From the IMG/VR virus record IMGVR_UViG_3300025133_000076: a DNA stretch of 64,000 nucleotides. One strand, written 5' to 3'. Made by a program: the position numbers and the translations under genes. This DNA is from an uncultured virus (IMG/VR IMGVR_UViG_3300025133_000076). Lineage: Duplodnaviria > Heunggongvirae > Uroviricota > Caudoviricetes. Shown here piece after piece: positions 1 through 64,000 of this stretch; positions within the stretch are counted from its first letter, which is position 1, and every line of letters starts with the position of its first letter. A model generated the notes under the pieces. The model was given only the letters and a program-made list of their open reading frames with translations. It did not search any database and was not told the origin of the DNA.

Positions 1-3
1 TCC

Positions 4-2532
4 ATGTCAAATCGTCTTAACTTAAGGATAAGCGGCTCTAGAGGAGCCCTCTTTCCGTGGGATATAAGTATAATGCCCTCTTTTAAAGATGGCGGTAAGA
101 GAAGGGGCAGGGGCAGAAGGGGTGCCCGAGGCACTAACGACGAGAGGCTGTCTGCAGGATACCATTCGTTGAGAACCCAGCTTCAGCAAGAGGCGGGAAC
201 TGTATTGGTTGAATCAAAAATGAAGCAAGTAGCCCTTTCGTCTTTTATAGCAATAATGGCCCCCAATTGCGATCAGGCATTAAAAGCAGGATTGCCAGAC
301 CCCCACTGGTTGGTAGATAAGGACAATAAGGCATATGTGCCTATCTCAGACTTGGAGCAGGCGATAGAAGAGATTTTAATGTGCAGCGATCTCGGATATG
401 ATTTATATGACTTTGGAGTAGAGCATGCCCGAGTTATTGTAGAGATTTTAAATGAAATTGTTAAAAAAGCTGTTGAAGACTTTGCCAAAAAAGACATCAA
501 CAACGAGGAGGTCTTCTCGCCTACAAGCGCCTCATATGCGTTGGCCAATAAATACATAACTGCGATTTATTCTGCCTTTTTGGATCAATTAAAAGATTTG
601 TCCGAAAAACTTAAGCCATATTCGCCTCCCCCGCCGATTTCTGTAACAAATTATCCGAGAATTAATTATGCTGAACTTACTCATCCCGACCATGCCGGGG
701 AAAAAGAAGAAGTAGATAGATATTTGGAGGCGAAAAGAGATATTCGCAGCCCTGTTTTGTCAGAACAGTTTCTGAATTTTTATTCATGGACGCCCGTAGG
801 CTTTTCTTTAGATATATCCTCGGCAGATCTAGATAGCTATAGGGCTATCATGGGCCTGGAATATGATCCAAGCATTAAACATTTGGATGTTAAATTAAAG
901 AAAGAAAAAAGAATTAGAAAGCGCCCTATATCTTTGGGGATTTTTCCTGAGTTTGGTGAAAGACCGGATTTTAATGATAATGATTCAAATGTTGAGGCGT
1001 TTTGGAATACAATCTGGGAATCTATTCCGGACAAGGTTGCATCTACAATATTTACACTAATTACTGAAGCATCATATAATAATGTTTTTACAAGATTTTC
1101 TGATGACGAATTAAAAAAACGTTTATTCGGAGATAATTCTGTTGATAATTTTAATGATATATTTATAGTTAAAAGTTTAATAAAAAGCCTAAAAGAAGAT
1201 AGTATAAATATCGACAAAGAGGGATGGCTCTTAAATAGGGCTGTTAAAAGATATGGCCTTACTGATCCTAATGTAAGCTTGCCTATAAGCGAAATTATAG
1301 AAATTATTACAAATGGATATAATAAATTTTTCCAAAGTTTTCCCACAAGATACGTTAGTGCCTTTAGACACAAGGCGCCAAATAATGAATATAGAAGAAT
1401 GACGGAGGAAGATGTCGTTGAGCTATGGGATATTATATCAAACAAAGAGTTTGATAGTGCCAGCGATCTATCTAATGAGATCTTAAGGGTAATGGGGGTT
1501 ATAATAGATGACTCTCCTGCGTATGCAATTTATTCTTGGGCAAAAACCTTATTTGAAAATAAGGAGGCTATTAGTCCCGAGGCATTTCGGGCTATTTTTA
1601 TAATTAAAGATAGGTCTCTTATTGGGCGTGATGCAAGTGTGGCGATAAAGGCTGAATACGAAGATGTAACAAGGCTAAAGAGAAAAATAGAAGATTTAGG
1701 CGACCAAATTAGTTTGGATGAAATTAAGGAATTTATGACGCCATTTAGAGAAAAGGAGGATGATCAGCTTACAGTTTCTGAGATGAATTTATATAATGAA
1801 TTTTACGTAACGCTTGGTAACAGAAGGCTGGATAATAGGACCTTTAGATATATAAATGGCATAAGAGGCAAGTCTGTATTTAAGTATCACACCGACATAA
1901 GCTCCTTTGGGAAACATCTTGAGGGGTATAAGTCTAATGCACATTTGGTTGCGATATTTGGATTGGAAAAATTTATAAAAGAACTCGAAGATTGCTTAGA
2001 AGATATAGAGGGAAATACTGCCGCCATCAAAGCAAGGATTAAGAGGGATGAGCCTAACCCGGATATTTCTAACAAAATGATTAAAGCAATAATCGTTTTA
2101 TCTAACTCTCCCGGATTAGGGCTGGATGAGTTTATTACTAAACTTTTGGTTGGCGCTGCGCCGGTAGGAGAAGGTTACCTGGGGCCAGTGGGACATGCGA
2201 AAGAGCCATTAAGCAAATTAATGGCTATGATTGAGGGAGAGGATTTGGAATATGATGATATATGGGGATACTCTTGCAACAAAGATCCTGATGAAACTCA
2301 AATGTATGAACAAAAATTCGAAGGATTCAAGGGCGCTGTAAAAAGATTGTTAGGAGAGATCGCCTCACGGAAGAAGGGCCCGGGCGACGAGGACGAAGAA
2401 ATTATTACAGAAGGCTTCGTAAAAGACTTGGGCCTTAAAAAGCTTGCAGATTTAACAAGATATCTTGAGCAATTAGGTTTTGCCAAGGAAGCTTGCGGGG
2501 TTAATGATCTTATTAAGAAGATCTATATTTAG
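4..2532 (+). CDS. Large hypothetical protein with a C-terminal copy of the shared leader-like motif; may be 5'-truncated by the window edge
   Basis: 842-aa ORF; ends LKKLADLTRYLEQLGFAKEACGVNDLIKKI. Confidence 0.8.
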   Translation: MSNRLNLRISGSRGALFPWDISIMPSFKDGGKRRGRGRRGARGTNDERLSAGYHSLRTQLQQEAGTVLVESKMKQVALSSFIAIMAPNCDQALKAGLPDPHWLVDKDNKAYVPISDLEQAIEEILMCSDLGYDLYDFGVEHARVIVEILNEIVKKAVEDFAKKDINNEEVFSPTSASYALANKYITAIYSAFLDQLKDLSEKLKPYSPPPPISVTNYPRINYAELTHPDHAGEKEEVDRYLEAKRDIRSPVLSEQFLNFYSWTPVGFSLDISSADLDSYRAIMGLEYDPSIKHLDVKLKKEKRIRKRPISLGIFPEFGERPDFNDNDSNVEAFWNTIWESIPDKVASTIFTLITEASYNNVFTRFSDDELKKRLFGDNSVDNFNDIFIVKSLIKSLKEDSINIDKEGWLLNRAVKRYGLTDPNVSLPISEIIEIITNGYNKFFQSFPTRYVSAFRHKAPNNEYRRMTEEDVVELWDIISNKEFDSASDLSNEILRVMGVIIDDSPAYAIYSWAKTLFENKEAISPEAFRAIFIIKDRSLIGRDASVAIKAEYEDVTRLKRKIEDLGDQISLDEIKEFMTPFREKEDDQLTVSEMNLYNEFYVTLGNRRLDNRTFRYINGIRGKSVFKYHTDISSFGKHLEGYKSNAHLVAIFGLEKFIKELEDCLEDIEGNTAAIKARIKRDEPNPDISNKMIKAIIVLSNSPGLGLDEFITKLLVGAAPVGEGYLGPVGHAKEPLSKLMAMIEGEDLEYDDIWGYSCNKDPDETQMYEQKFEGFKGAVKRLLGEIASRKKGPGDEDEEIITEGFVKDLGLKKLADLTRYLEQLGFAKEACGVNDLIKKIYI

Positions 2533-2564
2533 TAATATATAAAGGAATATAAAAGAGTAAAAAT

Positions 2565-3260
2565 ATGCTTAAAGAATTAATTAAAATCGCAAATGAATTA
2601 GACGACCGAGGGCTGCTTAGGCTTGCTGGTCAGTTGGATAATATTATTTTAAAATTTGCAGAGGATGACGCCGACGAGTTCGAGAGCGGAGTTGCCCTCG
2701 AAGCACTTCAGGCAGATGAAGCTGTTGAGAGTGAAGCATCAAGCATAGTTGCTGATGCGATAGACAGAAGCGCCGAAATGCGACATTTTAAAAATACTTT
2801 TTTGACGAGGAACCCTGGAGGAGAGGCCGAAGGCTCAACTTTTTTTGAGCCTCAAGACATAGAAAGCTTAAAGGCTGCAGTGTGGACCCCTTATCCTCAC
2901 CCTGAGATTGCTGGTGATGCGCAGGGGTATAAGGCAGATATTCCTGGAACTTTTGGCCTTATTAAGTTAGAAGATTTAGAACCAGATACTCCAATAAAAA
3001 TGGTGTTGGGACATAAAGGGGAGACTCCTTTCGTAACAGTGTTGGTTGATAACGCAGATGTTCCTAGTGATCTTGCTAGATCCGAATTTACAACGATCTT
3101 GTTAGGCCCTGGGGAAGATGGACTCATAGTGTATACCTTTCATCCAGGCCCTCCAATCGCGCCGTCAATAATGACTCCGTCCGCAGAAACAGAGGCGGCA
3201 AAAGTTGCTGCCGATGCAATGGCCATTGGGTTTGATTACGCTAAAGCAGCAGCTTTATAG
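2565..3260 (+). CDS. Leader-tagged hypothetical protein
   Basis: N-terminus MLKELIKIANELDDRGL...LDNIILKFA; TAATAT upstream. Confidence 0.85.
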   Translation: MLKELIKIANELDDRGLLRLAGQLDNIILKFAEDDADEFESGVALEALQADEAVESEASSIVADAIDRSAEMRHFKNTFLTRNPGGEAEGSTFFEPQDIESLKAAVWTPYPHPEIAGDAQGYKADIPGTFGLIKLEDLEPDTPIKMVLGHKGETPFVTVLVDNADVPSDLARSEFTTILLGPGEDGLIVYTFHPGPPIAPSIMTPSAETEAAKVAADAMAIGFDYAKAAAL

Positions 3261-3268
3261 GAGACACA

Positions 3269-6200
3269 ATGCTTAGGGTGACAGAGTTAATAAGGTACTT
3301 AAAAGCATCAGGCTTACAGCCTGAGTCTAATGCATTATTGTCTTTAGCACAAGAACAGTTATCTTTGTTTGACTCCAACGAAGACTTGAATCAAAGCTCT
3401 GGCTATACACTATCGGATTCAGAAGACTCAGAGGAAGATCGATATGACTTAAGCGGAATAGAGTTTGAGAGCACGCCAATGCCCGATTCTCAAGTTGGGC
3501 CAAGAAAAGCAATAATGTTAGCGCTACTTAGGGGTATGCCAACTAGAGATAAGCAGGAAATAATTGATGAAGTAATGATGCTTCCAAACGAGCCTGCCAA
3601 TTTTGAGCAGGCAACGCAAAATTACAGAGATGTTTACCCGGAATTAAATTACGAAGCCCCTTCGTATATTCCCCCAAGACAAGTTAGAATGCGTGGGGTC
3701 GAACCTGCTATAAGATTTACGCCGGAGTTAGGGATTGTTGAGGAGGACCTTGCTGAGCTTAGGCTTGAAGACGAAGCATATGAGAAAAGAAAGGAAGAGG
3801 CGATAAAACAGTTTGTCGAAGACCATGGGAGAGAGCCTAGTGCGTGGCAAGCGCAGGATCTTACCCCAGGGAAAAAGAGCGACATTGAAGCAATAGAGAA
3901 AAGGGTTGGAGAGTTTAAGAATCTATTGAGTCCAGAGAAATATTCATCTATGGAGCAAGACCTCAGAAGCCTCTACGAAAGGGTTGAGGGCACCAAGGCT
4001 GAATTTATGAAAATAATAAACGAAGCAAAAGATCAGCTTCCCCCAGAGCCTACGACTCCAAACCCAGAGGAGTTTAGAGATTTCGGTGATTATATAGAAG
4101 ATTTAAAAAGCAGAATTTATTATTATTCGTATGAAGTTCTTAGTAATTCTGCAGGAAAATCAATATTTGGAGCAAAAACGGGGCGGGAGGACAAATATAG
4201 GTATCCAACCCCTCTTATTGAACAGTTTTTTAATGATCATGAAAACAATTGGTTTATAGACTCTGAAAGTCTAAAAGACTTTTTAGAAGAGACACCTTCG
4301 CTAGTATCCTCCCAAGCGAACCAGGGGCGGAACAACTGGAGCTATTGGCGGGTCACTATTACGTCATGGCATGAAGATAAGGCAAGGAAATTAGAAGCAT
4401 ATGATGCCGCCCTAAGAGCGTCGATTGACTCTTACCGGAGGGGGCTGAGGTTTATAAAGAGGCTGAAGAGGGCTTTAAACAGAGAGTTGGAGTCCAGAAT
4501 AGAAGGCTTGCAGAAGTCCGGGCATATGCAGTACGTGGAGCAATATGCTAGGGATGAACTGGATATTGTTTATCAGGATGTTGTAAACACGCTTGAAAAT
4601 CAAATAGAGCCTACTGGTCGATATAATTATTATAATAACCAAATCGGGGCGATGGGGAACGCGACTAAGTACGGCACCAGCGGTGAGCACGCGAGTAAAG
4701 ATATAAGTTTGTTTGATATAAATTTATTATTTCATAATAAAATAAAAATGTATGAGGTCATAAACCATTTTGCATCATTAATATTTACGATAATAAAAAG
4801 AACTTCAGAAAGGGTCCAAGCTGCAATTATTGCCCCTGGGCTTAAAAAGGCTGCGGATGATATTTGTTTGAAAACATTTTATGATATATTTGGAATAAGC
4901 GAAGATGAGATGAGAGGAATGACAACGTTCTCGATGGAGTCTCATTTGTCCGAGGAGCTATCCTATTCGGATCGAAGCACGCAGCCATTTCTCGCAATAA
5001 ATAAAGAATCAATAGAAATTTTAATCAGAGGCTGGTCTGAGGAGGCAGATAGGCATGGTGTAAACTTTAAAGGGATGTTTGTTTATCCTAAATTTTTGTT
5101 AAAAAATCCGGAAACCAAGCCTCTTGTTATAGATCAATTAAAACGCCGCGCTGCAGAAAACCTTTTTACCAGCTTCATCTCTAAGGCCGATGACAGGCGG
5201 AGGCATGTCGTCCAAATTATGATGGGGCTGATAGATGAGGGGGAGATTTCTTTCAAAAACCTAGAAGGCCCTGGTATGGAGCATATTCATAAAAAAATAA
5301 TGTCTTATTCCGAGAAGATTTCAAAAGCTGAAGTTAAACGCCTCATGGCCGAGACTAGAACCTCTCCGTTTGCCCGGAGGAGCAACATGGCCAAAAATGT
5401 CCGTCAAGGCCAGGAGGTCGCCTACGCTAAAGAATCTGGCCTTTACTCTTCTTACGGAGAGCTTATAAGAGTTACTGCATCAGGAGGTAGATTCGGACCT
5501 GATGTTAGAGCCTCGCAGGGCCGGCAGCGGGCAGAGGAGTTTGGAGAGGCTGTTGAGTCCGCATTGGAAGGGATGTCAACCCACCCTGGTTATGATGGCT
5601 CGATTATAGAGGCACACACGCTAAGGTCTTTAAAAGAAGGCCTGAGAGGATCAGTAATCTCTGTCTTCCCAGGGTATATACTTCTTGCGAAGAGCCTGAT
5701 GCATGAGCTGATCTATTATGATGGACTTAGCTTCCGGGGGCTCCATTCCCCTCTCGTCGATGGGCCAGCCGGCGAGTCGGGCGACGAACCAGACGCCCGG
5801 TCGGTAGAGACACTCATAGCAAATAAAGATAATTTTCTATCAGAATTGGGCATTCCGAGGTTTATAATAAACTCCAGCAAAGGTTACCAGTCATCATCAA
5901 CTTGGCCTATAATTAATCATTTATTTCAAGATGTTCTGCCGGAAGGAGAAATGGATACTGATCATAGGGGATTGCCGCAAAAGCTTCAAGAGGGGAAGTT
6001 TCTGGATGAAAATTTAATTAATTTAATAAATAAAATGGAATTTATCAACATAGTATCCGAAGAAATGTTTAAGGAGATAGCTGAAAAATATAAAAAAGAA
6101 GGTATTTTTGCAGACAGATATAACGATACGCAGCCCTTCTTTCGCGATCCCCCTGGAAACGGCCGGCCCGGGAGTGAAGCCAGTTCTGCGACCGCTTGGG

Positions 6201-7888
6201 ATATTGATGTGAAACAGTTTTATAGAAAATATATAAAATTATCTGAAGAACTAAATGATATTGTTACTATCGCAATGGAGATACCTAAGGCAAAAGACCA
6301 ATTTCAAAGCATTGTTTATGCAGGAAGAATTCAAAATATTTTTGAGCAGAGAATGTCTTTTATGAAAGAGGTCGGACCCAGAGGTATGGCTAAATCTTAT
6401 TCTGTCTTAAACAAAAGGTTGAGAAATAAAAAAATGCCTTTTAATAAATTAATAAAGATTTGGGAAAGAGAATTAACAGAGCAAATGTCTGACGAGGTAG
6501 GTTTGGTCACGGCCTCCCTGTTCGAAAGAGGCAGGTATCATCATGGTCGTACCGGGAATGGCCCATTTGTCGATAAATCTTTGTCATTTTATTCCCAGGC
6601 CAGCCGTGGGTTGAGCGACATTAGCAACCCTGCTTATTCTGTATCAATCCTTATAGCCAATAAGTTTGAGCTTTCTCATGCTCAACAATTTGAAAAAATA
6701 TTAAATATAGCAGAAGAAGAGTATTCAAAAATATCCGAAAGAAACTTCGGATATCTTGAGATTAAGCAGTTTTTTAACTTAATATTTACAAATATGGACG
6801 GACTAAAGGGAAAGCTCGCAAAAATATTTAGAATATCATCATTTGCTCATAATAGGGGCCATGGTTTGAGCACAGGCTATTTCGCAAGAATGATGAATGA
6901 TCCTAATTTCAAGGATTTTGGCAAAAATAATACTGTTAATAAATATTTTGATATGTGTACAAAATTAGCCAAACTAGGTGGGCTTGCCAACATAAGAAGG
7001 CGATACCAGCCCATAATTGATTCCTTGCTTGTATCAAAAATGCTTTCTCGCGGCTTTTACAAAAGAGTTAGAGAGGCCTATAGAATTTGCAGAGAAGGAC
7101 TTAGGATAAGGCCCAATTTAGAAGGGTTATCTGAAGATTCTTTACAAGAGCAATTAAAGCTCAGAAAGCTGATGGAGACTGTAGATGTGGAGCTTACTGC
7201 GGTTAGAGATTATTCCGCATATGAAGAATACAATGAGCATGTCGTTACCAAAGACAAAAAATTATTTGATCTTAACTGGGAAGTAAAAAGTAAAAACTTT
7301 AGATTCAGAGTCTTAAAGACTTACGATCCAACTCACTTTAAGGTCGGCGTAGATACACAGTGTTGTCAGCGCCTCGGCGGCTTGGGCGAAGGGGCCGCAA
7401 TTGACTCCTATGTAAACCCATTGGCGGGAGTTGTTCTTTTGGAGTTCTACATCAATGGGTCTTGGGGCCTCGCCGCACAGAGCTACTTTCATTATGTGCC
7501 TCAAGATAATGGGTATATTTTAGATAATGTTGAAACTAATAGATCATATATAGGAAGCTCTAGAGAGATTACTGGCTATTCTAAAGAAACTCTTTATGCT
7601 ATGTTGGCGAAAAGAGTTGAGGAAAACTTTAATATAGAATACTTTTTATCTGGAAAGGGATATTCTGAAATTGAGGTAGGATCATACGACAGCAAAAGGC
7701 TGCCATATGATCCTCGTGATTTCGCATGGAGAAAAAAATATACAGATTGGAGGGCATCGGGCAGCATAAATCTACTGTCTCCAAAGTTTGATGTTCCAGA
7801 ACTTCCAAAAGGAAAGAAGGATAGAGTTAAGAAAATAAGCCAATTTCATAATCAGGTTTTTAGCCCGAAAGAGGCCGCCTGTGTTTAG
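3269..7888 (+). CDS. Very large hypothetical protein (variant leader; C-terminal CC-motif, possibly GNAT-like domain)
   Basis: 1539 aa, AGGAG RBS; C-terminal GVDTQCCQRLGG...ILDNVE segment. Confidence 0.85.
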   Translation: MLRVTELIRYLKASGLQPESNALLSLAQEQLSLFDSNEDLNQSSGYTLSDSEDSEEDRYDLSGIEFESTPMPDSQVGPRKAIMLALLRGMPTRDKQEIIDEVMMLPNEPANFEQATQNYRDVYPELNYEAPSYIPPRQVRMRGVEPAIRFTPELGIVEEDLAELRLEDEAYEKRKEEAIKQFVEDHGREPSAWQAQDLTPGKKSDIEAIEKRVGEFKNLLSPEKYSSMEQDLRSLYERVEGTKAEFMKIINEAKDQLPPEPTTPNPEEFRDFGDYIEDLKSRIYYYSYEVLSNSAGKSIFGAKTGREDKYRYPTPLIEQFFNDHENNWFIDSESLKDFLEETPSLVSSQANQGRNNWSYWRVTITSWHEDKARKLEAYDAALRASIDSYRRGLRFIKRLKRALNRELESRIEGLQKSGHMQYVEQYARDELDIVYQDVVNTLENQIEPTGRYNYYNNQIGAMGNATKYGTSGEHASKDISLFDINLLFHNKIKMYEVINHFASLIFTIIKRTSERVQAAIIAPGLKKAADDICLKTFYDIFGISEDEMRGMTTFSMESHLSEELSYSDRSTQPFLAINKESIEILIRGWSEEADRHGVNFKGMFVYPKFLLKNPETKPLVIDQLKRRAAENLFTSFISKADDRRRHVVQIMMGLIDEGEISFKNLEGPGMEHIHKKIMSYSEKISKAEVKRLMAETRTSPFARRSNMAKNVRQGQEVAYAKESGLYSSYGELIRVTASGGRFGPDVRASQGRQRAEEFGEAVESALEGMSTHPGYDGSIIEAHTLRSLKEGLRGSVISVFPGYILLAKSLMHELIYYDGLSFRGLHSPLVDGPAGESGDEPDARSVETLIANKDNFLSELGIPRFIINSSKGYQSSSTWPIINHLFQDVLPEGEMDTDHRGLPQKLQEGKFLDENLINLINKMEFINIVSEEMFKEIAEKYKKEGIFADRYNDTQPFFRDPPGNGRPGSEASSATAWDIDVKQFYRKYIKLSEELNDIVTIAMEIPKAKDQFQSIVYAGRIQNIFEQRMSFMKEVGPRGMAKSYSVLNKRLRNKKMPFNKLIKIWERELTEQMSDEVGLVTASLFERGRYHHGRTGNGPFVDKSLSFYSQASRGLSDISNPAYSVSILIANKFELSHAQQFEKILNIAEEEYSKISERNFGYLEIKQFFNLIFTNMDGLKGKLAKIFRISSFAHNRGHGLSTGYFARMMNDPNFKDFGKNNTVNKYFDMCTKLAKLGGLANIRRRYQPIIDSLLVSKMLSRGFYKRVREAYRICREGLRIRPNLEGLSEDSLQEQLKLRKLMETVDVELTAVRDYSAYEEYNEHVVTKDKKLFDLNWEVKSKNFRFRVLKTYDPTHFKVGVDTQCCQRLGGLGEGAAIDSYVNPLAGVVLLEFYINGSWGLAAQSYFHYVPQDNGYILDNVETNRSYIGSSREITGYSKETLYAMLAKRVEENFNIEYFLSGKGYSEIEVGSYDSKRLPYDPRDFAWRKKYTDWRASGSINLLSPKFDVPELPKGKKDRVKKISQFHNQVFSPKEAACV

Positions 7889-8192
7889 TCTAGTAATATT
7901 ATTTTCTCTTATTTTTGCCGTATCTTGTAGCGATGGAGGCAGCAAAGCCTCTCAACAAGAGGAGTGTGCAGGTTTGTTTAAAGAAATATTGTCTATACAA
8001 GACTCGCGAGATCAATTGTCATCACAAATGCAGGTAATATCATCGGCAAGAAAACAAAGAGCAATCGGTCGTACAAAATATATAATAGCATTTGATGCTT
8101 GGCTTCAAAAGGAGGCGAGATTAAGAGAGGACGTTACGTCTTTATATGATATAGCTTATTTAAAAGGCTGCTTTGAGGAGGGGCTCAGATAA
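7881..8192 (+). CDS. Putative lipoprotein
   Basis: Hydrophobic N-terminus ending FAVSC (lipobox-like). Confidence 0.6.
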   Translation: MFSLVILFSLIFAVSCSDGGSKASQQEECAGLFKEILSIQDSRDQLSSQMQVISSARKQRAIGRTKYIIAFDAWLQKEARLREDVTSLYDIAYLKGCFEEGLR

Positions 8193-9766
8193 TGTCCAAG
8201 AAGCAAAATATTGAATTAAGCGAGTTTGAAAAAGCCCAACTAGGCCAGCAGGCGACTCCTACGAAGCATTACATTTCAGAAGAAGATTGGCCAGTTTTAA
8301 GAGAGGACATTGTAAATAGGAGGCAGAAGTTATTCCCGGAAGAATTTTCTTTAAACCGAGAGCTAACAGCATATACTCCAGGGGAGACAGTCGGCCTGCT
8401 CGATCATCCAGTCGTCAAAGATTGGCATGATAAAATGCTTAAATATAAAATTCCAGAAAAATACAAAACTGTAATTCTAGTTCCGTGCGCAGTTACAAAG
8501 CCTTGGGGGGCAGAGCATTGCAGGAGAAGTACTTATTATAAGGCATATCATGCTGTTAAAAAAGATGTAGAAGAAGGGCGCATTCCTGGTCCATTATTTT
8601 TTGTAACATTAAGTGAACCTTTGGGCGTAGTTCCGGAAGACATGTGGGATGATTTTCCAGCCTATGATAACCCGGGGTTATTTAAAGATACTCCGCAGCG
8701 CTCTGGCCTAACAAAAGTCAAGTGGGATGCCTCACAGTTCGGAAGGCCCCATGAGATGCCATTTGATCTTGAGGCAAAAGATGTTGCCCTGAACAAGCTG
8801 TCAGACGTAATTGCCGGATTTATATTAAATAATAAAGCGGAAGGAAGAAGATTTATATCATTTGTAGATTATAGGCCCGGAACTGGCACGTCAACTCACT
8901 CTGCAATGCTAGATAAAGCGCAGGAGAGCTTAGGAGAGGTGTTCGTAAACGAAGAAGATAGGTTCCCAAAAAGCGAGCGAGGTCACCAGCGGGGAGATAG
9001 TGACAAAGGCCGAGGAATGCACTCTTATATGAGAGATACAGTAAAAGACTTATTAGATTCAAACGCGGATAAGGAAGGCGATATAGACCCCAAAGAAGAG
9101 CCTCGGCTGGCCACACTAAGAGGCTGGCTGCAAAAATCCGGATTTTATCAAGAGGCGAATTATATATATAATATTATAAAAAATGCTGCTTTAATAAATG
9201 ATTTGTCAAAAGAAATAGATAAAGAAAAGGCAAAACAAATGGAGGCTTTGGAGGAGCAATATTTTCCGCCAGGATATGCACAAGATGCTGCAGACATTCT
9301 TGATGATATGGCCCAGCCGGGCGCGGCAGGAGTCGCCTATATTGATGATAAAACAAGTCAAATGGGCGGTTATCTTTATGGATATGAGTTAGTCTTTGAG
9401 GACGAATTTTATGGAGAAAATATAGATGGAGAAGACTTCGATTGCTTTGATGAAGACTGTGCTCAAGACCCTTATTCGTTTGCGGAGGAGATGATACAGC
9501 TTGCGAAAGATGGAGGGATATTTTACGTGTCTAATTTCTTAATAGATAAGCCGTATAGAATGAAGGTTAATGATTTAATCTTTGGCCTTTTGGCTGAAGT
9601 AAAGAAAGGGGGGTATAGCTACATGGCTTTTGACGCTCTGTCTGATACATATCGATTAATAATGAAAGATAATATGCCTAATAAGGCAAGGGAAGAAAAG
9701 TACAATATAAAAGTATTGGGAAAGATAGATCGGGGTTCAGCGTTATTTCTTGCAAGAATTTCTTAG
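8192..9766 (+). CDS. DUF5591/archaeosine-synthase-like domain, internal leader motif and C-terminal GNAT-like domain
   Basis: VILVPCAVTKPW...TLSEPLGVVPE...YD resembles DUF5591; internal RLATLRGWLQKSGFYQEA...IIKNA; FYVSNFLIDKPYR in the C-terminal half. Confidence 0.6.
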   Translation: MSKKQNIELSEFEKAQLGQQATPTKHYISEEDWPVLREDIVNRRQKLFPEEFSLNRELTAYTPGETVGLLDHPVVKDWHDKMLKYKIPEKYKTVILVPCAVTKPWGAEHCRRSTYYKAYHAVKKDVEEGRIPGPLFFVTLSEPLGVVPEDMWDDFPAYDNPGLFKDTPQRSGLTKVKWDASQFGRPHEMPFDLEAKDVALNKLSDVIAGFILNNKAEGRRFISFVDYRPGTGTSTHSAMLDKAQESLGEVFVNEEDRFPKSERGHQRGDSDKGRGMHSYMRDTVKDLLDSNADKEGDIDPKEEPRLATLRGWLQKSGFYQEANYIYNIIKNAALINDLSKEIDKEKAKQMEALEEQYFPPGYAQDAADILDDMAQPGAAGVAYIDDKTSQMGGYLYGYELVFEDEFYGENIDGEDFDCFDEDCAQDPYSFAEEMIQLAKDGGIFYVSNFLIDKPYRMKVNDLIFGLLAEVKKGGYSYMAFDALSDTYRLIMKDNMPNKAREEKYNIKVLGKIDRGSALFLARIS

Positions 9767-9805
9767 GCGTTATTCGAAGCAATATGAGTTACAAAGAGTT
9801 TAAAA

Positions 9806-11212
9806 ATGAAGATTACACTTAAAATATTAGAAGATTGGCTTAAAGCATCAAGCTATACGAAGGAAGCGAAGGCTGTTTTCGAGCTAAGAAAGCAGGCCTT
9901 AGGCGTCCCTTCTATGCCAAGCTGGAGTGACATACGGAGCATCCCGGGGGATGTGGTTTCGTCAATAAGAAGTGAGGTCGAGGGCAAGGTTAAATCGATA
10001 GGATTACGGCACGCAAATAACGCCAGAGCCAGAGAGGCTCTTTCGGAAGAAATGCTTAGAGGCCTAGCTGCATATGAGGCCGGCCAAAGGGAGCTGCTCA
10101 GAGGGGGCCCGTGGTTTCTGACCTCAGAAAGAGATTTCGAAACAATGTGGTCTTCGGTCTATCGGCATATATGGAATGCCTTCGAGGATAAGTACAACCA
10201 GGATGTTAGATCACATGCTGCTCTTAAAGATGTAAAAAAGGGACTAAAGAGAGTTCACTCAGCATACAGGCAAAGATTGCTTAGTCAAGTTCGTGTAGAT
10301 AGAGCTACAGAGCAGGTGGCGAGAGATGTGGGCAATATGATGTCGGGCGGCATTGCAGGTAATGCCGTAGGAAAGAGTGTCAGGCGCAAGAATCATGTGC
10401 GGAGAAGACTTGGGAATGATTGGATGCAAGATTTTGACAACAGAGAGGATCCTCGATACGAAGGATACGATGGACCTTTCGTTAAGATCCTTGATAATGC
10501 AAATGATACTGCTTGGGCATTCACTTTGGTAAAGAAAGATGGCACGCCTTGGCCGAGAAGCCACTATCCAACTGAATCTGATATTTCTTCTGACGAAAGA
10601 TTTACTCGTACATACACACAGGGAGACGGAGTATTAGCCGATATAGCAAAGTCTATGCCGGGAGCTAATGCCGAGCGCCCTGGGTGGCGGGGGAACTTCC
10701 CCTTTAAGGGGAAGTATTTTCACCTATTCTTTGAGGGAGGAGCTCTTCAGCTTAAAGCTCCAAACGCTCCAAGCACGTCTCCTCACTCAGGTGGTAGCCA
10801 TCTAGATGAGATTGGGACTATGGACATATCCGATGGCTCCTACTCTGTCGGTGGAATTATAGCTCATAATATAGACGAAGTCAACCTTCAGAGTGTCGAC
10901 TCTCAGGGGCAAATGAATATTATTGACCAGATGTTAGCGTCCTCTACCGGCCTCGTTCTGAAGAAAATGATCGAAGATATAAAGGCTACACTTGAGTTGG
11001 GCCGGAATGGCATCATGATCTATAACACCCTTAGGAGCAACCTAGTTGATAAGATTTTCTTATTGCCAAATTTTCCAGAAAGCCTGCGAGGGCCTATGGG
11101 CAGCTTATTAGAGGTCGCTGACTCTGTCCAAGAGGCGGAAGAGGGTTCTTCGGAACGCGCATTAGCTTTGCGTAACTTTGATACTGCCGCCAGACCAATA
11201 ACATCAGTGTAA
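9806..11212 (+). CDS. Leader-variant hypothetical protein
   Basis: MKITLKILEDWLKASSYTKEAKAVFELRKQA; 468 aa. Confidence 0.8.
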   Translation: MKITLKILEDWLKASSYTKEAKAVFELRKQALGVPSMPSWSDIRSIPGDVVSSIRSEVEGKVKSIGLRHANNARAREALSEEMLRGLAAYEAGQRELLRGGPWFLTSERDFETMWSSVYRHIWNAFEDKYNQDVRSHAALKDVKKGLKRVHSAYRQRLLSQVRVDRATEQVARDVGNMMSGGIAGNAVGKSVRRKNHVRRRLGNDWMQDFDNREDPRYEGYDGPFVKILDNANDTAWAFTLVKKDGTPWPRSHYPTESDISSDERFTRTYTQGDGVLADIAKSMPGANAERPGWRGNFPFKGKYFHLFFEGGALQLKAPNAPSTSPHSGGSHLDEIGTMDISDGSYSVGGIIAHNIDEVNLQSVDSQGQMNIIDQMLASSTGLVLKKMIEDIKATLELGRNGIMIYNTLRSNLVDKIFLLPNFPESLRGPMGSLLEVADSVQEAEEGSSERALALRNFDTAARPITSV

Positions 11213-11229
11213 AAAAAGGGGACCTAATA

Positions 11230-11613
11230 ATGCTTAAAGAATTAATCAAAATATCAAATGAATTAGACGGCCGAGGGCTTAGTGTCGAGGCTGACTATCT
11301 GGATGGTGTTGTCAATAGGATTATAAAGCTATCGCATGGCGAGTTGATTGATTTCGAAGAAGAAAGAAATAAAAGAAATAAAAGAACAGGAAGTAATTTC
11401 CCCAGAGGAGAAGAGCTTGGGGCGTATTTGATAGTTCTTGATGACGGAGAAACATATGCAGATGAAGCATTTGTCGTCATAACAACCGCAAACGAATTAG
11501 AGGATATCTGGGCAGGGTCTAAGATCTATGATGTCGTCCCAAAGGTGGATAAAGATGGAAATCCAAAATGGAAGAGCGTATGGGATCTGATTAGCAATGA
11601 AGCTATCGAGTAG
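11230..11613 (+). CDS. Leader-tagged protein with a VLDDGETY domain (homologous to 32693..32941)
   Basis: MLKELIKISNELD leader; LIVLDDGETY...ELEDIWAGSKIYDVVP. Confidence 0.85.
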   Translation: MLKELIKISNELDGRGLSVEADYLDGVVNRIIKLSHGELIDFEEERNKRNKRTGSNFPRGEELGAYLIVLDDGETYADEAFVVITTANELEDIWAGSKIYDVVPKVDKDGNPKWKSVWDLISNEAIE

Positions 11614-11625
11614 AGGGGAGACATA

Positions 11626-12456
11626 ATGCTTAAGGAATTAATTAAAATCGCAAATGAATTAGACAGTATGGGCTTGACGAAAGAGGCCGATAGAGCAGAC
11701 CGTATACTCCATTCCTATGCGGCAGAAGAGCCTGTTGATACCTCAATAATTGATGAAGTTTCGCAAATATGCTCATGGGTTCCAGAGCCAAATGCTGCAT
11801 TTGATATATTTGTATCTCTTAAAGATACATACTATAGTATGGATCCAAATGTTATTGGCTCAACAATTGACTTAACCGATGATGATATTGCTGCAATGAA
11901 AATAGATAGGAAATATAAGTTTTTGGACAAGGTAACGGAAATTGGAAGCAACGCTCCCTCTGGAGCAATTTGTGCCGCCGGAGTAACAGGGCTGGGCGGT
12001 GGCGCGGGGAGTCTTGGGGCCAGAATTACTTGCGAACCAGATATATATGAAAAATATTGTTGGCAATCTGAAGATGAATTTGCCTCAGTTTTGGCCCATG
12101 AACTTTCTCATATAGTTTTACTGCATACTGCACAAACAATGGGTCAAGAGCAATATCATGCCTCAGAAGAAGATGTTAATCCAGACTATACTGGTCCGCG
12201 TGCTCCAAAGAAAGTATTGGACTTGCTTGAAGGTTCGGCGGATGGAAGGCTGAACTTGTCAATGTGGAGGGCAGATAACGAATCAAAAGCTGATTTATTA
12301 AGTAAAATGATAACCACAGAGGCTGGATATACCCCATCAGGAACCGATGTTTTACTCAGGCTGCAAGATCCAGCCGCCGCCAGTTCGACGCATCCTCCTA
12401 CGATCATTGAGGATCCAGCGGGGATTCAGCAGGCTAAAGTAGTAAGAGACTTTTAA
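11626..12456 (+). CDS. Leader-tagged M48-like zinc metallopeptidase
   Basis: SEDEFASVLAHELSH (HExxH), ESKAD, AGY.P and STHPP motifs typical of peptidase M48. Confidence 0.75.
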   Translation: MLKELIKIANELDSMGLTKEADRADRILHSYAAEEPVDTSIIDEVSQICSWVPEPNAAFDIFVSLKDTYYSMDPNVIGSTIDLTDDDIAAMKIDRKYKFLDKVTEIGSNAPSGAICAAGVTGLGGGAGSLGARITCEPDIYEKYCWQSEDEFASVLAHELSHIVLLHTAQTMGQEQYHASEEDVNPDYTGPRAPKKVLDLLEGSADGRLNLSMWRADNESKADLLSKMITTEAGYTPSGTDVLLRLQDPAAASSTHPPTIIEDPAGIQQAKVVRDF

Positions 12457-12457
12457 C

Positions 12458-15400
12458 ATGCTTAAAGAATTAATTAAAATCGCAAATGAATTAGATAAGC
12501 GCGGGCTTACAGAGCAGGCTAACGCCTTGGATAAGCTTGCTTCTAAGGCTACGGCAAAGGCGGCCAAGGGTATTAACTGGAGCGTTGCAGAAAGGGCATT
12601 ATCTGATTCAGGGGTGGAGCCCTCAAGGGATGATATTATCTCTCAAATGATGGCGGAACCGGCATTTTCAATTGAAAATATAGAGGAAATTCATAATCTT
12701 GAACCAGAACATGACTTTGGTATGGAAGAAGATTTTGTAAAAAGATTAAATAAAAAGGAATTAATATTCTTAGAGCTTGGCGGCTGGCTAAAGGGGCATA
12801 ATAATAGCGTGTCGCAAATAAAAGATTATCTTATTGCCGAAAAGGATCTTAAAAAACCCGGTGATTTATTAAATATAATAAATGTGGATTTAACAAGCCC
12901 AAGCAGTATAGCGGAAGAATTTGAAAAACTGAATAAAGCTCAAGAGAAATGGCATAAAGAAGCAGGCGAAAAGTCGGGTGAAGATAAGTACTTAACACAC
13001 GAGGTTGTCCATGACTTTGGGGACGGATGGGTTGTCGTTTACGTTCCTGCGGTTGGAGAAGGTCCTAATTATAAGGGAAATAAAAGTAAGTCGAATGATC
13101 GTACAGTAGAGGGTAATATCTGTGGACTTTGCCTCGGTGAAAAGCAGGGGTTGTATCAAACTAATGAAAGTGGCAAAATATATTCAGTTAGAAACCCAAA
13201 TAATGAGCCAAAAGTAACTATCAGAATTCAAAAATCAGGTCCGTCGTATATGGGCGGCTACGGAGGGTTTTCTTTGGCGGAAGCGAAGGGGAAGAATAAT
13301 TTGTCCCCAGCAGTCCCTGGGGCCCGCCGCGCCAAAGAGTGGTTCGATTCATTTAACGATGCAGGCGATAAGACCGAACTTAATTATAAAAATAATTATG
13401 ATTACAGAAAATTTCCCCCAGTTACTATAGGGGCTGCAAAAAAAGCTTACGAGAAGGCCGCAGAACCGACAGCGGGGAGGGGTATCATCCTGCCCTTTTC
13501 GCGACGAGAGCCTTGGACAAAAGGCTGGATAGTACATTGGTATAAAAAGGGCATAAGCGAAATAGATAAAGATATTGAAAAGGCTGTATCTGAAAATGAT
13601 TCAATGATATTTAGAAGTGGTTTTGCAAAAAAATACAAGGAACTTGCCGAGCCGGTAGTGAAGCATTGGGCGAGACCATCACTGATTGCTGAAGGCCACC
13701 CGGAGCATATCTTTGTGGGGCGTTCACAACGAGATTTTGAGCATGAAGTATGGAAGACATATAGGAAAAGCGATTGGATGCAAGAGGCCGTCGACACCCT
13801 TTTTCGAAAGGATCTTGATAGAGCTTTATCATTGGGGCTTCATTTGTATCCAGAGTACAAAGAGTTCGGCCGTGCGGGAGTGGAGAACGGGCTGGATAAC
13901 AAAGGGTCCTTATTAATGACTCGGTTTTATGATGCAAAACTAGACAAAGCTTATCCAGACCTTGGCAAAAGATTAGCGGAAACATTCATAGACACAAAGC
14001 CTTATGAGTTCTTTGAAAAAAACCTTGAAGAAAAGTATCCCGAGCTAAAAGAGAAGGCCGCATTTGCTTGCGCGGCAATAGATATAAGCAAGCACCTGGA
14101 GAGAGAGGCTGCAGCCCTCAGGCCAGGTCTGGGGACGCACAGTGATCATAGAGATGTTTCGTCTGGATTTAGGTTTTTTAAATCAAATCTTCATATTAGA
14201 GGATCGGCTGAAGCAGGGAAGGAGTTGGCAAAAGTTATTGTAGCCGACCGTCCGGCCGCCTCCTTTGAAGCTTTGACTGCAGCCCCCAACGTGTACCAGC
14301 CCGCTTATGACGACCCCGATCACCCTCAGCGAAGTTCTCTTATTGATATTTATCCAGACCTAGCGGATATCGAGCTTGTTACAAAGATTGCTTCTTTGAA
14401 TCCAGAAATATTTTTTAATCAATACTTTGATAAAAAGTTAGAGTATAAACATCTTGCCCTAGATGCGGCGAAATCTCTTTTAAGCAAGCGGCCGGGGCGA
14501 TATTTTTTAAGCAGCGAAAGCAAAGAGGACGATGGCCTCGAGCCGGGGCGGAAAGTGGCTGAGAGGCCAGATATTTTTCTTGATTACTACAATGAGTTAG
14601 AGCCTTTTGCTGTAAAAAGATTAATGGAAGCCGGTAGCGAAGGCCTCTTTTTTGAGGCCGTGCAAAAAGGCCGGACATGGCCTGCAAAGTATATGAGGGA
14701 CCATGGGGATGAGGTCGTAAAGGCTCTGCTGCAGCGTGCTGATCCAAACAGGATAAGGCTTGATGGCGGGGGAGACCCGAGAAAGATAGAGGACGAAGGG
14801 AGAGACTTGTCAGAGCGTGGCAAAAAAGCCATGTTTTACCTCGACCATAAAATAGCATTTGAATATTTTAATGATTATATATTAGGATACCGCTCTAACT
14901 CTATAGAAAGAGATTCCACTGGAGCCTGGGTTCAAAAGGGCGAGGATGCTGCTTTTATAAGCGAAAAAGATCGTGAGAGATATCGCGAATATGGGTCGAA
15001 GATAGTCGAGCAATGGGCTGTAAAATATCCAGAAGGATATTTTCAGGAGAAGTTAGGGCTCAAATATCCTCAATTTAAAGAATTGGCAATAAAATCTTTG
15101 TTATTTCACAGGATATCGGGACCGATAAATATAGATAATCTAGATAAGGATGCGGTCAAAGATGCCCTTGATATTTATGGTGAAATTGATGTTTTGCCCC
15201 CAGAGGTTGAGCGTATTTTGAAGGCAACCGCAGAGATATATCCGGAATTATATTTAGATGCAGAATTGTATGAGATATATCCTGAGTTAAAAGAGAGCGC
15301 AATTTATGCTTTAGCGGAGAAAAATCCTAAATTATTCTTTGACAAAAATTATGATATTGAATTTCCAGAATTAAGAGGGGCTGCAAGTGCAGCTGCAAGC

Positions 15401-15670
15401 GCCCGATACAATGAGCATGCAGAGTTGCCGGAAGAATCCCCTATAGATTATAGAGAAATTCCGATGGGCGAAGAGATAGAGGATATAGATGAAGCTGATT
15501 ATTTCAATGCAGAATACGAAGAGAATTGGGATCCAGACGATCCAGATAAATTTGTTATTTCTGGATATAATCGAAAGCTGGCTAATCTAAAAATCTGGTT
15601 AATTAAGAATCATCATACAAGTGAGGCAAGACGGTTGATGAGAATTATAGGGGGTGCTAAAAATGGATAA
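12458..15670 (+). CDS. Large leader-tagged protein with PcfJ-like segment and FF...YPEL helical repeats
   Basis: N- and C-terminal leader motifs; EGNICGLCLG...KIYSVRNPNNEPKVTI; repeated YPEL/YPDL. Confidence 0.8.
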   Translation: MLKELIKIANELDKRGLTEQANALDKLASKATAKAAKGINWSVAERALSDSGVEPSRDDIISQMMAEPAFSIENIEEIHNLEPEHDFGMEEDFVKRLNKKELIFLELGGWLKGHNNSVSQIKDYLIAEKDLKKPGDLLNIINVDLTSPSSIAEEFEKLNKAQEKWHKEAGEKSGEDKYLTHEVVHDFGDGWVVVYVPAVGEGPNYKGNKSKSNDRTVEGNICGLCLGEKQGLYQTNESGKIYSVRNPNNEPKVTIRIQKSGPSYMGGYGGFSLAEAKGKNNLSPAVPGARRAKEWFDSFNDAGDKTELNYKNNYDYRKFPPVTIGAAKKAYEKAAEPTAGRGIILPFSRREPWTKGWIVHWYKKGISEIDKDIEKAVSENDSMIFRSGFAKKYKELAEPVVKHWARPSLIAEGHPEHIFVGRSQRDFEHEVWKTYRKSDWMQEAVDTLFRKDLDRALSLGLHLYPEYKEFGRAGVENGLDNKGSLLMTRFYDAKLDKAYPDLGKRLAETFIDTKPYEFFEKNLEEKYPELKEKAAFACAAIDISKHLEREAAALRPGLGTHSDHRDVSSGFRFFKSNLHIRGSAEAGKELAKVIVADRPAASFEALTAAPNVYQPAYDDPDHPQRSSLIDIYPDLADIELVTKIASLNPEIFFNQYFDKKLEYKHLALDAAKSLLSKRPGRYFLSSESKEDDGLEPGRKVAERPDIFLDYYNELEPFAVKRLMEAGSEGLFFEAVQKGRTWPAKYMRDHGDEVVKALLQRADPNRIRLDGGGDPRKIEDEGRDLSERGKKAMFYLDHKIAFEYFNDYILGYRSNSIERDSTGAWVQKGEDAAFISEKDRERYREYGSKIVEQWAVKYPEGYFQEKLGLKYPQFKELAIKSLLFHRISGPINIDNLDKDAVKDALDIYGEIDVLPPEVERILKATAEIYPELYLDAELYEIYPELKESAIYALAEKNPKLFFDKNYDIEFPELRGAASAAASARYNEHAELPEESPIDYREIPMGEEIEDIDEADYFNAEYEENWDPDDPDKFVISGYNRKLANLKIWLIKNHHTSEARRLMRIIGGAKNG

Positions 15671-15848
15671 AGAAAAGATTAGTTTAAATATTGAGATTAC
15701 ATCTACATACTTAAATGATGAGAGAATTAACGGTATAGAGAGAATGATAAAGGACTCTATACAAAATGCTGTATCAAAAATTGATGCAAAGAGCGCGCCA
15801 GTTTTTATAGAAATATTAAAAATAACATCTGTTAATATAGATAAATAA
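15663..15848 (+). CDS. Small hypothetical protein
   Basis: ATG overlapping upstream stop; 61 aa. Confidence 0.55.
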   Translation: MDKEKISLNIEITSTYLNDERINGIERMIKDSIQNAVSKIDAKSAPVFIEILKITSVNIDK

Positions 15849-15867
15849 TATAGATAAGGATATTAAA

Positions 15868-16260
15868 ATGATAAAAGAACTTATAAATTTAGCAACACAC
15901 TTAGATCAAAAAGGTCGTATTAAAGAGGCGGATTATTTGGACTCTATAATTAAGATCGCAAAAGATGGTGACCCAGAAGAGCAGGCGGCGCGGCCATCCG
16001 ACAGCGAAAAGGTCGCGATACTAATTGCCGGGCTTCTTGAGCTTCGCGAAGAAGCAAAGAGTGGCTCTCTAGAGATGGGGATTATAGATGATACTTTAGG
16101 TAAAGTTGGAGAAAAGCCATGGCTTGCTCCGGATCATGGCCAGCAGCGAGGCGAGGGCGTTATGCTAAATGATGATGAGGTTGAAGAAATGACAAGAGAA
16201 TATATCAGAAGCGACCGGTCCGCAAGGCACATTGAAGATGCATGGCCGCCTGTTACATAG
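15868..16260 (+). CDS. Leader-tagged hypothetical protein
   Basis: MIKELINLATHLDQKGRIKEADYLDSIIKIA. Confidence 0.85.
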   Translation: MIKELINLATHLDQKGRIKEADYLDSIIKIAKDGDPEEQAARPSDSEKVAILIAGLLELREEAKSGSLEMGIIDDTLGKVGEKPWLAPDHGQQRGEGVMLNDDEVEEMTREYIRSDRSARHIEDAWPPVT

Positions 16261-16292
16261 ATTATAATAGATAATAAAATGATAAAGAATTA

Positions 16293-16325
16293 AAAAAGCA
16301 GGAGCTACAATGCTCCTGCTTTTTA
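16293..16325. terminator. Bidirectional intrinsic terminator
   Basis: AAAAAGCAGGAGC-TACAAT-GCTCCTGCTTTTT between convergent genes. Confidence 0.8.
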
Positions 16326-16345
16326 TTTGAATATCATTATTAATA

Positions 16346-16756
16346 TTATTCAGATTTTCTCTTTAATTTGTCTCGCAATTTGCCCAGCCCACCAGTGATC
16401 GTTGACCAAACACCTGTTACAGATTTTTTAACTAGACCATAAGTCTTTTTAACTAAGCCAGTTAATGTTTCCCAAACATCTTTAACCATGTCTAAGCATT
16501 GGTCCCACAGTAGATCAAGTATATCTAATATCATTTTTAGTGGCGCACTTAGGGCGCGAAGCAATGGGTGGCGATCTCTACGGGCCATCAGCCAGGCTAA
16601 CAATATGCCAGCAACTAAACCTTCAAGGCGTGGCATTTCGGTGTGAAGCAAAATTAACATATTCATTGCAAAGCCAAGTACCAAAAACAATAGTTCCCAG
16701 ACGGATGTGCCCAGTTGCAAAACAAAATCAAGTAATTCTTTTAATAATTCTAACAT
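16346..16756 (-). CDS. Membrane protein
   Basis: Hydrophobic helices; start moved to the ATG after AGGGG RBS. Confidence 0.7.
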   Translation of the reverse strand: MLELLKELLDFVLQLGTSVWELLFLVLGFAMNMLILLHTEMPRLEGLVAGILLAWLMARRDRHPLLRALSAPLKMILDILDLLWDQCLDMVKDVWETLTGLVKKTYGLVKKSVTGVWSTITGGLGKLRDKLKRKSE

Positions 16757-16977
16757 TTTATTACCCCTTTGTTCATAGCCCATTAGAGCTATATCACATT
16801 TTCTTTATTTATTAATATAGTTATAATTTGTGTAAGAGAGAGAGCCTGTGCCTAGAAATGGTGCATAAAGCAGCAAAGAGTAATTTGCTGCTAATATTAT
16901 AGGTAAATATGACTTCTATTATTACTTTGAAAGTTGGTATAATTTGAAGGGTTCGACTGTAACGGAAAAGGTGTCTT

Positions 16978-17505
16978 ATGATAAATAAATTAATAAAACT
17001 AGCAGACCTCTTAGATGAGTATAGTTTGGATAAAGAAGCAGATTGTCTTGAGATAATGATTAAGAAGTATTCTGCTTATACAGATCAGAACACAACTCAG
17101 CCTGGAGCCTCTTCTTTAACATGGATAGACAATTACGATGAGTGGGGCACTAAGATGAATTTGGGTCGTAAAAATGAAATTGTTCCACTTAATGAAAATG
17201 GCCGCCCCATGATGGCCGATAGGGATATGGCTGCAATGCAAAGGGTTTTGGATCAAGACTCAAGATCCGCGATGGGCTATTTTGTTATGGATCCATATAA
17301 TGATGAAGATTGGGAGAAATATGTCGTAGGGGAAGAGTCTCATCCGGAGGGGAAAGAGATCGCCGTTCCTCTAAGTACATATGAAGTAGATGGAAAGAGA
17401 ATTAATTTTTTCAAAATAAACGTGAAAGGCTCTGCAGATTGGTTCGGCAGAGTAGAGGAAGGCGTTGGAACAGAAGGGCCTTTGGCCGAAGGAGATTTAA
17501 AATGA
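16978..17505 (+). CDS. Leader-tagged hypothetical protein
   Basis: MINKLIKLADLLDEYSLDKEADCLEIMIKKYS. Confidence 0.85.
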   Translation: MINKLIKLADLLDEYSLDKEADCLEIMIKKYSAYTDQNTTQPGASSLTWIDNYDEWGTKMNLGRKNEIVPLNENGRPMMADRDMAAMQRVLDQDSRSAMGYFVMDPYNDEDWEKYVVGEESHPEGKEIAVPLSTYEVDGKRINFFKINVKGSADWFGRVEEGVGTEGPLAEGDLK

Positions 17506-18296
17506 TCAAAGAACTAATTAAAATAGCAAATGAATTAGACAAAAGGGGGCTTATGAATGAAGCCGATACTTTAGACGAATTGATTGATAACCCCCATCAA
17601 TCGCCCGAATGGCAGGCTGCCGAGAGCAATCCTGAGCAGGTGGCCCTGTGGAACCAGTCCGCTTACCCTGCGGGATCATCAGCGCCTGAAGATATAAGCT
17701 CAAAAGTAAGAGAAGCATTATCTAGCCCCGGAGGTCAGGAGGTATTGACAAAATACAACCTCACCTTAGACGACCAGGCGATTGATAATTTAAAAAATGC
17801 TATTGCAAATTTTGATCTAAAAACTTTAACCGATAAGTTAATGGAGCTTACAATTGGGGTAAAAGAGGCTCAGCAATTTTCTAAAGCCATTAATAAGCGG
17901 GCCGGAGTAGCTGGCGGCGCATTTGACTTTTTGGCAGTCACTATAAAAGAAATCGTTGCTATAGTAAAATATCTTGCAGGCCCTTCAAAATTATGGATGA
18001 AAGGCTTAATTGCCGCTATTACAGCGGCAGTTGGAACGGGATATCTTGCATCGCCCATTGATATAATTCCAGATTTTCTTTTAGGAATCGGACAAATTGA
18101 TGATATTATTGTATATATTAAAGTCTTTGCCTTTGCCGCCTCTAAGATAGATTCGGAAAATTGGCGCGAAGCAAGAGGGGATGCATCTGAAGAGATTCCC
18201 GAGAAGGCCATTGAGGATGTAGGGTCCGAAGAGGATCCTCCGCCCCTTATCTCAGAACTGCCGGTTATTGAGCCGGCAGAAGAAGCTGTGGCATAA
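17502..18296 (+). CDS. Leader-tagged YkvA/DUF1232-domain protein
   Basis: Leader from ATG 17502; GYLASPIDIIPDFLLGIGQIDD signature. Confidence 0.8.
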   Translation: MIKELIKIANELDKRGLMNEADTLDELIDNPHQSPEWQAAESNPEQVALWNQSAYPAGSSAPEDISSKVREALSSPGGQEVLTKYNLTLDDQAIDNLKNAIANFDLKTLTDKLMELTIGVKEAQQFSKAINKRAGVAGGAFDFLAVTIKEIVAIVKYLAGPSKLWMKGLIAAITAAVGTGYLASPIDIIPDFLLGIGQIDDIIVYIKVFAFAASKIDSENWREARGDASEEIPEKAIEDVGSEEDPPPLISELPVIEPAEEAVA

Positions 18297-18355
18297 TCTT
18301 CGTGAGGATTAAATGTCAATAACAATGACAAATTTTGCAGATAAAAAATTAGAAC

Positions 18356-18562
18356 ATGAATAGAAAACAGAAGATTTTTAGATTGGCGAAAATAGCTGCC
18401 GAAGGAGATCCACATTGGGACCTTCAGAAGAAAATCTTTGATGCTTTAGTGTCCAATGGTTTATCTGAACCGATGGCAGCGATAGTTGTCTCTAATGTTG
18501 GATGGGAAGATTTAAATGGTCTATGGAAAAAAATTAAGCAAAATATGGATGACGCTAAATAG
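18356..18562 (+). CDS. Small hypothetical protein
   Basis: 68-aa ORF. Confidence 0.6.
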   Translation: MNRKQKIFRLAKIAAEGDPHWDLQKKIFDALVSNGLSEPMAAIVVSNVGWEDLNGLWKKIKQNMDDAK

Positions 18563-18569
18563 CCTCAAT

Positions 18570-18878
18570 TTACGGACACAAGATTGGCTTATAATCTTCT
18601 TTCATAAAGTCTAGAGCGAACATTTTATTCCACCCCAAGTATCTGGCTTTATCATTAAAGAATATATCAATACTATAATGATAATCATTGTCAGAGGACT
18701 CTTCCTTTATTACCCTGTCCGTCTTTATATCAACTTCTTTTGCTGAATAAAATTTACATTCAACAAAATAAACATAATAATAATTTCCTGAGCTTAATTC
18801 GTAAAGGGATATGTGTCCCAATACATCAGGATCCGATAAAGAAGATAGGTTTACCATTGTTCTGTCTAAAAGCTTCAT
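18570..18878 (-). CDS. Hypothetical protein
   Basis: 102-aa ORF at end of minus-strand operon, AGGA RBS. Confidence 0.6.
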   Translation of the reverse strand: MKLLDRTMVNLSSLSDPDVLGHISLYELSSGNYYYVYFVECKFYSAKEVDIKTDRVIKEESSDNDYHYSIDIFFNDKARYLGWNKMFALDFMKEDYKPILCP

Positions 18879-18915
18879 AACGAAAGATTATCCTTTAATA
18901 GTAGATTATAATATC

Positions 18916-19368
18916 TTACTTTTTAACTCGAACATTTGGGACATCCTTTAGGCGCTCTGACAACTCATCTCGTCCATCGGGTAGGATCTCAGAAAATGCT
19001 CTTATAACACCAAGTATTTCGCCCCAAATGGCAGTTGGAACGACCAAAATATCATAATCTGTATATATTTTGGCCCATGAGCTTGTGCCTTTATCATTTG
19101 TAAATGATCGCGTTTCAAAGTCATCCATCGCATAAAGATGCTCGGGCTTAATAGCTATATTAATACCTTGTACATCAAAGCGAACTGGCTCTGTATTTGC
19201 AAATGCGAATCCGCCTGGATCAAACCAATACTCATCTACAGGCTTTTTCTCTACAGGAGAGACTCCGTACCTATCTCTTATATCATTTTCGCATACTTGT
19301 GATCCGGCAATTGTAACATGTTGTTTTATTTTTGCTTCTGGCGCATAACGTAATCTAACTAACTTCAT
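18916..19368 (-). CDS. Hypothetical protein
   Basis: 150 aa, GGAG RBS. Confidence 0.7.
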   Translation of the reverse strand: MKLVRLRYAPEAKIKQHVTIAGSQVCENDIRDRYGVSPVEKKPVDEYWFDPGGFAFANTEPVRFDVQGINIAIKPEHLYAMDDFETRSFTNDKGTSSWAKIYTDYDILVVPTAIWGEILGVIRAFSEILPDGRDELSERLKDVPNVRVKK

Positions 19369-20329
19369 TTTGGACTCCCTGATTGAGATTGCGTGATATT
19401 CTCATGATACGATGCAACTTCGTTGATAAGTTATTAAAATTACTATATAGGTATAATTTATCCGGCACCGGTTCTTTAGTAAAAAAATGTTTAACCTGGT
19501 GTTGATCAACCGGACAGAATACCGAGCCCTGGGCCAGCTGGGCCGCCAATGTTGCAAGGCCACTATTTGATAAAAACAAATATTCACTACACGCAAGGTC
19601 ATTGAGGTCTCTCTTTAACTCATTAGTATCACCGACCGAGATTTTTACATTTTTAATAGTCAACAACTCTTTTAAGTCTTCCCATCGTTTTTTCTCTACA
19701 ACAATTCTAATATCTGGAACAATACGATGAGTACTACAAATCTTATTTATCACATTTATTAAATTTTTGTAGTACTCACATGGCCAGGCCCGGTTGTGCG
19801 CCTTGTGCCCCGGGTACGCCACGTCACCTCTCCGGACGTGTATAGAAAACCTATTTTTAATTAGGTTATTTTTATTGTTAGAATAATATATATTCCGAAT
19901 TCTCTCATGAGCCTTTTGAAAAACACTATATTGTTTCCGCTCCCATATTTGATAGGGGTATATTCTCGGAATTCCCGATAATTCAATTAACGTAGATTCT
20001 TTATTATTGCTTTTGTATATTCTGTTTATTTCATCAACCAGATCATTGACTGCATTTTTCGACATCCCTTTGTAATATTTGCCTTTATTGATTTTACAAC
20101 TGTTTTTAGTATTTGCTTTAGGTAAAACTTTGAATTTTAAAAAATCTTCTTTAGTAATAATGCTTAAAATCTGTCTGTCCGATATTCCCCAGGAATTATG
20201 ATAAACTATATTACAGCTTAACATTTCTGCCAAGATAAAGCAAGAGATTAACGTCTTCATCTGGTGCCCTAGTCTCCCGCCACTAGGTAAATCAATGGTG
20301 ATATATAAATTTTTATTTTCCAAATTCAT
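19355..20329 (-). CDS. Alpha-1,2-fucosyltransferase-like glycosyltransferase (GT11-like)
   Basis: GGRLGHQM, SIHVRRGD and SNSG motifs; start taken at ATG 20329, coupled to upstream stop. Confidence 0.75.
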   Translation of the reverse strand: MNLENKNLYITIDLPSGGRLGHQMKTLISCFILAEMLSCNIVYHNSWGISDRQILSIITKEDFLKFKVLPKANTKNSCKINKGKYYKGMSKNAVNDLVDEINRIYKSNNKESTLIELSGIPRIYPYQIWERKQYSVFQKAHERIRNIYYSNNKNNLIKNRFSIHVRRGDVAYPGHKAHNRAWPCEYYKNLINVINKICSTHRIVPDIRIVVEKKRWEDLKELLTIKNVKISVGDTNELKRDLNDLACSEYLFLSNSGLATLAAQLAQGSVFCPVDQHQVKHFFTKEPVPDKLYLYSNFNNLSTKLHRIMRISRNLNQGVQNEVS

Positions 20330-20936
20330 ACCCGAAATACTCAATGTCTTTTGCATACTTTTCCGCAACGATTTGACGAGTTTCGTCATCGTAGTATTCG
20401 GTGTAGTGTTTGTGTTTTGATTTGTTCGCCCATGGAAGCTGTTGCCGTGGAATTCCAATCTTGTTACAGGCGGCGTTGAAGTCTTCTTGGAGATTTTCAA
20501 ATCTAATTACATAATCAAGTTTATGACTTTTATATTTTTCTACATAGAAATAATCAGCACATGACCTTCGAGGTAGATTATTCATAAATCTTCTTTTATT
20601 AAAAGATTTAGGCCCTTTCCAAAAATAAAATGAAATAGCACGATCCCATGGATTCCTTGTCGCTCCAAGCTTGAAATAGTCTTCAATATCTCCATACTCT
20701 TCTCTCCATTTCGCGTAGTATTGATTTAATGTCGTATGCTTTTTTATTTTAAATTTTTCATCAGATGATCTAATTGCAAATCTATCTAGATAAGATTTAC
20801 TATCTATATTATATTGCGCTTGTTTTTCATTTGCTTCAATATTATCTTCAGAATATTCTACAAGGTAATTTTGTATAGAATTGCCTGCAGTTTTAGGTAC
20901 GTGTACAAAAATAAATTTATGTTTATGACTTATCAT
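20313..20936 (-). CDS. Sulfotransferase family 2 protein
   Basis: FIFVHVPKTAGNS, RNPWDRAIS, IRFENL, YYDDE...DIEYFGY. Confidence 0.85.
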   Translation of the reverse strand: MISHKHKFIFVHVPKTAGNSIQNYLVEYSEDNIEANEKQAQYNIDSKSYLDRFAIRSSDEKFKIKKHTTLNQYYAKWREEYGDIEDYFKLGATRNPWDRAISFYFWKGPKSFNKRRFMNNLPRRSCADYFYVEKYKSHKLDYVIRFENLQEDFNAACNKIGIPRQQLPWANKSKHKHYTEYYDDETRQIVAEKYAKDIEYFGYEFGK

Positions 20937-21661
20937 TTTTCATTCTCCAAATTCATACCCGAAATACTCAATGTCTTTTGCGTACTTTTCCGCAACGATT
21001 TGACGAGTTTCGTCATCGTAGTATTCGGTGTAGTGTTTTTTTTGATATTTTTTTGCGTGTGCTAATGAGTGATTATCACAGTCAATATTTATTGACTTAC
21101 AAAATTTTATCAAATCAGTATGTAAGTGGCGAAATCGAATCCAGTCTGTAATTATATTTTTACCATTATATATAACCCGTGAGGACAAGGTTTTATCCGG
21201 ATGGGTTTGTAACCAACTAGCAAACTCCTTTTTAGTTTCATTTCTATATATAGCCATATTATAGAACGATACAGCCCTGTCCCAACTGTTTCTTTCGTTT
21301 GCTACAAATTTATAATTTTTAAATTTTTCATAAGGGATTAGTTTAAACAATTGGCCCGCAGTCATATGGCCTCTTATACGAGCCCCGTTGTTCCCAATAT
21401 TTTGGTAATTTCTAGGTCGGTGGGATTTTGATTCAACGGGGAAGCATCTAGTTACAACATCGTTATCATCACAAAAGGGCTCTAGAAAATACTCCGTACT
21501 TGTCCCTGCGACTTTTGCCAACTTTATATATATGAATTTATGTTTATATGATATAATCATTTCTCATTCTCCAAATTCATACCCGAATGTCTCAATGTCC
21601 TTTGCGTATTTTTCCGCAATGATTTGTCGTGTCTCATCATCATAATATTCAGTGTAGTGTT
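20320..21661 (-). repeat. Three ~90-bp direct repeats encoding the sulfotransferase C-termini (~20320-20411, ~20946-21037, ~21570-21661)
   Basis: First two copies differ at one position by eye; third is more diverged. Confidence 0.85.
20940..21560 (-). CDS. Sulfotransferase family 2 protein
   Basis: FIYIKLAKVAGTS, RNSWDRAVS; shared C-terminus. Confidence 0.8.
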   Translation of the reverse strand: MIISYKHKFIYIKLAKVAGTSTEYFLEPFCDDNDVVTRCFPVESKSHRPRNYQNIGNNGARIRGHMTAGQLFKLIPYEKFKNYKFVANERNSWDRAVSFYNMAIYRNETKKEFASWLQTHPDKTLSSRVIYNGKNIITDWIRFRHLHTDLIKFCKSINIDCDNHSLAHAKKYQKKHYTEYYDDETRQIVAEKYAKDIEYFGYEFGE

Positions 21662-22163
21662 TCTTTAGAGCAGACACATTAGCCCTCCATAGGGGAAGGC
21701 TTGTGTTTTGCAAACCTATCTGACTGCAGACCCAAGCATAATCTCTTTCTTTATTCTCAAACTTTCCTATAAAATCAAGTTCTTCGTTTAATGTATTGAG
21801 ATAAACGGAATTGGGAATAGGGCTGCCTAATTTTGTTAAATCGAAACCTCCTCTTGGATCAAGCTCAAACTCATTGAACTTTTCAAGATATTCTCTTATA
21901 TTGATTTTGCCATCATGTATTTTGACTCCATAAAATGGAAATCTATTCATTGAGACGACTCGGGCCCAAGGATTTCTAACGAAAGAAAATTTAAAATAGT
22001 CATCCCAATGTTCTCTATATTTTTCTTTAGCACAAGAAGCAATGAGGTGTTTGTGTTTGAATCCGCAACTATTATTGGGCTTTCCAGAAATCCCTACCTC
22101 AATTGACGTTCCGGCTGTTCTTGGGATGTGTATAAAAATACATTTATATTTGTGATTTATCAT
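21564..22163 (-). CDS. Sulfotransferase family 2 protein
   Basis: IFIHIPRTAGTS, FVRNPWARVVS, IGKFE; shared C-terminus. Confidence 0.85.
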   Translation of the reverse strand: MINHKYKCIFIHIPRTAGTSIEVGISGKPNNSCGFKHKHLIASCAKEKYREHWDDYFKFSFVRNPWARVVSMNRFPFYGVKIHDGKINIREYLEKFNEFELDPRGGFDLTKLGSPIPNSVYLNTLNEELDFIGKFENKERDYAWVCSQIGLQNTSLPLWRANVSALKKHYTEYYDDETRQIIAEKYAKDIETFGYEFGE

Positions 22164-22164
22164 T

Positions 22165-22560
22165 TTATCCCTCTTTCTTCGAAATTACTTTATTAATAGC
22201 GGAAGATGTTTCTTTCCAGGCATTTTTATCTTTTATTCTAGCACAATCTTTTAGTGTTACATAACTTGTCATATTACGGTCTATCCCACCATAGTATATT
22301 CCGAGAAGTTTCGCCAACATTATACATACCCCATGTGCCATAAATTCTTCATGCTCCCTGCAGCAACCGCGCCCTGCCAAATGATGCCCTATCTCATGCA
22401 AAACAGTAATGGCCCCAGCATCTCTTCTTAAGTAAATAATTCCATTTGAATAGGCCCCTCTTGATTTTAAATCATCTGTTATTTTAAACTTCGCCCCAAA
22501 AAGCTTTGCCATTAAAAAAGCTCGTAACATCTTTGGTGTTTTGAACATTGATAGTTCCAC
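22165..22560 (-). CDS. Small HExxH metallopeptidase-like protein (ImmA/IrrE-like)
   Basis: TVLHEIGHH...EHEEFMAH. Confidence 0.55.
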   Translation of the reverse strand: MELSMFKTPKMLRAFLMAKLFGAKFKITDDLKSRGAYSNGIIYLRRDAGAITVLHEIGHHLAGRGCCREHEEFMAHGVCIMLAKLLGIYYGGIDRNMTSYVTLKDCARIKDKNAWKETSSAINKVISKKEG

Positions 22561-22820
22561 AATATACAGTTATTAATTAATAACTAAACCATTATTGAGG
22601 GAGATAATAAATATCATAATTTAAATATATAATTTATATGAACTTTCAGCAATTTTACAAAACTCTAAAAGACCAAAATATAGCCCGTATTTTTCATTAT
22701 GAAAATCATTAGGTTTTTAACTACAGCTTTTATAAAAAAATCAACAAACTTGGCCACCTTTCTGGTTATATGCGCATTTCTCTATGATAATCAAGGAAAT
22801 ACTTAGTTCTCATTTTTATA

Positions 22821-22868
22821 TGGTGGTATAAAGTGGAGCACAGTGGATTAAAGTGGTAATAATGTGGG
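22821..22868 (+). promoter_or_regulatory. Phased GTGG direct-repeat array (MraZ-box-like)
   Basis: GTGG at 22823, 22833, 22843, 22853 and 22864 in a divergent intergenic region. Confidence 0.55.
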
Positions 22869-22942
22869 TTGAAATGTCCTTCTAATATAGTAATATTCTG
22901 ATAACAAATAACGATGTTAAACATTGTTTTGGAAAAGATAAA

Positions 22943-23521
22943 ATGATTAATGAATTATCTAAAATTGCGAATGAACTAGATTGCAGAGGTCTGACAAATG
23001 AGGCTGATGCTTTAGACTTGATTTGCAAAAAGGCTTTGGTAAATCCAATCACCTGGTGGCAAGAGAGAGGTGTGGCCGGTGGTCTTGATGAGTTTGCCGA
23101 TGAAGCTGCGCCGTTTGCTGGCGAAGCTCTGGATTGGACTCAGGTTATTCTAGATGCAGCCGGACTTGTTCCGGGTGCAGGAAACTTCTTTGATATTGCA
23201 AATACAGCAATATCAACATTAAGAAATAATCCAACCGGGGCTGTGCTCAGCGCAATATCTGCACTCCCCGCAGGAGACATTGTAGGCAAGGGGCTAAAGG
23301 TTCTTTTGAACGCTATAAAGAAAGGCCTTACATCTATGAAGGTCGGAGCCGCAACAATTTCGATAATGGATATGGCACACTTTTTGTTGGGCAAGCTGGC
23401 TCCTCTGAATTCAAATATTAATTATGCCGTAGCAGCTTTAGACAGAAAGGCTGGAACAAGAGAGTTCACTAACATATGGAATAATACAATTATGGCCCAC
23501 CTAAGAGCCGCAGCAGCATAG
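22943..23521 (+). CDS. Leader-tagged protein with pre-toxin TG (PT-TG)-like domain
   Basis: LDAAGLVPGAGNFFDIANTAIS...SALPAGDIVGKG. Confidence 0.7.
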   Translation: MINELSKIANELDCRGLTNEADALDLICKKALVNPITWWQERGVAGGLDEFADEAAPFAGEALDWTQVILDAAGLVPGAGNFFDIANTAISTLRNNPTGAVLSAISALPAGDIVGKGLKVLLNAIKKGLTSMKVGAATISIMDMAHFLLGKLAPLNSNINYAVAALDRKAGTREFTNIWNNTIMAHLRAAAA

Positions 23522-23531
23522 GACAATACAG

Positions 23532-23729
23532 ATGATAAATAAATTAATTAAATTGGCAAATGATTTAGACAAAAGGGGGTTTAAGAAAGAAGCGGACCTT
23601 TTGGATGCATTAATCAAAAGGGCTGGATCACTTGAGATAAGGGGAGGATTGAGCCTTGAGCTTGAAGACTCAGAAGAGGACCCTCTTGGTGAATCGCCTC
23701 GCCTAAAGATTATAAAGGAATTAAAATGA
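23532..23729 (+). CDS. Minimal leader-tagged protein
   Basis: MINKLIKLANDLDKRGFKKEADLLDALIKRA plus ~34 aa. Confidence 0.8.
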   Translation: MINKLIKLANDLDKRGFKKEADLLDALIKRAGSLEIRGGLSLELEDSEEDPLGESPRLKIIKELK

Positions 23730-23944
23730 AAAAGATAGCAGCAGATAGAAACTATAAAGCAGCAGGAATTATTGAAGATGCAAAGGGATCGGTATCTAAT
23801 AGCATAGCTGAATTTATCAGAAATAATGCCGAGGAGCTGTCAGAGTATTTTCCCTATGGAACACAGACAATTGCAAAAACATTAATTACAGCAAAAGCAG
23901 ATGAGATTGCGAACTGTGTGATTGAGGTTGCCTCTCCAGTATAA
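23726..23944 (+). CDS. Small hypothetical protein
   Basis: 72 aa, translationally coupled. Confidence 0.65.
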   Translation: MKKIAADRNYKAAGIIEDAKGSVSNSIAEFIRNNAEELSEYFPYGTQTIAKTLITAKADEIANCVIEVASPV

Positions 23945-23962
23945 AGAATTTATATTTATAAT

Positions 23963-24007
23963 AGCCCCGGGCATATTCTTAATAGGAATAACCGGGGCTT
24001 TTCTTTT
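23963..24007 (+). terminator. Intrinsic terminator
   Basis: AGCCCCGG...CCGGGGCT followed by a T-tract. Confidence 0.7.
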
Positions 24008-24385
24008 GGCCCATAAATAAAGAATAAATAAACCGGTTATAGTTTTCTGATAAGATCTAAAAGAATCTAAATAAATTAAAGTTTCGGTTAGTACTCAAGG
24101 TATATAATCTACTTTTCCCCTAAGAGTAAATAGATAAACCCCACAGGCATATAAACACACTTATATAGTTTTTATACATACCACACAGTAATTTAATTTT
24201 ATTTCCCCTATATACACAGGAAATAAAAGAAATAAAGAAATTAAGTGGAAAAAAGTGGGGGTAACGGTGGCAAAAACCGTGCCAACTTGCAAATGCCCGC
24301 AGATGTCATATAAGTGTCAACTTTATGTCAAGCCCTATTGTTGGCACGGTTATTGCAGGGAAGGGAACGGGCAAAACTTTTACAC

Positions 24386-24418
24386 TTCTGTTTCTACACC
24401 AACTATAACTGTGTGTAA
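24386..24418 (+). promoter_or_regulatory. Phage early-type promoter motif (first of ~29 copies): TTCT(A/G)TTTCT(A/G)CA(C/T)C-N2-CTAT-N8-G(T/C)AA
   Basis: Recurs upstream of genes at ~24386, 25705, 26914, 27516, 28147, 28859, 29577, 31004, 31970, 32989, 35084, 37019, 39012, 39085, 40098, 40850, 42040, 43308, 45912, 50947, 60360, 63102 (+) and ~30945, 33920, 34443, 35043, 38965, 41958, 43203, 50123 (-). Confidence 0.8.
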
Positions 24419-24450
24419 GCGAGAAAGAAACCCTAACACAAGAGGTCACG

Positions 24451-25167
24451 ATGGGTTATAGATTGAAGAACGGAAAGTTGTTGGAGTGGTTCGCCACTCA
24501 AGAGATAGTCGAAAGAGGCGGTTTTCCCGCTGGTCAGTCCGGTCGCGGGCGCGAGTTCGTCGGAGCCGTCTACGGTTCGGTCGGAATGGACCTGACAAAC
24601 GAGACTGGAAACAAGGCCCAGTATCTCGTGGTGGGGCCGGACGGTGCCGAGCATCGTTTGGGCCGTGGCGAGCGGTTTGGGGATGCGATTGTTAGCACCC
24701 CGGTCGAGGGAAACACTTTCCTGGACCTTGCCTTCGTCAGCCTGAAAGGTGGCGACAGCCGCGACTTGACCACCGATGTTGAGTTGGCGCGACGGATTGT
24801 CGATGCTGGCCTTCCTCTCTGGGTTTGGACCCTGGAAGGCGATTGCCCTGATGCTGGAGCCGAAATCGAGAGGGGGGTTCCCTTCCACTTGACGGAGGCT
24901 CCCGCCGAAATCAAGGTCCGTCGAATCAACGTCACCCCTCTCCTTCGGGATATGATGGGCGACGACGACTGGCAGATGGGTCCACGGGAAGGCCGGACTT
25001 GCTTTGTCCGAGTCAACAAAGTTGGCAAGTACGTGTACCCCCGTTTGCGAGTGGTCTGGTCAGCAGTCCCAGAGCGATACTGGACGGACGCTGAAGCCAT
25101 CCCCTTCGCAGAGGCTTTCGCCACCATCACGGTGAAGGAGGCGGTCCAGCGAGCACTCTCCTACTAA
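24451..25167 (+). CDS. Hypothetical early protein (GC-rich)
   Basis: Promoter motif, GAGG RBS and downstream terminator. Confidence 0.75.
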   Translation: MGYRLKNGKLLEWFATQEIVERGGFPAGQSGRGREFVGAVYGSVGMDLTNETGNKAQYLVVGPDGAEHRLGRGERFGDAIVSTPVEGNTFLDLAFVSLKGGDSRDLTTDVELARRIVDAGLPLWVWTLEGDCPDAGAEIERGVPFHLTEAPAEIKVRRINVTPLLRDMMGDDDWQMGPREGRTCFVRVNKVGKYVYPRLRVVWSAVPERYWTDAEAIPFAEAFATITVKEAVQRALSY

Positions 25168-25183
25168 GCCGAACCCCCTACCC

Positions 25184-25230
25184 AAACCCCCTCTCCCTTC
25201 CGGGAGAGGGGGTTTGCTTTGTTTCTTTTT
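25184..25230 (+). terminator. Intrinsic terminator
   Basis: AAACCCCCTCTCCC-TTCC-GGGAGAGGGGGTTT plus T-tract. Confidence 0.8.
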
Positions 25231-25340
25231 TTAGTCATACACAAGTGAATACGTGTGTATGCCGGGCAAAAGATTGACAAACCTTTTGCAGCAGAATGTC
25301 AATCTTTTGCCCGGCAAAAACCTGCTTTGGTTTTCGCAAC

Positions 25341-25656
25341 TGCAATTTTCATGCCAATTATATTGGCATAGCTTTTGCAGGCGTATGCAAGTTTTGTGCC
25401 AACTTTGGGCAAAAGATTGACAAACCTTTTGGCACGGTTCTTGCATATGCGTTTGCCTCTTTTGGGCAAAAGATTGACAAGAGCATTGGCATGAGGCTTG
25501 CAGTGTTGCAATAAGTGTGCCAAAGCAATTGGCATGATTCTTGCATAAGAAAACTGATTTTCGATTGAGATTGGGCAAAAGATTTGCATTAACATGCGCT
25601 TGCAAGATTCGTGCCAACCTCTTCGCGTAGCCTCGCGCTGGGGCAAAAGATTTGCA
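25341..25656. promoter_or_regulatory. Array of sigma-54 (-24/-12) consensus sites
   Basis: Eight TTGGCA-N6-TTGCA sites (GG-N10-GC) at 25341(-), 25363(+), 25386(-), 25429(+), 25486(+), 25507(-), 25529(+), 25601(-); plus GGGCAAAAGATTTGCA at 25573 and 25641. Confidence 0.75.
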
Positions 25657-25773
25657 TACGCGTGCGCGGAGTTGGGGCAAAAGTTTTACAAGGGCATTTA
25701 CACTTTCATTTCTGCACCAACTATATCTTAGTGTAAGGAGGGATGCCCCCTCACTCTAACCCCCGAGGTCAAA

Positions 25774-26715
25774 ATGAGTAAAGAACGAATTAAGGAAACC
25801 TGCGAGACTATCGCCCTTCAGATTATCACGGCACTTGACAATCCGCCCGAAGATGGCACCCGATGGGTCATGCCATGGGATAAAAGTCTCGCTGGCGGTA
25901 TGCCGATGAATATTATCACTGGCCGGGCTTATGGAGGAAACTTCAACGGATTTATGCTGACTATGGCAGGAATCCAGTATGGCGACCAGCGTTGGGCAGG
26001 GTTCGGACAGTGGAAGAAAAGCGGAAACCTCGTCCGAAAGGGTGAGACAGGTACTCCGATTTTCTTCCCGAAGCTGGCCTGCGGCACCTGTGGCAAGCCC
26101 TGTGGTTTCGCGAAGAAGTGCAAGCCCTGTGGCGCGAACCTCAAGGCCAAAGGGGCCACGAAGTTCATCGGGTTTGGCAGTTCGTACACTTTCAACAACC
26201 AGCAGACGGTGAATCCATTGCCGACAGTTGACGTGAAAGAGGTTGACCCGAATGTGGGTTACGAGGCTGCGGCGGCACTTGTCGAAGGCATCGAGGCAGA
26301 CTTCCGCACGGGTGGAGCGAGAGCATTTTACTCCCCGCGTGAGGATTATTTGATGGTCCCGGCTCCCGGAGCCTTCCTGACTGTCGCTGACTTTTGGGCT
26401 ACGGTTATCCATGAGCACGGTCACTGGACCGGAGCAAAGGGCCGTCTCAACCGAAAGGGTATCACTGACTTTTCAGGGTTTGGTTCGGAGGCATACGCGT
26501 ATGAGGAGCTTGTAGCCGAGATTGGCGCAGCCTTCACCTGTGCCTACTTGGGAATCAAGCGAGAGGGTTTGATGGACAATCATGTGGCCTACCTGACCAG
26601 TTGGAAGAAGGCCCTCAAGGATGACCCGACCGTTATCCAGCGGGCCGCAAACGAGGCCGGACAGGTTATGCGCTACCTTATCAATAAGGGTGAGGGGTCC
26701 CGCCCGACCGCATGA
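25774..26715 (+). CDS. ardC: ArdC-like antirestriction / ssDNA-binding protein with zincin domain and Cys-rich insertion
   Basis: WVMPW, N..TGRAY.G.N, WAGFGQW...VRKGE, AFYSP..D, IHEHGHWTG, YAYEELVAEIGAAF, AYL.SW. Confidence 0.85.
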   Translation: MSKERIKETCETIALQIITALDNPPEDGTRWVMPWDKSLAGGMPMNIITGRAYGGNFNGFMLTMAGIQYGDQRWAGFGQWKKSGNLVRKGETGTPIFFPKLACGTCGKPCGFAKKCKPCGANLKAKGATKFIGFGSSYTFNNQQTVNPLPTVDVKEVDPNVGYEAAAALVEGIEADFRTGGARAFYSPREDYLMVPAPGAFLTVADFWATVIHEHGHWTGAKGRLNRKGITDFSGFGSEAYAYEELVAEIGAAFTCAYLGIKREGLMDNHVAYLTSWKKALKDDPTVIQRAANEAGQVMRYLINKGEGSRPTA

Positions 26716-26960
26716 CCGGGTGAGGTTTCGGGCCGGAGGAGCAACCCGCTCCTCCGGCCTTCTCTTGTTTTGAATGTCAAACTTTTGCCCAGAAGCACAC
26801 AAGTGTGCCCAGATTCTGGGCAAAAACTTTACATAAAGGCTGGCTCGTTTATTGTTTGCAAGAAGTATGCCAATCAAATATATTGGGCAAAAGTTTTACA
26901 AATACATTTACACTTCTATTTCTACACCGACTATTCTGTGGTGTAACCAAGGGAGATACC

Positions 26961-27224
26961 ATGTTCAACTTCGATTTTGCCAAGACTGATAAGGCTTTCC
27001 GCGCCGCTTGCGAGCGTGTGGGAACCGAGCCTACCCGCCGTCAGGCCAGTAAGTATCGCTCCGGAATGGGTATCGCCTACTCCCTCGGGCGTTCGGCTCC
27101 GAAGCCGAAGGAGGATTTGAGCCTCTTGACCTGCAAGGCTCTGCGCCAGCGGTGCGCCGACCAGGGAATCAAGGTGGCAAGCAAGGCTCGCAAGGCCGAC
27201 CTCATTGCCTCCCTGGAGGGTTAG
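26961..27224 (+). CDS. Small basic protein with C-terminal Rho-N/SAP-like helix-extension-helix domain
   Basis: DLSLLTCKALRQRCADQGIKVASKARKADLIASL; start follows promoter motif and RBS. Confidence 0.65.
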   Translation: MFNFDFAKTDKAFRAACERVGTEPTRRQASKYRSGMGIAYSLGRSAPKPKEDLSLLTCKALRQRCADQGIKVASKARKADLIASLEG

Positions 27225-27230
27225 AACACT

Positions 27231-27345
27231 TTTTGAGGCAGCCGACCGACGTGGAGTTCGAACCTCCAACCCTTTGATGGGGGTACGCTAAGGGCCGTAT
27301 CGACTGGCAGCGGAAAACTGGAGAGGCCCCCTAAGGCTTCAAAGG
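27231..27345 (+). ncRNA. Candidate small structured RNA with a T-loop-like hairpin
   Basis: Closing stem TTTGAGGC/GCTTCAAA; GGAG-TTCGAAC-CTCC hairpin; GGGCC/GGCCC stem; terminator hairpin at 27353-27388. Confidence 0.4.
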
Positions 27346-27595
27346 AAGTACTGGAAGGGAGCGGTTAGGGCCGCTCCCTCCTCATTTTCCGGGCAAAAGA
27401 TTGACATTTGTTTGTAAAGCTTTTGCCCGAAGGGCTGGCACGCTTCTTGCATTTGCAAGAAACGGGCCAATGGCGTTAAGTATATTGGGCAAAAGTTTTA
27501 CAAATACATTTACACTTCTGTTTCTACACCAGCTATAACTTAGTGTAAGAGGGACAATCAAACTTTACCCTTTCCCCTCTTACTCGGAGAGACAA

Positions 27596-28039
27596 ATGTC
27601 CCAGACCCTAACCCCTACTGAAATGCTTGCACTCGCACAGGCTGTCCGGCTCAACGGCTGCAACGATGATATTGCCCTGCCTCCCAACTCGTCTGCATCG
27701 GTGTCCTTCACCGTAGATGTTTCGGGAGAGGTTGTCCGAGGCGAAGGCTCAAGCCGGGCCGGAACGAATCGGGCGCGTACCGCCGGAGCCATGATTATGC
27801 TCTTGGTTGTTAGCGGAGCGACTCGGCAGCACAGCCCAGCGAAGCTGATTGAGGCTTGGAAAACGTTCGGGACCCTTGATAAGAAGGCTATGGAAAGCCG
27901 TGTCGCAGCCCTCTCCAAAGAGGACCGAGACCTCTTTGAATCCTGCATGGCCCTATTCCAGTCAGAAATTGTGGATGCCCTGCCCCGAATCCCTGCGAAG
28001 GGTGGCGTGAAGTTCAAGGGTGAAGTGACGAAGGTGTAG
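27596..28039 (+). CDS. Hypothetical protein, paralog of 34532..34975
   Basis: MSQTLT...RAGTNRAR...PRIP.KG.VKF.G shared. Confidence 0.8.
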   Translation: MSQTLTPTEMLALAQAVRLNGCNDDIALPPNSSASVSFTVDVSGEVVRGEGSSRAGTNRARTAGAMIMLLVVSGATRQHSPAKLIEAWKTFGTLDKKAMESRVAALSKEDRDLFESCMALFQSEIVDALPRIPAKGGVKFKGEVTKV

Positions 28040-28195
28040 CCTCCCTGCACCGCCCCCGACCGGTTGTGGTGTCCGGTCGGGGGCCTTCGCCCTTGGGCAA
28101 AAGATTTACAAATAAATGTAAACCTTTTGCCCCGACGTGTTTACACTTCTATTTCTACACCGACTATTCTGTGGTGTAACCAAGGGAGTACACAC

Positions 28196-28642
28196 ATGCG
28201 AAACATCATTATGATTAGAGGAATCTCTGGGTCTGGTAAGACCACTTTGGCAAACCTGCTTTGTGCTGGAACAGGGGCCATCTCGTTGGCTGCTGATGAT
28301 TACTTCATCGGCTCTGACGGAGAGTATCATTTCAACCCAAGCCTTTTGCCGCAGGCACATGCGTATTGTCAAGCAAAGGCTGCCGAGGCTATGGTGGCTG
28401 GACGCAGCGTTGTCATTCACAATACCTTTGTTCAAAGGTGGGAGATGCAGGCGTATCTCGATTTGGCAGAGCAGCATGGTTATCGGGTGACTGTGGCCAG
28501 CACCTATGATGGCGGTTGTTCCAATGAGGAATTGGCCGCACGAAATGACCATGGCGTTCCACTTGCAGGCATTGAGCGTATGCGGGATAATTGGGAAGCT
28601 GATTGGAAGAGCGGCAATCCTCTCCCACCGTGGGAGAGGTAG
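28196..28642 (+). CDS. P-loop kinase (AAA_33 / polynucleotide-kinase-like)
   Basis: IRGISGSGKTT, AADDYF, VIHNT, RN.HGVP motifs. Confidence 0.8.
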   Translation: MRNIIMIRGISGSGKTTLANLLCAGTGAISLAADDYFIGSDGEYHFNPSLLPQAHAYCQAKAAEAMVAGRSVVIHNTFVQRWEMQAYLDLAEQHGYRVTVASTYDGGCSNEELAARNDHGVPLAGIERMRDNWEADWKSGNPLPPWER

Positions 28643-28905
28643 TGCGTGGAAGGCAAAAAACCTTGTGAAGGGCGCAGCCAAGTGTGGGCAGCCTATGCTT
28701 CATACAAGCACACAAAGCCTCAGCCAATAGCTTGATGGTCGAAAAATCCGACCATCAAGCCGGGCAAAAGATTTACATACATACATATGCGTTGGCATGA
28801 TTCTTGCAGGCAAAACTGTGCCAACCATTCTGGGCAAAAGATTTACACACATTTCCATTTCTATTTCTGCACCATCTATTCTGCTGTGAAAGGGAGGATA
28901 AGAAG

Positions 28906-29124
28906 ATGGCTAAGACTGCACGAAAGAACAGGGCAAGAAATGCTCGTCGTAAGCAGCGTAAGCTTGCCGCAGAAATGCGGGGAGAAGGCGGCAGCCGGAA
29001 GCACCGAGATATTGGGGTGCTGATGATGCACCTTCGCTACGCGAGTACCCAATGCACCGAGCCTGACCGCAGGAAGCGTGATAACAAGCGCGCCTGCCGT
29101 GGGACTCGGTGGCAGAACGACTAA
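28906..29124 (+). CDS. Small Arg/Lys-rich protein
   Basis: GGAGG RBS after promoter motif. Confidence 0.65.
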   Translation: MAKTARKNRARNARRKQRKLAAEMRGEGGSRKHRDIGVLMMHLRYASTQCTEPDRRKRDNKRACRGTRWQND

Positions 29125-29140
29125 CAAATAGGAGATTGCT

Positions 29141-29470
29141 GTGAAAAATTTTGCCAAAATTACTTGTGCCGATGGCTTTTCGTTGAGCATCCAGGCGTCA
29201 AGCTTTCACTACTGTTCGCCAAGAACTGACATTGGGCCTTGGACTGCCGTGGAAGTTGGGTTCCCAAGCTCAAAGGATCCAGCTCTGGAAAAGTTTGCAG
29301 AAGATCCATCTGCACCTATCGAGAAAGGGTGCGACGGCACTGCGTCTGTGCAAACTGTCTACGGATGGGTTCCGGCCACAGTAGTCAAGGCTCTGCTGGA
29401 AAAGCATGGCGGAGTGGCTTCGGGCGAATGTCCAGCTCTCGATTGCCATAGCAATCGAATCGGAGGCTGA
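29141..29470 (+). CDS. Conserved phage hypothetical protein
   Basis: CADGFSLSIQAS..HYCSPR...VEVGFPS...TVYGWVP...HGG. Confidence 0.75.
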   Translation: MKNFAKITCADGFSLSIQASSFHYCSPRTDIGPWTAVEVGFPSSKDPALEKFAEDPSAPIEKGCDGTASVQTVYGWVPATVVKALLEKHGGVASGECPALDCHSNRIGG

Positions 29471-29629
29471 TAGAATATACACCCTGCGCGTGAATCGCGC
29501 AGGGTGTATATGCGTGCGTGCGGAAAGTTTGTCAAACTTTTGGCCGGGCAAAAGATTGACAAATATATATTGTATTTTCGTTTCTACATCAGCTATTCTG
29601 TCGTGTAACCACAAAGGCTGGGAGGCCAA

Positions 29630-30079
29630 ATGTCACTTGACGATTATAACTACTACAATGATTCACGCGTACGCGCAGGAAGCAGAAACGACTGGTTTGA
29701 CTCCTTTGATGCGTCCACCATGACGGCAGAGGTTTCTGTAGAGGATGAGGATGGCAACGAAATTGTAGAGGATATGCCTGTAAAGTATGAGGTTTGCGAT
29801 ACCTGCGAGGGTAGCGGCTCTCATGTCAATCCATCGATTGACTGTAATGGCTTGACCTCTGAGGACTTTTACGACGATCCAGATTTTGCAGAGGATTATT
29901 CCTCTGGTCGTTACGACGTAACTTGCTATGGATGTGGCGGGAAGCGAGTTGTGCCAGTTGTTGACGAAATTCGGCTGAATGATCGTCAAAGAGAGGTGTT
30001 GCACGAAATTGAGGAGAATGCTCGATACGAGGCAGAGTACCAGGCGGAGGTTGCAGCGGAGCGTCGATTCGGTTGCTAA
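29630..30079 (+). CDS. Phage protein with CxxCxGxG zinc-finger motifs
   Basis: CDTCEGSG and CYGCGG. Confidence 0.75.
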   Translation: MSLDDYNYYNDSRVRAGSRNDWFDSFDASTMTAEVSVEDEDGNEIVEDMPVKYEVCDTCEGSGSHVNPSIDCNGLTSEDFYDDPDFAEDYSSGRYDVTCYGCGGKRVVPVVDEIRLNDRQREVLHEIEENARYEAEYQAEVAAERRFGC

Positions 30080-30147
30080 AAAGAAGGAGAGGGGCTTCGG
30101 CCCCTTTTCTGTTTGTAAAATGTCAATCTTTTGCCCGGCGGAGCCGG

Positions 30148-30516
30148 TTATTCTTTTTCGACTTCAGCCATGGCCGCCCACAATTTTGCCTGCACTTTCT
30201 TAGACTTGGGCCACCGCATAGCCTCATATTGTGCAAGCTGCAACTTCACTTCTGGGGTCGCCACCACTTCTCCGTCAAAAAGAGCAAGGTGCAAATCTGC
30301 TTCTTCAACAGACATAGGGCTATGCTCTTGCTCTTTTCCGTTTATATTCATAATTGGCTCCGTACCCATAAACATCTTTAGCCAACTGACAAATCGCTTA
30401 CGATTTGCCGCCTTCTTTTCCTCGGGAGACATACTTTCATATTCACGCCTGCGTTCGTGTTCTTCTTTTGTTCTGGCAACAGGCTCGGTTCCTTTCCAGT
30501 CTTTACGCTTACTCAC
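30148..30516 (-). CDS. Hypothetical protein
   Basis: GGAGG RBS, GTG start; 122 aa. Confidence 0.65.
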   Translation of the reverse strand: MSKRKDWKGTEPVARTKEEHERRREYESMSPEEKKAANRKRFVSWLKMFMGTEPIMNINGKEQEHSPMSVEEADLHLALFDGEVVATPEVKLQLAQYEAMRWPKSKKVQAKLWAAMAEVEKE

Positions 30517-30646
30517 ACATACCCTCCTTATTTGGGCAAAAAATTTACATATAAAAAAGAGGCAGAGTATTGTTCCCCCGCTCTGCCAACGGTCGCCTTT
30601 CGCTCATCAAACAGACTTCATTTGCCTGCTGATGCCAGAGATCGAT

Positions 30647-30901
30647 TTATTTCAATTGATTGTCCTTACAGACAATTGCGGTTCCTACGATTGGTTTTCG
30701 GGCCAACATTGAAGCCTTGGTGTTGATAGGCAGACTTTTCAGCAACCCTTCTTCGTCCACAATCAGCAGCTTGCCTCCCGTCAATGACACCAGCTCAATG
30801 TAGCCGCCTATAGCTTCTTGGAGTTCGTCCAACTCGAAATTTGTTCCATTCTTTGGAATTACCTCTGTTTCATTTCCAGATGCATTGATAATAAAAGCCA
30901 T
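30647..30901 (-). CDS. DUF3846-like phage protein
   Basis: LDELQEAIGGYIELV...VDEEGLL..LPIN..AS...IVG. Confidence 0.8.
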   Translation of the reverse strand: MAFIINASGNETEVIPKNGTNFELDELQEAIGGYIELVSLTGGKLLIVDEEGLLKSLPINTKASMLARKPIVGTAIVCKDNQLK

Positions 30902-31044
30902 GTTCTCACCTTCCTTGTTACAAAAGAGTATAGTTGATGTAGAAATAAAAGTAGAATAATCTACTATAAGACCGGGCAAAAGATTGACAACTAATAATCT
31001 ACTTTTATTTCTACATCAACTATCTTATATCGAAGGGGCGAATT

Positions 31045-31737
31045 GTGGAAAGAAACGGAATATATTACGCCGGAGACATTCATGGCGTTGCTGCATATGT
31101 TGCGGAGATTGACCGAAAAGCTATTGAGCATGGAATAGACATTGTTGTTCAGGTTGGAGACTTTGGATGCCACTTCGTTAAAAGCTGCCCTATTGTAAAG
31201 TATTTTGAGAAAAGAGCACGGCAGGACCGCCCCGGTCCAACTTGGTATACTTGTGGCGGAAACCATGATAATTGGCCAAAATGGTCCGAGATGGCCGAGG
31301 CTCAAGGTAACCCCCAGCTTGTAGAGCTTGCTCCCGGTTGTCACCTTGTTCCACGCGGAACCTCTATTGAGCTGGATGGAGTGAAGCATCTATTTTTTGG
31401 CGGAGCTGAATCTATTGATATAGGCTACAGGACAGAGGGCGTTGACTGGTGGCCTGAAGAATCTCCTTCCGTCGAAGAATTCAATAAATTCTTCGAAAGA
31501 ATGGAAATAGACCAGCCAGAGGTTATTGTTACGCATGAGGCCCCACTTTGTATTGAGTTGAATCGGCCAGGCCGAGAATCACAGCCCACCCCACGTAACC
31601 TTCAGAATATCCTGAAGCACAATGACCATACACCCGCGTATTGGTATTTTGGCCATCACCATATAAATAAAGTTTGGATGATTGATGGAGTTACTTTTTC
31701 ATGCTGCGGCCTGCATGGGGACGCGGTACTTGGATAA
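31045..31737 (+). CDS. Calcineurin-like metallophosphoesterase
   Basis: GDIHG, VGDFG, GNHD, THEAP, FGHHH. Confidence 0.85.
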   Translation: MERNGIYYAGDIHGVAAYVAEIDRKAIEHGIDIVVQVGDFGCHFVKSCPIVKYFEKRARQDRPGPTWYTCGGNHDNWPKWSEMAEAQGNPQLVELAPGCHLVPRGTSIELDGVKHLFFGGAESIDIGYRTEGVDWWPEESPSVEEFNKFFERMEIDQPEVIVTHEAPLCIELNRPGRESQPTPRNLQNILKHNDHTPAYWYFGHHHINKVWMIDGVTFSCCGLHGDAVLG

Positions 31738-31753
31738 TATATAGGAGGATAGG

Positions 31754-31930
31754 ATGAAATTTTCTGATCAGCTTGAGGAGATACGAGCGCGTGCATCCGA
31801 GCAAAATTCAAACACAAATGATTACTGGAGCATTTCCAAGTGTCAGGAGGATAGGCGCATGCTCTTGCATTATATAGATAAATTGCTTGAGCTTCATAAT
31901 AATACTCGTGAAATCATGCAAAATGTATGA
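31754..31930 (+). CDS. Small hypothetical protein (not in ORF track)
   Basis: AGGAGG RBS; MKFSDQLEEIRAR..., 58 aa. Confidence 0.6.
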   Translation: MKFSDQLEEIRARASEQNSNTNDYWSISKCQEDRRMLLHYIDKLLELHNNTREIMQNV

Positions 31931-32025
31931 TCCCCTTTGGGCAAAAGATTAACATCTTTTGCTTTTCATTTCTATTTCTACACCGACTATAACTGTGTGT
32001 AAGCGAAGAAACACTGGAGGATAGA

Positions 32026-32361
32026 ATGGGACTTGACCAATACGCGTTTGCTCGTAAGGACGGAGAACAGATTGAGATTGCTACTTGGCGTAAACACGCT
32101 GACCTTGAAGGCTGGATGGCAGGAGTTTATCAGGCTCGAAATCCATCGAAAGCTAACCATGAGTTCAACTGTGTCGAGTTGAAACTGTTTGAGGGAGACT
32201 TGGCGCGACTTGAGGCGGAGCACTCCAACTTGGAGCAGGCTATGGGATTCTTTTGGGGGACTTCTTATCCAGAGGATGTTTCAGATACTCAAGCCTTTAT
32301 TGATAAGGCGAAGGTTTTGATGGAAGATGGATGGGAAATCATCTATACTTCATGGTGGTAA
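32026..32361 (+). CDS. Conserved phage hypothetical protein
   Basis: MGLDQY...WRKH..L.GWM...FNC...GFFWG...YTSWW. Confidence 0.8.
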   Translation: MGLDQYAFARKDGEQIEIATWRKHADLEGWMAGVYQARNPSKANHEFNCVELKLFEGDLARLEAEHSNLEQAMGFFWGTSYPEDVSDTQAFIDKAKVLMEDGWEIIYTSWW

Positions 32362-32363
32362 AC

Positions 32364-32456
32364 ATGGATTGGGACGATTATGTTGAAATCGCCTTTTTTA
32401 TTGCGATTGGACTATTCCTCGGTTATATGCTAATTGGGGACCTAACGGGAGGATGA
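32364..32456 (+). CDS. Small membrane peptide
   Basis: 30 aa with one hydrophobic helix, fills an operon gap. Confidence 0.45.
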   Translation: MDWDDYVEIAFFIAIGLFLGYMLIGDLTGG

Positions 32457-32457
32457 G

Positions 32458-32700
32458 ATGAGTTATTGGATTATTGAAAAGCGTGATGATGCGATTATGG
32501 GGTTTGTAAATGGGACCCAAAGCCAACGAACCGCAGCTGGCCCGTTTGACTCATACGAAGAGGCTCTTGAGGTGAAATCGCAAGGATATCGACGTGCAGG
32601 CTCGTATTATTATACTGTCGTAGAAAACAGTAGCGAGCCAAAGGCCCGAACGAACGAGTATGAGTTCGTAGACGCGGACAGGGAGTTTGATGATGTATAA
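32458..32700 (+). CDS. Hypothetical protein
   Basis: GGAGG RBS; 80 aa. Confidence 0.7.
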   Translation: MSYWIIEKRDDAIMGFVNGTQSQRTAAGPFDSYEEALEVKSQGYRRAGSYYYTVVENSSEPKARTNEYEFVDADREFDDV

Positions 32701-32941
32701 ATCTAAGGACGCAAAACTTTTGCCCAGTGCCTTCGGGGGTGGCTCGGAAGCTGCATGGCTTGAACTGATCAAGGGTGGGAAATCTGATAAGCGCATGCAC
32801 ACTATTTATGTGCTTGATGATGGAGAGACATACTCTGGGAGGCCAACTGTGCCAGTAGAAGTTACTCAATCCGAGTTAGAGCGTATTGAGGGCGGAGAAA
32901 AGGTTTATAACGTAGTTCCCGATTGGGACAGGATGGCGTGA
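32693..32941 (+). CDS. VLDDGETY-domain protein (untagged homolog of 11230..11613)
   Basis: IYVLDDGETY...ELERIEGGEKVYNVVP; exact start uncertain. Confidence 0.65.
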   Translation: MYKSKDAKLLPSAFGGGSEAAWLELIKGGKSDKRMHTIYVLDDGETYSGRPTVPVEVTQSELERIEGGEKVYNVVPDWDRMA

Positions 32942-33036
32942 TATGATGAAGCTTACACTTATACGCAGATATGTGGTGAAAGTTTCACTTCTATTTCTAC
33001 ATCGACTATAAAAGAGCGTAACAAGGAGAATGTATA

Positions 33037-33363
33037 ATGAGTTGGAATGTACCAGACGATTGGAATAGTTATTATTATTCATGCGGATGCCATGCGTCCG
33101 AGGGCGGATGCTCCTGTAAGGAAGGCCAGCTTGAAGAGGCCGAGCGACCTTGGCTTGAAGAGTCAGGCTATGAGCTGGATGGAGGAATATGGTCGCAGAC
33201 GATTTCGATAAAGGTGCGTACATGCAGACGCGACCATCAAGACGGTGGGATCAAGAAGGGTGATAAGTATCGTGAGCACACCTCCAGATGCATTGACGAT
33301 GAGGACGGAAGTTCTTGGATTGTAAAGAGAAAGCGTCGAATCAGTCCAAAGGCTGTGCGATGA
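33037..33363 (+). CDS. Hypothetical Cys-containing protein
   Basis: Promoter motif and AGGAG RBS. Confidence 0.7.
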   Translation: MSWNVPDDWNSYYYSCGCHASEGGCSCKEGQLEEAERPWLEESGYELDGGIWSQTISIKVRTCRRDHQDGGIKKGDKYREHTSRCIDDEDGSSWIVKRKRRISPKAVR

Positions 33364-33581
33364 TAACTCCGGACGAATACAATGCTTTTGTCGTAGAGTG
33401 GCACGCAGGGTTCTATCGCCATCAGCGATTTGGACAAGCTTTTATAAATAAGTTTATAGCAGAGGAGGCTGGAGCCTCCTCAACTTCTAAGCTATTTTAT
33501 GAGGACTCTCTGGTGAAGGCCAAAGAGTTGGCGTGGATTATGCATGTAGACGCACATGGGGCTATGTCGGCAGGGGAGTAA
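33360..33581 (+). CDS. Hypothetical protein
   Basis: ATGA overlap; QRFGQAFIN motif. Confidence 0.65.
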   Translation: MITPDEYNAFVVEWHAGFYRHQRFGQAFINKFIAEEAGASSTSKLFYEDSLVKAKELAWIMHVDAHGAMSAGE

Positions 33582-33628
33582 TGCCCCTGGGCAAAAGATT
33601 TACACACGCTTGTAAATCTTTTGCCCTA

Positions 33629-33754
33629 TTACGGGAGTCCGAGCACCGCTACACAGGTAAGTGTTGATACGATAGAGCCATAAATAACTCCAATAAAAAC
33701 TCCTGTGCTAAAGACTCCCGCTCCTTTTATATAGTTTATAACTTTCCTAATCAT
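33629..33754 (-). CDS. Small membrane protein (not in ORF track)
   Basis: MIRKVINYIKGAGVFSTGVFIGVIYGSIVSTLTCVAVLGLP; AGGGG RBS. Confidence 0.55.
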   Translation of the reverse strand: MIRKVINYIKGAGVFSTGVFIGVIYGSIVSTLTCVAVLGLP

Positions 33755-33784
33755 TATAACCCCTTAGAAGGTTATACTATAAAA

Positions 33785-33893
33785 GCAAGGGAGGCATTGG
33801 TAGCGCAGCTAGATTTTTTGGGGCGGATGCCTGTGTCGCTATTTAGCGATGGCTTATCGCCTAGTTGCTTTGCCGTCCAACACTCTCCCTTGC
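33785..33893 (-). ncRNA. Candidate ~109-nt stem-loop RNA
   Basis: 5' GCAAGGGAG-A-GTGTTGG pairs with 3' CCAATGC-CTCCCTTGC; begins at the conserved G of the promoter motif. Confidence 0.55.
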
Positions 33894-33930
33894 AGTATGT
33901 TATAGTTGATGTAGAATTAGAATTAGATTT

Positions 33931-34016
33931 TGGTACCCGAGGCCGGACTTGAACCGGCATGACCTATGGTCGAGAGATTTTAAGTCTCTTGTGTCTACCA
34001 ATTCCACCACTCGGGC
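33931..34016 (-). tRNA. tRNA-Leu (UAA)
   Basis: GCCCGAG...AGAGA-CTTAAAA-TCTCT, long variable arm, GTTCAAGTC, CCA end. Confidence 0.95.
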
Positions 34017-34030
34017 AAAAGCTTGACATA

Positions 34031-34147
34031 TTATCCTCCGATGTGATAGTGCCAAGCGTAAAATACCAAGGCACACCATGCGGCAGTATCAACCCCCGCA
34101 AAAACAATAAGCATTGGGATTCGGTGTCTAATAAGCCATTCTGTCAT
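34031..34147 (-). CDS. Small membrane peptide
   Basis: GGAG RBS; MTEWLIRHRIPMLIVFAG... Confidence 0.5.
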   Translation of the reverse strand: MTEWLIRHRIPMLIVFAGVDTAAWCALVFYAWHYHIGG

Positions 34148-34148
34148 T

Positions 34149-34397
34149 CTATCTCCCTTCGGGCTGCATGAGGAAAAGGGCGGGGGGTGCTTCGCGAACC
34201 GCCAAGCCGACATGACAGGACGTTGTTTGAGACACATACTCCCCAGAGGCAGTATAATTAAAAACTCTAACCTGACAATCGGATCGGTCCCCGATGAGCA
34301 GATTGTACGAAAACAACTTTACCCCATCAGTCCAAAGGTTTCCGGCCCGCGCCACATTTCCATTTAGCCATGCCATTACTACTTGTTCATTTCTCAT
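34149..34397 (-). CDS. Conserved phage hypothetical protein
   Basis: GNLWTDG.KLFSY.LLIG...SQTTSCHV; promoter motif upstream. Confidence 0.7.
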   Translation of the reverse strand: MRNEQVVMAWLNGNVARAGNLWTDGVKLFSYNLLIGDRSDCQVRVFNYTASGEYVSQTTSCHVGLAVREAPPALFLMQPEGR

Positions 34398-34531
34398 CTT
34401 ATCTCCCTCGGTTACATACAGTTATAGTTGGTGCAGAAATAGAAGTTAAAATTGTACTCCCAGCTCGTGGGCAAAAGATTGACGCCAACCCCGAAGAAAG
34501 GCTCCCGGCGCAATGCCGGGAGCCAAGGCTC

Positions 34532-34975
34532 TTAGACCTTCTTTGCGGTTCCCCGGAACTTTACATAGCCCTTCGTCGGGATTCGCGGAATGTTATCGAC
34601 AATCTCGGAGTCGAATAGCGAGAGCATCGCCCGGTAGTTGGCTTGCTCATCTGCGGTCAAGGCCGATACATGGACCTCGACAGCCTGCTTTGACAGGCCG
34701 GACAGTCGGTTCCACAAGTCAACAATATGACTGGGGGCATACTCTCTGGTGCAGCCAAGCTCATGGAGCAACAGGCAGATGGTGGGGACAGAGCGGGCAC
34801 GGTTAGTTCCAGCACGATTGCTGGACGGGCCACGCTCTACGCTTCCCTCTACATTGACGGTGAAGTTGACAGAGGCAGCACTACTCGGTGGCAGCACTGA
34901 TTCGTCGTTTACATCCGACAGCTTGATAAGCTTGGAAAGGGCGATCATTTCGAGGTCAGTTAGGGTCTGGGACAT
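34532..34975 (-). CDS. Hypothetical protein, paralog of 27596..28039
   Basis: Shared motifs; own promoter motif. Confidence 0.8.
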   Translation of the reverse strand: MSQTLTDLEMIALSKLIKLSDVNDESVLPPSSAASVNFTVNVEGSVERGPSSNRAGTNRARSVPTICLLLHELGCTREYAPSHIVDLWNRLSGLSKQAVEVHVSALTADEQANYRAMLSLFDSEIVDNIPRIPTKGYVKFRGTAKKV

Positions 34976-35130
34976 TTCTTTGTCTCTCCTGGAGGGCTGG
35001 TTAGTCTCCCTCTCTGCAACAGGATAGTCGGTGCAGAATTAGAAATGTAATACTCTGGGCAAAAGATTTGCAGAAAATTCTATTTCTGTTTCTGCATCAT
35101 CTATTCTGTGGTGTAACCAAGGGAGAAACA

Positions 35131-35433
35131 ATGTTCATTAGCGCAGATAAAATCATTGACCTCATTCAAGTATGCCGTGATGTAAAGGAACGAATGGGGC
35201 CGGAGGACCACCGGATTCATGTTGATGATATTGCATCTACACTCCAGAAGCTGATTGATGATGAGGTGGCCGAAATGGATAAGATGGCGAAAGAGTTCCG
35301 GTCCCAAGAGGACGAAGAACTCTCCAGCGCTCTTGCCGGCCACCTTGACAGAGAGTGGGGTCGGCTCCAAATGGAGGAGGCTGCGATTGAGAAGGAGTTG
35401 GAAATAGACTTCAACTGGCCTCACGGAGTATAA
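35131..35433 (+). CDS. Hypothetical protein
   Basis: Promoter motif plus GGGAG RBS. Confidence 0.7.
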   Translation: MFISADKIIDLIQVCRDVKERMGPEDHRIHVDDIASTLQKLIDDEVAEMDKMAKEFRSQEDEELSSALAGHLDREWGRLQMEEAAIEKELEIDFNWPHGV

Positions 35434-35440
35434 GCGATGG

Positions 35441-35516
35441 GGGCCGGTAGCTCAACTGGTAGAGCATCGGACTTTTAATCCGGTGGTTGTGGGTTCAAGT
35501 CCCGCCCGGCTCACCA
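35441..35516 (+). tRNA. tRNA-Lys (UUU)
   Basis: Cloverleaf, anticodon loop CTTTTAA, CCA end. Confidence 0.95.
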
Positions 35517-35550
35517 TAAAATATAGTAAAACTTTTGCCCAGGTGGTGTT

Positions 35551-36117
35551 GTGGAAATCCCAGATATTAAAACAATGTTTGTTGAGTTGAATGACGAACA
35601 TTTTGGCGGAAAAATCCCAGACATTCCTGTTGTTTGGAATAAGCGAATGACCACTACTGCTGGTTATTGCCGATACAAGAGAAGCAGAGTGCTGGCTCTC
35701 ATGGGAGACCGTCAAGAGCTTACGGTAACTAAGATTGATTTGTCTTATCAGCTTTTTGAAAAGTTGGGGTTTGACATCGACAAGGTAAAGCGCACGCTCA
35801 TTCACGAAATGGTACATGCGTTTCTTGTGCATACGTACAATGAGCGCGGCCACAAGTGGCGGTTTCAGCAGATGATGACGGATATTACCGGAGAGTATAA
35901 GAATCATCGGTGTCATAACTACGATACAGAGGGACTCCGACGTAAGCAGGTTAAGAAAATCCATTGCAAATGTAGTCGTTGCGGATTTGTCTACCATAAG
36001 GCTCGTATGCCAAAGCACGCTGCCTATTCGGACTACAAGCATAGAGGGTGCGGAGGGAAGATTGAGTTTACGGACACTCGTACAGACGAAGCTTCTTCAA
36101 AGGTGAAAATCTTTTGA
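35551..36117 (+). CDS. SprT-like zinc metalloprotease
   Basis: WNKRMTTTAG, LIHEMVH, GH...F, C-terminal CSRC. Confidence 0.85.
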   Translation: MEIPDIKTMFVELNDEHFGGKIPDIPVVWNKRMTTTAGYCRYKRSRVLALMGDRQELTVTKIDLSYQLFEKLGFDIDKVKRTLIHEMVHAFLVHTYNERGHKWRFQQMMTDITGEYKNHRCHNYDTEGLRRKQVKKIHCKCSRCGFVYHKARMPKHAAYSDYKHRGCGGKIEFTDTRTDEASSKVKIF

Positions 36118-36154
36118 TATAAGATATGCCTCTTTAGAGTATGATGTGAGGTAA

Positions 36155-36988
36155 ATGTATGTATTACTCCTTTACTCTATTATCTTTAGCTGGATTTTCA
36201 CCAGCGATGTAGCTCCGGCCGCAACGGGAGTTGACAGATGTTATATACGCGAATGTCTATGTGAGGTTCGTTCTGGGCCGAAGCCCTCCGCAAAAGTAAA
36301 GGTGGAAATAGAAGAAAGAACAATGTCTGTCTTTTTTGAGGAAGATAAATATTCTTTATCTAAAGATCAATTATATAGAATAAGTCAATTTTTTGCCCAG
36401 TTTAGAGGAGGGACTAATAGTGCCTCTATTATCGGATACACGGATGGGTGTGGTTCATATGAATATAATAAAGACTTATCGGCCCAAAGAGCGGAGGAGG
36501 TTTTCTCTATTGCAAGTAATTTCTTGAATGAGAATACTATCGGAAGAATTTCTGGTGGGGAAAAAAGCAATGGGCATTTAGATGAAGCGCGCAGAGTTGA
36601 TGTGGTTGTGCATACGCAGAGGCGCGTTACGACTGCAATAGAGAAAATCCCTGCTGATTTTTATCTTATAGATGCATCTGGCTCAATGTGGGATGGCTAT
36701 GAAGATTGGAACGATGTGGTCAACGCTTCGGTTAAGCCCAACAGCAAAGTGTTCCTTTCTATAATAGACGGGTGTCGTAACGGCAAGTACATGGCGGACG
36801 TGCGTCCGCATGGAGGCACCGAAATATGGTGGTCGTACTGGAATATTATAGATAGAATGAAACCAGGCCAGACACTTTTAATCGTTTCCGATTTTGAATC
36901 GCAAGTTCCTCTGTCTTCTCGGGAGGCGTGGCGAATAAGAGAAAAGGTGCGTCAGGCAGGAATTATTGTTCGTTCTATTTCGCCATGA
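36155..36988 (+). CDS. Secreted OmpA-C-like peptidoglycan-binding domain fused to a vWA-like domain
   Basis: Signal-like N-terminus; IIGYTD..G..EYN.DLSAQRA..V and RRVDV; LIDASGSM MIDAS, GGT, VSDFE. Confidence 0.75.
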   Translation: MYVLLLYSIIFSWIFTSDVAPAATGVDRCYIRECLCEVRSGPKPSAKVKVEIEERTMSVFFEEDKYSLSKDQLYRISQFFAQFRGGTNSASIIGYTDGCGSYEYNKDLSAQRAEEVFSIASNFLNENTIGRISGGEKSNGHLDEARRVDVVVHTQRRVTTAIEKIPADFYLIDASGSMWDGYEDWNDVVNASVKPNSKVFLSIIDGCRNGKYMADVRPHGGTEIWWSYWNIIDRMKPGQTLLIVSDFESQVPLSSREAWRIREKVRQAGIIVRSISP

Positions 36989-37061
36989 CCGGGCAAAAGT
37001 TTTACAACTAATTTCCACTTCTGTTTCTGCATCAGCTATTCTTCTTCGTAAGGAGGCTGAT

Positions 37062-37226
37062 ATGGAAAGGAAGTATGGTTGGATTCACTCCTGCGGTATG
37101 TTCCATTATCAGTTAGACCATCCAATAGTTTGCAGATTCTGCAACAAAAGAAAAGGCTGGGTTTGGTACGATAGCGAACCCGTGGAGGCAGATGTTCACC
37201 GTAAAAATCACTCACACAATCGATAG
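37062..37226 (+). CDS. Small zinc-ribbon-like protein
   Basis: HSCG...CRFC; AGGAGG RBS after promoter motif. Confidence 0.55.
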   Translation: MERKYGWIHSCGMFHYQLDHPIVCRFCNKRKGWVWYDSEPVEADVHRKNHSHNR

Positions 37227-37297
37227 GAGCCGGACTGCTCGACTCGTAGAGAAGATCAAAATTCGGAAAGAAAAAGAAAGAAAAAAGGAGAAGAAGA

Positions 37298-37627
37298 ATG
37301 TTGACTCGTAGACAATTTTTTGCAAGGATGAAAAAGCTGGGCTTTTCCAAAAGCCGAATGCAAATGACTCGGATCGGCCTTACCTATAGTAAGGATGGGG
37401 ATGAGAGAGTTTCCGTGACGGTCCCCAAGTTTCATGAGCAGACCTTCACTATCCTTGGGGACGTACCCTATAGCGGAATTTTTGTTCAAGCTATTGAGGG
37501 AAGGTCCGCAAACTGGGGGACGCCTGTAGATCCACAGAATCTGGGTCTTGATAATATGCTGGAAGTTTGTCTGGGCCTGCTGTCCGGGGAAATCGAGATG
37601 CGTCCAAACGAAGAAGAGGTGGCTTGA
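37298..37627 (+). CDS. Hypothetical protein
   Basis: AGGAG RBS; 109 aa. Confidence 0.7.
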   Translation: MLTRRQFFARMKKLGFSKSRMQMTRIGLTYSKDGDERVSVTVPKFHEQTFTILGDVPYSGIFVQAIEGRSANWGTPVDPQNLGLDNMLEVCLGLLSGEIEMRPNEEEVA

Positions 37628-37740
37628 TCTACTAATAAACTTAACTTTCATGAAAATTGTTGACGTATTTGCACACGCGAGTACATTGCCCGGCCCGAAT
37701 TATAACTGGGCCGGGCAGCAACAAAGAAATGGAAGTAGGC

Positions 37741-37839
37741 ATGACGGCAGATCAAGCTACAAGGTGGATAATTATAGTAGGGAATACCCTGCTTGGCACA
37801 ACTCTTGCCTTATTGTTTTTATTCTTTTATTTAATTTAG
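37741..37839 (+). CDS. Small membrane peptide
   Basis: Hydrophobic 32-aa ORF. Confidence 0.4.
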   Translation: MTADQATRWIIIVGNTLLGTTLALLFLFFYLI

Positions 37840-37863
37840 CCAGGCAAAAGTTTGACATTCCGG

Positions 37864-38037
37864 CTAAAGTTCTTCCTTCTTTTTCTTACAAAGAGCCTTT
37901 GACTTTTGCCGAAGGCTCTTCTCGATTGAACGCTTATGCTTGCGTGCCTTTTGAGCACTGCGTCCCCCACCGCCGCGATGGAATTGTCCATCCAAATCTT
38001 TTCTTGACTTAAAAAGTTTAGCCTTTCCTTTTTTCAC
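37864..38037 (-). CDS. Small basic protein
   Basis: GGAGG RBS, GTG start; Lys/Arg-rich. Confidence 0.55.
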   Translation of the reverse strand: MKKGKAKLFKSRKDLDGQFHRGGGGRSAQKARKHKRSIEKSLRQKSKALCKKKKEEL

Positions 38038-38060
38038 AGAACCTCCCTGGGGCAAAAGAT

Positions 38061-38459
38061 TTACCCCATATCCTTTTCGGCTTCTTCGCGAATTTCATCG
38101 AATACGGGCCAAACCTTTTCTGTGTGGCTATGCTTCAACCACCCGCAGTAGTACCCGTTGTGCTCGGTTCGCAGCTCAAGCTCCAAATCTCCACCGTGGG
38201 TTTTGATTGTGTAGAAGTCTGTGTCTACCTGTCCCCAATCAGAGGTTTCGGTAGAAACACTTCCGGTGTTGGTGCCAACAACCTCTCGGTTCAAGATGGA
38301 TTCAACATCCTTTTTATCAAGATCCAAAAGGTAGGCGTGGGCACAACAATCACCTTCGGTGAGGTAATGAAACTTATACCCATCTGTCGAGATAACAAGA
38401 CGCTCCCCGTTATCTTCAAGTTGAATATCCCGAATAATATGTCCTACAAGCCTTTCCAT
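38061..38459 (-). CDS. Conserved phage hypothetical protein
   Basis: EGDCC...FYTIKT..G...R..HNGYYCG; ends WPVFDEIR. Confidence 0.75.
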   Translation of the reverse strand: MERLVGHIIRDIQLEDNGERLVISTDGYKFHYLTEGDCCAHAYLLDLDKKDVESILNREVVGTNTGSVSTETSDWGQVDTDFYTIKTHGGDLELELRTEHNGYYCGWLKHSHTEKVWPVFDEIREEAEKDMG

Positions 38460-38483
38460 TATCTCCCTCTCCAGGCAAAAGTT

Positions 38484-38669
38484 TTACTTTTCCGCTTCCT
38501 TCCCTAATCGTTCTCGCTCCTTCTTGGCTCCGACCCCTTTGCCGAGCCGCTGATCAAGAATTGCGATTTGCTGTGCAGCACTTCGCTTCGCTCGTTCTTC
38601 TGCCATAGCTTGAGCCTGCTCTTGAAGCTCTGCTCGCCGCTGGCGACTTCTATTGATTCCTCTTGCCAT
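38484..38669 (-). CDS. Small basic phage protein
   Basis: QQIAILDQRLG.GVGAKKERERL; GGAG RBS. Confidence 0.7.
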   Translation of the reverse strand: MARGINRSRQRRAELQEQAQAMAEERAKRSAAQQIAILDQRLGKGVGAKKERERLGKEAEK

Positions 38670-38670
38670 T

Positions 38671-38916
38671 TTAGTTCTCCTCCCAATCCAGCATACATTC
38701 GCCCGGGTGTGGCTCGTCATCTTCAGGAAGCTTCTCCTTCCATTCCGCTGGAGAAATCCCTGTCATTACAAACTCCCTAAACTCAATGGGGATGCCAGCC
38801 AAAGCATCTTGAATAAGCTCTCCGTCATAATAACGGTCCAGCATAGCTTGTGTTAGGCCTTCGATAAAGATGGTTTGAGTTGTTCCGGTTAGGATTGAGG
38901 TGCGAGTTACATTCAT
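38671..38916 (-). CDS. Conserved phage hypothetical protein
   Basis: RTSILTG...LIQDA...REFVMTGISPAEW. Confidence 0.75.
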   Translation of the reverse strand: MNVTRTSILTGTTQTIFIEGLTQAMLDRYYDGELIQDALAGIPIEFREFVMTGISPAEWKEKLPEDDEPHPGECMLDWEEN

Positions 38917-39161
38917 TTTAGAATCTCCCTTGGTTACACTAAGTTATAGCTGGTGTAGAAATAGAAATAGAATCACCACCCGGGCAAAAGATTGACAAAT
39001 TCGGATTCTATTTCTAATTCTGCACCAACTATTCTGTGGTGTAAGCGAGGAACAGGAAAGAAAAGAGGGTCGAAACTTTCTACTTTCAATTCTGCATCAA
39101 CTATGTTTCGGTAGCGGCACCGACTTATAGTCAACCAAACCAGCCGTATAGAGGTGATTAG

Positions 39162-39608
39162 ATGAGCGACAAGACCAATATTTTTGCTAACGAGCACAAT
39201 GAGAGTCCAGCACAGGTTATCCGTCAAACGATGGCAGTGTCTTTGGATGATGATGGCTCCCCAATTATTAGCTTTGCTATGAATCGTGGAAAGGGTAGCG
39301 GGTCGCAGGTTCTTCCTGTCGAGGAATACCGAGAGTATGTTGAAACTCTTGGCGGCTATGCTGATAACGGGATTCCCGAAACAGCGGAACAGGAATTGCT
39401 GTCGGCTTCCGAAACTGTCCGCCGAACAATTAAGAATGAAGATGGCGTGATTTCCTTCCGAGTTCGTAGCGGAAAGGGTGCGAAACCTGCAAAGCTGCCT
39501 GCTTCTGACTTCTCCGAGGTCGTTGACCTTCTCCGAGGTACTTTGGATGCGGTATGTGCTGCCGGTGAGCAGTTGGCTCCTTCGGCTTCCGATGAAGATA
39601 GCGAGTAA
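39162..39608 (+). CDS. Triplicated hypothetical protein, copy 1 (internal duplication with GKG motifs)
   Basis: NESP..IRQTM.VSLDDDG.P..SFA.NRGKGSG...FRVRSGKGAKPAK. Confidence 0.85.
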   Translation: MSDKTNIFANEHNESPAQVIRQTMAVSLDDDGSPIISFAMNRGKGSGSQVLPVEEYREYVETLGGYADNGIPETAEQELLSASETVRRTIKNEDGVISFRVRSGKGAKPAKLPASDFSEVVDLLRGTLDAVCAAGEQLAPSASDEDSE

Positions 39609-39753
39609 ATAAGTTATAGCCTCCGCGTGCAAACACACGCGGAGGCCCCACGGGGAGGCACAGGGTAAAAGGTGTCTCAATTTTCTAACTCTTGTATTTT
39701 CAAATCCATATCGGGGGTGTCTATGTTACAATCAAGTGACGCAGGAGTTAGTT

Positions 39754-39954
39754 ATGTCGAATAACGACAGCAGTGAGCATCGAAAGTTTGTATATCAATT
39801 TGCCAGAGAAGCACTCAAGCGCAAGGCTACCTCGGAAGAGATCGCATACGCACTTGAGTTGTTGGCACCCCTGTCCGGCCATAAAGCCTTGGGGTTCAGA
39901 GTTCGCTTGCAGCGCAAAGCAGATGGCGAGCCTTGGAGTTGGTCGAAAATGTAG
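39754..39954 (+). CDS. Small hypothetical protein
   Basis: AGGAG RBS. Confidence 0.55.
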   Translation: MSNNDSSEHRKFVYQFAREALKRKATSEEIAYALELLAPLSGHKALGFRVRLQRKADGEPWSWSKM

Positions 39955-40126
39955 GTGCTCCCCGCAGGGAGGCATGGGGTTACAGATGCCTCTTCTAAAA
40001 AATAAATTATTTGGTTGTAATTGTCTGCTCGCATGGGTATGATAATCCAACAGGGGCGATTGTGAAACTTTTGCCCAACCTTGAGGTAGTTTTCTACTTC
40101 TAATTCTGCACCACCTATATATGTGT

Positions 40127-40775
40127 GTAAGCAGATTGATCATTGAAATTTTAATTTGACCCTTGCTCTCGGGTCATAAAACCCCAGTGGAATTACCGGC
40201 TTTGGGGCCTCTTCGGAGGATAGCGAGAACCCTGTTTAGGAGAGATGCGTTTGCACGCATCTGCCGCCTAACTGGAAAGGGGAATGAGTTAAGGGGCGTG
40301 GTAGTCCTGAGAATCATTTAGTAACTGGACGCATGAGCCTACATACCACTGTAGGAGTGCTGCCGAAAGTATCTGCGGACTTGTAGGTTCATCGTGGAAA
40401 CGGGATAAGGGCAAACCAGACTAAAAGTCTTGGTAAGCTGAAGAAATTTGGCAGAATTTAACTTCTGATGACAGAAGGCTCTCAAGCAGAACTGGCAACG
40501 GGTCTGCTGTCCCGAAAGGGGCTATTGGGATTCTCTACCAAGGGGATGAACGGTAGCGTGTGACAAGAGGGGGAAGTGTACAGCTTACCAACTTGAGCAC
40601 AGAATGTCATTGCAGTCGTATTGTTTGCTGTTTAACGCCTCCAAAGGGCAAAAACAGGGAGCAAGCCAGTGCAGGGTGGTTACTCACCCGTGTGTGTACA
40701 TCTAACCGAAAGGGACAGGTCAATAGACTTGATGGTCACTGGCAGAAGGAATAGACATGCTAAATCCTTCCCCCT
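40127..40775 (+). ncRNA. Large highly structured ncRNA (GOLLD/ROOL-like scale)
   Basis: Promoter motif upstream and terminator downstream, no credible ORF; many hairpins with UUCG/GAAA/GCAA loops and long-range pairings. Confidence 0.75.
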
Positions 40776-40778
40776 TCC

Positions 40779-40814
40779 TAAAAGGAGTCCCGGTTCGCTG
40801 GGACTCCTTTTTTT
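40779..40814 (+). terminator. Intrinsic terminator of the large ncRNA
   Basis: AAAAGGAGTCCCGG-TTCG-CTGGGACTCCTTTTTTT. Confidence 0.85.
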
Positions 40815-40896
40815 ATTTCAGGGCAAAAGTTTTACAAATACATTTACACTTCTGTTTCTACACCAGCTATCACTGAGTGTCAGCATGGAGTGTCAA

Positions 40897-41535
40897 ATGA
40901 ACTTAAAAGAAGCAAAATATATAACAGGACATAAGTCTGGTTTAGGCGCACCATCTAAAATGCCTGGCTTTTCAACCAGCCTCAGCGCCTATGATTGCAA
41001 GACGGGTTCAAAGCTGGCCAAAATAGAGGGAAGCGTCTGCAGCAAGTGCTATGCATTCCGCAACAACTATAACTATCCTAATGTAAAGTCTGCGCATCAA
41101 GCAAGGCTTGCGGCCTTAGAGCATCCCCAGTGGGTTGAAGCCATGACCCTACTCGTCGGTCATTACACAGAGGAGGCCGACCCATATTTTAGAATCCATG
41201 ATAGTGGCGATATACAGTCCAAAGAGCATCTTGTAATGTGGATTAATGTTGCACGGAACTTGCCCTGGGTAAAGTTTTGGATGCCTACAAAAGAGGTTCG
41301 ATGGACAAAGGATGTTCGGGCTAAGACTACAGACTGGCCTAAGAATCTTGTCGTTAGATTGTCAGCCCCAATGGTTGGTCAGGCTCCTCCTCAAAGTATG
41401 GAGAACTTTCCTACCTCGACAGTCCAGTCTGATACTGGATTTAGTTGCGGAGCGCCTACACGCGGAAACAAGTGCGGGCCATGTAGAGCGTGTTGGATAT
41501 CTACTGTTAAGAACATTGATTATCACGCTCAATAA
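40897..41535 (+). CDS. GP88-like phage protein (radical-SAM-like Cys motifs)
   Basis: SKMPG, C.TG.KL....GSVC..CYA, FRIHDSGD, W.PTKE, C...CRACW. Confidence 0.75.
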   Translation: MNLKEAKYITGHKSGLGAPSKMPGFSTSLSAYDCKTGSKLAKIEGSVCSKCYAFRNNYNYPNVKSAHQARLAALEHPQWVEAMTLLVGHYTEEADPYFRIHDSGDIQSKEHLVMWINVARNLPWVKFWMPTKEVRWTKDVRAKTTDWPKNLVVRLSAPMVGQAPPQSMENFPTSTVQSDTGFSCGAPTRGNKCGPCRACWISTVKNIDYHAQ

Positions 41536-41618
41536 ACCAGAGGACAAACGCTATGTTCCATAACCCGCACACGCGGGCAAAAGATTTACAATTGAAATGT
41601 AAATCTTTTGCCCAGGGT

Positions 41619-41930
41619 AAAAGGGCGCCGAGGAGAACATGTTCTCCCCGGTTCTGCCGTAACAGCGAGCGATTTGTTGCCGAAGGGATTACGGTCCCCC
41701 TGGAGTTTTGTCGCTCAAATAAACACCCGTGTAGGCCTTGAAGAAGTTTAGCGCAGCTTGCTGTGTAGCGACGAGTCGAGAGGCTCGCTCCTTGAATCTA
41801 TATTCCTTTTAATCTTTGCCCGAAGTACTGTTAACTAGTATCAGCAGAGGGTTTGAATAAATCTCTTTATGATTCGTGACGGCCTTTGATTTCGCCTATT
41901 TTGCCTTGCCTTTTATCTCCCTTTCCTTAC
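41619..41930 (-). ncRNA. Candidate ~310-nt ncRNA
   Basis: Promoter motif at 41930-41965(-), terminator hairpin near 41620-41655, no usable ORF between; several hairpins. Confidence 0.5.
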
Positions 41931-42095
41931 GCCATGTTATAGCTGCTGCAGAAATAGAAATAGAAAAGACTAATGGCGTTTGCCGGGCAAAAGTTTGACA
42001 TAATATTTGACAGGAATTAGACAATTTATGGCACAGGTTTTGCACCAGCTATTCTTCGGCGTAGGGAGTTTCCTCCCAATAAAGAAGGAGGTTTC

Positions 42096-42212
42096 ATGGA
42101 ATCATTGCTTATTATTGTTGGACCGCCGATTATGGCGAGCCTTTGGGTAGCTGCGGGGTTTATCGTAGGTCTTGAGTTAGCAGAAATGTACAAAGACATT
42201 AGGGGGATTTGA
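42096..42212 (+). CDS. Small membrane peptide (not in ORF track)
   Basis: AGGAGG RBS; 38 aa hydrophobic. Confidence 0.55.
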   Translation: MESLLIIVGPPIMASLWVAAGFIVGLELAEMYKDIRGI

Positions 42213-42243
42213 CTTATTGGATAATGATCGGTAAGATTATTAT

Positions 42244-42573
42244 ATGGATACTGAATTATTGTATTCGAAATTCTTCAAGCAGCGTCACACCAAACTACTT
42301 CTTATACTGGTGCTACTTGATCTTCTTGCGACAATAATTTGGTTTTACTTTTTTGATATACCAGAAATGAATCCAATTCTTTCTGGCCCAATAGAAAAGT
42401 CAATGTCCAACTTTATTTTTACAAAGTTAGCGTTATCCTTGCCCAGTATATTTATCCTAAATAAGTTTCTGCACAAAAGGGTATCCCAAATTGGGATGGC
42501 CATTCTTTTGACCAGCTATATATGTGTAAGCATAATACATTATTTTATTTTTATTAAAATACTAACTGGCTAG
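42244..42573 (+). CDS. DUF5658-like membrane protein
   Basis: LLDLLAT...EMNP...F..TKL; three hydrophobic helices. Confidence 0.65.
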   Translation: MDTELLYSKFFKQRHTKLLLILVLLDLLATIIWFYFFDIPEMNPILSGPIEKSMSNFIFTKLALSLPSIFILNKFLHKRVSQIGMAILLTSYICVSIIHYFIFIKILTG

Positions 42574-42718
42574 CCGGGCAAAAGTTTGACAACCCCCCGC
42601 CCGCTATACACACTTTGCGTGCGCACGTGCGTTGTCTTAAACGAGGCAAAAGTTTGACATTTGGAATAAAGTTGTGCCGGAAGTCATTTCTGACTTCCGA
42701 CACTCCCCCCTTTTGAGC

Positions 42719-43129
42719 CTACTTGGAAAGCTTCTTTGCAGCACCTTCCACAGCATCGACTGTATCTCGGAGAAGGCTGACGACCTCGGAGAAGTCCTCG
42801 ACACCAACCTTTGCGGGCTTTGCACCCTTTCCTCCCCTAACTCGGAAGGAGATAACTCCATCCTCGGATTTTATGGTCTTACGGACCATTTCAGCAGGAG
42901 AGAGTTCTTCCTCGGAAATCTCGGGGATTCCAGCGTCCCGCACTTCTTCAAGTGCTGCGATGTAATCCGCGAACTCCGCGACGGGGATGGTCTGGGAACC
43001 GCTACCCTTGCCTCGATTGACGGCAAAGGACACCACTGGAGTCCCATCGTCGTCGAGGCTAACGCTCATTGTCTGACGAAGAATCGCCGCAGGACTCTCG
43101 TTGTGCTCATTGGAAAAAATGTTCTGCAT
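42719..43129 (-). CDS. Triplicated hypothetical protein, copy 2
   Basis: Paralog of 39162; start MQNIFSNEH after AGGAG RBS. Confidence 0.85.
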   Translation of the reverse strand: MQNIFSNEHNESPAAILRQTMSVSLDDDGTPVVSFAVNRGKGSGSQTIPVAEFADYIAALEEVRDAGIPEISEEELSPAEMVRKTIKSEDGVISFRVRGGKGAKPAKVGVEDFSEVVSLLRDTVDAVEGAAKKLSK

Positions 43130-43369
43130 GGCAGACTCCTTTTCTTGATTAGCTCGGAGGACCATCCTCCTTGCACAATTGAATAGTTGGTGCAGAAACA
43201 GAAATGGATTTTCGCTGGGCAAAAGTTTAACATACCGATATAACCCACACTGGGCAAAAGTTTAACAAGTGCCATTTTATGTCCGTTAGATATTTTATGG
43301 CACGGATTTTGCATCAACTATTATTTGATGAGAGGACACAGTTCCCCCAACATTAGCCGGAGGTTTATT

Positions 43370-43648
43370 ATGATTGAGTCTATTTTCAAAGGCAATACAT
43401 ACCGTTATTGTAAAGGTAAGAATGGCAATTATTGGGTGGGGGCAAAGCGCTCTCTCGGTGGTGGTTGGGGCAGTAGTTACTACCCCGGAAATAACTGTCA
43501 TGCCCCGATGTGTATTTGGGGAGAGTTGGTTGAGATTGCTATTTCTTCCGGTGTTTCTCCAGAAGAGTTCCGCAGTCCAAAGCCCGAAGTGGAAAAGAGT
43601 TCTCCGAGAAAGAAGAAGGATTCAAAGCCTTCTATCTCTATCTTCTAA
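43370..43648 (+). CDS. Hypothetical protein
   Basis: GGAGG RBS; ends ISIF. Confidence 0.7.
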   Translation: MIESIFKGNTYRYCKGKNGNYWVGAKRSLGGGWGSSYYPGNNCHAPMCIWGELVEIAISSGVSPEEFRSPKPEVEKSSPRKKKDSKPSISIF

Positions 43649-43671
43649 TCAATTGTCAATAGGAGTTTCTA

Positions 43672-43911
43672 ATGAAGCGTAATGAAATGAAAGATGCAAT
43701 CCAAGCTTTTCTTGATGGAGGAGGAGAGGTTACTCGACTTCGATATGCCAGCGAGAAGGACCAAGCAAAGGCTCAACGCAGGTGGCATCATAAGGATAAG
43801 GCTATCGCTGGAAGTGAAAGGTCAAGAGAGATTCTTGATAAGGAAACTGCAAAGGAAAAGTCTATGATTTTTTCTAAGGATGAACGCTGGGCTGTTGACT
43901 CTAACGAGTAA
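43672..43911 (+). CDS. Hypothetical protein
   Basis: IQAFLDGGGEVT motif; AGGAG RBS. Confidence 0.7.
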   Translation: MKRNEMKDAIQAFLDGGGEVTRLRYASEKDQAKAQRRWHHKDKAIAGSERSREILDKETAKEKSMIFSKDERWAVDSNE

Positions 43912-43938
43912 GCACACACGCACACATAGGAGGACAAA

Positions 43939-44187
43939 ATGAATAGAGTAACAGCAATTCGTAACCATCCAAAGGTAGGCGCAGGTTCATGTACGTCTGT
44001 GGATGAGTGTTGGGATGATAAAGATATTATTGAATTTCTTGATGATAATGATGTCACGACAGAAGAAGGTGCAATTGAGTGGGCCTTAGAACAGGAAGGC
44101 TTATTCCTCGAACAGGGTTTGAATCAACGCTGGGGAGAGGATGATGACCCACAGCTTTTAGCATGGCAGGAGTGGAATAATGAGTAG
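43939..44187 (+). CDS. Hypothetical protein
   Basis: VGAGSCTSVDECW; AGGAGG RBS. Confidence 0.75.
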   Translation: MNRVTAIRNHPKVGAGSCTSVDECWDDKDIIEFLDDNDVTTEEGAIEWALEQEGLFLEQGLNQRWGEDDDPQLLAWQEWNNE

Positions 44188-44356
44188 GTATAATCATGCT
44201 ATAGATTTAGCTTTTGAGTTTCTTACAGAAGATGAAGAGCCAGTAATCCCAAAAAACTTAGAAGCATTAGTGAGGGCTGCAAAGGCCCGCTTAGATAGAA
44301 TCTTAGAGACAAAAGATTATCAAGCATTTGGCGTTTATGATACCATTGAAGAGTAA
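44180..44356 (+). CDS. Small hypothetical protein (not in ORF track)
   Basis: Coupled start, AGGAG RBS, 58 aa. Confidence 0.6.
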   Translation: MSRYNHAIDLAFEFLTEDEEPVIPKNLEALVRAAKARLDRILETKDYQAFGVYDTIEE

Positions 44357-44374
44357 CTTATTTGGAGGCATACT

Positions 44375-44587
44375 ATGAAGGAAATAAATAAAGCAACAGA
44401 ATTAGACTTGAAGTATCAATTCGCAATGCTCGCCTCTCATGTAGAGGATTTTCTAAAAGAGATTGTGCATTATGATACATATAACGAAGGTCTTTATCAA
44501 ATCGTAGATGATGATATAGAGCCAATGCAAAAGAGACTTGCAACAATCAGGTCTATTCAAAAGCTTGCAGCAGATGGTGAAGAATGA
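44375..44587 (+). CDS. Hypothetical protein
   Basis: GGAGG RBS. Confidence 0.7.
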   Translation: MKEINKATELDLKYQFAMLASHVEDFLKEIVHYDTYNEGLYQIVDDDIEPMQKRLATIRSIQKLAADGEE

Positions 44588-44611
44588 AAAACTTTTGCCC
44601 AGGAGGGAGAA

Positions 44612-44863
44612 ATGGAAAAGTTATATAAAGTTATCGCATACATTAGAGTAGATGCGTGGCCGGAAGATTATGAATACTATAAAAGCATTGAAGATGCCCA
44701 ATCAGAGGTGGTTCATTGTGAGTCTATGCAGCCAGAGAATATCTATAGAGTAGAAGAGGTTACTCCAGAGGACGAAGATTGGCCGGAGAACCCTGAGATC
44801 ATATCGTATCCAAATAGCGGAATACAAGTAAAAGCAAAAGATATTACAGAAAGTATTGACTAA
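44612..44863 (+). CDS. Hypothetical protein
   Basis: AGGAGG RBS. Confidence 0.7.
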   Translation: MEKLYKVIAYIRVDAWPEDYEYYKSIEDAQSEVVHCESMQPENIYRVEEVTPEDEDWPENPEIISYPNSGIQVKAKDITESID

Positions 44864-45080
44864 AGCTTCAGGCTGTATATACTTTCTACACAAGGAGAAT
44901 AAGTGAAGACTATAATGAAAATCATTATTATATGTTCTGTAGCTATTGGAGTGCTCTACTGGGCCTCAGCTAATCCGAATAGCGCAAGAACTTTGAAAAA
45001 GAATATAGATGGTCTGGCCAATACCTGCTCAGAAACCGTTGATAAGATTGTTGATAACCTAACTGACTAAGGAGGGCGTA

Positions 45081-45668
45081 ATGCCTAATTGGTGCCAAAA
45101 CACACTCAATGTGAGTGGAGATAAAAATGATATTCGCATGTTCAAGGCTAAGGCTCGTGGACACACGCACTCATACCATGCCTTCACCAGAAATAGAGAA
45201 TGGCCTCTGCATGACGACATTAGGCTGAAGGCTAAGTTGTCTACTATTCCTGAATTGGGAGAGGTGGTCGACTTATCGTTCCATTCTCTTTACCCAGTTC
45301 CTGATGATTTCCTTAGATTTCCATACGATGACAGACAAGCTGTTGAGCTGGGAGAGAAAATCGGGGAGGACCGACCTTATGGCGGATATAGGTGGGAGAG
45401 TATTCATTGGGGATGCAAGTGGGGTTCTTGTGACTCAGAGTTGTTTGTTGAAGAAGATTGCTTTCTTCAATATGAGTTCTCAACTCCCTGGGGACCGCCC
45501 AATGAATTCTTGCAAAGGGTGTCCGAAGACTGGCCAAACCTTTCTTTTGAACTGGAATACTCAGAGTCAGGCATGGGGTTTGCAGGAAAGATTGGATTCC
45601 AAAATGGAGATTGTTTCATGGAGGAGACTTGGGATTATGAAGAAGATTATGAAGAGGGAGAAGAATAA
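45081..45668 (+). CDS. DUF1281/YubB-like ferredoxin-fold protein
   Basis: MPNWCQN.L, WGCKW, FSTPWGPP, L.F.LEY.E.GMGFAG. Confidence 0.8.
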   Translation: MPNWCQNTLNVSGDKNDIRMFKAKARGHTHSYHAFTRNREWPLHDDIRLKAKLSTIPELGEVVDLSFHSLYPVPDDFLRFPYDDRQAVELGEKIGEDRPYGGYRWESIHWGCKWGSCDSELFVEEDCFLQYEFSTPWGPPNEFLQRVSEDWPNLSFELEYSESGMGFAGKIGFQNGDCFMEETWDYEEDYEEGEE

Positions 45669-45895
45669 TGGAAGAAAAGAATGAGTTTATAAAATATATT
45701 GAGGATAAGCAAACGACTGTTCCGCCTGGAGGAATGGAGTTTGAACTAAATGAAACGCTATTGTCTTTATACAATAAAGGCTTTATTGAAGTTATAATGG
45801 AAGAAGGGGAGCCGATGATTGCTATATCTGAAAAGGGACATGAAAGTTTTTTGGCAGAATTCGCCCTATCGGTCATGACGCCTATTGAGGCGTAA
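45668..45895 (+). CDS. Small hypothetical protein (possible winged helix)
   Basis: LLSLYNKGFIEV...ISEKG. Confidence 0.65.
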   Translation: MEEKNEFIKYIEDKQTTVPPGGMEFELNETLLSLYNKGFIEVIMEEGEPMIAISEKGHESFLAEFALSVMTPIEA

Positions 45896-45948
45896 AGGTA
45901 TAATAATCATACTATTTCTGCATCAACTATTACGCATGAGGGGCGGCG

Positions 45949-46437
45949 ATGAAACCACTAATCAGAATAGAAGAAGAATACGGTTATAGAAATTGGATCT
46001 GGATGCCAGATATGTCCGAGGAAGAGGTTATAGATTGGTGGAAGAATCTGCCGTCTGTAGGTTCGTTCTTTTATGATGGACCCAGAGATTTGCCCGGAGA
46101 AGTCTTCGAAGTTTATTTTGATTGGGAAGATCGGGATAGCAACAAGTTCTGTCTGTTTAGAAAGGGAGAGGGTCGAGAGATTCATCAGACAAGTGAGTTC
46201 ATAGACGTTCCCGAAGGTGCGTGGTACATGCACATGCACATGGACAACGACAGTATACTTATCCTTGATAATGATGAGAGAATTCATCATGCTGGTCATG
46301 TTACTGATGAGGAATATTATTCTGAAGATTATAAACAATCGCCAGAATCGGAAAAGATCTGGAATAAGGCTATGGGCGATCAGATCAATGGGATAACAAA
46401 AGAGGAAAAGCGCAGAGTCGATGATTCCGAGGAATAA
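45949..46437 (+). CDS. Hypothetical protein
   Basis: Promoter motif; 162 aa. Confidence 0.7.
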   Translation: MKPLIRIEEEYGYRNWIWMPDMSEEEVIDWWKNLPSVGSFFYDGPRDLPGEVFEVYFDWEDRDSNKFCLFRKGEGREIHQTSEFIDVPEGAWYMHMHMDNDSILILDNDERIHHAGHVTDEEYYSEDYKQSPESEKIWNKAMGDQINGITKEEKRRVDDSEE

Positions 46438-46444
46438 AACATAT

Positions 46445-46521
46445 GCGCCCTTAGCTCAGCTGGATAGAGCATCGGCCTTCTAAGCCGAGGGTCACAGGTT
46501 CGAATCCTGTAGGGCGTGCCA
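46445..46521 (+). tRNA. tRNA-Arg (UCU)
   Basis: Cloverleaf, anticodon loop CTTCTAA, GTTCGAATC, CCA end. Confidence 0.95.
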
Positions 46522-46540
46522 TAATAAAAAGGAAAGGAAA

Positions 46541-46750
46541 ATGAGTGATATTTATCCCGGTAACGGGTCATGTGAAATTTGTGGACAGATAGATCCATGC
46601 GGATTTTGTGCGGGTGTGCCAACTGCCCTTTTGAAGTTGGCACCGAAAACACACGAATGGCTTAAGGCTTGCCGCTCAGAAGATAGCTCAGACCTTAAAG
46701 GAATCCCTTATAAGAATGGCGACAAAGAGAAGAGCCTAACCCCTAAATGA
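46541..46750 (+). CDS. Small Cys-rich protein
   Basis: CEIC...CGFC; AGGA RBS. Confidence 0.6.
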   Translation: MSDIYPGNGSCEICGQIDPCGFCAGVPTALLKLAPKTHEWLKACRSEDSSDLKGIPYKNGDKEKSLTPK

Positions 46751-46831
46751 AATCATTTATAATATGCCTATGGTTTTTCTTTATGGCCATAGGCATATTT
46801 GCAATAACGATAACTCACCCTGAGAATAATA

Positions 46832-47050
46832 ATGAATAAGTATATAATCCAACTAGCCCTATTGATAGGGGTGGTTGATCAGATTCATGGCGATTATTTA
46901 ACCGCAGAAGTTTCGACAACCAAAGGTACTATTGAGCATATTCAAATGCATAAAGATATGATCCCTTGTGTTGTGACAGAAGGAAGCATGTTTTATTTTG
47001 AAAGAGAAAATGAAGTTGTGGAGATTCGGTGTGGGGAGCCGCCAGTGTAA
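46832..47050 (+). CDS. Small hypothetical protein (DUF3006-like)
   Basis: GVVDQIHGD...IPC.V.EG. Confidence 0.55.
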   Translation: MNKYIIQLALLIGVVDQIHGDYLTAEVSTTKGTIEHIQMHKDMIPCVVTEGSMFYFERENEVVEIRCGEPPV

Positions 47051-47059
47051 GGAGGAGGG

Positions 47060-47323
47060 ATGGAAGCTTTTTTGTTTTACATATTTATAATAAGTTTAAT
47101 TGTATTGACTTATTATTTTGGAAAATTTATAGGATGGAGTATGCATCAACCTCGGGCTGATAAAGTTCGAGAGGTTGACGACGTAATAAATGCAGATGTA
47201 CGTTATGACCAAAATGGTTTAATTAAATATGATCTTGTTTACTTAGAAGAGGAAGGCAAATATACCAAGGTATATAATGCAGAAGTTATAAACGGAACAG
47301 ATATAATAAAAAAGGATAATTAA
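47060..47323 (+). CDS. Membrane-anchored hypothetical protein
   Basis: N-terminal TM helix; AGGAGG RBS. Confidence 0.7.
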   Translation: MEAFLFYIFIISLIVLTYYFGKFIGWSMHQPRADKVREVDDVINADVRYDQNGLIKYDLVYLEEEGKYTKVYNAEVINGTDIIKKDN

Positions 47324-47324
47324 A

Positions 47325-47537
47325 ATGTTTGTAATAGAAAGAGGTGGGGTAGCTTGGGATCAGAGGTTTTATTCTGGCAGAAGCTATATGTCTCCCGAGC
47401 CACAATTTGGGCCGCTTACGCACGCACACAAATTCGAATCTCATTCGGCTGCCGTATCTATGAGTTATAGGATTGATGATGAAGCGGGTTGTTATACAAC
47501 AGTTGAGCCGCTTGAAAGTTTTTCAGAAACTGATTGA
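47325..47537 (+). CDS. Hypothetical protein
   Basis: 70 aa, in operon. Confidence 0.6.
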   Translation: MFVIERGGVAWDQRFYSGRSYMSPEPQFGPLTHAHKFESHSAAVSMSYRIDDEAGCYTTVEPLESFSETD

Positions 47538-47582
47538 ATATCTACAATAATTTTTCGTCAGACCACCGACTAGGAGGTCAAA

Positions 47583-47834
47583 ATGTTTAGTAAAATTTTA
47601 ATTCTTTCTTTATTTAGTTCCGTAGCTTGCGCCCACTCGGGCCATCAGACACGTGGACACGCGCAACAACATGAGTTGCATCAGCATGTACAACATCATA
47701 ATAATTTTACTGTGTGGGAGTTGAGGCATGGTCATTGGGTACAGATTTATTACACACGCGTTTGGGTGCCTGCGCATCATAGGCATGGGCGGCATGTGCC
47801 GGGACATTGGAAGAAAGTAGAAAGGAAAAGATAA
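47583..47834 (+). CDS. Secreted His-rich protein with WVPxHW-type repeats
   Basis: Signal peptide; GHWV...WVPAHH...HVPGHW. Confidence 0.7.
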   Translation: MFSKILILSLFSSVACAHSGHQTRGHAQQHELHQHVQHHNNFTVWELRHGHWVQIYYTRVWVPAHHRHGRHVPGHWKKVERKR

Positions 47835-47859
47835 ATCACTTTATAATGCTGGAGCTGAA

Positions 47860-48096
47860 GTGGAAACGATGTTGGTTGGATATATTATAGAAAATAAAAA
47901 CGCCCCCTGGGGGAGTAGGTTTTGGGTAGATATTCCTTCTGTTGGTGTAAAAACCTTTGGTAATGATGATAGGGCCAGAATCTTTATTACGAAGCAAGAG
48001 GCTGAGCTTGTTAATAATGATATTCAATATGAATATGGAATAGAGACAGTTGTGACAAAGCGTAGCGACCTTTACCCTAAATCATGGTGGTTTTAA
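47860..48096 (+). CDS. Hypothetical protein
   Basis: GGAG RBS, GTG start. Confidence 0.6.
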   Translation: METMLVGYIIENKNAPWGSRFWVDIPSVGVKTFGNDDRARIFITKQEAELVNNDIQYEYGIETVVTKRSDLYPKSWWF

Positions 48097-48465
48097 ATGA
48101 TTGATGATCTAGAAGAATTGGTAGAGTGGAATCGTGCAAAATACATCAAAGAAAGAGAAGAGGCTACAGAAGCTGCTTTGAATCATTGCCCCACCTGGGT
48201 TAGAGAATGGCTAGTTAATTGTACCGCTGGTGACAATGGAGAGGCGCATTCTTATGCATCCTCTTATGACGATGGCATAGAGTGGTTTCAGGTAGGACGT
48301 AATTCTTCCCATTATTTTTCCCTCGGGGTCCGGGCCGATGGAGTTTTTATTAAAAAAACAGAAGGCGATGATTATGATGAAGAATGCCAATGCTGGTATA
48401 GCAAAACAACCATAAGGATAGTAACTCTGGATGAGATCTCCCGAGGTTATTGGGGGCACCTATGA
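48097..48465 (+). CDS. Hypothetical protein
   Basis: 122 aa, abuts upstream stop. Confidence 0.65.
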   Translation: MIDDLEELVEWNRAKYIKEREEATEAALNHCPTWVREWLVNCTAGDNGEAHSYASSYDDGIEWFQVGRNSSHYFSLGVRADGVFIKKTEGDDYDEECQCWYSKTTIRIVTLDEISRGYWGHL

Positions 48466-48635
48466 GTTTAGTAACCTTGGGAAGATCCGATGCAATTCTA
48501 GTGTCGGATATATTAAAAATATATCTAAGTGAAGTTGAGAATTCCGATGAGCCAATGGAGTATGACAAGGAAGTAAGAAACCTGTTGGAGTTTGTTGAGA
48601 TTCAGCTTAATTCCATTGCTGAAGAAGCTGAATGA
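48462..48635 (+). CDS. Small hypothetical protein
   Basis: ATGA overlap. Confidence 0.55.
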   Translation: MSLVTLGRSDAILVSDILKIYLSEVENSDEPMEYDKEVRNLLEFVEIQLNSIAEEAE

Positions 48636-48695
48636 TCAATTTATTTGGGCAAAAACTTTACAATTGGTATAATAATGCAAGATAAGGAGGTCGTT

Positions 48696-48875
48696 ATGAC
48701 TACAGTAGAGACTAAGTGGGAAGAATTAAAACAGACTGTCGCCAGTCTGGAAACTGATGTAACAAAGAATGCTAATGGCAATGCTGCAGCTGGACGAAGG
48801 GCCAGAAAGGGGTTGAGAGAGATCAAGGCTCAGGCCGGAGAGCTAGTGAAGCTAACTCTGGGAAAAGAAATTTAA
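48696..48875 (+). CDS. Histone H1-like (Hc1-type) small DNA-binding protein
   Basis: GNAAAGRRARKGLREIK signature; AGGAGG RBS. Confidence 0.7.
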   Translation: MTTVETKWEELKQTVASLETDVTKNANGNAAAGRRARKGLREIKAQAGELVKLTLGKEI

Positions 48876-48899
48876 TCTAACAAAATAATATATATCTTA

Positions 48900-48939
48900 G
48901 GCCACCACAGTGTTAATTCTGTGGTGGCTTTTCTTTTTT
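48900..48939 (+). terminator. Intrinsic terminator
   Basis: GCCACCACAG...CTGTGGTGGC plus T-tract. Confidence 0.8.
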
Positions 48940-49004
48940 ATTGATTTTGTGATTAATATATTAATAATCAAAATAGAGGTAAGAATCTCGGAGGATTTAC
49001 TGTA

Positions 49005-49499
49005 ATGATTAACGAACTTATTAAGCTGGCCACTCATCTTGATGGTCGAGGTCTTACTGAAGAAGCGGATTACTTGGATAGGGTAATTAAAAACGCAGCG
49101 GAAATCGAGGCCGAAGAGCACCGGGACAGCATGTCTGGTGGCGATCATGCGGCGGTGTTGACCAACGGCGTGACATCGGAAAAGATGCGTAGTATAAAAT
49201 GCCACTTAGACGGGTCAATGGTTCCATTCAAGGGGTCGTATAATCCTGGAAGCCCAAATCAGGGAATAGAGGTGAGGCACACCAGAGCAGTCGAGCATTA
49301 CAGAGCTAGCGATAAACTGAATCAAGAGCAACGAACTGAGATCTTGGCCTATCTAGATAGGCTTAAGGCTGACCGAGAAATGACTCCTCCTAAATATGGA
49401 GGATATACATGTCCAAATTATGTTAAGTGGCTGCCCTCGGGTGTAATTTGGACGGGAGATGGAAAAGCTGTAACTCCCGGCGAGGGCGAATGGAGATAG
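49005..49499 (+). CDS. Leader-tagged hypothetical protein embedded in the early region
   Basis: MINELIKLATHLDGRGLTEEADYLDRVIKNA; TAATAT upstream. Confidence 0.85.
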   Translation: MINELIKLATHLDGRGLTEEADYLDRVIKNAAEIEAEEHRDSMSGGDHAAVLTNGVTSEKMRSIKCHLDGSMVPFKGSYNPGSPNQGIEVRHTRAVEHYRASDKLNQEQRTEILAYLDRLKADREMTPPKYGGYTCPNYVKWLPSGVIWTGDGKAVTPGEGEWR

Positions 49500-49588
49500 T
49501 CTCGGGCAAAAGTTTGACATATTAAACAAAGAAAGGCTCACCTAGCGGTTAAACTAGATGAGCCTTATGTTTTATGAAGAGAGTTTAT

Positions 49589-50047
49589 TTACTCTTCATC
49601 ACCGTCATCAGAGGGAGCATCAGACGGGCTTCCAGCAAGCTGACTCCCAGCGGCTTGGACTGCGCCAAGAGTACCGGAGAGAAGCTCGCAGACTTCGCCA
49701 AACATTGCCAAAGGAATCTTGGCTGGCTTAGCACCCTTACCGCTTCTAGTGCGGAAGGTGACAAGACCATCATCAACTCGGATGGTTCGACGGATAGTTT
49801 CGGCAGGAGAATACTGTTCGTCTTCTCGCTCCTCGATACCTTCATCAGCATAGCCCAGAAGGGTGCTGACAACCTCTTCGTAGTCCTCGACCGGAACGGT
49901 CTGAGCACCACTTCCCTTGCCACGGTTAGTGGCAAAGCTAACCAGCGGAGTGCCATCGTCATCAAGGCTGACACTCATCGTCTGACGAACCGTCTGAATC
50001 GGGGACTCGTTATTGTCGTTTTGAAAAATTGCAGTTTTGTCGCTCAT
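49589..50047 (-). CDS. Triplicated hypothetical protein, copy 3
   Basis: Paralog of 39162 and 42719; own promoter motif. Confidence 0.85.
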   Translation of the reverse strand: MSDKTAIFQNDNNESPIQTVRQTMSVSLDDDGTPLVSFATNRGKGSGAQTVPVEDYEEVVSTLLGYADEGIEEREDEQYSPAETIRRTIRVDDGLVTFRTRSGKGAKPAKIPLAMFGEVCELLSGTLGAVQAAGSQLAGSPSDAPSDDGDEE

Positions 50048-50413
50048 TTTTATATTTTCCTATTCGGATTGGTTGGTGCAGGGATCATCCCTACACCCAA
50101 GGATAGTTGGTGCAGAATTAGAAATGGAAAATTAATTTAGATATTGAATATAACTAATGAAGCACCCGCCGCCCAGCGGGGCAAAAGTTTAACATACCTA
50201 TCTTATGGATATTAAATCGTACCAGGTGTTCGGGCTCTTGGATTTAATTGACTTTAAATAAGAGTTTAAAACTAATTAAGATATATATTTAAAGTCAATT
50301 AAAATTTCCTTCAGGGACATCTCTGGCTTTAGCATGGTTTAAATCATTATTTAAAGCAAAATAAGATAGGGATTTAAGGGCAGCTCGTTTTCCGCCGGAC
50401 TTCGAGATCAACT

Positions 50414-50827
50414 TTAATCCTCTTTAGATATATATCTTTCGGCATACATTTCAATTAAATCAAATAATAAATCAGGGGTAGGTATAAAGTGCTCGTTCCT
50501 CAGCTCACTTGCCGGCAACCATTTAGAGTCCATGCTTTCCCAATCTAATTTAATATCTCCTTTATATTTATCGGCAATAAAGAATACGATATCTTTGTCG
50601 GGGTCTTTGGTTATTGTATAGAAATAAAGGAGATCATCAGATTTGATTTTTAAACTTGTTTCTTCCCTCACTTCTCTTACTGCACATTCCTCTGCTGTTT
50701 CTCCTTTATCGGCGCCACCTCCAGGCAAGCACCAATACTCAGGATAAGTATCACAAGCAGGACTACGCCGCACTATAAGGATCTCTCCTTTTTTATTAAA
50801 GATGATTACAACACCAGCATAAAGCAT
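50414..50827 (-). CDS. Nudix hydrolase
   Basis: Nudix box WCLPGGGADKGETAEECAVREVREETSL. Confidence 0.9.
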   Translation of the reverse strand: MLYAGVVIIFNKKGEILIVRRSPACDTYPEYWCLPGGGADKGETAEECAVREVREETSLKIKSDDLLYFYTITKDPDKDIVFFIADKYKGDIKLDWESMDSKWLPASELRNEHFIPTPDLLFDLIEMYAERYISKED

Positions 50828-51209
50828 AAGTTAAATCTCCAAAGGTCACAGCCCACCCGGGCAAAAGTTTCACATACCTATGTAATAAAGGTTAACACCA
50901 ATAAATTATACCACAGGGGAAACGATCACTTAGATATTATTTCTTTATTTTTCTGCACCATCTATTCCGATGTGGAGGCGTATGTCTCCATTTTATTATG
51001 GACTTATATAGGGTATAGAAAACAGCCTCTATAATAATGATTATTATAAATGAAAGTTTATATTACTATTTACCATTAGATTAAGGCACCATAATATTTA
51101 ACATAATTTCTTATTTTATTTTTAAACTTTTTTAACCAAACTAGGTAAAATTTACCTAGTATCTTTTCAAATAGAAACATTCTATTTAACAAAACAAGGA
51201 GCACCTTTT

Positions 51210-51668
51210 ATGTCACATTCAGATTCTAGATTAAACTTCTATGTAGCTCAAGTTTCTAGCAGGGTCTATGACCTTTTCAATTTAAACACAGATAATAAAA
51301 TACTATCTTCTGTAACGTCAGAAGAGTTAAGGGATTTTTTGGTTCTTAATGATCCAAATCATCCCTTTTTGTTTTTTAATCAAGAGACAGATGATTTACT
51401 TGCTTGCTTTAAACACGAATCACCTTTGACTGATAGACTTATGAGTAGGATAGAAACAACTGCAGATTATAATTTCTATGACCCTACATTCTATGAAACA
51501 AATTATACATATAATACATCAGATGATTATTTGACAACACCATACGGTGAACAATTATCTTTTTCTTTTGCCAGTAAGAATGAAAGTAAAAACCAGGAAG
51601 AAATATCTGTTGAGAAATATAATGTGTTACCATTCATTCCCGATGATAAAATAGATTCAGAGGAATAA
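51210..51668 (+). CDS. Hypothetical protein
   Basis: AGGAG RBS; 152 aa. Confidence 0.7.
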   Translation: MSHSDSRLNFYVAQVSSRVYDLFNLNTDNKILSSVTSEELRDFLVLNDPNHPFLFFNQETDDLLACFKHESPLTDRLMSRIETTADYNFYDPTFYETNYTYNTSDDYLTTPYGEQLSFSFASKNESKNQEEISVEKYNVLPFIPDDKIDSEE

Positions 51669-52205
51669 CAATAAAGATTCCAAATACCAATAGGATTAGG
51701 TTCCACTAACCCTTAAAGGGCGATTCGTTAATCAAAACGGGTCGCCTTTTTTAATATATACATAGGGGAAGTAAATTTTATCCCAGGGGCAGCCCCTTTG
51801 TTTTTCTGGGGGACAAAGCAACCTTTATTCTGTGAGAAAAAAACCTTTTTCTGTGGTAATAGACGACCCTTTTTCCTGTGAACACAAAAAGTTATTTTTC
51901 CGGTGAAAATTCTTGAACTTTTCTGTAAAAAACGTAAAAAACGGCGCAGGCTTCCTTTTTGCACAGACCCTTTTTTCGACCTTTCATATAAGAAAAAACG
52001 GAAAACCAAAAAATTTTACTGGGATATTTTTTCAAACTTTTGTATAAGAACAAAGGCTAGTAAACCCGCAGCTCGTGGTGTCGTCGCAGTTTAGCTTCGC
52101 CCACACGCGGTATACAAAGCGCACACACACGCATGTAAAATAAATAAAATGGGCACACACACGCGCATACTAATAAAACAAATAAGCTATAAGGGCAGGA
52201 TTACA

Positions 52206-52790
52206 ATGATGAGCAAAGAAATAAAAGAACTTGTTTGTATAGCTAATGAGTTAGACGACCGTGGCCTTATGTCTGAGGCTGATAAGCTAGATGAGTATCT
52301 GACCCAAAGTATTGACTCGGACCAAGCGTTATTAAATTTAATAGAGAAATATGAATCAGGGGAAGTAGCTTCCGATGATGAGGGGCCAGAAGCAAAGTTT
52401 TTAGATCCAGTGATTTGGGCCGTAATAGTTTCTCTGGGTGGACAGATAGCTGCATGGCTAGGAAAAGAAATCTGGAAAGTTTTTGTTGGTTATCTTAGGA
52501 GTAGATCAATAGATTATGCCATGAGATATTTGGCAACAAAGATCTTTGAGAGATACGTTGAAGATCCAGACTCAAGAGTGTGGGGAGAGGGCTTAAAGAT
52601 TTTTGGGACCGTCAAGAATCTGCGACCAAACAAAGAGATGTTAAGCAAATTGAATGAAGAACAAAAGATGGCATTTGTAGAAAATGTTTTAGAGAAGATT
52701 CAATCAGATTATGCAAAGCCATTTAGTATAAATGTAGATGATATTATGATAGAAATGTTCCCGGAGTTATTTTCGGAAGATGCAGCGTAA
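52206..52790 (+). CDS. Leader-tagged protein with a hydrophobic segment
   Basis: MSKEIKELVCIANELDDRGLMSEADKLD; start moved to ATG 52206. Confidence 0.8.
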   Translation: MMSKEIKELVCIANELDDRGLMSEADKLDEYLTQSIDSDQALLNLIEKYESGEVASDDEGPEAKFLDPVIWAVIVSLGGQIAAWLGKEIWKVFVGYLRSRSIDYAMRYLATKIFERYVEDPDSRVWGEGLKIFGTVKNLRPNKEMLSKLNEEQKMAFVENVLEKIQSDYAKPFSINVDDIMIEMFPELFSEDAA

Positions 52791-53295
52791 AAAAGCCTTT
52801 ATTATAACGGGTCCAGAATCAAGCGGTAGTGTTTATATATCTAGGATAATTTCATGGGTTGTCAATAAAGATAAAGTCTATGGAGATTGGAATGGATATG
52901 GAATGAATGGTAGAGTGGGAGATAAGATCGTATGTCTCCATAGGTCACAGCCGTTCGGGAAAGATAAAAGATTCTTTTCCCTAAGTGAATTTGAATCTCT
53001 TCTCAACGGTTATGATATTTATTTTATCATTGCCACTAGGGACGGATCTATATCAAATAGGTCTAAGAAGAAAAGGTTTAAACATACTGTCGAAGAAATG
53101 AAGGCACATAGGGTTAGGTCAAAAAAGATTATAAAAGAAATATTAGAGAGTAAGCATAAAAGTTTTATTTGGAATTATGAAACCTTTATGTATTTACAGG
53201 AAGTATATTTAAAAGAGTTATATGAATTCCTTGGTACAAAGAAGAGGTTTTCTCCAGGCGATATAAGAGATGCTAATATAAAGTATTTGAAGTGA
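52780..53295 (+). CDS. Sulfotransferase-like P-loop protein
   Basis: IITGPESSGS, IIATRD, WNYE...LYEFLG, DANIKY. Confidence 0.6.
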   Translation: MQRKKAFIITGPESSGSVYISRIISWVVNKDKVYGDWNGYGMNGRVGDKIVCLHRSQPFGKDKRFFSLSEFESLLNGYDIYFIIATRDGSISNRSKKKRFKHTVEEMKAHRVRSKKIIKEILESKHKSFIWNYETFMYLQEVYLKELYEFLGTKKRFSPGDIRDANIKYLK

Positions 53296-53305
53296 GGGAT
53301 TTATT

Positions 53306-54007
53306 ATGATTAAAGAATTGATTACAATAGCGAATGAACTGGATAAGCGAGGATTGGTTTCCGAGGCTTCTATTCTGGATAAGATAGCCGGGGATATTCT
53401 TCAGTTTGATTTAAATAGAAGAAAGAAGCCTATTGATCCAAAGCCTTCCGAAGAAGAGCCAGGAGATCTAATAGGTCTTAATAGGCGGCCAATCGCACCT
53501 CTTATGCCTCAACCAGAGACTCCTCCCTGGGCCATGTCAATAGTCCCCTTAAAGGATGCCGTTCACCGTGATCTAACAGGCGATAGTGGAGGAAGAGACT
53601 TTGAGGATGAACCCGCCCCTCTAGGATGGGATGAGATCGTAGAAAATAATTATTTTGAAAATCCTATAGTCCATCCGAATGGGGCAGAGCAAGTTGTGGA
53701 ATCAGATGAGGTTCTCAATGCATTTATTAAAGAGTATCTAACTCCCGAGACTGAGATCTTAGATGGAGATAGTATATTGGAGCATATATTGTATACGGAC
53801 TCTATGGAATTAAAAGATTATATGACCGAAGTAATGCCCGATTTAATTTCAGATTTATCGGAGAAGCTTAACGATGGTGACCCGCCAGGGCTTCATAAAG
53901 ATAGGATTATAACTCTAGCGAAAGAAATGAGCGACTATGAGTTTAATGATGATTTTAAATATATTATTGATAATATGAAACATTACTTAGAAGATTATAC
54001 ATTTTAA
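53306..54007 (+). CDS. Leader-tagged acidic protein
   Basis: MIKELITIANELDKRGLVSEASILDKIA. Confidence 0.85.
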   Translation: MIKELITIANELDKRGLVSEASILDKIAGDILQFDLNRRKKPIDPKPSEEEPGDLIGLNRRPIAPLMPQPETPPWAMSIVPLKDAVHRDLTGDSGGRDFEDEPAPLGWDEIVENNYFENPIVHPNGAEQVVESDEVLNAFIKEYLTPETEILDGDSILEHILYTDSMELKDYMTEVMPDLISDLSEKLNDGDPPGLHKDRIITLAKEMSDYEFNDDFKYIIDNMKHYLEDYTF

Positions 54008-54092
54008 TATTAACCCATGAACCGTTAGGTTCGCTGGTTGTAAAAATAATTTCGCGCCGTAAACACGACCAACTAATATTTGTAACGAAAGT

Positions 54093-54710
54093 ATGATTTC
54101 GGACAAATATAAATGTATCTTTATCCATATAGAGAGAACCGGAGGCACTTCTATAGAGCGTGCTTTATTTGGTATAACTTCGGACAAAGCCCCCCCTATA
54201 GACAAGGAGATAAAGCATCTTACCGCAAAAGAATCTCTTGAGCATTATGGTGAAGATAAATGGAATAAGTACTTTAAATTCTCTATCGTCAGAAACCCCT
54301 GGGACCTTGTGGTATCTAATTTCTTCTTCCCCTGGTTTCATGGGCCCGGCGATCATATTGACTTTAAATCTTGGGTTCAACAATTGAAGGCCGACTCCAA
54401 TAAGGTGATTAGCCACAAGAGAACCCCTCAGCTAAAGGCCGTAAGTATAAATGGATCGATCTCTATTGATTATATAATTAGATTTGAAACTTTAAAGGAG
54501 CAATGGGAGGAAGTCCGGTCTAAGCTTGGAGTAAGCTATTTACTGACAAATAATTGGAACCATAGGCTTAAGAAGTATAGTTATTTAAAAGATAGAAAGC
54601 CTTATCCTTATTATTATGATGATGAAACAATCTCTATTGTTGCCGAAAGGTTTAAGAGAGATATAGATTATTTTGGATATAAGTTCGGAGAAAATATAAA
54701 TAAAGTTTGA
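54093..54710 (+). CDS. Sulfotransferase family 2 protein
   Basis: IFIHIERTGGTS, VRNPWDLVVS, IRFETL, YYDDE...DIDYFGY. Confidence 0.85.
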   Translation: MISDKYKCIFIHIERTGGTSIERALFGITSDKAPPIDKEIKHLTAKESLEHYGEDKWNKYFKFSIVRNPWDLVVSNFFFPWFHGPGDHIDFKSWVQQLKADSNKVISHKRTPQLKAVSINGSISIDYIIRFETLKEQWEEVRSKLGVSYLLTNNWNHRLKKYSYLKDRKPYPYYYDDETISIVAERFKRDIDYFGYKFGENINKV

Positions 54711-54781
54711 GGTTAAAAATATTTTTCGCCGTAAACACGACCAACTAATATTACGAGTACAATATATAAGGATATAGGATA

Positions 54782-55633
54782 ATGATTAAAGACTTAATTG
54801 ATATTGCGAACACTCTGGATCAACGGGGACTTACTAAAGAGGCCGACGAGGTTGACTCTATTGTAGCACAGGCGACCAAAGACCCTAATCCCTTTCGTCT
54901 TATAGTAACAAAGCCCGAAGATATGATAGAGTCTAATGAGGGGCCTGGGGATCTTCGTGACACTCAGGAACTTGAAGAGTGGCGGGAGGCTAATATAAGA
55001 ATCATAAAAGAAGAGGCTAACGTACCTAGCCTGCCCGACATAGACAGAGAAGTGTTAGCTAATGATTTAAAGTTTTATATCGACGCAACTCATGAGGATC
55101 TTATTAAAGATATGAGGCGAGAAGAAGATCTTAAAGATAGCATGGAGGCATTCCGGGCAGCGGGATGGACACAGGGGGCTGACTTCGAGCCTCCGCGTAG
55201 TTCTTTTGACAAAGTTATAAACGAGGCCTCAGAGGGGGCTCTGGACTATCTTATTGAGGCCTATGGGGAAGATAGTCTCACAAGGAATCGCGATTATAAA
55301 AGTGATGGAGTTATCCTAGAAGAAATTAGGGACGATACCTCTGGGTTTTTTGAAGCAGCGTTGAAGCTGACTGAAGATGGAACTGTAGATTTAGTTTCGA
55401 TGCTCTCTATTCTTATGAAAGAAACTTTTCCAGGCAGAGAGGACGGAGTAAGTGTAGACTTTTGGAACTGGAAAGAAATCCTTAAGCCATTAACCAAAAG
55501 ATACCCTATTCAAGCAAGATGGGTTGTCTCTCAAACTGACAATCCAATGCTAAAAGCAGAACTGGAAGAATACTTAGAGGAAATAAAGCTCGAAGAATAC
55601 TTAGAGGAATTAAGCGAAGACTCTGATCTCTAA
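54782..55633 (+). CDS. Leader-tagged acidic protein
   Basis: MIKDLIDIANTLDQRGLTKEADEVD. Confidence 0.85.
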   Translation: MIKDLIDIANTLDQRGLTKEADEVDSIVAQATKDPNPFRLIVTKPEDMIESNEGPGDLRDTQELEEWREANIRIIKEEANVPSLPDIDREVLANDLKFYIDATHEDLIKDMRREEDLKDSMEAFRAAGWTQGADFEPPRSSFDKVINEASEGALDYLIEAYGEDSLTRNRDYKSDGVILEEIRDDTSGFFEAALKLTEDGTVDLVSMLSILMKETFPGREDGVSVDFWNWKEILKPLTKRYPIQARWVVSQTDNPMLKAELEEYLEEIKLEEYLEELSEDSDL

Positions 55634-55679
55634 AAATATTTTCGCCGTAAACTTACCAACTAATATTATAGATACAGTT

Positions 55680-55946
55680 ATGTTAAAAGAACTCATTAAA
55701 ATAGCGAATAAGTTGGACGAAAGAGGGTTGGCAAAAGAGGCTATTGGACTTCCTAGCATCCCGTCCTCTACCGACCCGCGAGAATGGACTTCTTATGCTA
55801 AAAAGAATTGGTCGAGGCTATATGGGCCTCATAAGCCCATAGTTAAGGAGTTACTGTCTAAAGTTAGGGATATTGCAAAGGACTATGACAGAGGGGCGAG
55901 TGCTCCACAGGTGGCTGAAGCAATCAGGCATAATGATGAGTTGTAA
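55680..55946 (+). CDS. Protein with truncated leader
   Basis: MLKELIKIANKLDERGLAKEA runs directly into IGLPSIPS. Confidence 0.7.
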   Translation: MLKELIKIANKLDERGLAKEAIGLPSIPSSTDPREWTSYAKKNWSRLYGPHKPIVKELLSKVRDIAKDYDRGASAPQVAEAIRHNDEL

Positions 55947-58557
55947 ATTAGATACATTACAGTCATGGCTTATAAGCAATGGATTTATAAATGAATCTGT
56001 TGAATTACACATTATAAAAACAGCTATATCTTTAGAAGAGGCAGCCATGAGGCTCGACCAAAAGATAATAGGAAAGATTATTAACGGAGCATTGTGGAGG
56101 CCTGATAAATCTGTGTCTCAATATCTTTATGACTTCGCGGGCCACAACCCGGCTGGTAACGATATTTTGCCAGAATTGAAAAAGAGAGTTTCATATCTTC
56201 TTTTAAATATGGTCCCAAAAGACTTGCTTCCAGACCAGAAGGGTACAGCCTTAAGCTGGTTAATAAGCCTAGCTAACAGGACTGCCTCTCCAGATCTAGA
56301 GATTGGTCGCGGATTCGGCAGAGCTTTAGTATTAGGGGCTTTAGATGACCTGATGCACCTTGCCAAGCACACAAACTTATCAGAGGGCGACTCTCTCTCC
56401 GCTTTTGATAAACAGTATTTAAATACATATCTAGAAAACGGATATGTCGAGCCAAAAGAGGGGGATCCACACCTCCGCAACTTAGACCGAATAAGCTCTC
56501 TTGATGATCACCCGGCCAGTACCGCAAGGAATAATCTAGAGATATTCTTTCATTATAAAGATCTTATGAGCCAAAAGGATCTGCTTTCTATGGAAACATT
56601 TGGAGACTTACAATTCACAGTAGACGAGGCAAGGCCCAAGATTAAGCAAAAGCAGGAAAAGAAAAGGCACCTAAATGTAGAAGAGGGAGCTGTATTCTTA
56701 CAAGGTGGTTTTAAGAAGAGCGAACATACCGGAGAGATCCTATATAACTACAAGGTGACTACAGGCAAAAAGGATGCAGACGGATCGTTCCTTGGAGCTG
56801 TTTATTGGACAAACAAGTTAAACAGGGCAAGCGCAAGGCAGGTTGATGCAATAAAAAATGGGCTTGAGTTAAGAGCCGAGTCTAAAGAAAGTGCAAAAAA
56901 GTATTTTGCGGGAATAGTTTGCACAACTGGGCGGGAAAAATGCCCCCCTGATATTGTCGCAGAAATGATAGGCAACTTAGATGCAGAGAGGCTGGGTCCA
57001 GCCTTTGAGTATTCAGAGGGGCTTGTTATAGCTGAAATTCACAACAAAGGTGCCGCCTGTATGCTGGGGTCACAATCAAACCAGTGGTGTACTGCCGCTC
57101 CGGGATTAGACTACTTTGACGATTATTATAAAAAAGATGATCCACTGTTTTTCTTTGCCGACGAATCTCGGGATGAGATATTTCAATTTAGTTACGGACA
57201 AGGGGATTTTGCCGATGAAATGAATAATCAGGTCGATGCGACAGTTAAAAGAGAATTGCACAATCATCTTCTCCATGTAGTTGATATTGACAAGTATCCG
57301 AATGTCAAACTTATGACGGCAGATATTGTAATCTCTGACTGGGAAACTGATGGGCCAGATTTGAGAGCAGCGATTAATTATACAGACATCAGCAATATGA
57401 GGCAGGATTTACTAACAAGACTTATAGCGCATCCAAATATTCAAGAAGATATGCTAATAGACGCGGTAGACTCCCTTGCGCAAAAGGACCCTCTGGTATT
57501 TTTTAGCGAACATCTTTATGATAAAATAAATAACAATAAAAAAAGAGCTGAGATAATCAGTCATGCAGCTACAGCATTGGCATACAATGACGACTCTGTG
57601 GGCAAATCAGTTAAATTTTTTGACATTCATATAGAGGGAGGAGCAGGTTCTGGCCGCTTTAGTGATGGGCGGCTAAAAGACTTGTTTCCAGATCTGGCAG
57701 AGGAACTTGCAGAGCGCCTCTCTAGCTCCACCTCCTTTATACGCTCATTTTTATATAGAGATTACCCAGAGTTTACAGCCAGAGGGATAGAGTCGCAGAT
57801 AGCTGACATAAAACTGAACGGTCAAGTGCCACATAGAGCACGAGGTTTGGAAGAGCTTATTCAGCTTTCCTCTACAAAGTATGAGAAGGAGCTTTTTAGA
57901 CTTGCAGAGACAATAGCTCAATACTCTCCAGCGTTTTTCTTTAAAAATAAATTACATAAAAAATATCCAAAGATAGCAGAAAGCACCCCGTCGTGGCTTC
58001 CGGAATCCGCCTACAACCGCCGAAGTGTAGCGGATATGTTTTCCGGTTCAAATGCATTTTGGAACCTTGAGTTATATTTGGATTATCCAGAGATAGCAAA
58101 AAAGAGAGCATCAGAGCTGCGTCCAGAGATATTCTTTAGCATTAAAATTGAAGCCCCAGACCCTTCCAGGGATGGCATGGGCTACTATGGTCAGGTTGGA
58201 TTACAAACCATATATCCAGAAGAGGCAATAGTAAAGGCTCAATATATGGCGGATCATATGCCTGGCAGATTCTTTAAACATAATATGGAAAAGTCGTATC
58301 CAGAAATAGGTCGTAAAGCAGCAGAACATATGGCTATAAATAATCCAAACAGATTCGCCACAGTACGATTACACGAAAGATACCCGGAATTTGCACATCA
58401 TGTAAAGGCGGCTATTGATGCCAGAATAATCTCTGATATAACCCTGCATGGTGGAGGGAAGCTATCAGACTGGCTTGAGCAACATGCCTACGATCCTCGT
58501 CGTCATATAGTCGAAGAGTTATACGGAAACAATGAACCGGATGAGGCTGATGGTTGA
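55933..58557 (+). CDS. Large leader-variant protein with WCT motif domain and FF...YPE repeats
   Basis: KLDTLQSWLISNGFINES...IIKTA; AACMLGSQSNQWCTAA...YFDDY; repeats resemble 12458 ORF. Confidence 0.85.
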   Translation: MMSCKLDTLQSWLISNGFINESVELHIIKTAISLEEAAMRLDQKIIGKIINGALWRPDKSVSQYLYDFAGHNPAGNDILPELKKRVSYLLLNMVPKDLLPDQKGTALSWLISLANRTASPDLEIGRGFGRALVLGALDDLMHLAKHTNLSEGDSLSAFDKQYLNTYLENGYVEPKEGDPHLRNLDRISSLDDHPASTARNNLEIFFHYKDLMSQKDLLSMETFGDLQFTVDEARPKIKQKQEKKRHLNVEEGAVFLQGGFKKSEHTGEILYNYKVTTGKKDADGSFLGAVYWTNKLNRASARQVDAIKNGLELRAESKESAKKYFAGIVCTTGREKCPPDIVAEMIGNLDAERLGPAFEYSEGLVIAEIHNKGAACMLGSQSNQWCTAAPGLDYFDDYYKKDDPLFFFADESRDEIFQFSYGQGDFADEMNNQVDATVKRELHNHLLHVVDIDKYPNVKLMTADIVISDWETDGPDLRAAINYTDISNMRQDLLTRLIAHPNIQEDMLIDAVDSLAQKDPLVFFSEHLYDKINNNKKRAEIISHAATALAYNDDSVGKSVKFFDIHIEGGAGSGRFSDGRLKDLFPDLAEELAERLSSSTSFIRSFLYRDYPEFTARGIESQIADIKLNGQVPHRARGLEELIQLSSTKYEKELFRLAETIAQYSPAFFFKNKLHKKYPKIAESTPSWLPESAYNRRSVADMFSGSNAFWNLELYLDYPEIAKKRASELRPEIFFSIKIEAPDPSRDGMGYYGQVGLQTIYPEEAIVKAQYMADHMPGRFFKHNMEKSYPEIGRKAAEHMAINNPNRFATVRLHERYPEFAHHVKAAIDARIISDITLHGGGKLSDWLEQHAYDPRRHIVEELYGNNEPDEADG

Positions 58558-58724
58558 TATATTAATATTTGATATTAAAATGACAGGTTTAATATGATAA
58601 AAGATTTAGGACGAATATAGAAACTGCCGCTGTAGAGTGGAATGATGAAATCAATGAATATATTGCATATAATATGCACAGAGAAGTGGGCGATACAGCT
58701 TTCGCATAAGGATTAAGAATAATT

Positions 58725-59381
58725 ATGAAACAATACACACCAGATACTGACAGGGTAATAGCCGACCCAGAAGAACTAAGCGATATGATGGCGACTATAG
58801 ATCTAAAGGAACGTGTCACATATCTAATGAATGTAATTTCTGGGGCCAAAAGAGATCTTGCAAGACTAGAGGACTTAGGCCCGGCTTCCGTTGGCTTGGG
58901 AAATCTGAAGAAAGAACTCAAAGAGTCTCTATCTATGAATCAGGCTGAGTTGCGTCAAATTTACGATTACTATTTGGGAGTCGGAGCTTTACAGATGGCG
59001 ACAGAGCCTGGAGATATTCCTGCGTTTCCAGGGATATCAGGATGGGGGTCTAGAAAACCGGAGGACCCAGATATGATGTACCTTCCCCCAATGTTAGAGG
59101 CGGCAGAAGCATCTTTGACAAAAGAGTTGGTAAAAATCTCAAACGAACTAGACTCATTAGGCTTAATTGCCGAAGCTGATAGCCTGGACTCAATCATCCT
59201 AAAGTATGCTTCAAATAATGTAATAAGATTTGAAGATCATGCTGGAGAGAAAGAGCAGGTATATGCTTACGCCTTATTAGATCCCGATGGGGAATTTCAA
59301 GATATGTTTGGCTCAAGAGAAGAGGCTCTGGCCGGACTTATGGATGCAACAGGATATACCTTGCGGGAAATAAAACTATAG
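58725..59381 (+). CDS. Protein with an internal leader motif; 5' end possibly degraded
   Basis: Internal TKELVKISNELDSLGLIAEADSLDSIILKYA. Confidence 0.7.
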   Translation: MKQYTPDTDRVIADPEELSDMMATIDLKERVTYLMNVISGAKRDLARLEDLGPASVGLGNLKKELKESLSMNQAELRQIYDYYLGVGALQMATEPGDIPAFPGISGWGSRKPEDPDMMYLPPMLEAAEASLTKELVKISNELDSLGLIAEADSLDSIILKYASNNVIRFEDHAGEKEQVYAYALLDPDGEFQDMFGSREEALAGLMDATGYTLREIKL

Positions 59382-59400
59382 TCTGGAGATACTTTAAACG

Positions 59401-59919
59401 ATGATCTTAAGGATTGCATTTTATAAAAACAAAGAACTTTTAAGAGATCGATTCATTAGATGGTGGACAAGAAGCCGCTATAGTCATGTTGAATTAGCCA
59501 TCCCCAATGGTGGTGGATGGATCGGAATATATCCTCCACATAATCCTGTTGTGAAATTAAATAAGGCCGATATATATAAGGAGTCAGATTGGGACTTTAT
59601 TTCTATCCCAATTACAGATAATCAATTAAAAATTATTTTAGATTTTTACGAGGAAACTAAGGGTCAGTCTTATGATTGGATTGGGATGCTGCTATCTCAC
59701 ATAACCCCGTTTAAAATAAGAAGAATAAACAAGTGGTATTGCAGCGAATGGGTTGCTTATGCGCTAAGTCTCTCTGGGGTAATAGAGTGGAGGAATTTGG
59801 CATTATATAAGACGAACCGCCTTCCTCCGCAAAAGCTATACGACGCCCTGATTTGTCAAGCAGAAGTGCTCCCGGCGTATTGGGTAGACGCTAGTGATAA
59901 TACAAGATATATAGATTGA
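59401..59919 (+). CDS. Permuted papain-like (YiiX/NlpC-P60-type) hydrolase
   Basis: YSHVEL...G.SYDW.G...KWYCSEWVA (His before Cys). Confidence 0.75.
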   Translation: MILRIAFYKNKELLRDRFIRWWTRSRYSHVELAIPNGGGWIGIYPPHNPVVKLNKADIYKESDWDFISIPITDNQLKIILDFYEETKGQSYDWIGMLLSHITPFKIRRINKWYCSEWVAYALSLSGVIEWRNLALYKTNRLPPQKLYDALICQAEVLPAYWVDASDNTRYID

Positions 59920-59959
59920 TATATTATTAACCAAGATTATATCGGGAGATAGTAATTAA

Positions 59960-60340
59960 ATGAGCAGAAAAGTAGCTTGGATAAGCGATATAAAAACTGA
60001 TGATAAACCATGGGGAAGTGAAAAGTCATGGTCTAGTGCCGGATTTTCTCATAGCAAAATAATTACAATAGAGAGTGGACACAGAACATCTCTAAAGAAA
60101 TACAAGGTAAAAAACGAATCATTCTTTTTGGTGTCCGGAAAGATAGCCGTTATATATGGGGATGAAAAAACAACCAGTGTTAAGTTTATGTCTCATGGAA
60201 TATTGCTGCCAAATCAAGTTCTGTCTGTACCATCTGGATGCCCGTATAGACTTGAGGCTCTGGAAGACTCTGTTATTATCGAAACGTCAGATTATAGAGA
60301 AGACGACTTTGAGCTAATCGAAGATGACTATAACCGATAA
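59960..60340 (+). CDS. Cupin-fold protein (mannose-6-phosphate isomerase C-terminal-like)
   Basis: KPWGSE, G.RTSL...K.ESF..VSG, PYRLEALEDS.IIE.S; metal His residues appear substituted. Confidence 0.75.
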   Translation: MSRKVAWISDIKTDDKPWGSEKSWSSAGFSHSKIITIESGHRTSLKKYKVKNESFFLVSGKIAVIYGDEKTTSVKFMSHGILLPNQVLSVPSGCPYRLEALEDSVIIETSDYREDDFELIEDDYNR

Positions 60341-60403
60341 ATAAAATTTTATCACCCACTTTCTGCACCAGCTATCGTACTATGAACACAGTGGAGGAAG
60401 AAA

Positions 60404-60640
60404 ATGTCTTTGTTTATAAGGGTAGAGATTGCATCCAAGTTGCTTGGAAGCAAAAGTCCAAATGATATTATGTTTATTGCTCTAGATAGGGTTCATAAGA
60501 TTCAGAGCACTGGAGGCGAAAGAGGTTGCATTATTTTTCATGGGCAACCAACAGAGAGGACTGTTGTAGATGTAACCGCAGGAGAATTGGTTGCTAACAA
60601 CATTGTCGATACTTCATTTTTTGCTATAGAATCTAAATAG
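60404..60640 (+). CDS. Hypothetical protein
   Basis: Promoter motif and GGAGG RBS. Confidence 0.65.
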   Translation: MSLFIRVEIASKLLGSKSPNDIMFIALDRVHKIQSTGGERGCIIFHGQPTERTVVDVTAGELVANNIVDTSFFAIESK

Positions 60641-60670
60641 CTAACTGCCACCTACGTTAATTAAACGTAT

Positions 60671-60746
60671 GGGCCGTTAGCTCAACAGGCAGAGCAAAAG
60701 ACTTTTAATCTTTAGGTTCTGGGTTCAAGTCCCAGGCGGCTCACCA
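60671..60746 (+). tRNA. tRNA-Lys (UUU), second copy
   Basis: Cloverleaf, AAAGA-CTTTTAA-TCTTT, CCA end. Confidence 0.93.
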
Positions 60747-60753
60747 TTATTAT

Positions 60754-60831
60754 AGGGCTATAGCTCAATCAGGTTAGAGCAACTGCCTCATAAGCAGTAG
60801 GTTCTCGGTTCAAGTCCGAGTAGCCCTACCA
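60754..60831 (+). tRNA. tRNA with CAU anticodon (Met or Ile2)
   Basis: AGGGCTA/TAGCCCT acceptor stem, loop CTCATAA, CCA end. Confidence 0.92.
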
Positions 60832-61147
60832 TTTAACGATATAAGTGTTGTCGCTCAACTCTTATAAGAAGGAGCGGAATGTTGGAGTTACTTTAGATCA
60901 TTTTGGTTGGGTGATTTAAAGTGGGCGGGTTTCAACAAGTGCGGTAAAGATAGTATTTGTTACATAAAGCAAGTACAATATTAGGGCTCCTAATGTGACA
61001 CCCCCTTTGTAATAAAGGGGTTTTAATATAGGAAAAAGCTCCGGTCATGTAATAGGTGTGTCACTCCCTATTATTTAGGCTTATTATTTAAGTCAGATGA
61101 AAGCTGGCCTTACCGGAGGCCAGTTAGTAATCAAAAGGGTCGGATTT

Positions 61148-61396
61148 ATGGACAACTTTGAGGTTGAAGAATATATCCTTCAAACATTGTCTGGAATAAT
61201 TCCCAAAGAATTATGGGACGAGCACAGTGGGAGCGACTCCTCTCCTTTCGACAGACTTAGCGAAGCAGAGGCTAGGGTTGTGAAGAGAAAGTTTAGAAAG
61301 TTAAAAAAAAAAGCTAAAGTAAAAAAGTATAATTCTGCAAAATCTATGTGGTCAAGTATAAATTATTATTTAAAAGGTATCAAAAATGGGCAGTAA
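61148..61396 (+). CDS. Hypothetical protein
   Basis: Start uncertain (61097 or 61148); basic C-terminus. Confidence 0.6.
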   Translation: MDNFEVEEYILQTLSGIIPKELWDEHSGSDSSPFDRLSEAEARVVKRKFRKLKKKAKVKKYNSAKSMWSSINYYLKGIKNGQ

Positions 61397-61577
61397 AGCA
61401 CAGCGACAAAACCAGCATGTTCAGCGTCTTAATAAAAAAATTAGAAAATTCACAAAGGCTGGCAAATCAACTGCTGGATTAGAAAAAGAATTGAATTATA
61501 TGTTGGGCGAAGAACGGGTAAAGCACAAAACAGGAAGAGAGGCAGACCCTCGGCTCAAAAGATTTAATCACGACTGA
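61386..61577 (+). CDS. Small basic protein
   Basis: AAGGT RBS; 63 aa. Confidence 0.6.
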   Translation: MGSKAQRQNQHVQRLNKKIRKFTKAGKSTAGLEKELNYMLGEERVKHKTGREADPRLKRFNHD

Positions 61578-61599
61578 TGCAAAGCCCATGATAAAACAT

Positions 61600-61675
61600 T
61601 CCCCTGTAGCTCAGTTGGTAGAGCAGATGACTGTTAATCATCGGGTCGTTGGTTCAAGTCCAGCCGGGGGAGCCA
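61600..61675 (+). tRNA. tRNA-Asn (GUU)
   Basis: Cloverleaf, loop CTGTTAA, CCA end. Confidence 0.95.
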
Positions 61676-61730
61676 TTTTTATAAGCCATGTATCTTTTGG
61701 TACATGGCTTTGTTTAGTTTCGGAGGAATA

Positions 61731-62087
61731 ATGCCTAGAATATCAAAGATAAATGACGATACAACAGACATAGGTGGAACAAGTTTTGTTGGAGAAATTA
61801 TCGCAGACTATAGCCTTCTGATAGAAAGGTTTGGAGAGCCAGGAGATTCGTTTGACAATTATAAAACGGATGCAGAATGGGTCATAGAGTTTGAGAGCGG
61901 GGAAGTCGCGACAATTTACAATTGGAAAGATGGCCTTAATTATTGCGGAGAAACTGGTACTCCAGTAGAATTGATAAAGGAGTGGCACATCGGGGGCAGG
62001 TCAAGCCTTGTTCAGCTTTGGATAGAGGATTATCTCTTTCACTCATGGCCGGTCTTTGATGAAATAAGACAGGATGCACAATTTTGA
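61731..62087 (+). CDS. Conserved phage hypothetical protein
   Basis: GTS..G...Y..L...FGEP...KTDAEW...ATIYNWK...WHIGG; ends WPVFDEIR. Confidence 0.8.
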   Translation: MPRISKINDDTTDIGGTSFVGEIIADYSLLIERFGEPGDSFDNYKTDAEWVIEFESGEVATIYNWKDGLNYCGETGTPVELIKEWHIGGRSSLVQLWIEDYLFHSWPVFDEIRQDAQF

Positions 62088-62334
62088 TGAACCAAAGGAA
62101 TGGAGCAATAAATGCCCAGACTGTAGGGCTATAATCAAATGGAGCCTAACCCCATCTGGGGCGGGAGCGAAATCAAGAGTCTATTGTTCTAATAATGTTT
62201 CTTGCTCAAGAGTTGATATAACAAGCCTTGATGATTTAAAGCTTTGCTTTTGGATAGGGTTTGTTGTTAGGCAGAAAGATGGTGGAGTTAGGTTTCAAGA
62301 TAAAGACGGAAACTGGATAAGAGAATACATATAA
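62074..62334 (+). CDS. Cys-rich hypothetical protein
   Basis: CPDC...YC...C. Confidence 0.65.
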   Translation: MHNFDEPKEWSNKCPDCRAIIKWSLTPSGAGAKSRVYCSNNVSCSRVDITSLDDLKLCFWIGFVVRQKDGGVRFQDKDGNWIREYI

Positions 62335-62336
62335 AT

Positions 62337-62412
62337 GCCATCTTAGCTCAGTCGGTAGAGCAGTTGCTTTGTAAGCATCAGGTCGTCAGTTCAAGTCTGA
62401 CAGGTGGCTCCA
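62337..62412 (+). tRNA. tRNA-Thr (UGU)
   Basis: Cloverleaf, loop TTTGTAA, CCA end. Confidence 0.92.
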
Positions 62413-62622
62413 CAAGCTTAATTAACAAGATCTATTGGTGTTAAATGAAATACTGGCGCATTGAAGTTATAAACAATGATAAGCAAGAGACTCACTTTAT
62501 AAAGGCTGTTGATTATTCTAAGAAGCTTATAAGGGCAGTTCTAAAAGAAACTCATCCAGAGTGGAATATTAAAAGGATAGTATCAATTGATGCTATTCCA
62601 GAAAAAATTAAGGAGTGATAAT

Positions 62623-62841
62623 ATGGAAGATACATATGTTTATATCAGTGTTAAATTATATCTCAAAGATGGGCAGACAAAAGATTCTATCCAAGAGGTC
62701 GTTCAAGATTTAAATTATTCTTTTGAACACAATGATATTTTGCAGCATGAAATTGTAGATATTTTAGATACTCAACTTCCAATTAAAACAATTGAGCTTC
62801 CTGTAGACCCGTTTGATTTGCCTATAAGTGAGGATGAATAA
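62623..62841 (+). CDS. Hypothetical protein
   Basis: AGGAG RBS. Confidence 0.65.
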   Translation: MEDTYVYISVKLYLKDGQTKDSIQEVVQDLNYSFEHNDILQHEIVDILDTQLPIKTIELPVDPFDLPISEDE

Positions 62842-63092
62842 TGGAGAATGAAATGAATACACATAACTTATCTGAAAGAGCCTGGGGTAATAACTACGAG
62901 ATCATGAGCCTTAGTGAAGATGGGCATAAAGCATCTATCACAGGATGGAGTTCTGGTATCAAAAGCGGTGATTATTTAATCCTGCAATCTCCCGAAGGGA
63001 CCACCCGGTATCAGGTCGATTCTATTAAGTATTGCAGAGATCCACAGGATATGTGGTTTGCGGAAGTATCATTTTCTCCAAGAGATAATTAA
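62841..63092 (+). CDS. Conserved phage hypothetical protein
   Basis: GIKSGDYLIL...TRY.V..I.Y..DP.DMW. Confidence 0.7.
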   Translation: MENEMNTHNLSERAWGNNYEIMSLSEDGHKASITGWSSGIKSGDYLILQSPEGTTRYQVDSIKYCRDPQDMWFAEVSFSPRDN

Positions 63093-63142
63093 AACTTTCA
63101 CTTCTGTTTCTGCACCAGCTATCGTAAAACAAAAGCCTCTTT

Positions 63143-63331
63143 ATGGGTCAGGAGATAATTGTGGGACCAAGATTTTTTCAAACAATAATGGGCCAGAGAT
63201 TTATCGAAGGCACCATTCCGGCTGTTCTTAAGGAAATTAAGCGACTTAATGATAACTTAGAGCGGCTTAATAAAACTCTGGAAAAGACATTAAGCGAACC
63301 GTCCTGCGAAGAAGAAAAGGATGATGAATAA
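63143..63331 (+). CDS. Small coiled-coil protein
   Basis: FFQTIMGQRF.EGTIP...I.RLN..LE; promoter motif. Confidence 0.7.
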   Translation: MGQEIIVGPRFFQTIMGQRFIEGTIPAVLKEIKRLNDNLERLNKTLEKTLSEPSCEEEKDDE

Positions 63332-63599
63332 ACTAATGGGTCCATGTTTTGATACAGAGCTATTAGGGCTGCTAACTCCAGAGGAAGCGATTTATATTTC
63401 CCTGCTTCTATATGAAGACTTTGGCGGCGACCCAATCAATGTTGACCCAGGAATGTTTTATGGGTCAGGTGCATATCATAAATTGTTTGACTTTTATGCA
63501 GATGAAATGCCGTATGGAGTAGCGAAATATAGAACGGGGGAGGCGGATAAATGGATTTGTCACAGATTGCGAGAAAGATATAATGAATTATACTCTTAA
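63321..63599 (+). CDS. Hypothetical protein
   Basis: EMPYGVAK.RTG motif. Confidence 0.7.
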   Translation: MMNKLMGPCFDTELLGLLTPEEAIYISLLLYEDFGGDPINVDPGMFYGSGAYHKLFDFYADEMPYGVAKYRTGEADKWICHRLRERYNELYS

Positions 63600-64000
63600 A
63601 AATGTAAGCGAAAATGTTGAAGCATGGTCTGAAAAGGACCCTGTTAGGCCAGAGTTAGATGCCAAATTTAAGACCGCATCTGGGAGGGAGGTATACGGGC
63701 TAATGGACGAAGAAGGCTCCTTTAAAGCCTTTTTGTGTTTGGCGTATACAGATAATGTTCCAACCAACGTAAGTGAGCTTGAGTTATTCGTCTCTTATCC
63801 CTCTTATATAGCGGTCCCATACTCAGTTTGGAGTTATCAAAAAGGGGCTGGAAAAGAAATTATAAGACAGGTTGCATTGTTGATGAAGGATAATCCAAAC
63901 GTAACTAGACTAATTACCCTGTCTCCGCTTACAGATATGGCTAGAAAGTTTCACTTAAGAAATAATGCAATAGAATTAAGTGTAAATAAAGAAACTGTAA
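63583..64000 (+). CDS. GNAT-like conserved phage protein (3'-truncated by the window edge; not in ORF track)
   Basis: Own translation: DPVRP...YSVWSY.KGAG...TLSP.T.MARKFHL.N. Confidence 0.7.
   Translation, partial: MNYTLKNVSENVEAWSEKDPVRPELDAKFKTASGREVYGLMDEEGSFKAFLCLAYTDNVPTNVSELELFVSYPSYIAVPYSVWSYQKGAGKEIIRQVALLMKDNPNVTRLITLSPLTDMARKFHLRNNAIELSVNKETV

Follow-up and report, generated by a model that had tools for sequence, protein, structure and literature searches.

The window analysed here is the whole stretch of 64,000 nucleotides (64 kb) of viral DNA, and the feature under study lies within it in a non-coding gap of 606 bp that separates the end of a 238-aa gene (24451-25167) from the start of an ardC-like anti-restriction gene (25774-26715, +), whose 313-aa product contains both domains of ArdC (ArdcN, 3.8e-18; MPTase-PolyVal, 6.9e-37). 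The gap opens with the intrinsic terminator of the 238-aa gene (25183-25216, +), a 15-bp stem followed by a T-rich tail, and the 5' edge of the array is marked by an inverted repeat, CATACACA-N10-TGTGTATG (25236-25261), with a TGTGTA/TACACA inverted repeat at the equivalent position in relatives. Two inverted copies of a box that we call the G-box (GGGCAAAAGATTGACA; 25264-25279 on the + and 25297-25312 on the - strand) precede the first sigma-54-type site, TGGCATGAAAATTGCA (25341-25356, -), which has its divergent partner in TGGCATAGCTTTTGCA (25364-25379, +), itself convergent with TGGCACAAAACTTGCA (25386-25401, -). Two complete modules follow on the + strand, at 25407-25445 (G-box 25407-25422, 7 nt, site TGGCACGGTTCTTGCA at 25430-25445) and 25464-25502 (G-box 25464-25479, site TGGCATGAGGCTTGCA at 25487-25502), both with a start-to-start offset of 23 nt. 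The second of these sites converges with TGGCACACTTATTGCA (25507-25522, -), which is in turn divergent with TGGCATGATTCTTGCA (25530-25545, +). Further on, a G-box variant, GGGCAAAAGATTTGCA (25573-25588, +), also reads GG-N10-GC, and the last site, TGGCACGAATCTTGCA (25601-25616, -), is single and directed away from ardC. Two more G-boxes (25641-25656 and 25675-25690, +), the second of which serves the ardC promoter as its upstream box, lead to a phage-type ('class A') promoter-like core, TTCTGCACCAACTAT (25710-25724, +).

Exact TGGCA-N6-TTGCA sites number 14 in the window against 0.20 expected (shuffles: standard deviation 0.49, maximum 3). All are intergenic, and eight of them are clustered in 276 bp at 25341-25616, four on each strand and every one preceded by a T, which gives TTGGCA; these are the eight bidirectional sites of the preliminary description. 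Likeness to relatives in the ORFs that cross the array is confined to the repeated motifs. The seven boxes that were described as interleaved with the sites are copies of GGGCAAAAG at 25264-25683 (six on the + strand, one on the -), yet the box is not local, with 42 copies in the window between 25264 and 50867 against 0.84 expected. We agree that the sites, packed and in both orientations, cannot all drive ardC, but the data lend no support to a location near a leading end, and simple tandem duplication does not account for repeat copies that are only 60-77% alike and share the motif letters. An NFI-like binder was the other alternative offered; the TTGGC letters are indeed common to the phage sites and the eukaryotic and adenoviral NFI site, TTGGC-N5-GCCAA, but this sequence is absent from 25168-25773 and the pair geometry differs, with TTGGCA/TGCCAA arms 24 nt apart in convergent pairs and GCCAA-N5-7-TTGGC in divergent ones.

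The seven single sites listed outside the array all exist, six of them as exact matches. The site at 24342-24357 (+) faces the 238-aa gene, 50 nt 5' of its class A promoter, and a one-off site lies nearby at 24269-24284 (-). The exact site at 26857-26872 (-) is abutted by a decayed + site, TGGCTCGTTTATTGTT (26841-26856), which stands 23 nt behind a G-box. At 27436-27451 (+, exact) and 27454-27469 (-, the seventh site, a TGGCCC variant) a convergent pair is formed with the centre TTGC-ATTT-GCAA, and the gene-facing site at 28793-28808 (+) is flanked by two G-boxes, with a class A promoter downstream at 28865. The remaining two are hybrids in which the sigma-54-type motif stands in for the upstream half of the phage promoter: at 42029-42052 (+), TGGCAC-N5-TTGCA is joined to the class A downstream half (CCAGCTAT) and followed by a Shine-Dalgarno (SD) sequence and an ATG at 42096, and at 43298-43321 (+) TGGCACGGATTTTGCATCAACTAT precedes an SD and an ATG at about 43371. 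Nine of the 14 sites, including the two hybrids, have a gene downstream in the right orientation and at promoter distance.

In total, 30 class A cores and 42 G-boxes are found at 24-51 kb of the window, and 27 of the 30 cores are followed within 70 nt by an SD and a start codon. The G-box, GGGCAAAAG-nTTnACA in its full form, forms palindromic hairpins. The elements recur in the order terminator, G-box, site array, G-box, phage-type promoter and gene, and the sites occupy several intergenic gaps, each 5' of a promoter, rather than one locus. Three elements, namely the G-box, class A core and -24/-12 module, make up the promoter grammar of this phage group. The class A core, TTCTRCAYCRNCTAT, lacks a -35/-10 pair with 16-18 nt spacing, and a sigma-70 scan returned six sites against 2.5 expected, none of them at class A cores. 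The TTGACA of the G-box was considered as a sigma-70 element and rejected, as no -10 element lies 16-18 nt away, and an IHF-like or Fis-like identity, based on partial likeness to the consensus sequences, leaves nine invariant letters unexplained.

The array was recovered in contigs from four sequencing runs, in its covered parts either identical or with one difference outside the motifs. Among the runs listed, those with matching DNA are labelled marine or seawater metagenomes, and none is an RNA run. Conservation in related phages, which the preliminary description had raised, is borne out by a 223-kb IMG/VR relative (G001) and at least 32 marine metagenome contigs with the same design. In G001, 13 TGGCAYR-N4-TTGCW sites were found in 223 kb, all within 34.3-52.4 kb (reversed control, 0), together with the same hybrid form as at 43298; another relative, L012, has seven sites against 0.03 expected, and the densest has up to 14 sites in 3.7 kb. 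The relatives were found with a motif-bearing pattern, so at least one site per contig is given by construction, as is part of the count of G-box-to-site offsets of 23 nt. Of 204 sites, 50 show this exact offset and 65 an offset of 21-24 nt. All 20 distinct regions upstream of ardC contain at least one site, with a range of 1 to 8. Across relatives, identity is 55-88% for ArdC and 26-34% for the upstream gene. Both the G-box (GGGCAAAAG, GGGCAAAAC, GGGCAATAG) and the phage promoter core (from TTCTRCAYCRNCTAT through the CATCGGTTAC type to TTTCTCCACCAGTTAT) drift, whereas the -24/-12 letters show no drift between clades. The regulatory DNA is a mosaic joint: up to the start of ardC, array included, L077 and L041 agree to about 98%, and beyond it they carry different ardC alleles (82% and 55% identical to the window ArdC, respectively), and loose ends lie at promoter repeats in other samples.

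Searches beyond this family returned little. Cultured phages and plasmids gave a trivial 101-nt match or nothing by blastn, two structural-region proteins had no tblastn match in INPHARED, and no match was obtained for the terminase family of G001. The 16-mer GGGCAAAAGATTGACA had 11 single matches in viral contigs, one in G001 and the rest taken as chance, and the composite pattern matched G001 and two coding-looking sequences, the latter also taken as chance. In genome contigs the composite pattern had 23 single matches in unrelated taxa, none with three or more sites, and gave no host clue.

The letters of the motif were also counted by position. Among the 14 window sites, GG and GC doublets lie ten bases apart within TGGCA-N6-TTGC in all, and position 6 is a pyrimidine (Y6) and position 7 a purine (R7) in all. 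Both positions, directly after TGGCA, are outside the search pattern, and the preference is retained in 182 unique sites from 38 sources that were chosen with a GG-N10-GC-bearing pattern (Y6 in 179/182, R7 in 181/182). In the same set, T precedes TGGCA in 151 sites, and T9 and T10 are found in 145 and 149, respectively; the A/T at position 16 is by construction. Across family sites there is a strong preference for T9, T10 and Y11 in the spacer, which places a T-rich tract before the GC, and the order of the blocks is fixed, with TGGCA always first and TTGC always second. For comparison, a hand count of Table 3 of PMC3844500, limited to these two positions and to what that table lists, gave Y6 in 28 and R7 in 29 of 29 intergenic Salmonella sigma-54 ChIP sites. 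Judged by their letters, no informative position of the sites departs from the sigma-54 type, and this holds for Y6/R7 and the T-rich spacer as well.

What is directly observed is the motif, together with its statistics, conservation, phasing and position. Of the known examples of this putative regulatory cassette, which is used by an uncultured marine large phage family, the stretch is the most amplified. In light of these data we favour, with a probability of roughly 45%, the reading that the cassette incorporates sites for the host sigma-54 polymerase, built into modular promoter units and amplified before ardC. Each cassette would place one to eight near-optimal -24/-12 elements (tTGGCAYRnTTyTTGCW) between a terminator and the phage-type promoter of the next gene, and host sigma-54 RNA polymerase would bind these elements as stable closed complexes. 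E. coli offers a parallel, as 135 sites are occupied by sigma-54 as transcriptionally inactive holoenzyme, according to the sections available of PMC4591121. The gene-facing copies may be extra activator-gated or 'poised' promoters, some of which would fire, serving the genes with which the small-ORF region begins (the 238-aa gene, ardC and the three that follow) and the genes behind the two hybrid promoters at 42-43 kb. The reversed copies may be partners in 34-bp palindromes, with one polymerase held in either orientation, and multiplication of the unit would raise occupancy, possibly draining the small host sigma-54 pool as a by-product.

Several observations count against the cassette reading. 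Five of the 14 window sites are directed away from any gene, as are 33 of the 93 sites before ardC, and the single sites of L067 are directed against the downstream gene. Rigid palindromes with a gap of 4 and divergent pairs with a gap of 6-7 are typical of dimeric DNA-binding proteins, and one palindrome cannot hold two holoenzymes together, given their known footprints. No PF00158 activator or sigma-54 domain was detected in window ORFs of at least 50 aa, the window being part of a genome, or in the six frames of G001, which is about 67% complete. An activator of host origin might serve instead, and the repeat at 25236-25261 and the G-boxes are candidate upstream elements for it.

The geometry is part of the case for the main rival, which we consider unlikely, namely that a phage-encoded or other non-sigma-54 DNA-binding protein is the binder of the motif. 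The palindromes and half-sites would then be operators or enhancer sites of a dimeric regulator of the adjoining phage-type promoters, and the likeness to sigma-54 would reflect convergence, or deliberate mimicry through which the protein could also occupy the sigma-54 promoters of the host. Among 202 sites with arms scored unconstrained, convergent partners at gap 4 comprise 82 that are perfect and 9 that are one-off, with none at 7/9; another 17 convergent partners stand at gap 6, and divergent partners at gaps of 6 and 7 number 20 and 22, respectively; about half of the sites lie in rigid 34-bp palindromes, TGGCAY-N5-TTGC-N4-GCAA-N5-RTGCCA, with arms of 15-16 bp and a 4-nt centre. Such rigidity would suit this kind of regulator, as would the array period of 40-41 bp, about four helical turns, at 900-1013 of L067, the phasing to a second, phage-specific box, the strong T9, T10 and Y11 preference in the spacer, the missing activator gene in window ORFs and G001, and the hybrids, in which the motif replaces the upstream half of a promoter like a class-II-type activator site. 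Against this, an unrelated protein is very unlikely to match by chance ten fixed letters together with Y6, R7 and W16, and the 5-bp blocks never swap, each being contacted by a surface of its own, as is the case for sigma-54. The motif also shows no drift between clades while the G-box and promoter core do, no DNA-binding domain was detected in about 110 window ORFs (Pfam, NCBIfam), and in sigma-54 hosts consensus sites would probably be occupied by sigma-54 anyway. The conserved 147-aa neighbour had no PDB fold match with its AlphaFold model (pLDDT 81, pTM 0.48; best E 1.2), and the ESM Atlas gave no usable lead for it or for the 238-aa neighbour.

We regard as improbable a trans-acting sponge, in which the sites serve mainly to sequester sigma-54 of the host, or the holoenzyme, and thereby shut the sigma-54 regulon, their proximity to genes being incidental. 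Consensus-strength sites with a T-rich tract before the GC, the presence of both orientations, a plastic copy number (1 to 8 before ardC, up to 14 in 3.7 kb) and the lack of an activator gene in the 223-kb relative are all in keeping with it, and with tens of sites on each replicating genome the phage would present a large sink against the 135 sites given for E. coli in the available text of PMC4591121. However, a sponge would need neither the fixed 23-nt phasing to another box, nor one-site versions, nor fusion to gene-preceding promoters, nor a bias towards genes, and its sites need not be spread over several gaps upstream of promoters. In the 20 regions upstream of ardC, 60 sites are on the + strand and 33 on the -, the site nearest ardC is + in 16, and the three versions with a single site all have it facing ardC. 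A cis role is preferred because the module lies in many gaps and because of the 23-nt phasing, the gene bias, the one-site versions and the promoter fusion. Of the decoy proposed in the preliminary description, the sigma-54-type letters are retained, but not its stand-alone nature, since the array is the amplified form of a family-wide module.

A purpose-built trap, in which cruciform palindromes lock host sigma-54 or holoenzyme on phage DNA without an activator, is to our minds a still more distant prospect. Each palindrome consists of two consensus -24/-12 elements with their TTGC ends 4 nt apart, and a cruciform extruded in supercoiled or replicating DNA would present a duplex promoter with an unpaired loop exactly at -11. 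This 'fork-junction' form is the one that sigma-54 is known to hold most tightly. Traps phased every four helical turns might then hold sigma-54 or holoenzyme, silence the circuits of the host sigma-54 regulon, be they for stress, RNA-repair, motility or quorum, and keep core polymerase waiting beside promoters used by sigma factors of the phage's own.

Finally, that the palindromes act as nucleic-acid structures (DNA cruciforms or hairpins, or RNA hairpins, with roles such as N4-like virion RNA polymerase hairpin promoters, T7-like RNase III-type processing or mRNA end protection) or are merely recombination cassettes seems highly improbable, since the single-stranded fold of the array (-62 kcal/mol, z -5.3; none of 200 shuffles folds as well), the 15-16-bp palindromes with their 4-nt centre, the mosaic joint of L077 and L041 and the large ORFs of no recognisable family in the window (1539, 1070, 894 and 842 aa) are set against unpaired sites that keep the full 16-nt motif (24342, 25430, 25530, 25601, 42029 and 43298), stems that are conserved in sequence without co-variation and often mismatch at the YR and spacer positions, hairpins without a following T-run, only sub-threshold Rfam hits on the array (mir-266, rnk leader; rejected, no family), no signal of a T7/N4-type polymerase in a search whose PF00940 control was also silent, and an 894-aa ORF without a PDB sequence match.

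Phages are known to take over host transcription through sigma-70, anti-sigma factors, sigma factors of their own or their own polymerases, and to our knowledge sigma-54 hardly figures in this redirection; our literature searches found no paper describing such arrays. Here, a widespread marine large phage family has tens of consensus sites in its anti-defence/early region, in a fixed architecture and without an activator in sight. Should the binder be sigma-54, this would be a new viral use, or disabling, of the enhancer-dependent polymerase, and the unit of about 40 bp would be a compact natural element for the behaviour of packed, paired and phased closed complexes; should it be a phage protein, that protein would be a regulator that copies sigma-54 specificity, which is also unreported.

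Among known systems, the -24/-12 promoters of sigma-54 (TGGCAC-N5-TTGCW), as given in the sections available of PMC3844500 and PMC4591121, are identical to the phage sites in core letters and spacing and share the Y/R preference after TGGCA and the A/T after TTGC. They differ from the phage sites, whose density is far higher (eight in 276 bp, up to 14 in 3.7 kb) and which stand in convergent and divergent pairs of rigid spacing and in phase with a phage-specific box, with no activator gene or recognisable enhancer found here and about a third of them facing no gene. A report that Pseudomonas phage YuA uses sigma-70 as well as sigma-54 is said to originate with Ceyssens in 2008. Such a dependence is cited in bioRxiv 10.1101/2023.10.13.562163, and, as far as the accessible part of that text goes, YuA, a lytic phage, resembles our case in having a sigma-54-like promoter region beside phage-specific conserved promoters, but is unrelated and has a single sigma-54-like promoter, with no arrays and no palindromic pairs. 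The promoter-early stem-loop (PeSL) cassettes of T4-type phages, small composites of a terminator/stem-loop and a promoter before most small ORFs of a hyperplastic region (excerpts of PMC2839356 and PMC4122927), are similar in that a composite of stem-loop/terminator and promoter is repeated here before small ORFs of a variable region, and in being points of gene exchange, which here is seen as a mosaic joint at the ardC start between diverged alleles. PeSLs, as those excerpts describe them, are without sigma-54-type sites. Judging from two tested proteins, T4 is no relation of the phage studied here, and the latter's class A core, unlike theirs, is not a sigma-70 early promoter. The E. coli datA locus is a natural titration site for DnaA. 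As in datA, predicted high-affinity sites for a single host protein are clustered and could reduce the amount of it that is free; datA, however, is one dedicated locus, whereas the sites described here are parts of promoter cassettes.

The gap before the ardC-like gene (25774-26715; ArdC N-terminal and zincin domains, PHROG 'anti-restriction protein') is a non-coding stretch of 606 bp that begins at the stop of a 238-aa gene (24451-25167), the latter closed by a strong intrinsic terminator at 25183-25216. The eight sites that the preliminary description had placed here, four per strand, are present and exact: TGGCA-N6-TTGCA, a sigma-54-type (-24/-12) element, recurs at 25341-25616 with a T before every copy (8/8), and the seven boxes said to be interleaved with them are confirmed as copies of GGGCAAAAG, here called the G-box. 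Across the 64-kb window 14 exact sites were observed against 0.20 expected from shuffles, the highest shuffle giving 3. The outlying sites reported earlier are all real, six being exact (24342+, 26857-, 27436+, 28793+, 42029+ and 43298+) and the one at 27454- a TGGCCC variant; in one contig from another seawater sample (run X7) the palindrome 27436/27454 lacks 6 nt at its centre (window 27447). The copies of the array unit are only 60-77% alike and share the motif letters, therefore recent tandem duplication was ruled out as the origin of the array.

The order of elements in the gap is terminator, inverted repeat, a pair of G-boxes, the eight sites with four more G-boxes and then, since a copy of a third repeated element, the class A core (TTCTRCAYCRNCTAT), lies at 25710-25724, a G-box, the class A core and ardC. 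The following gaps show the identical order with fewer sites: an exact minus-strand site adjoining a decayed plus-strand site, itself 23 nt behind a G-box, in 26716-26960, a convergent pair in 27225-27595 and one plus-strand site in 28643-28870. The inverted repeat that borders the ardC gap on its 5' side, of the TGTGTA/TACACA type (25236-25261), is conserved, lying at about 2640-2668 in the related locus L012 and reading TGT-N10-ACA in relatives, and is a candidate binding site of an upstream regulator. Downstream of the class A core, a 12-codon upstream reading frame (25743-25781) opens at the Shine-Dalgarno (SD)-proximal ATG and runs across the start codon of ardC; no conservation of it was found among the relatives aligned.

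Neither the G-box nor the class A core is confined to this gap. The G-box occurs genome-wide: 42 copies were counted against 0.84 expected, each lying within 25264-50867 and followed by nTTnACA; it is located upstream of promoters, downstream of terminators and also in palindromes with 16-bp stems, perfect at 27391/27428, 28095/28132, 33589/33626 and 41575/41613. The class A core has 30 copies within 24392-63122 (27 exact and three with one mismatch, for example at 26920, 27522, 28153, 40856, 60361 and 63108) against 0.18 expected, and its conservation spans about 35 nt (ttcACTTCTaTTTCTrCAyCAnCTATtctgtgGTGTAAg). In 27/30 the next 70 nt contain an SD-like sequence and a start codon, many copies have a G-box 33-37 nt upstream, and from this positioning we infer that the element is a promoter, probably of the class recognised by one of the sigma factors that the phage family itself encodes. 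The sites at 42029 and 43298 are hybrids, in which the -24/-12 element joins the downstream half of a class A core in register (TGGCAC-N5-TTGCAyCAnCTAT), with an SD and ATG downstream of both.

Conservation in related phages, which the preliminary description had proposed as a check, was found both in IMG/VR and in metagenomes. One IMG/VR relative, G001 (linear, 223,402 bp, CheckV 67%), has an ArdC 82% identical to that of the window, whereas the upstream gene is just 33% identical, and its ardC gap contains three tandem units, G-box-N14-TGGCAY-N5-TTGCA, all facing ardC, and one reversed partner with TTGCT, followed by a G-box and by a class A core that has diverged. TGGCAYR-N4-TTGCW occurs 13 times in its 223 kb, all at 34.3-52.4 kb, against 0 for the reversed control. 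Metagenome contigs were scanned with a composite pattern, giving 73 rows that cover 71 loci, of which 36, on 32 contigs, carry 3-14 sites each (L067 14 sites in 3.7 kb, L077 13, and L041, L055 and L064 11 each); the syntenic relatives L022 and L030 have 2 each, and about 30 single-site loci, resembling chance matches or ordinary bacterial promoters, were excluded from the counts. Most relatives share a syntenic block of the 238-aa gene, array, ardC, a small gene, a 147-aa gene and a P-loop kinase-like gene, and by identity to the ArdC of the window their ArdC proteins form two groups, one at about 82-88% and the other at about 55-60%. The 147-aa protein, conserved in all syntenic relatives, is present in the window as two paralogues (27596-28039, plus strand, and 34532-34975, minus strand; 48% identical), and its AlphaFold model (pLDDT 81) gave no fold match in the PDB. 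When diverged ardC gaps are aligned, columns are conserved at the promoter, in the G-boxes and in the TTGGCAYR...TTGC blocks and nowhere else. In L077 and L041 the regulatory DNA, array included, is ~98% identical as far as the start of ardC, where the two contigs switch to different alleles, 82% and 55% identical to the ArdC of the window, a mosaic joint at the cassette. The array first noted in the window is confirmed, and it recurs across a phage family.

Many sites are phased to the G-box. A G-box starts exactly 23 nt upstream in 50/204 unique sites, a count that is partly by construction, as is one site per contig, because the contigs were retrieved with a pattern containing the motif; the remaining sites of each contig are not. 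A further 15 sites have the G-box at 21, 22 or 24 nt, and in 112/204 no G-box lies within 70 nt. Convergent partners whose TTGC and GCAA are separated by exactly 4 nt accompany about 45% of sites (8% with 6 nt), divergent partners at 6 or 7 nt number 20 and 22 perfect cases, and continuous arrays have a period of 40-41 bp (L067 900-1013). All 20 distinct sequences upstream of ardC have at least one site (range 1-8, the window being the maximum); ardC-facing and other sites stand at 60:33 and the nearest site faces ardC in 16/20, as do 3/3 one-site versions, although these sequences, being related, do not count as independent observations. Sites without a partner in L067 are oriented against the downstream gene, therefore orientation is a bias and not a rule.

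The assignment to the sigma-54 type was borne out at positions used in none of the searches. TGGCA is followed by Y and then R in 14/14 window sites, and in 179/182 and 181/182 unique family sites; T precedes it in 151/182 and occupies position 9 in 145 and position 10 in 149, and at position 16, where A or T is given by construction, A is found 141 times and T 41 times. For comparison, 29 intergenic Salmonella sigma-54 ChIP-chip sites show Y in 28/29 and R in 29/29 (hand count from Table 3 of PMC3844500), and several promoters in that table (rpoH, pspG and hydN) match phage sites except for a few letters in the spacer. Block 1 is always TGGCA and block 2 always TTGC, which implies two different reading surfaces, as in sigma-54. 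These letters stay constant while the class A core and the G-box drift among relatives, the latter from GGGCAAAAG to GGGCAAAAC and GGGCAATAG, which stands in for it in diverged relatives. Partner arms are also all-or-none: at gap 4, scored without requirement, they were perfect in 82 cases, one change away in 9 and two in 0. Of the 16-mers that stand at 23 nt from 293 unique G-boxes, on their downstream side, 46 matched the nine core letters at 9/9, 2 at 8/9, 1 at 7/9 and the remainder at 0-6. The sites pass the sequence tests for sigma-54 binding sites and, judged by the established consensus, sigma-54 holoenzyme would be expected to bind them in any host that has it.

We take the element to be an uncultured marine large phage, with near-identical DNA in sequencing runs labelled marine or seawater metagenome and very few recognisable families in the window. 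Two proteins of the sigma-70 family, both containing regions 2 and 4, are encoded by G001; its 223 kb gave no sigma-54 DNA-binding domain and no match to a T7-type polymerase, a search whose control was silent too. The phage would appear to combine the host's core polymerase with sigma factors of its own. An OmpA/Pal-like peptidoglycan-binding protein (36155-36988) and strong SD use suggest a Gram-negative host. The window also encodes a 76-aa histone H1-like Hc1 domain protein (48645-48875), four sulfotransferase-family ORFs (20313-22163, minus strand, three consecutive, and 54093-54710, plus strand) and seven tRNA genes (Leu-TAA, two Lys-TTT, Arg-TCT, Met, Asn-GTT and Thr-TGT; 33931-34016, 35441-35516, 46445-46521, 60671-60831, 61600-61675 and 62337-62412). 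The region also includes the P-loop kinase-like gene (28064-28642) and, at 31045-31737, a metallophosphoesterase, which together with the tRNAs might, speculatively, form a counter-defence set against tRNA damage.

Our tentative reading, with a probability of roughly 0.45, is that host sigma-54 holoenzyme binds the sites for a role in cis; taken over all roles, binding by sigma-54 is slightly better than an even bet. The -24/-12 module would be a second core promoter type, sharing the G-box with the class A core, placed upstream of it or fused to it and serving the genes at the head of the small-ORF region. On copies that face a gene, polymerase would wait in a closed complex and fire only once an activator acts; reversed partners would create palindromes, each holding one polymerase in either sense, and amplification, to eight copies here, would raise occupancy, possibly draining sigma-54 as a side effect. 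The data establish the identity, excess, conservation, phasing, position and orientation bias of the motif; the binder, the closed complexes, their firing and its timing are inferred. Against this reading, no activator domain was found in the window or in the 223 kb of G001 (CheckV 67%), and one third of sites face no gene. Membership among sigma-54-dependent promoters fails on the missing activator, while the evidence from orientation is mixed. The rigid palindromes, moreover, resemble operators of dimeric proteins, and geometry and phasing would favour a phage protein with a specificity equal to that of sigma-54; we regard such a binder as rather unlikely, given the exact sigma-54 match at every informative position, a motif that does not drift and no DNA-binding domain among about 110 ORFs. 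The preliminary description had proposed a trans-acting sponge for sigma-54 polymerase; its sigma-54-type part stands, and density, both orientations, plasticity in copy number and the missing activator would suit a decoy, but the idea is at odds with the phasing, the bias towards the gene, the versions with a single site and the fusions to promoters, making a stand-alone sponge doubtful and, in our estimate, improbable. That the sequences serve as hairpins, cruciforms or RNA elements, or as nothing more than recombination cassettes, is very improbable: the fold of the single-stranded array (-62 kcal/mol, z -5.3) and the mosaic joint would fit, but unpaired half-sites are conserved, the stems retain their sequence without co-variation and no Rfam match was obtained.

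The open-access main text of the literature gave no report of phage arrays of sigma-54 sites or of a sigma-54 decoy. For one phage, YuA, use of a sigma-54-like promoter is reported (as cited in bioRxiv 10.1101/2023.10.13.562163). In E. coli, sigma-54 occupies 135 sites as inactive holoenzyme (PMC4591121), so binding without transcription is normal for it. The array would work like sigma-54 binding sites, for which it also passes the sequence tests. The architecture is conserved across the phage family and is unexplained by known sigma-54 biology. Around the array, the system of promoter and stem-loop cassettes resembles the promoter-early stem-loop (PeSL) cassettes of T4-type phages (PMC4122927), including the mosaic joint, here between L077 and L041 at the ardC start; unlike in PeSLs, the cassette promoter is not a sigma-70 early promoter.

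Follow-up and report, generated by a model that had tools for sequence, protein, structure and literature searches.

A large structured RNA of uncultured marine phages that looks like a new companion to GOLLD and ROOL

What is encoded at positions 40127-40814 of a 64,000-nucleotide stretch of DNA from an uncultured virus (IMG/VR record IMGVR_UViG_3300025133_000076; the whole stretch is called the window here)? An earlier note, made from the sequence alone, had read this part as an ornate non-coding RNA with its own promoter, boxA-like leader and terminator, either a divergent relative of GOLLD or ROOL or a new large RNA class, and had proposed Rfam models, a collection of homologues and metatranscriptome coverage as checks. 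We followed these up by comparative analysis and found that the observation is real: the locus encodes a large structured non-coding RNA and is transcribed. Both the RNA and the option of a new class were borne out, whereas three of the proposed helices and the partner proposed for a pseudoknot were wrong.

A family of structured non-coding RNAs

The gene was placed at 40138-40818 on the + strand, much as first proposed, and the RNA species abundant in RNA libraries was shorter, covering about 40170-40760 (Table 1). ORFs within 40127-40814 were 31-64 aa long. The longest ORFs differed between 67 homologues, none being kept, and codon periodicity was absent across the same set (variability per codon position 0.215/0.215/0.213), in agreement with the earlier statement that the stretch holds no credible ORF. 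The + strand folded at -252.7 kcal/mol, compared with -210.8 +/- 5.9 kcal/mol for dinucleotide shuffles (z -7.1), and the - strand more weakly (z -4.85). At many pairs of the family G-U exchanged with G-C or A-U, an alternation that works only on the + strand and thus assigns the RNA to it; the fold z-scores, the orientation of the terminator and the neighbouring tRNA genes, 54 of 57 of them co-oriented with the RNA, agree with this.

Relatives were collected with three search patterns. A 19-mer from the conserved core retrieved nine IMG/VR contigs, on which the copies aligned with window positions ~40140-40776 at 66-75% identity. A second pattern, independent of the 19-mer, matched 20 loci, including 12 on additional contigs, and a third found at least 120 marine metagenome stretches and 22 IMG/VR viral contigs (23 counting L081, a copy cut by the contig end). 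The third pattern occurs in all 67 representatives, including all 18 that were recovered without it. Eight of the 23 viral contigs were 150-316 kb long and carried one copy each, and a profile search of 110 loci likewise found exactly one copy per locus. Copies cut by contig ends (13 of the 110, L081 among them) were left out of the counts and 31 copies were merged with a retained copy to which they were at least 97% identical, leaving 67 distinct copies that were 61-82% identical to that of the window. From the 5' motif to the 3' hairpin the family measured 616-681 nt, with a G+C content of 42-60%, and 178 of 634 alignment columns were at least 95% conserved, spread along the whole RNA and often situated in unpaired junctions.

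Searches of three family members with blastn against 50,697 GenBank phage records, representing cultured phages, returned no match. Cellular genomes were scanned with a 22-mer found in 22 of the 67 representatives, an exact-word scan with a sensitivity of about 25-33% that does not imply absence from cells; the sole match was a 101,404-bp contig of a metagenome-assembled genome (MAG) labelled Halobacteriovorax (L110 / L088). Because an IMG/VR viral contig is also 101,404 bp long, this is probably a phage contig binned into the MAG, in which no 16S gene was found. A search of the openly accessible literature found no published description of the family; passages of a paper on a new lineage of large aquatic phages (PMC12619734) had no bearing on the RNA.

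Covariation, nested fold and pseudoknots

The 67 distinct copies showed strong covariation. RNAalifold placed 154 pairs on 19 sequences, and double compensatory changes (one or more per pair) occurred in 93 of these; on 67 sequences it placed 173 pairs. All 253,116 column pairs were ranked by APC-corrected mutual information, blind to structure; 80 of the 173 pairs lay above the 99.9th percentile, and the nested fold accounted for 20 of the 25 highest-ranking pairs and for 42 of the first 50. The refined structure comprised 35 helices with 174 pairs, of which 156 are nested and the others form three pseudoknots. In this structure 96.1% of cells were paired compared with 83.7% in shuffles, none of 500 of which reached that value (67 sequences, alignment A2). 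Sliding the partners lowered paired cells to 38.6-46.6% and reduced the pairs changed on both sides from 101 to 28-36; the covariation score was 0.500 for the refined structure and 0.087-0.132 for comparison. Two RNAalifold pairings were dropped: 40408-12 with 40427-31 was a misalignment artefact, since a variable local hairpin misaligned by MAFFT (40416-22/40426-33) exists in 65 of the 67 sequences, each folded singly, and 40690-92 with 40697-99 clashed with pseudoknot PK-A.

Table 1. Features of the RNA locus (positions in the window)
Feature	Position	Strand	Basis or description
Candidate sigma-70-type promoter	40015-40043	+	TTGTAA-17-TATGAT, 9/12 consensus matches
Second, weaker promoter candidate	40116-40121	+	-10-like TATATA
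Large structured non-coding RNA gene	40138-40818	+	
BoxA-like leader motif	40138-40148	+	window GATCATTGAAA; family consensus GTTCTTTGAAA or GTTCTTTAACA
P1 hairpin	40158-62 with 40171-75	+	95% canonical in 67 sequences, few changes
PK-C	40166-70 x 40223-27	+	67/67 canonical at 4/5 positions; UA/CG/GC exchanges
Abundant RNA species	40170-40760 (~591 nt)	+	RNA-library contigs
Hyper-conserved core	40372-40415	+	helix 40372-78/40392-98, 13-nt loop, then GGAAACGGGAUAAGGGC junction
PK-B	40384-90 x 40454-60 (7 bp)	+	67/67 canonical at all 7 positions
Long-range helices	40461-67/40613-19 and 40470-73/40605-08	+	6/11 pairs above 99.9th percentile of covariation
PK-A	40692-97 x 40755-60 (3' hairpin loop)	+	67/67 canonical at 5/6 positions
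3' hairpin	40745-40770	+	all five pairs with at least 3 pair types
Extra strong intrinsic terminator, specific to the window copy	40780-40818	+	14-bp stem, 7 G-C pairs, 4-nt loop, T-run

The family possesses at least three pseudoknots, each supported by covariation. PK-A, formed by the loop of the 3' hairpin, showed up to five pair types (at 40696/40756: UA 31, GC 20, AU 8, UG 4, GU 4), and three of its pairs ranked 8, 12 and 22 among all column pairs. In PK-B, the pair 40386/40458 alternated between GC (31), AU (18) and GU (17). PK-C takes one strand from the loop of the P1 hairpin and carries a U-C mismatch at 40169/40224 in the window copy. In the nested fold, the two long-range helices enclose a multi-branch domain that contains the UCCCGAAAGGGG hairpin (40510-21), identical in 67/67, and a hairpin with the palindromic loop GUAC (40578-81), also kept in 67/67. 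The helix 40699-702 with 40731-34 covaries. The hyper-conserved core reached depth peaks of 373 and 233 in two RNA runs, contig depths that do not rank expression, and is common to many divergent contigs; in the RNA libraries such contigs had the region ~40354-40421 in common, which was the source of the first search word. A column pair between two hairpins (40426 x 40684) ranked 6th of 253,116 and was 97% canonical, and could be a loop contact or lineage coupling.

Seven of the ten helices in the earlier note stand. Those of CCTC/GAGG, AGATGCGT/ACGCATCT, AGACT/AGTCT (within a CCAGACU/AGUCUUGG hairpin of 65/67 sequences), AGCAGA/TCTGCT and GGGTG/CACCC were kept and covaried in the family, as did the 3' hairpin GAAGGA/TCCTTC, and the CCC-GAAA-GGG hairpin was kept with a sequence invariant in 67/67, without covariation. 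The three that failed are window-specific alternatives not kept by the family. Instead of ATGAGCCTACA/TGTAGGTTCAT, covariation favoured a local hairpin (40338-43/40350-55), with 40384-90 pairing in PK-B; the CTTCTG/CAGAAG helix gave way to the long-range pairing of 40461-67; and of GTGTACA/TGTACAT one side was invariant and the other covaried with the 3' loop. That loop had been matched with an upstream ATGTC (GACAT x ATGTC), a pairing canonical in only 0-37 of 67 sequences; its actual partner is 40692-97.

Transcript, ends and flanking signals

Twenty public sequencing runs contained at least half of the sampled words of the stretch, and 14 of them, under ten study codes, were RNA libraries, with marine or seawater as the label throughout. 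One DNA run (X3) and an RNA run from each of three studies (X12, X4 and X5) were compared over 39400-41600. A single 592-nt contig of X12 covered 40170-40760; contigs of X4 covered 40167-40385 and 40387-40760, and those of X5 40170-40405 and 40384-40731. All three RNA runs had zero depth at 39548-40139 and 40806-41600. DNA carry-over was rejected as the source of this cover, because X3 covered all 30 bins, flanks included, and the RNA runs skipped the flanks. Metatranscriptome coverage therefore confirmed a transcript at about 40170-40760. Upstream of the RNA, the DNA run X3 had a depth spike of 309, compared with about 10-20, and several loose ends at 39918-39991, a hairpin-plus-A/T stretch directly after the upstream small ORF, which suggests a short element recurring in the community or genome.

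In X4, the contig carried a 21-nt loose end before 40167 that we take to be an Illumina adapter, its last three letters coinciding with 40167-69; on this assumption all three studies would share a fragment end at 40170. Coming from assembled contigs, the two ends (40170 and 40760) are a weak hint. Should they be genuine, the abundant species would start with the final base of the PK-C strand and stop with that of PK-A, which would place the boxA motif, most of PK-C and the 5' strand of P1 in a removed or separate leader. Conserved, covarying nucleotides at 40138-40169 fall outside the abundant species. Alternatively, the end at 40170 could be a reverse-transcription stop or an assembly effect instead of leader removal.

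The claim of an own promoter was weaker in the window than in its relatives: the two candidates of the window matched the consensus poorly (Table 1), whereas many relatives carried a canonical -35 (TTGTACA or TGAACA) and -10 (TATAAT-like) ending 5-12 nt before the 5' motif, and TATAAT-like hexamers peaked 18, 15 and 12 nt upstream of it. The 5' motif itself, conserved at the 5' edge of the family, follows the pattern G[CT]TCTTT[AG]A[AC]A. This pattern matched the leader of Escherichia coli rrsH at GCTCTTTAACA (1 match vs 0.01 expected), 133 nt before the start of the 16S gene, which is the place of the rrn boxA. As an rrn-type boxA the motif is thus supported at the family level, to judge by its sequence. 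In the window alone, the copy deviates at two positions, and matches to the degenerate pattern were not significant (4 vs 1.95 expected). Given that background, an exact GTTCTTTGAAA within an ORF of 1070 aa (14008-14018, +) is probably there by chance. Two members of a divergent clade (L090 and L102) have the motif 25-33 nt further upstream, which argues for a linear signal and not a strand of a fixed helix. Most boxA positions can pair with 40658-62 (54-65 of 67 canonical, nearly invariant, without covariation), through which the motif could have a structural role.

At the other end, the 3' hairpin is an intrinsic terminator hairpin in most family members: at least 6 T occurred in the following 9 nt in 25 of 67, and many others had C-rich tails and then a T-run. 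The tail of this hairpin is degenerate in the window, where an additional strong terminator (hairpin 40780-40811, then a T-run) bears out the earlier claim that the RNA has its own.

Role, alternatives and known systems

Short flanks of 24 of 66 loci contained tRNA genes, within 300 nt in 14 of them. In three relatives (L109, L151 and L169) a tRNA ended 2-6 nt before the 5' motif. In the L169 stretch 46-1473, the RNA lies between tRNA-Met and tRNA-Gly without a spacer, the latter being the first of five spacer-free tRNA genes after the RNA (Gly, Ser, Leu, Asn, Asp); wedged among tRNAs in this way, it belongs to one tRNA operon. L169, L151, L161 and L134 are all located downstream of tRNA-Met. 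The window has seven scattered tRNA genes. No protein neighbour was conserved, the best cluster occurring at 15 of 67 loci and tracking sub-lineages. A cluster of ~175-aa ORFs near the RNA at 13 of 67 loci (in L087, for example, just downstream) resembles, judged by eye, an FKBP/SlyD-type prolyl isomerase.

Window genes included SprT-like, OmpA-like and metallophosphoesterase genes. Also encoded were an ArdC-like anti-restriction protein with a zincin-like metallopeptidase domain (25774-26715, +) and three paralogues (20313-20936, -; 20940-21560, -; 54093-54710, +) that match a PHROG galactose-3-O-sulfotransferase family. Four large ORFs (4-2532, 3269-7888, 12458-15670 and 55873-58557; 842, 1539, 1070 and 894 aa) had no PHROG or Pfam match, and tblastn of the 1070-aa protein against 50,697 GenBank phage records gave no match; the phage lineage of the window seems unrepresented among isolates. 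No hallmark structural phage gene was identified in the window. The surroundings look phage-like, and an origin in phages is suggested by the IMG/VR membership of the relatives and a few phage-type genes.

We consider it very probable that the locus represents an uncatalogued stable-RNA family of uncultured marine phages, many of them jumbo phages, for which we propose the following working model. The RNA would form a stable-RNA transcription unit, driven by a sigma-70-type promoter of its own or included in a tRNA operon. On balance we favour recruitment of host Nus antitermination factors by the 5' rrn-type boxA, a role suggested by the motif, through which the long untranslated transcript may escape Rho. 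The terminator hairpin would end transcription and its loop would lock into PK-A, after which the precursor would be trimmed to the pseudoknot-bounded core 40170-40760; that the trimmed ends reflect real processing is fairly probable. The mature RNA would act without a dedicated protein partner, most probably through an RNA-built architecture like that of GOLLD and ROOL, and would serve the phage take-over of the tRNA and translation economy during infection. Self-assembly, drawn by analogy apart from the invariant GUAC loop, is possible rather than probable. A more far-reaching version seems to us rather unlikely: a third independent class of giant phage RNA, in which a self-processing precursor yields an RNA-only particle that manipulates tRNAs or ribosomes during marine jumbo-phage infection. 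Here the cleaved-off leader (boxA, P1 and PK-C) might act as a guide, the pseudoknots might define the cut sites, and the GUAC and GAAA loops might drive assembly.

The ends of the abundant species may instead be the work of the RNA itself, as a ribozyme that cuts at 40169/40170 and after 40760, or that acts in trans on the RNAs of tRNA operons. Both ends lie exactly at the edges of covarying pseudoknots, a U directly precedes the 5' end in 64 of 67 sequences, many of the 178 highly conserved columns fall in unpaired junctions, and tRNA operons, in which the RNA sits, need processing. Host RNases would explain trimmed ends, known from contigs only, equally well, however, and models of RNase P, group I/II introns and small self-cleavers revealed no similarity, so that we judge a ribozyme unlikely. 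Abundance raises another possibility. High contig cover relative to flanking mRNAs in RNA libraries, together with co-location with phage tRNA genes, would suit a decoy or sponge for a host factor (a tRNA-targeting defence nuclease, a ribosomal protein or the ribosome), and PMC12286853 describes GOLLD as a ribosome-binding RNA and OLE as one that holds a ribosomal protein. A search for tRNA-like elements within the RNA found none, the two internal calls of ARAGORN being flanking tRNAs that overlap the edges of the match, and we regard the decoy as unlikely to a similar degree.

Whether the RNA might be a very divergent GOLLD or ROOL, homologous beyond the reach of Rfam models, was addressed by searches at several levels of stringency. 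With Rfam 15 at gathering score the window contained only its seven tRNAs, and a permissive search of 39900-40900 gave only a sub-threshold terminator look-alike (BjrC68 at the 40780-40818 terminator, 20.9 bits compared with a gathering score of 39). Neither GOLLD (RF01998) and ROOL (RF03087) nor RNase P and group I/II intron models matched the window at E up to 10; tmRNA (Rfam and ARAGORN) and models of known self-cleaving ribozymes gave no match either. Among 29 relatives Rfam found only tRNAs (20 searched at gathering score, 9 at E up to 5). Carriage by phages, co-oriented tRNAs, a ROOL-like size, many pseudoknots and the lack of a protein partner would fit such a homologue, and a marine GOLLD sits downstream of tRNA-Met according to PMC12286853, as do L169, L151, L161 and L134. 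In the same account GOLLD exceeds 800 nt and is conserved in its 3' region but variable in its 5' region, whereas the present RNA is shorter and its columns of at least 95% conservation run over the whole length. Distant homology is thus very unlikely; because the models of GOLLD and ROOL fail for both the window and the 29 relatives, the second option of the earlier note, a new large RNA class, is supported.

That the RNA is part of a neighbouring gene, as a long cis-acting leader or as a 3' trailer, was suggested by a GP88-family gene on the same strand (40885-41535), which starts 67 nt downstream of the RNA. None of 80 loci with GP88 homologues carries the RNA or similarity to it, and the RNA is therefore not tied to this gene. 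With no conserved neighbour at other loci, terminators between the RNA and downstream genes, and RNA-library cover that ends before the GP88-family gene, this explanation is hardly credible. Finally, that the stretch encodes one or more small proteins, for which the window offers its ORFs of 31-64 aa, is close to impossible in view of the missing codon periodicity, the absence of a conserved ORF and the compensatory nature of the stem changes.

The sequences therefore appear to be best read as a new RNA class of the GOLLD/ROOL kind, encoded by phages, stable and processed. To our knowledge very few bacterial or phage RNA classes are so large (rRNAs, RNase P, group I/II introns, OLE, GOLLD, ROOL, HEARO and raiA), and each has proved to be a ribozyme or the core of a ribonucleoprotein, with RNA-only nanocages as a recent addition. 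The family described here would be an apparently unrelated additional class with the same habit of living among phage tRNA genes, and would thus add one more independent case, the second or third, to the question of why large phages maintain giant RNAs next to their tRNAs. It may also provide the first link of such an RNA to an rrn-type antitermination signal and to precursor trimming. For practical work it has the merits of abundance in ocean RNA surveys, at least 67 diverse sequences, contig-defined ends and a length of ~600 nt that suits cryo-EM.

Among known systems, phage T4 offers species 1 and 2 (rnaC and rnaD), stable non-tRNA RNAs of roughly 120-140 nt that are cut from the precursor of the T4 tRNA operon. 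By this general description the present RNA likewise lives among phage tRNA genes but is far larger. Like the boxA of rrn leaders, its 5' motif opens a long, stable RNA that is not translated; E. coli rrsH matches the family pattern, whereas the window copy is off at two positions. GOLLD and ROOL come closest. In the available part of PMC12286853 both are large RNAs of phages or prophages near tRNA islands, of unknown function, that form homo-oligomeric RNA-only nanocages, and ROOL is ~600-660 nt long with multiple pseudoknots, very high expression and no known protein partner. As far as that account goes, the family shares with ROOL its size, carriage by phages, tRNA neighbourhood, pseudoknots, strong expression to judge by RNA-library contigs and lack of a conserved protein neighbour, and differs in being marine, in the boxA-like leader, in the terminator loop that enters a pseudoknot and in matching no model. 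With GOLLD, as described there, it has in common carriage by phages (23 IMG/VR contigs), tRNA islands (24 of 66 loci) and a position downstream of tRNA-Met, but it is 616-681 nt long, conserved throughout and without a model match. We therefore file the family under neither, as both covariance models fail and GOLLD differs in length and conservation. By analogy, the palindromic GUAC loop present in 67/67 may be a hint of a nanocage, and the family seems to join GOLLD and ROOL as a further giant phage RNA.
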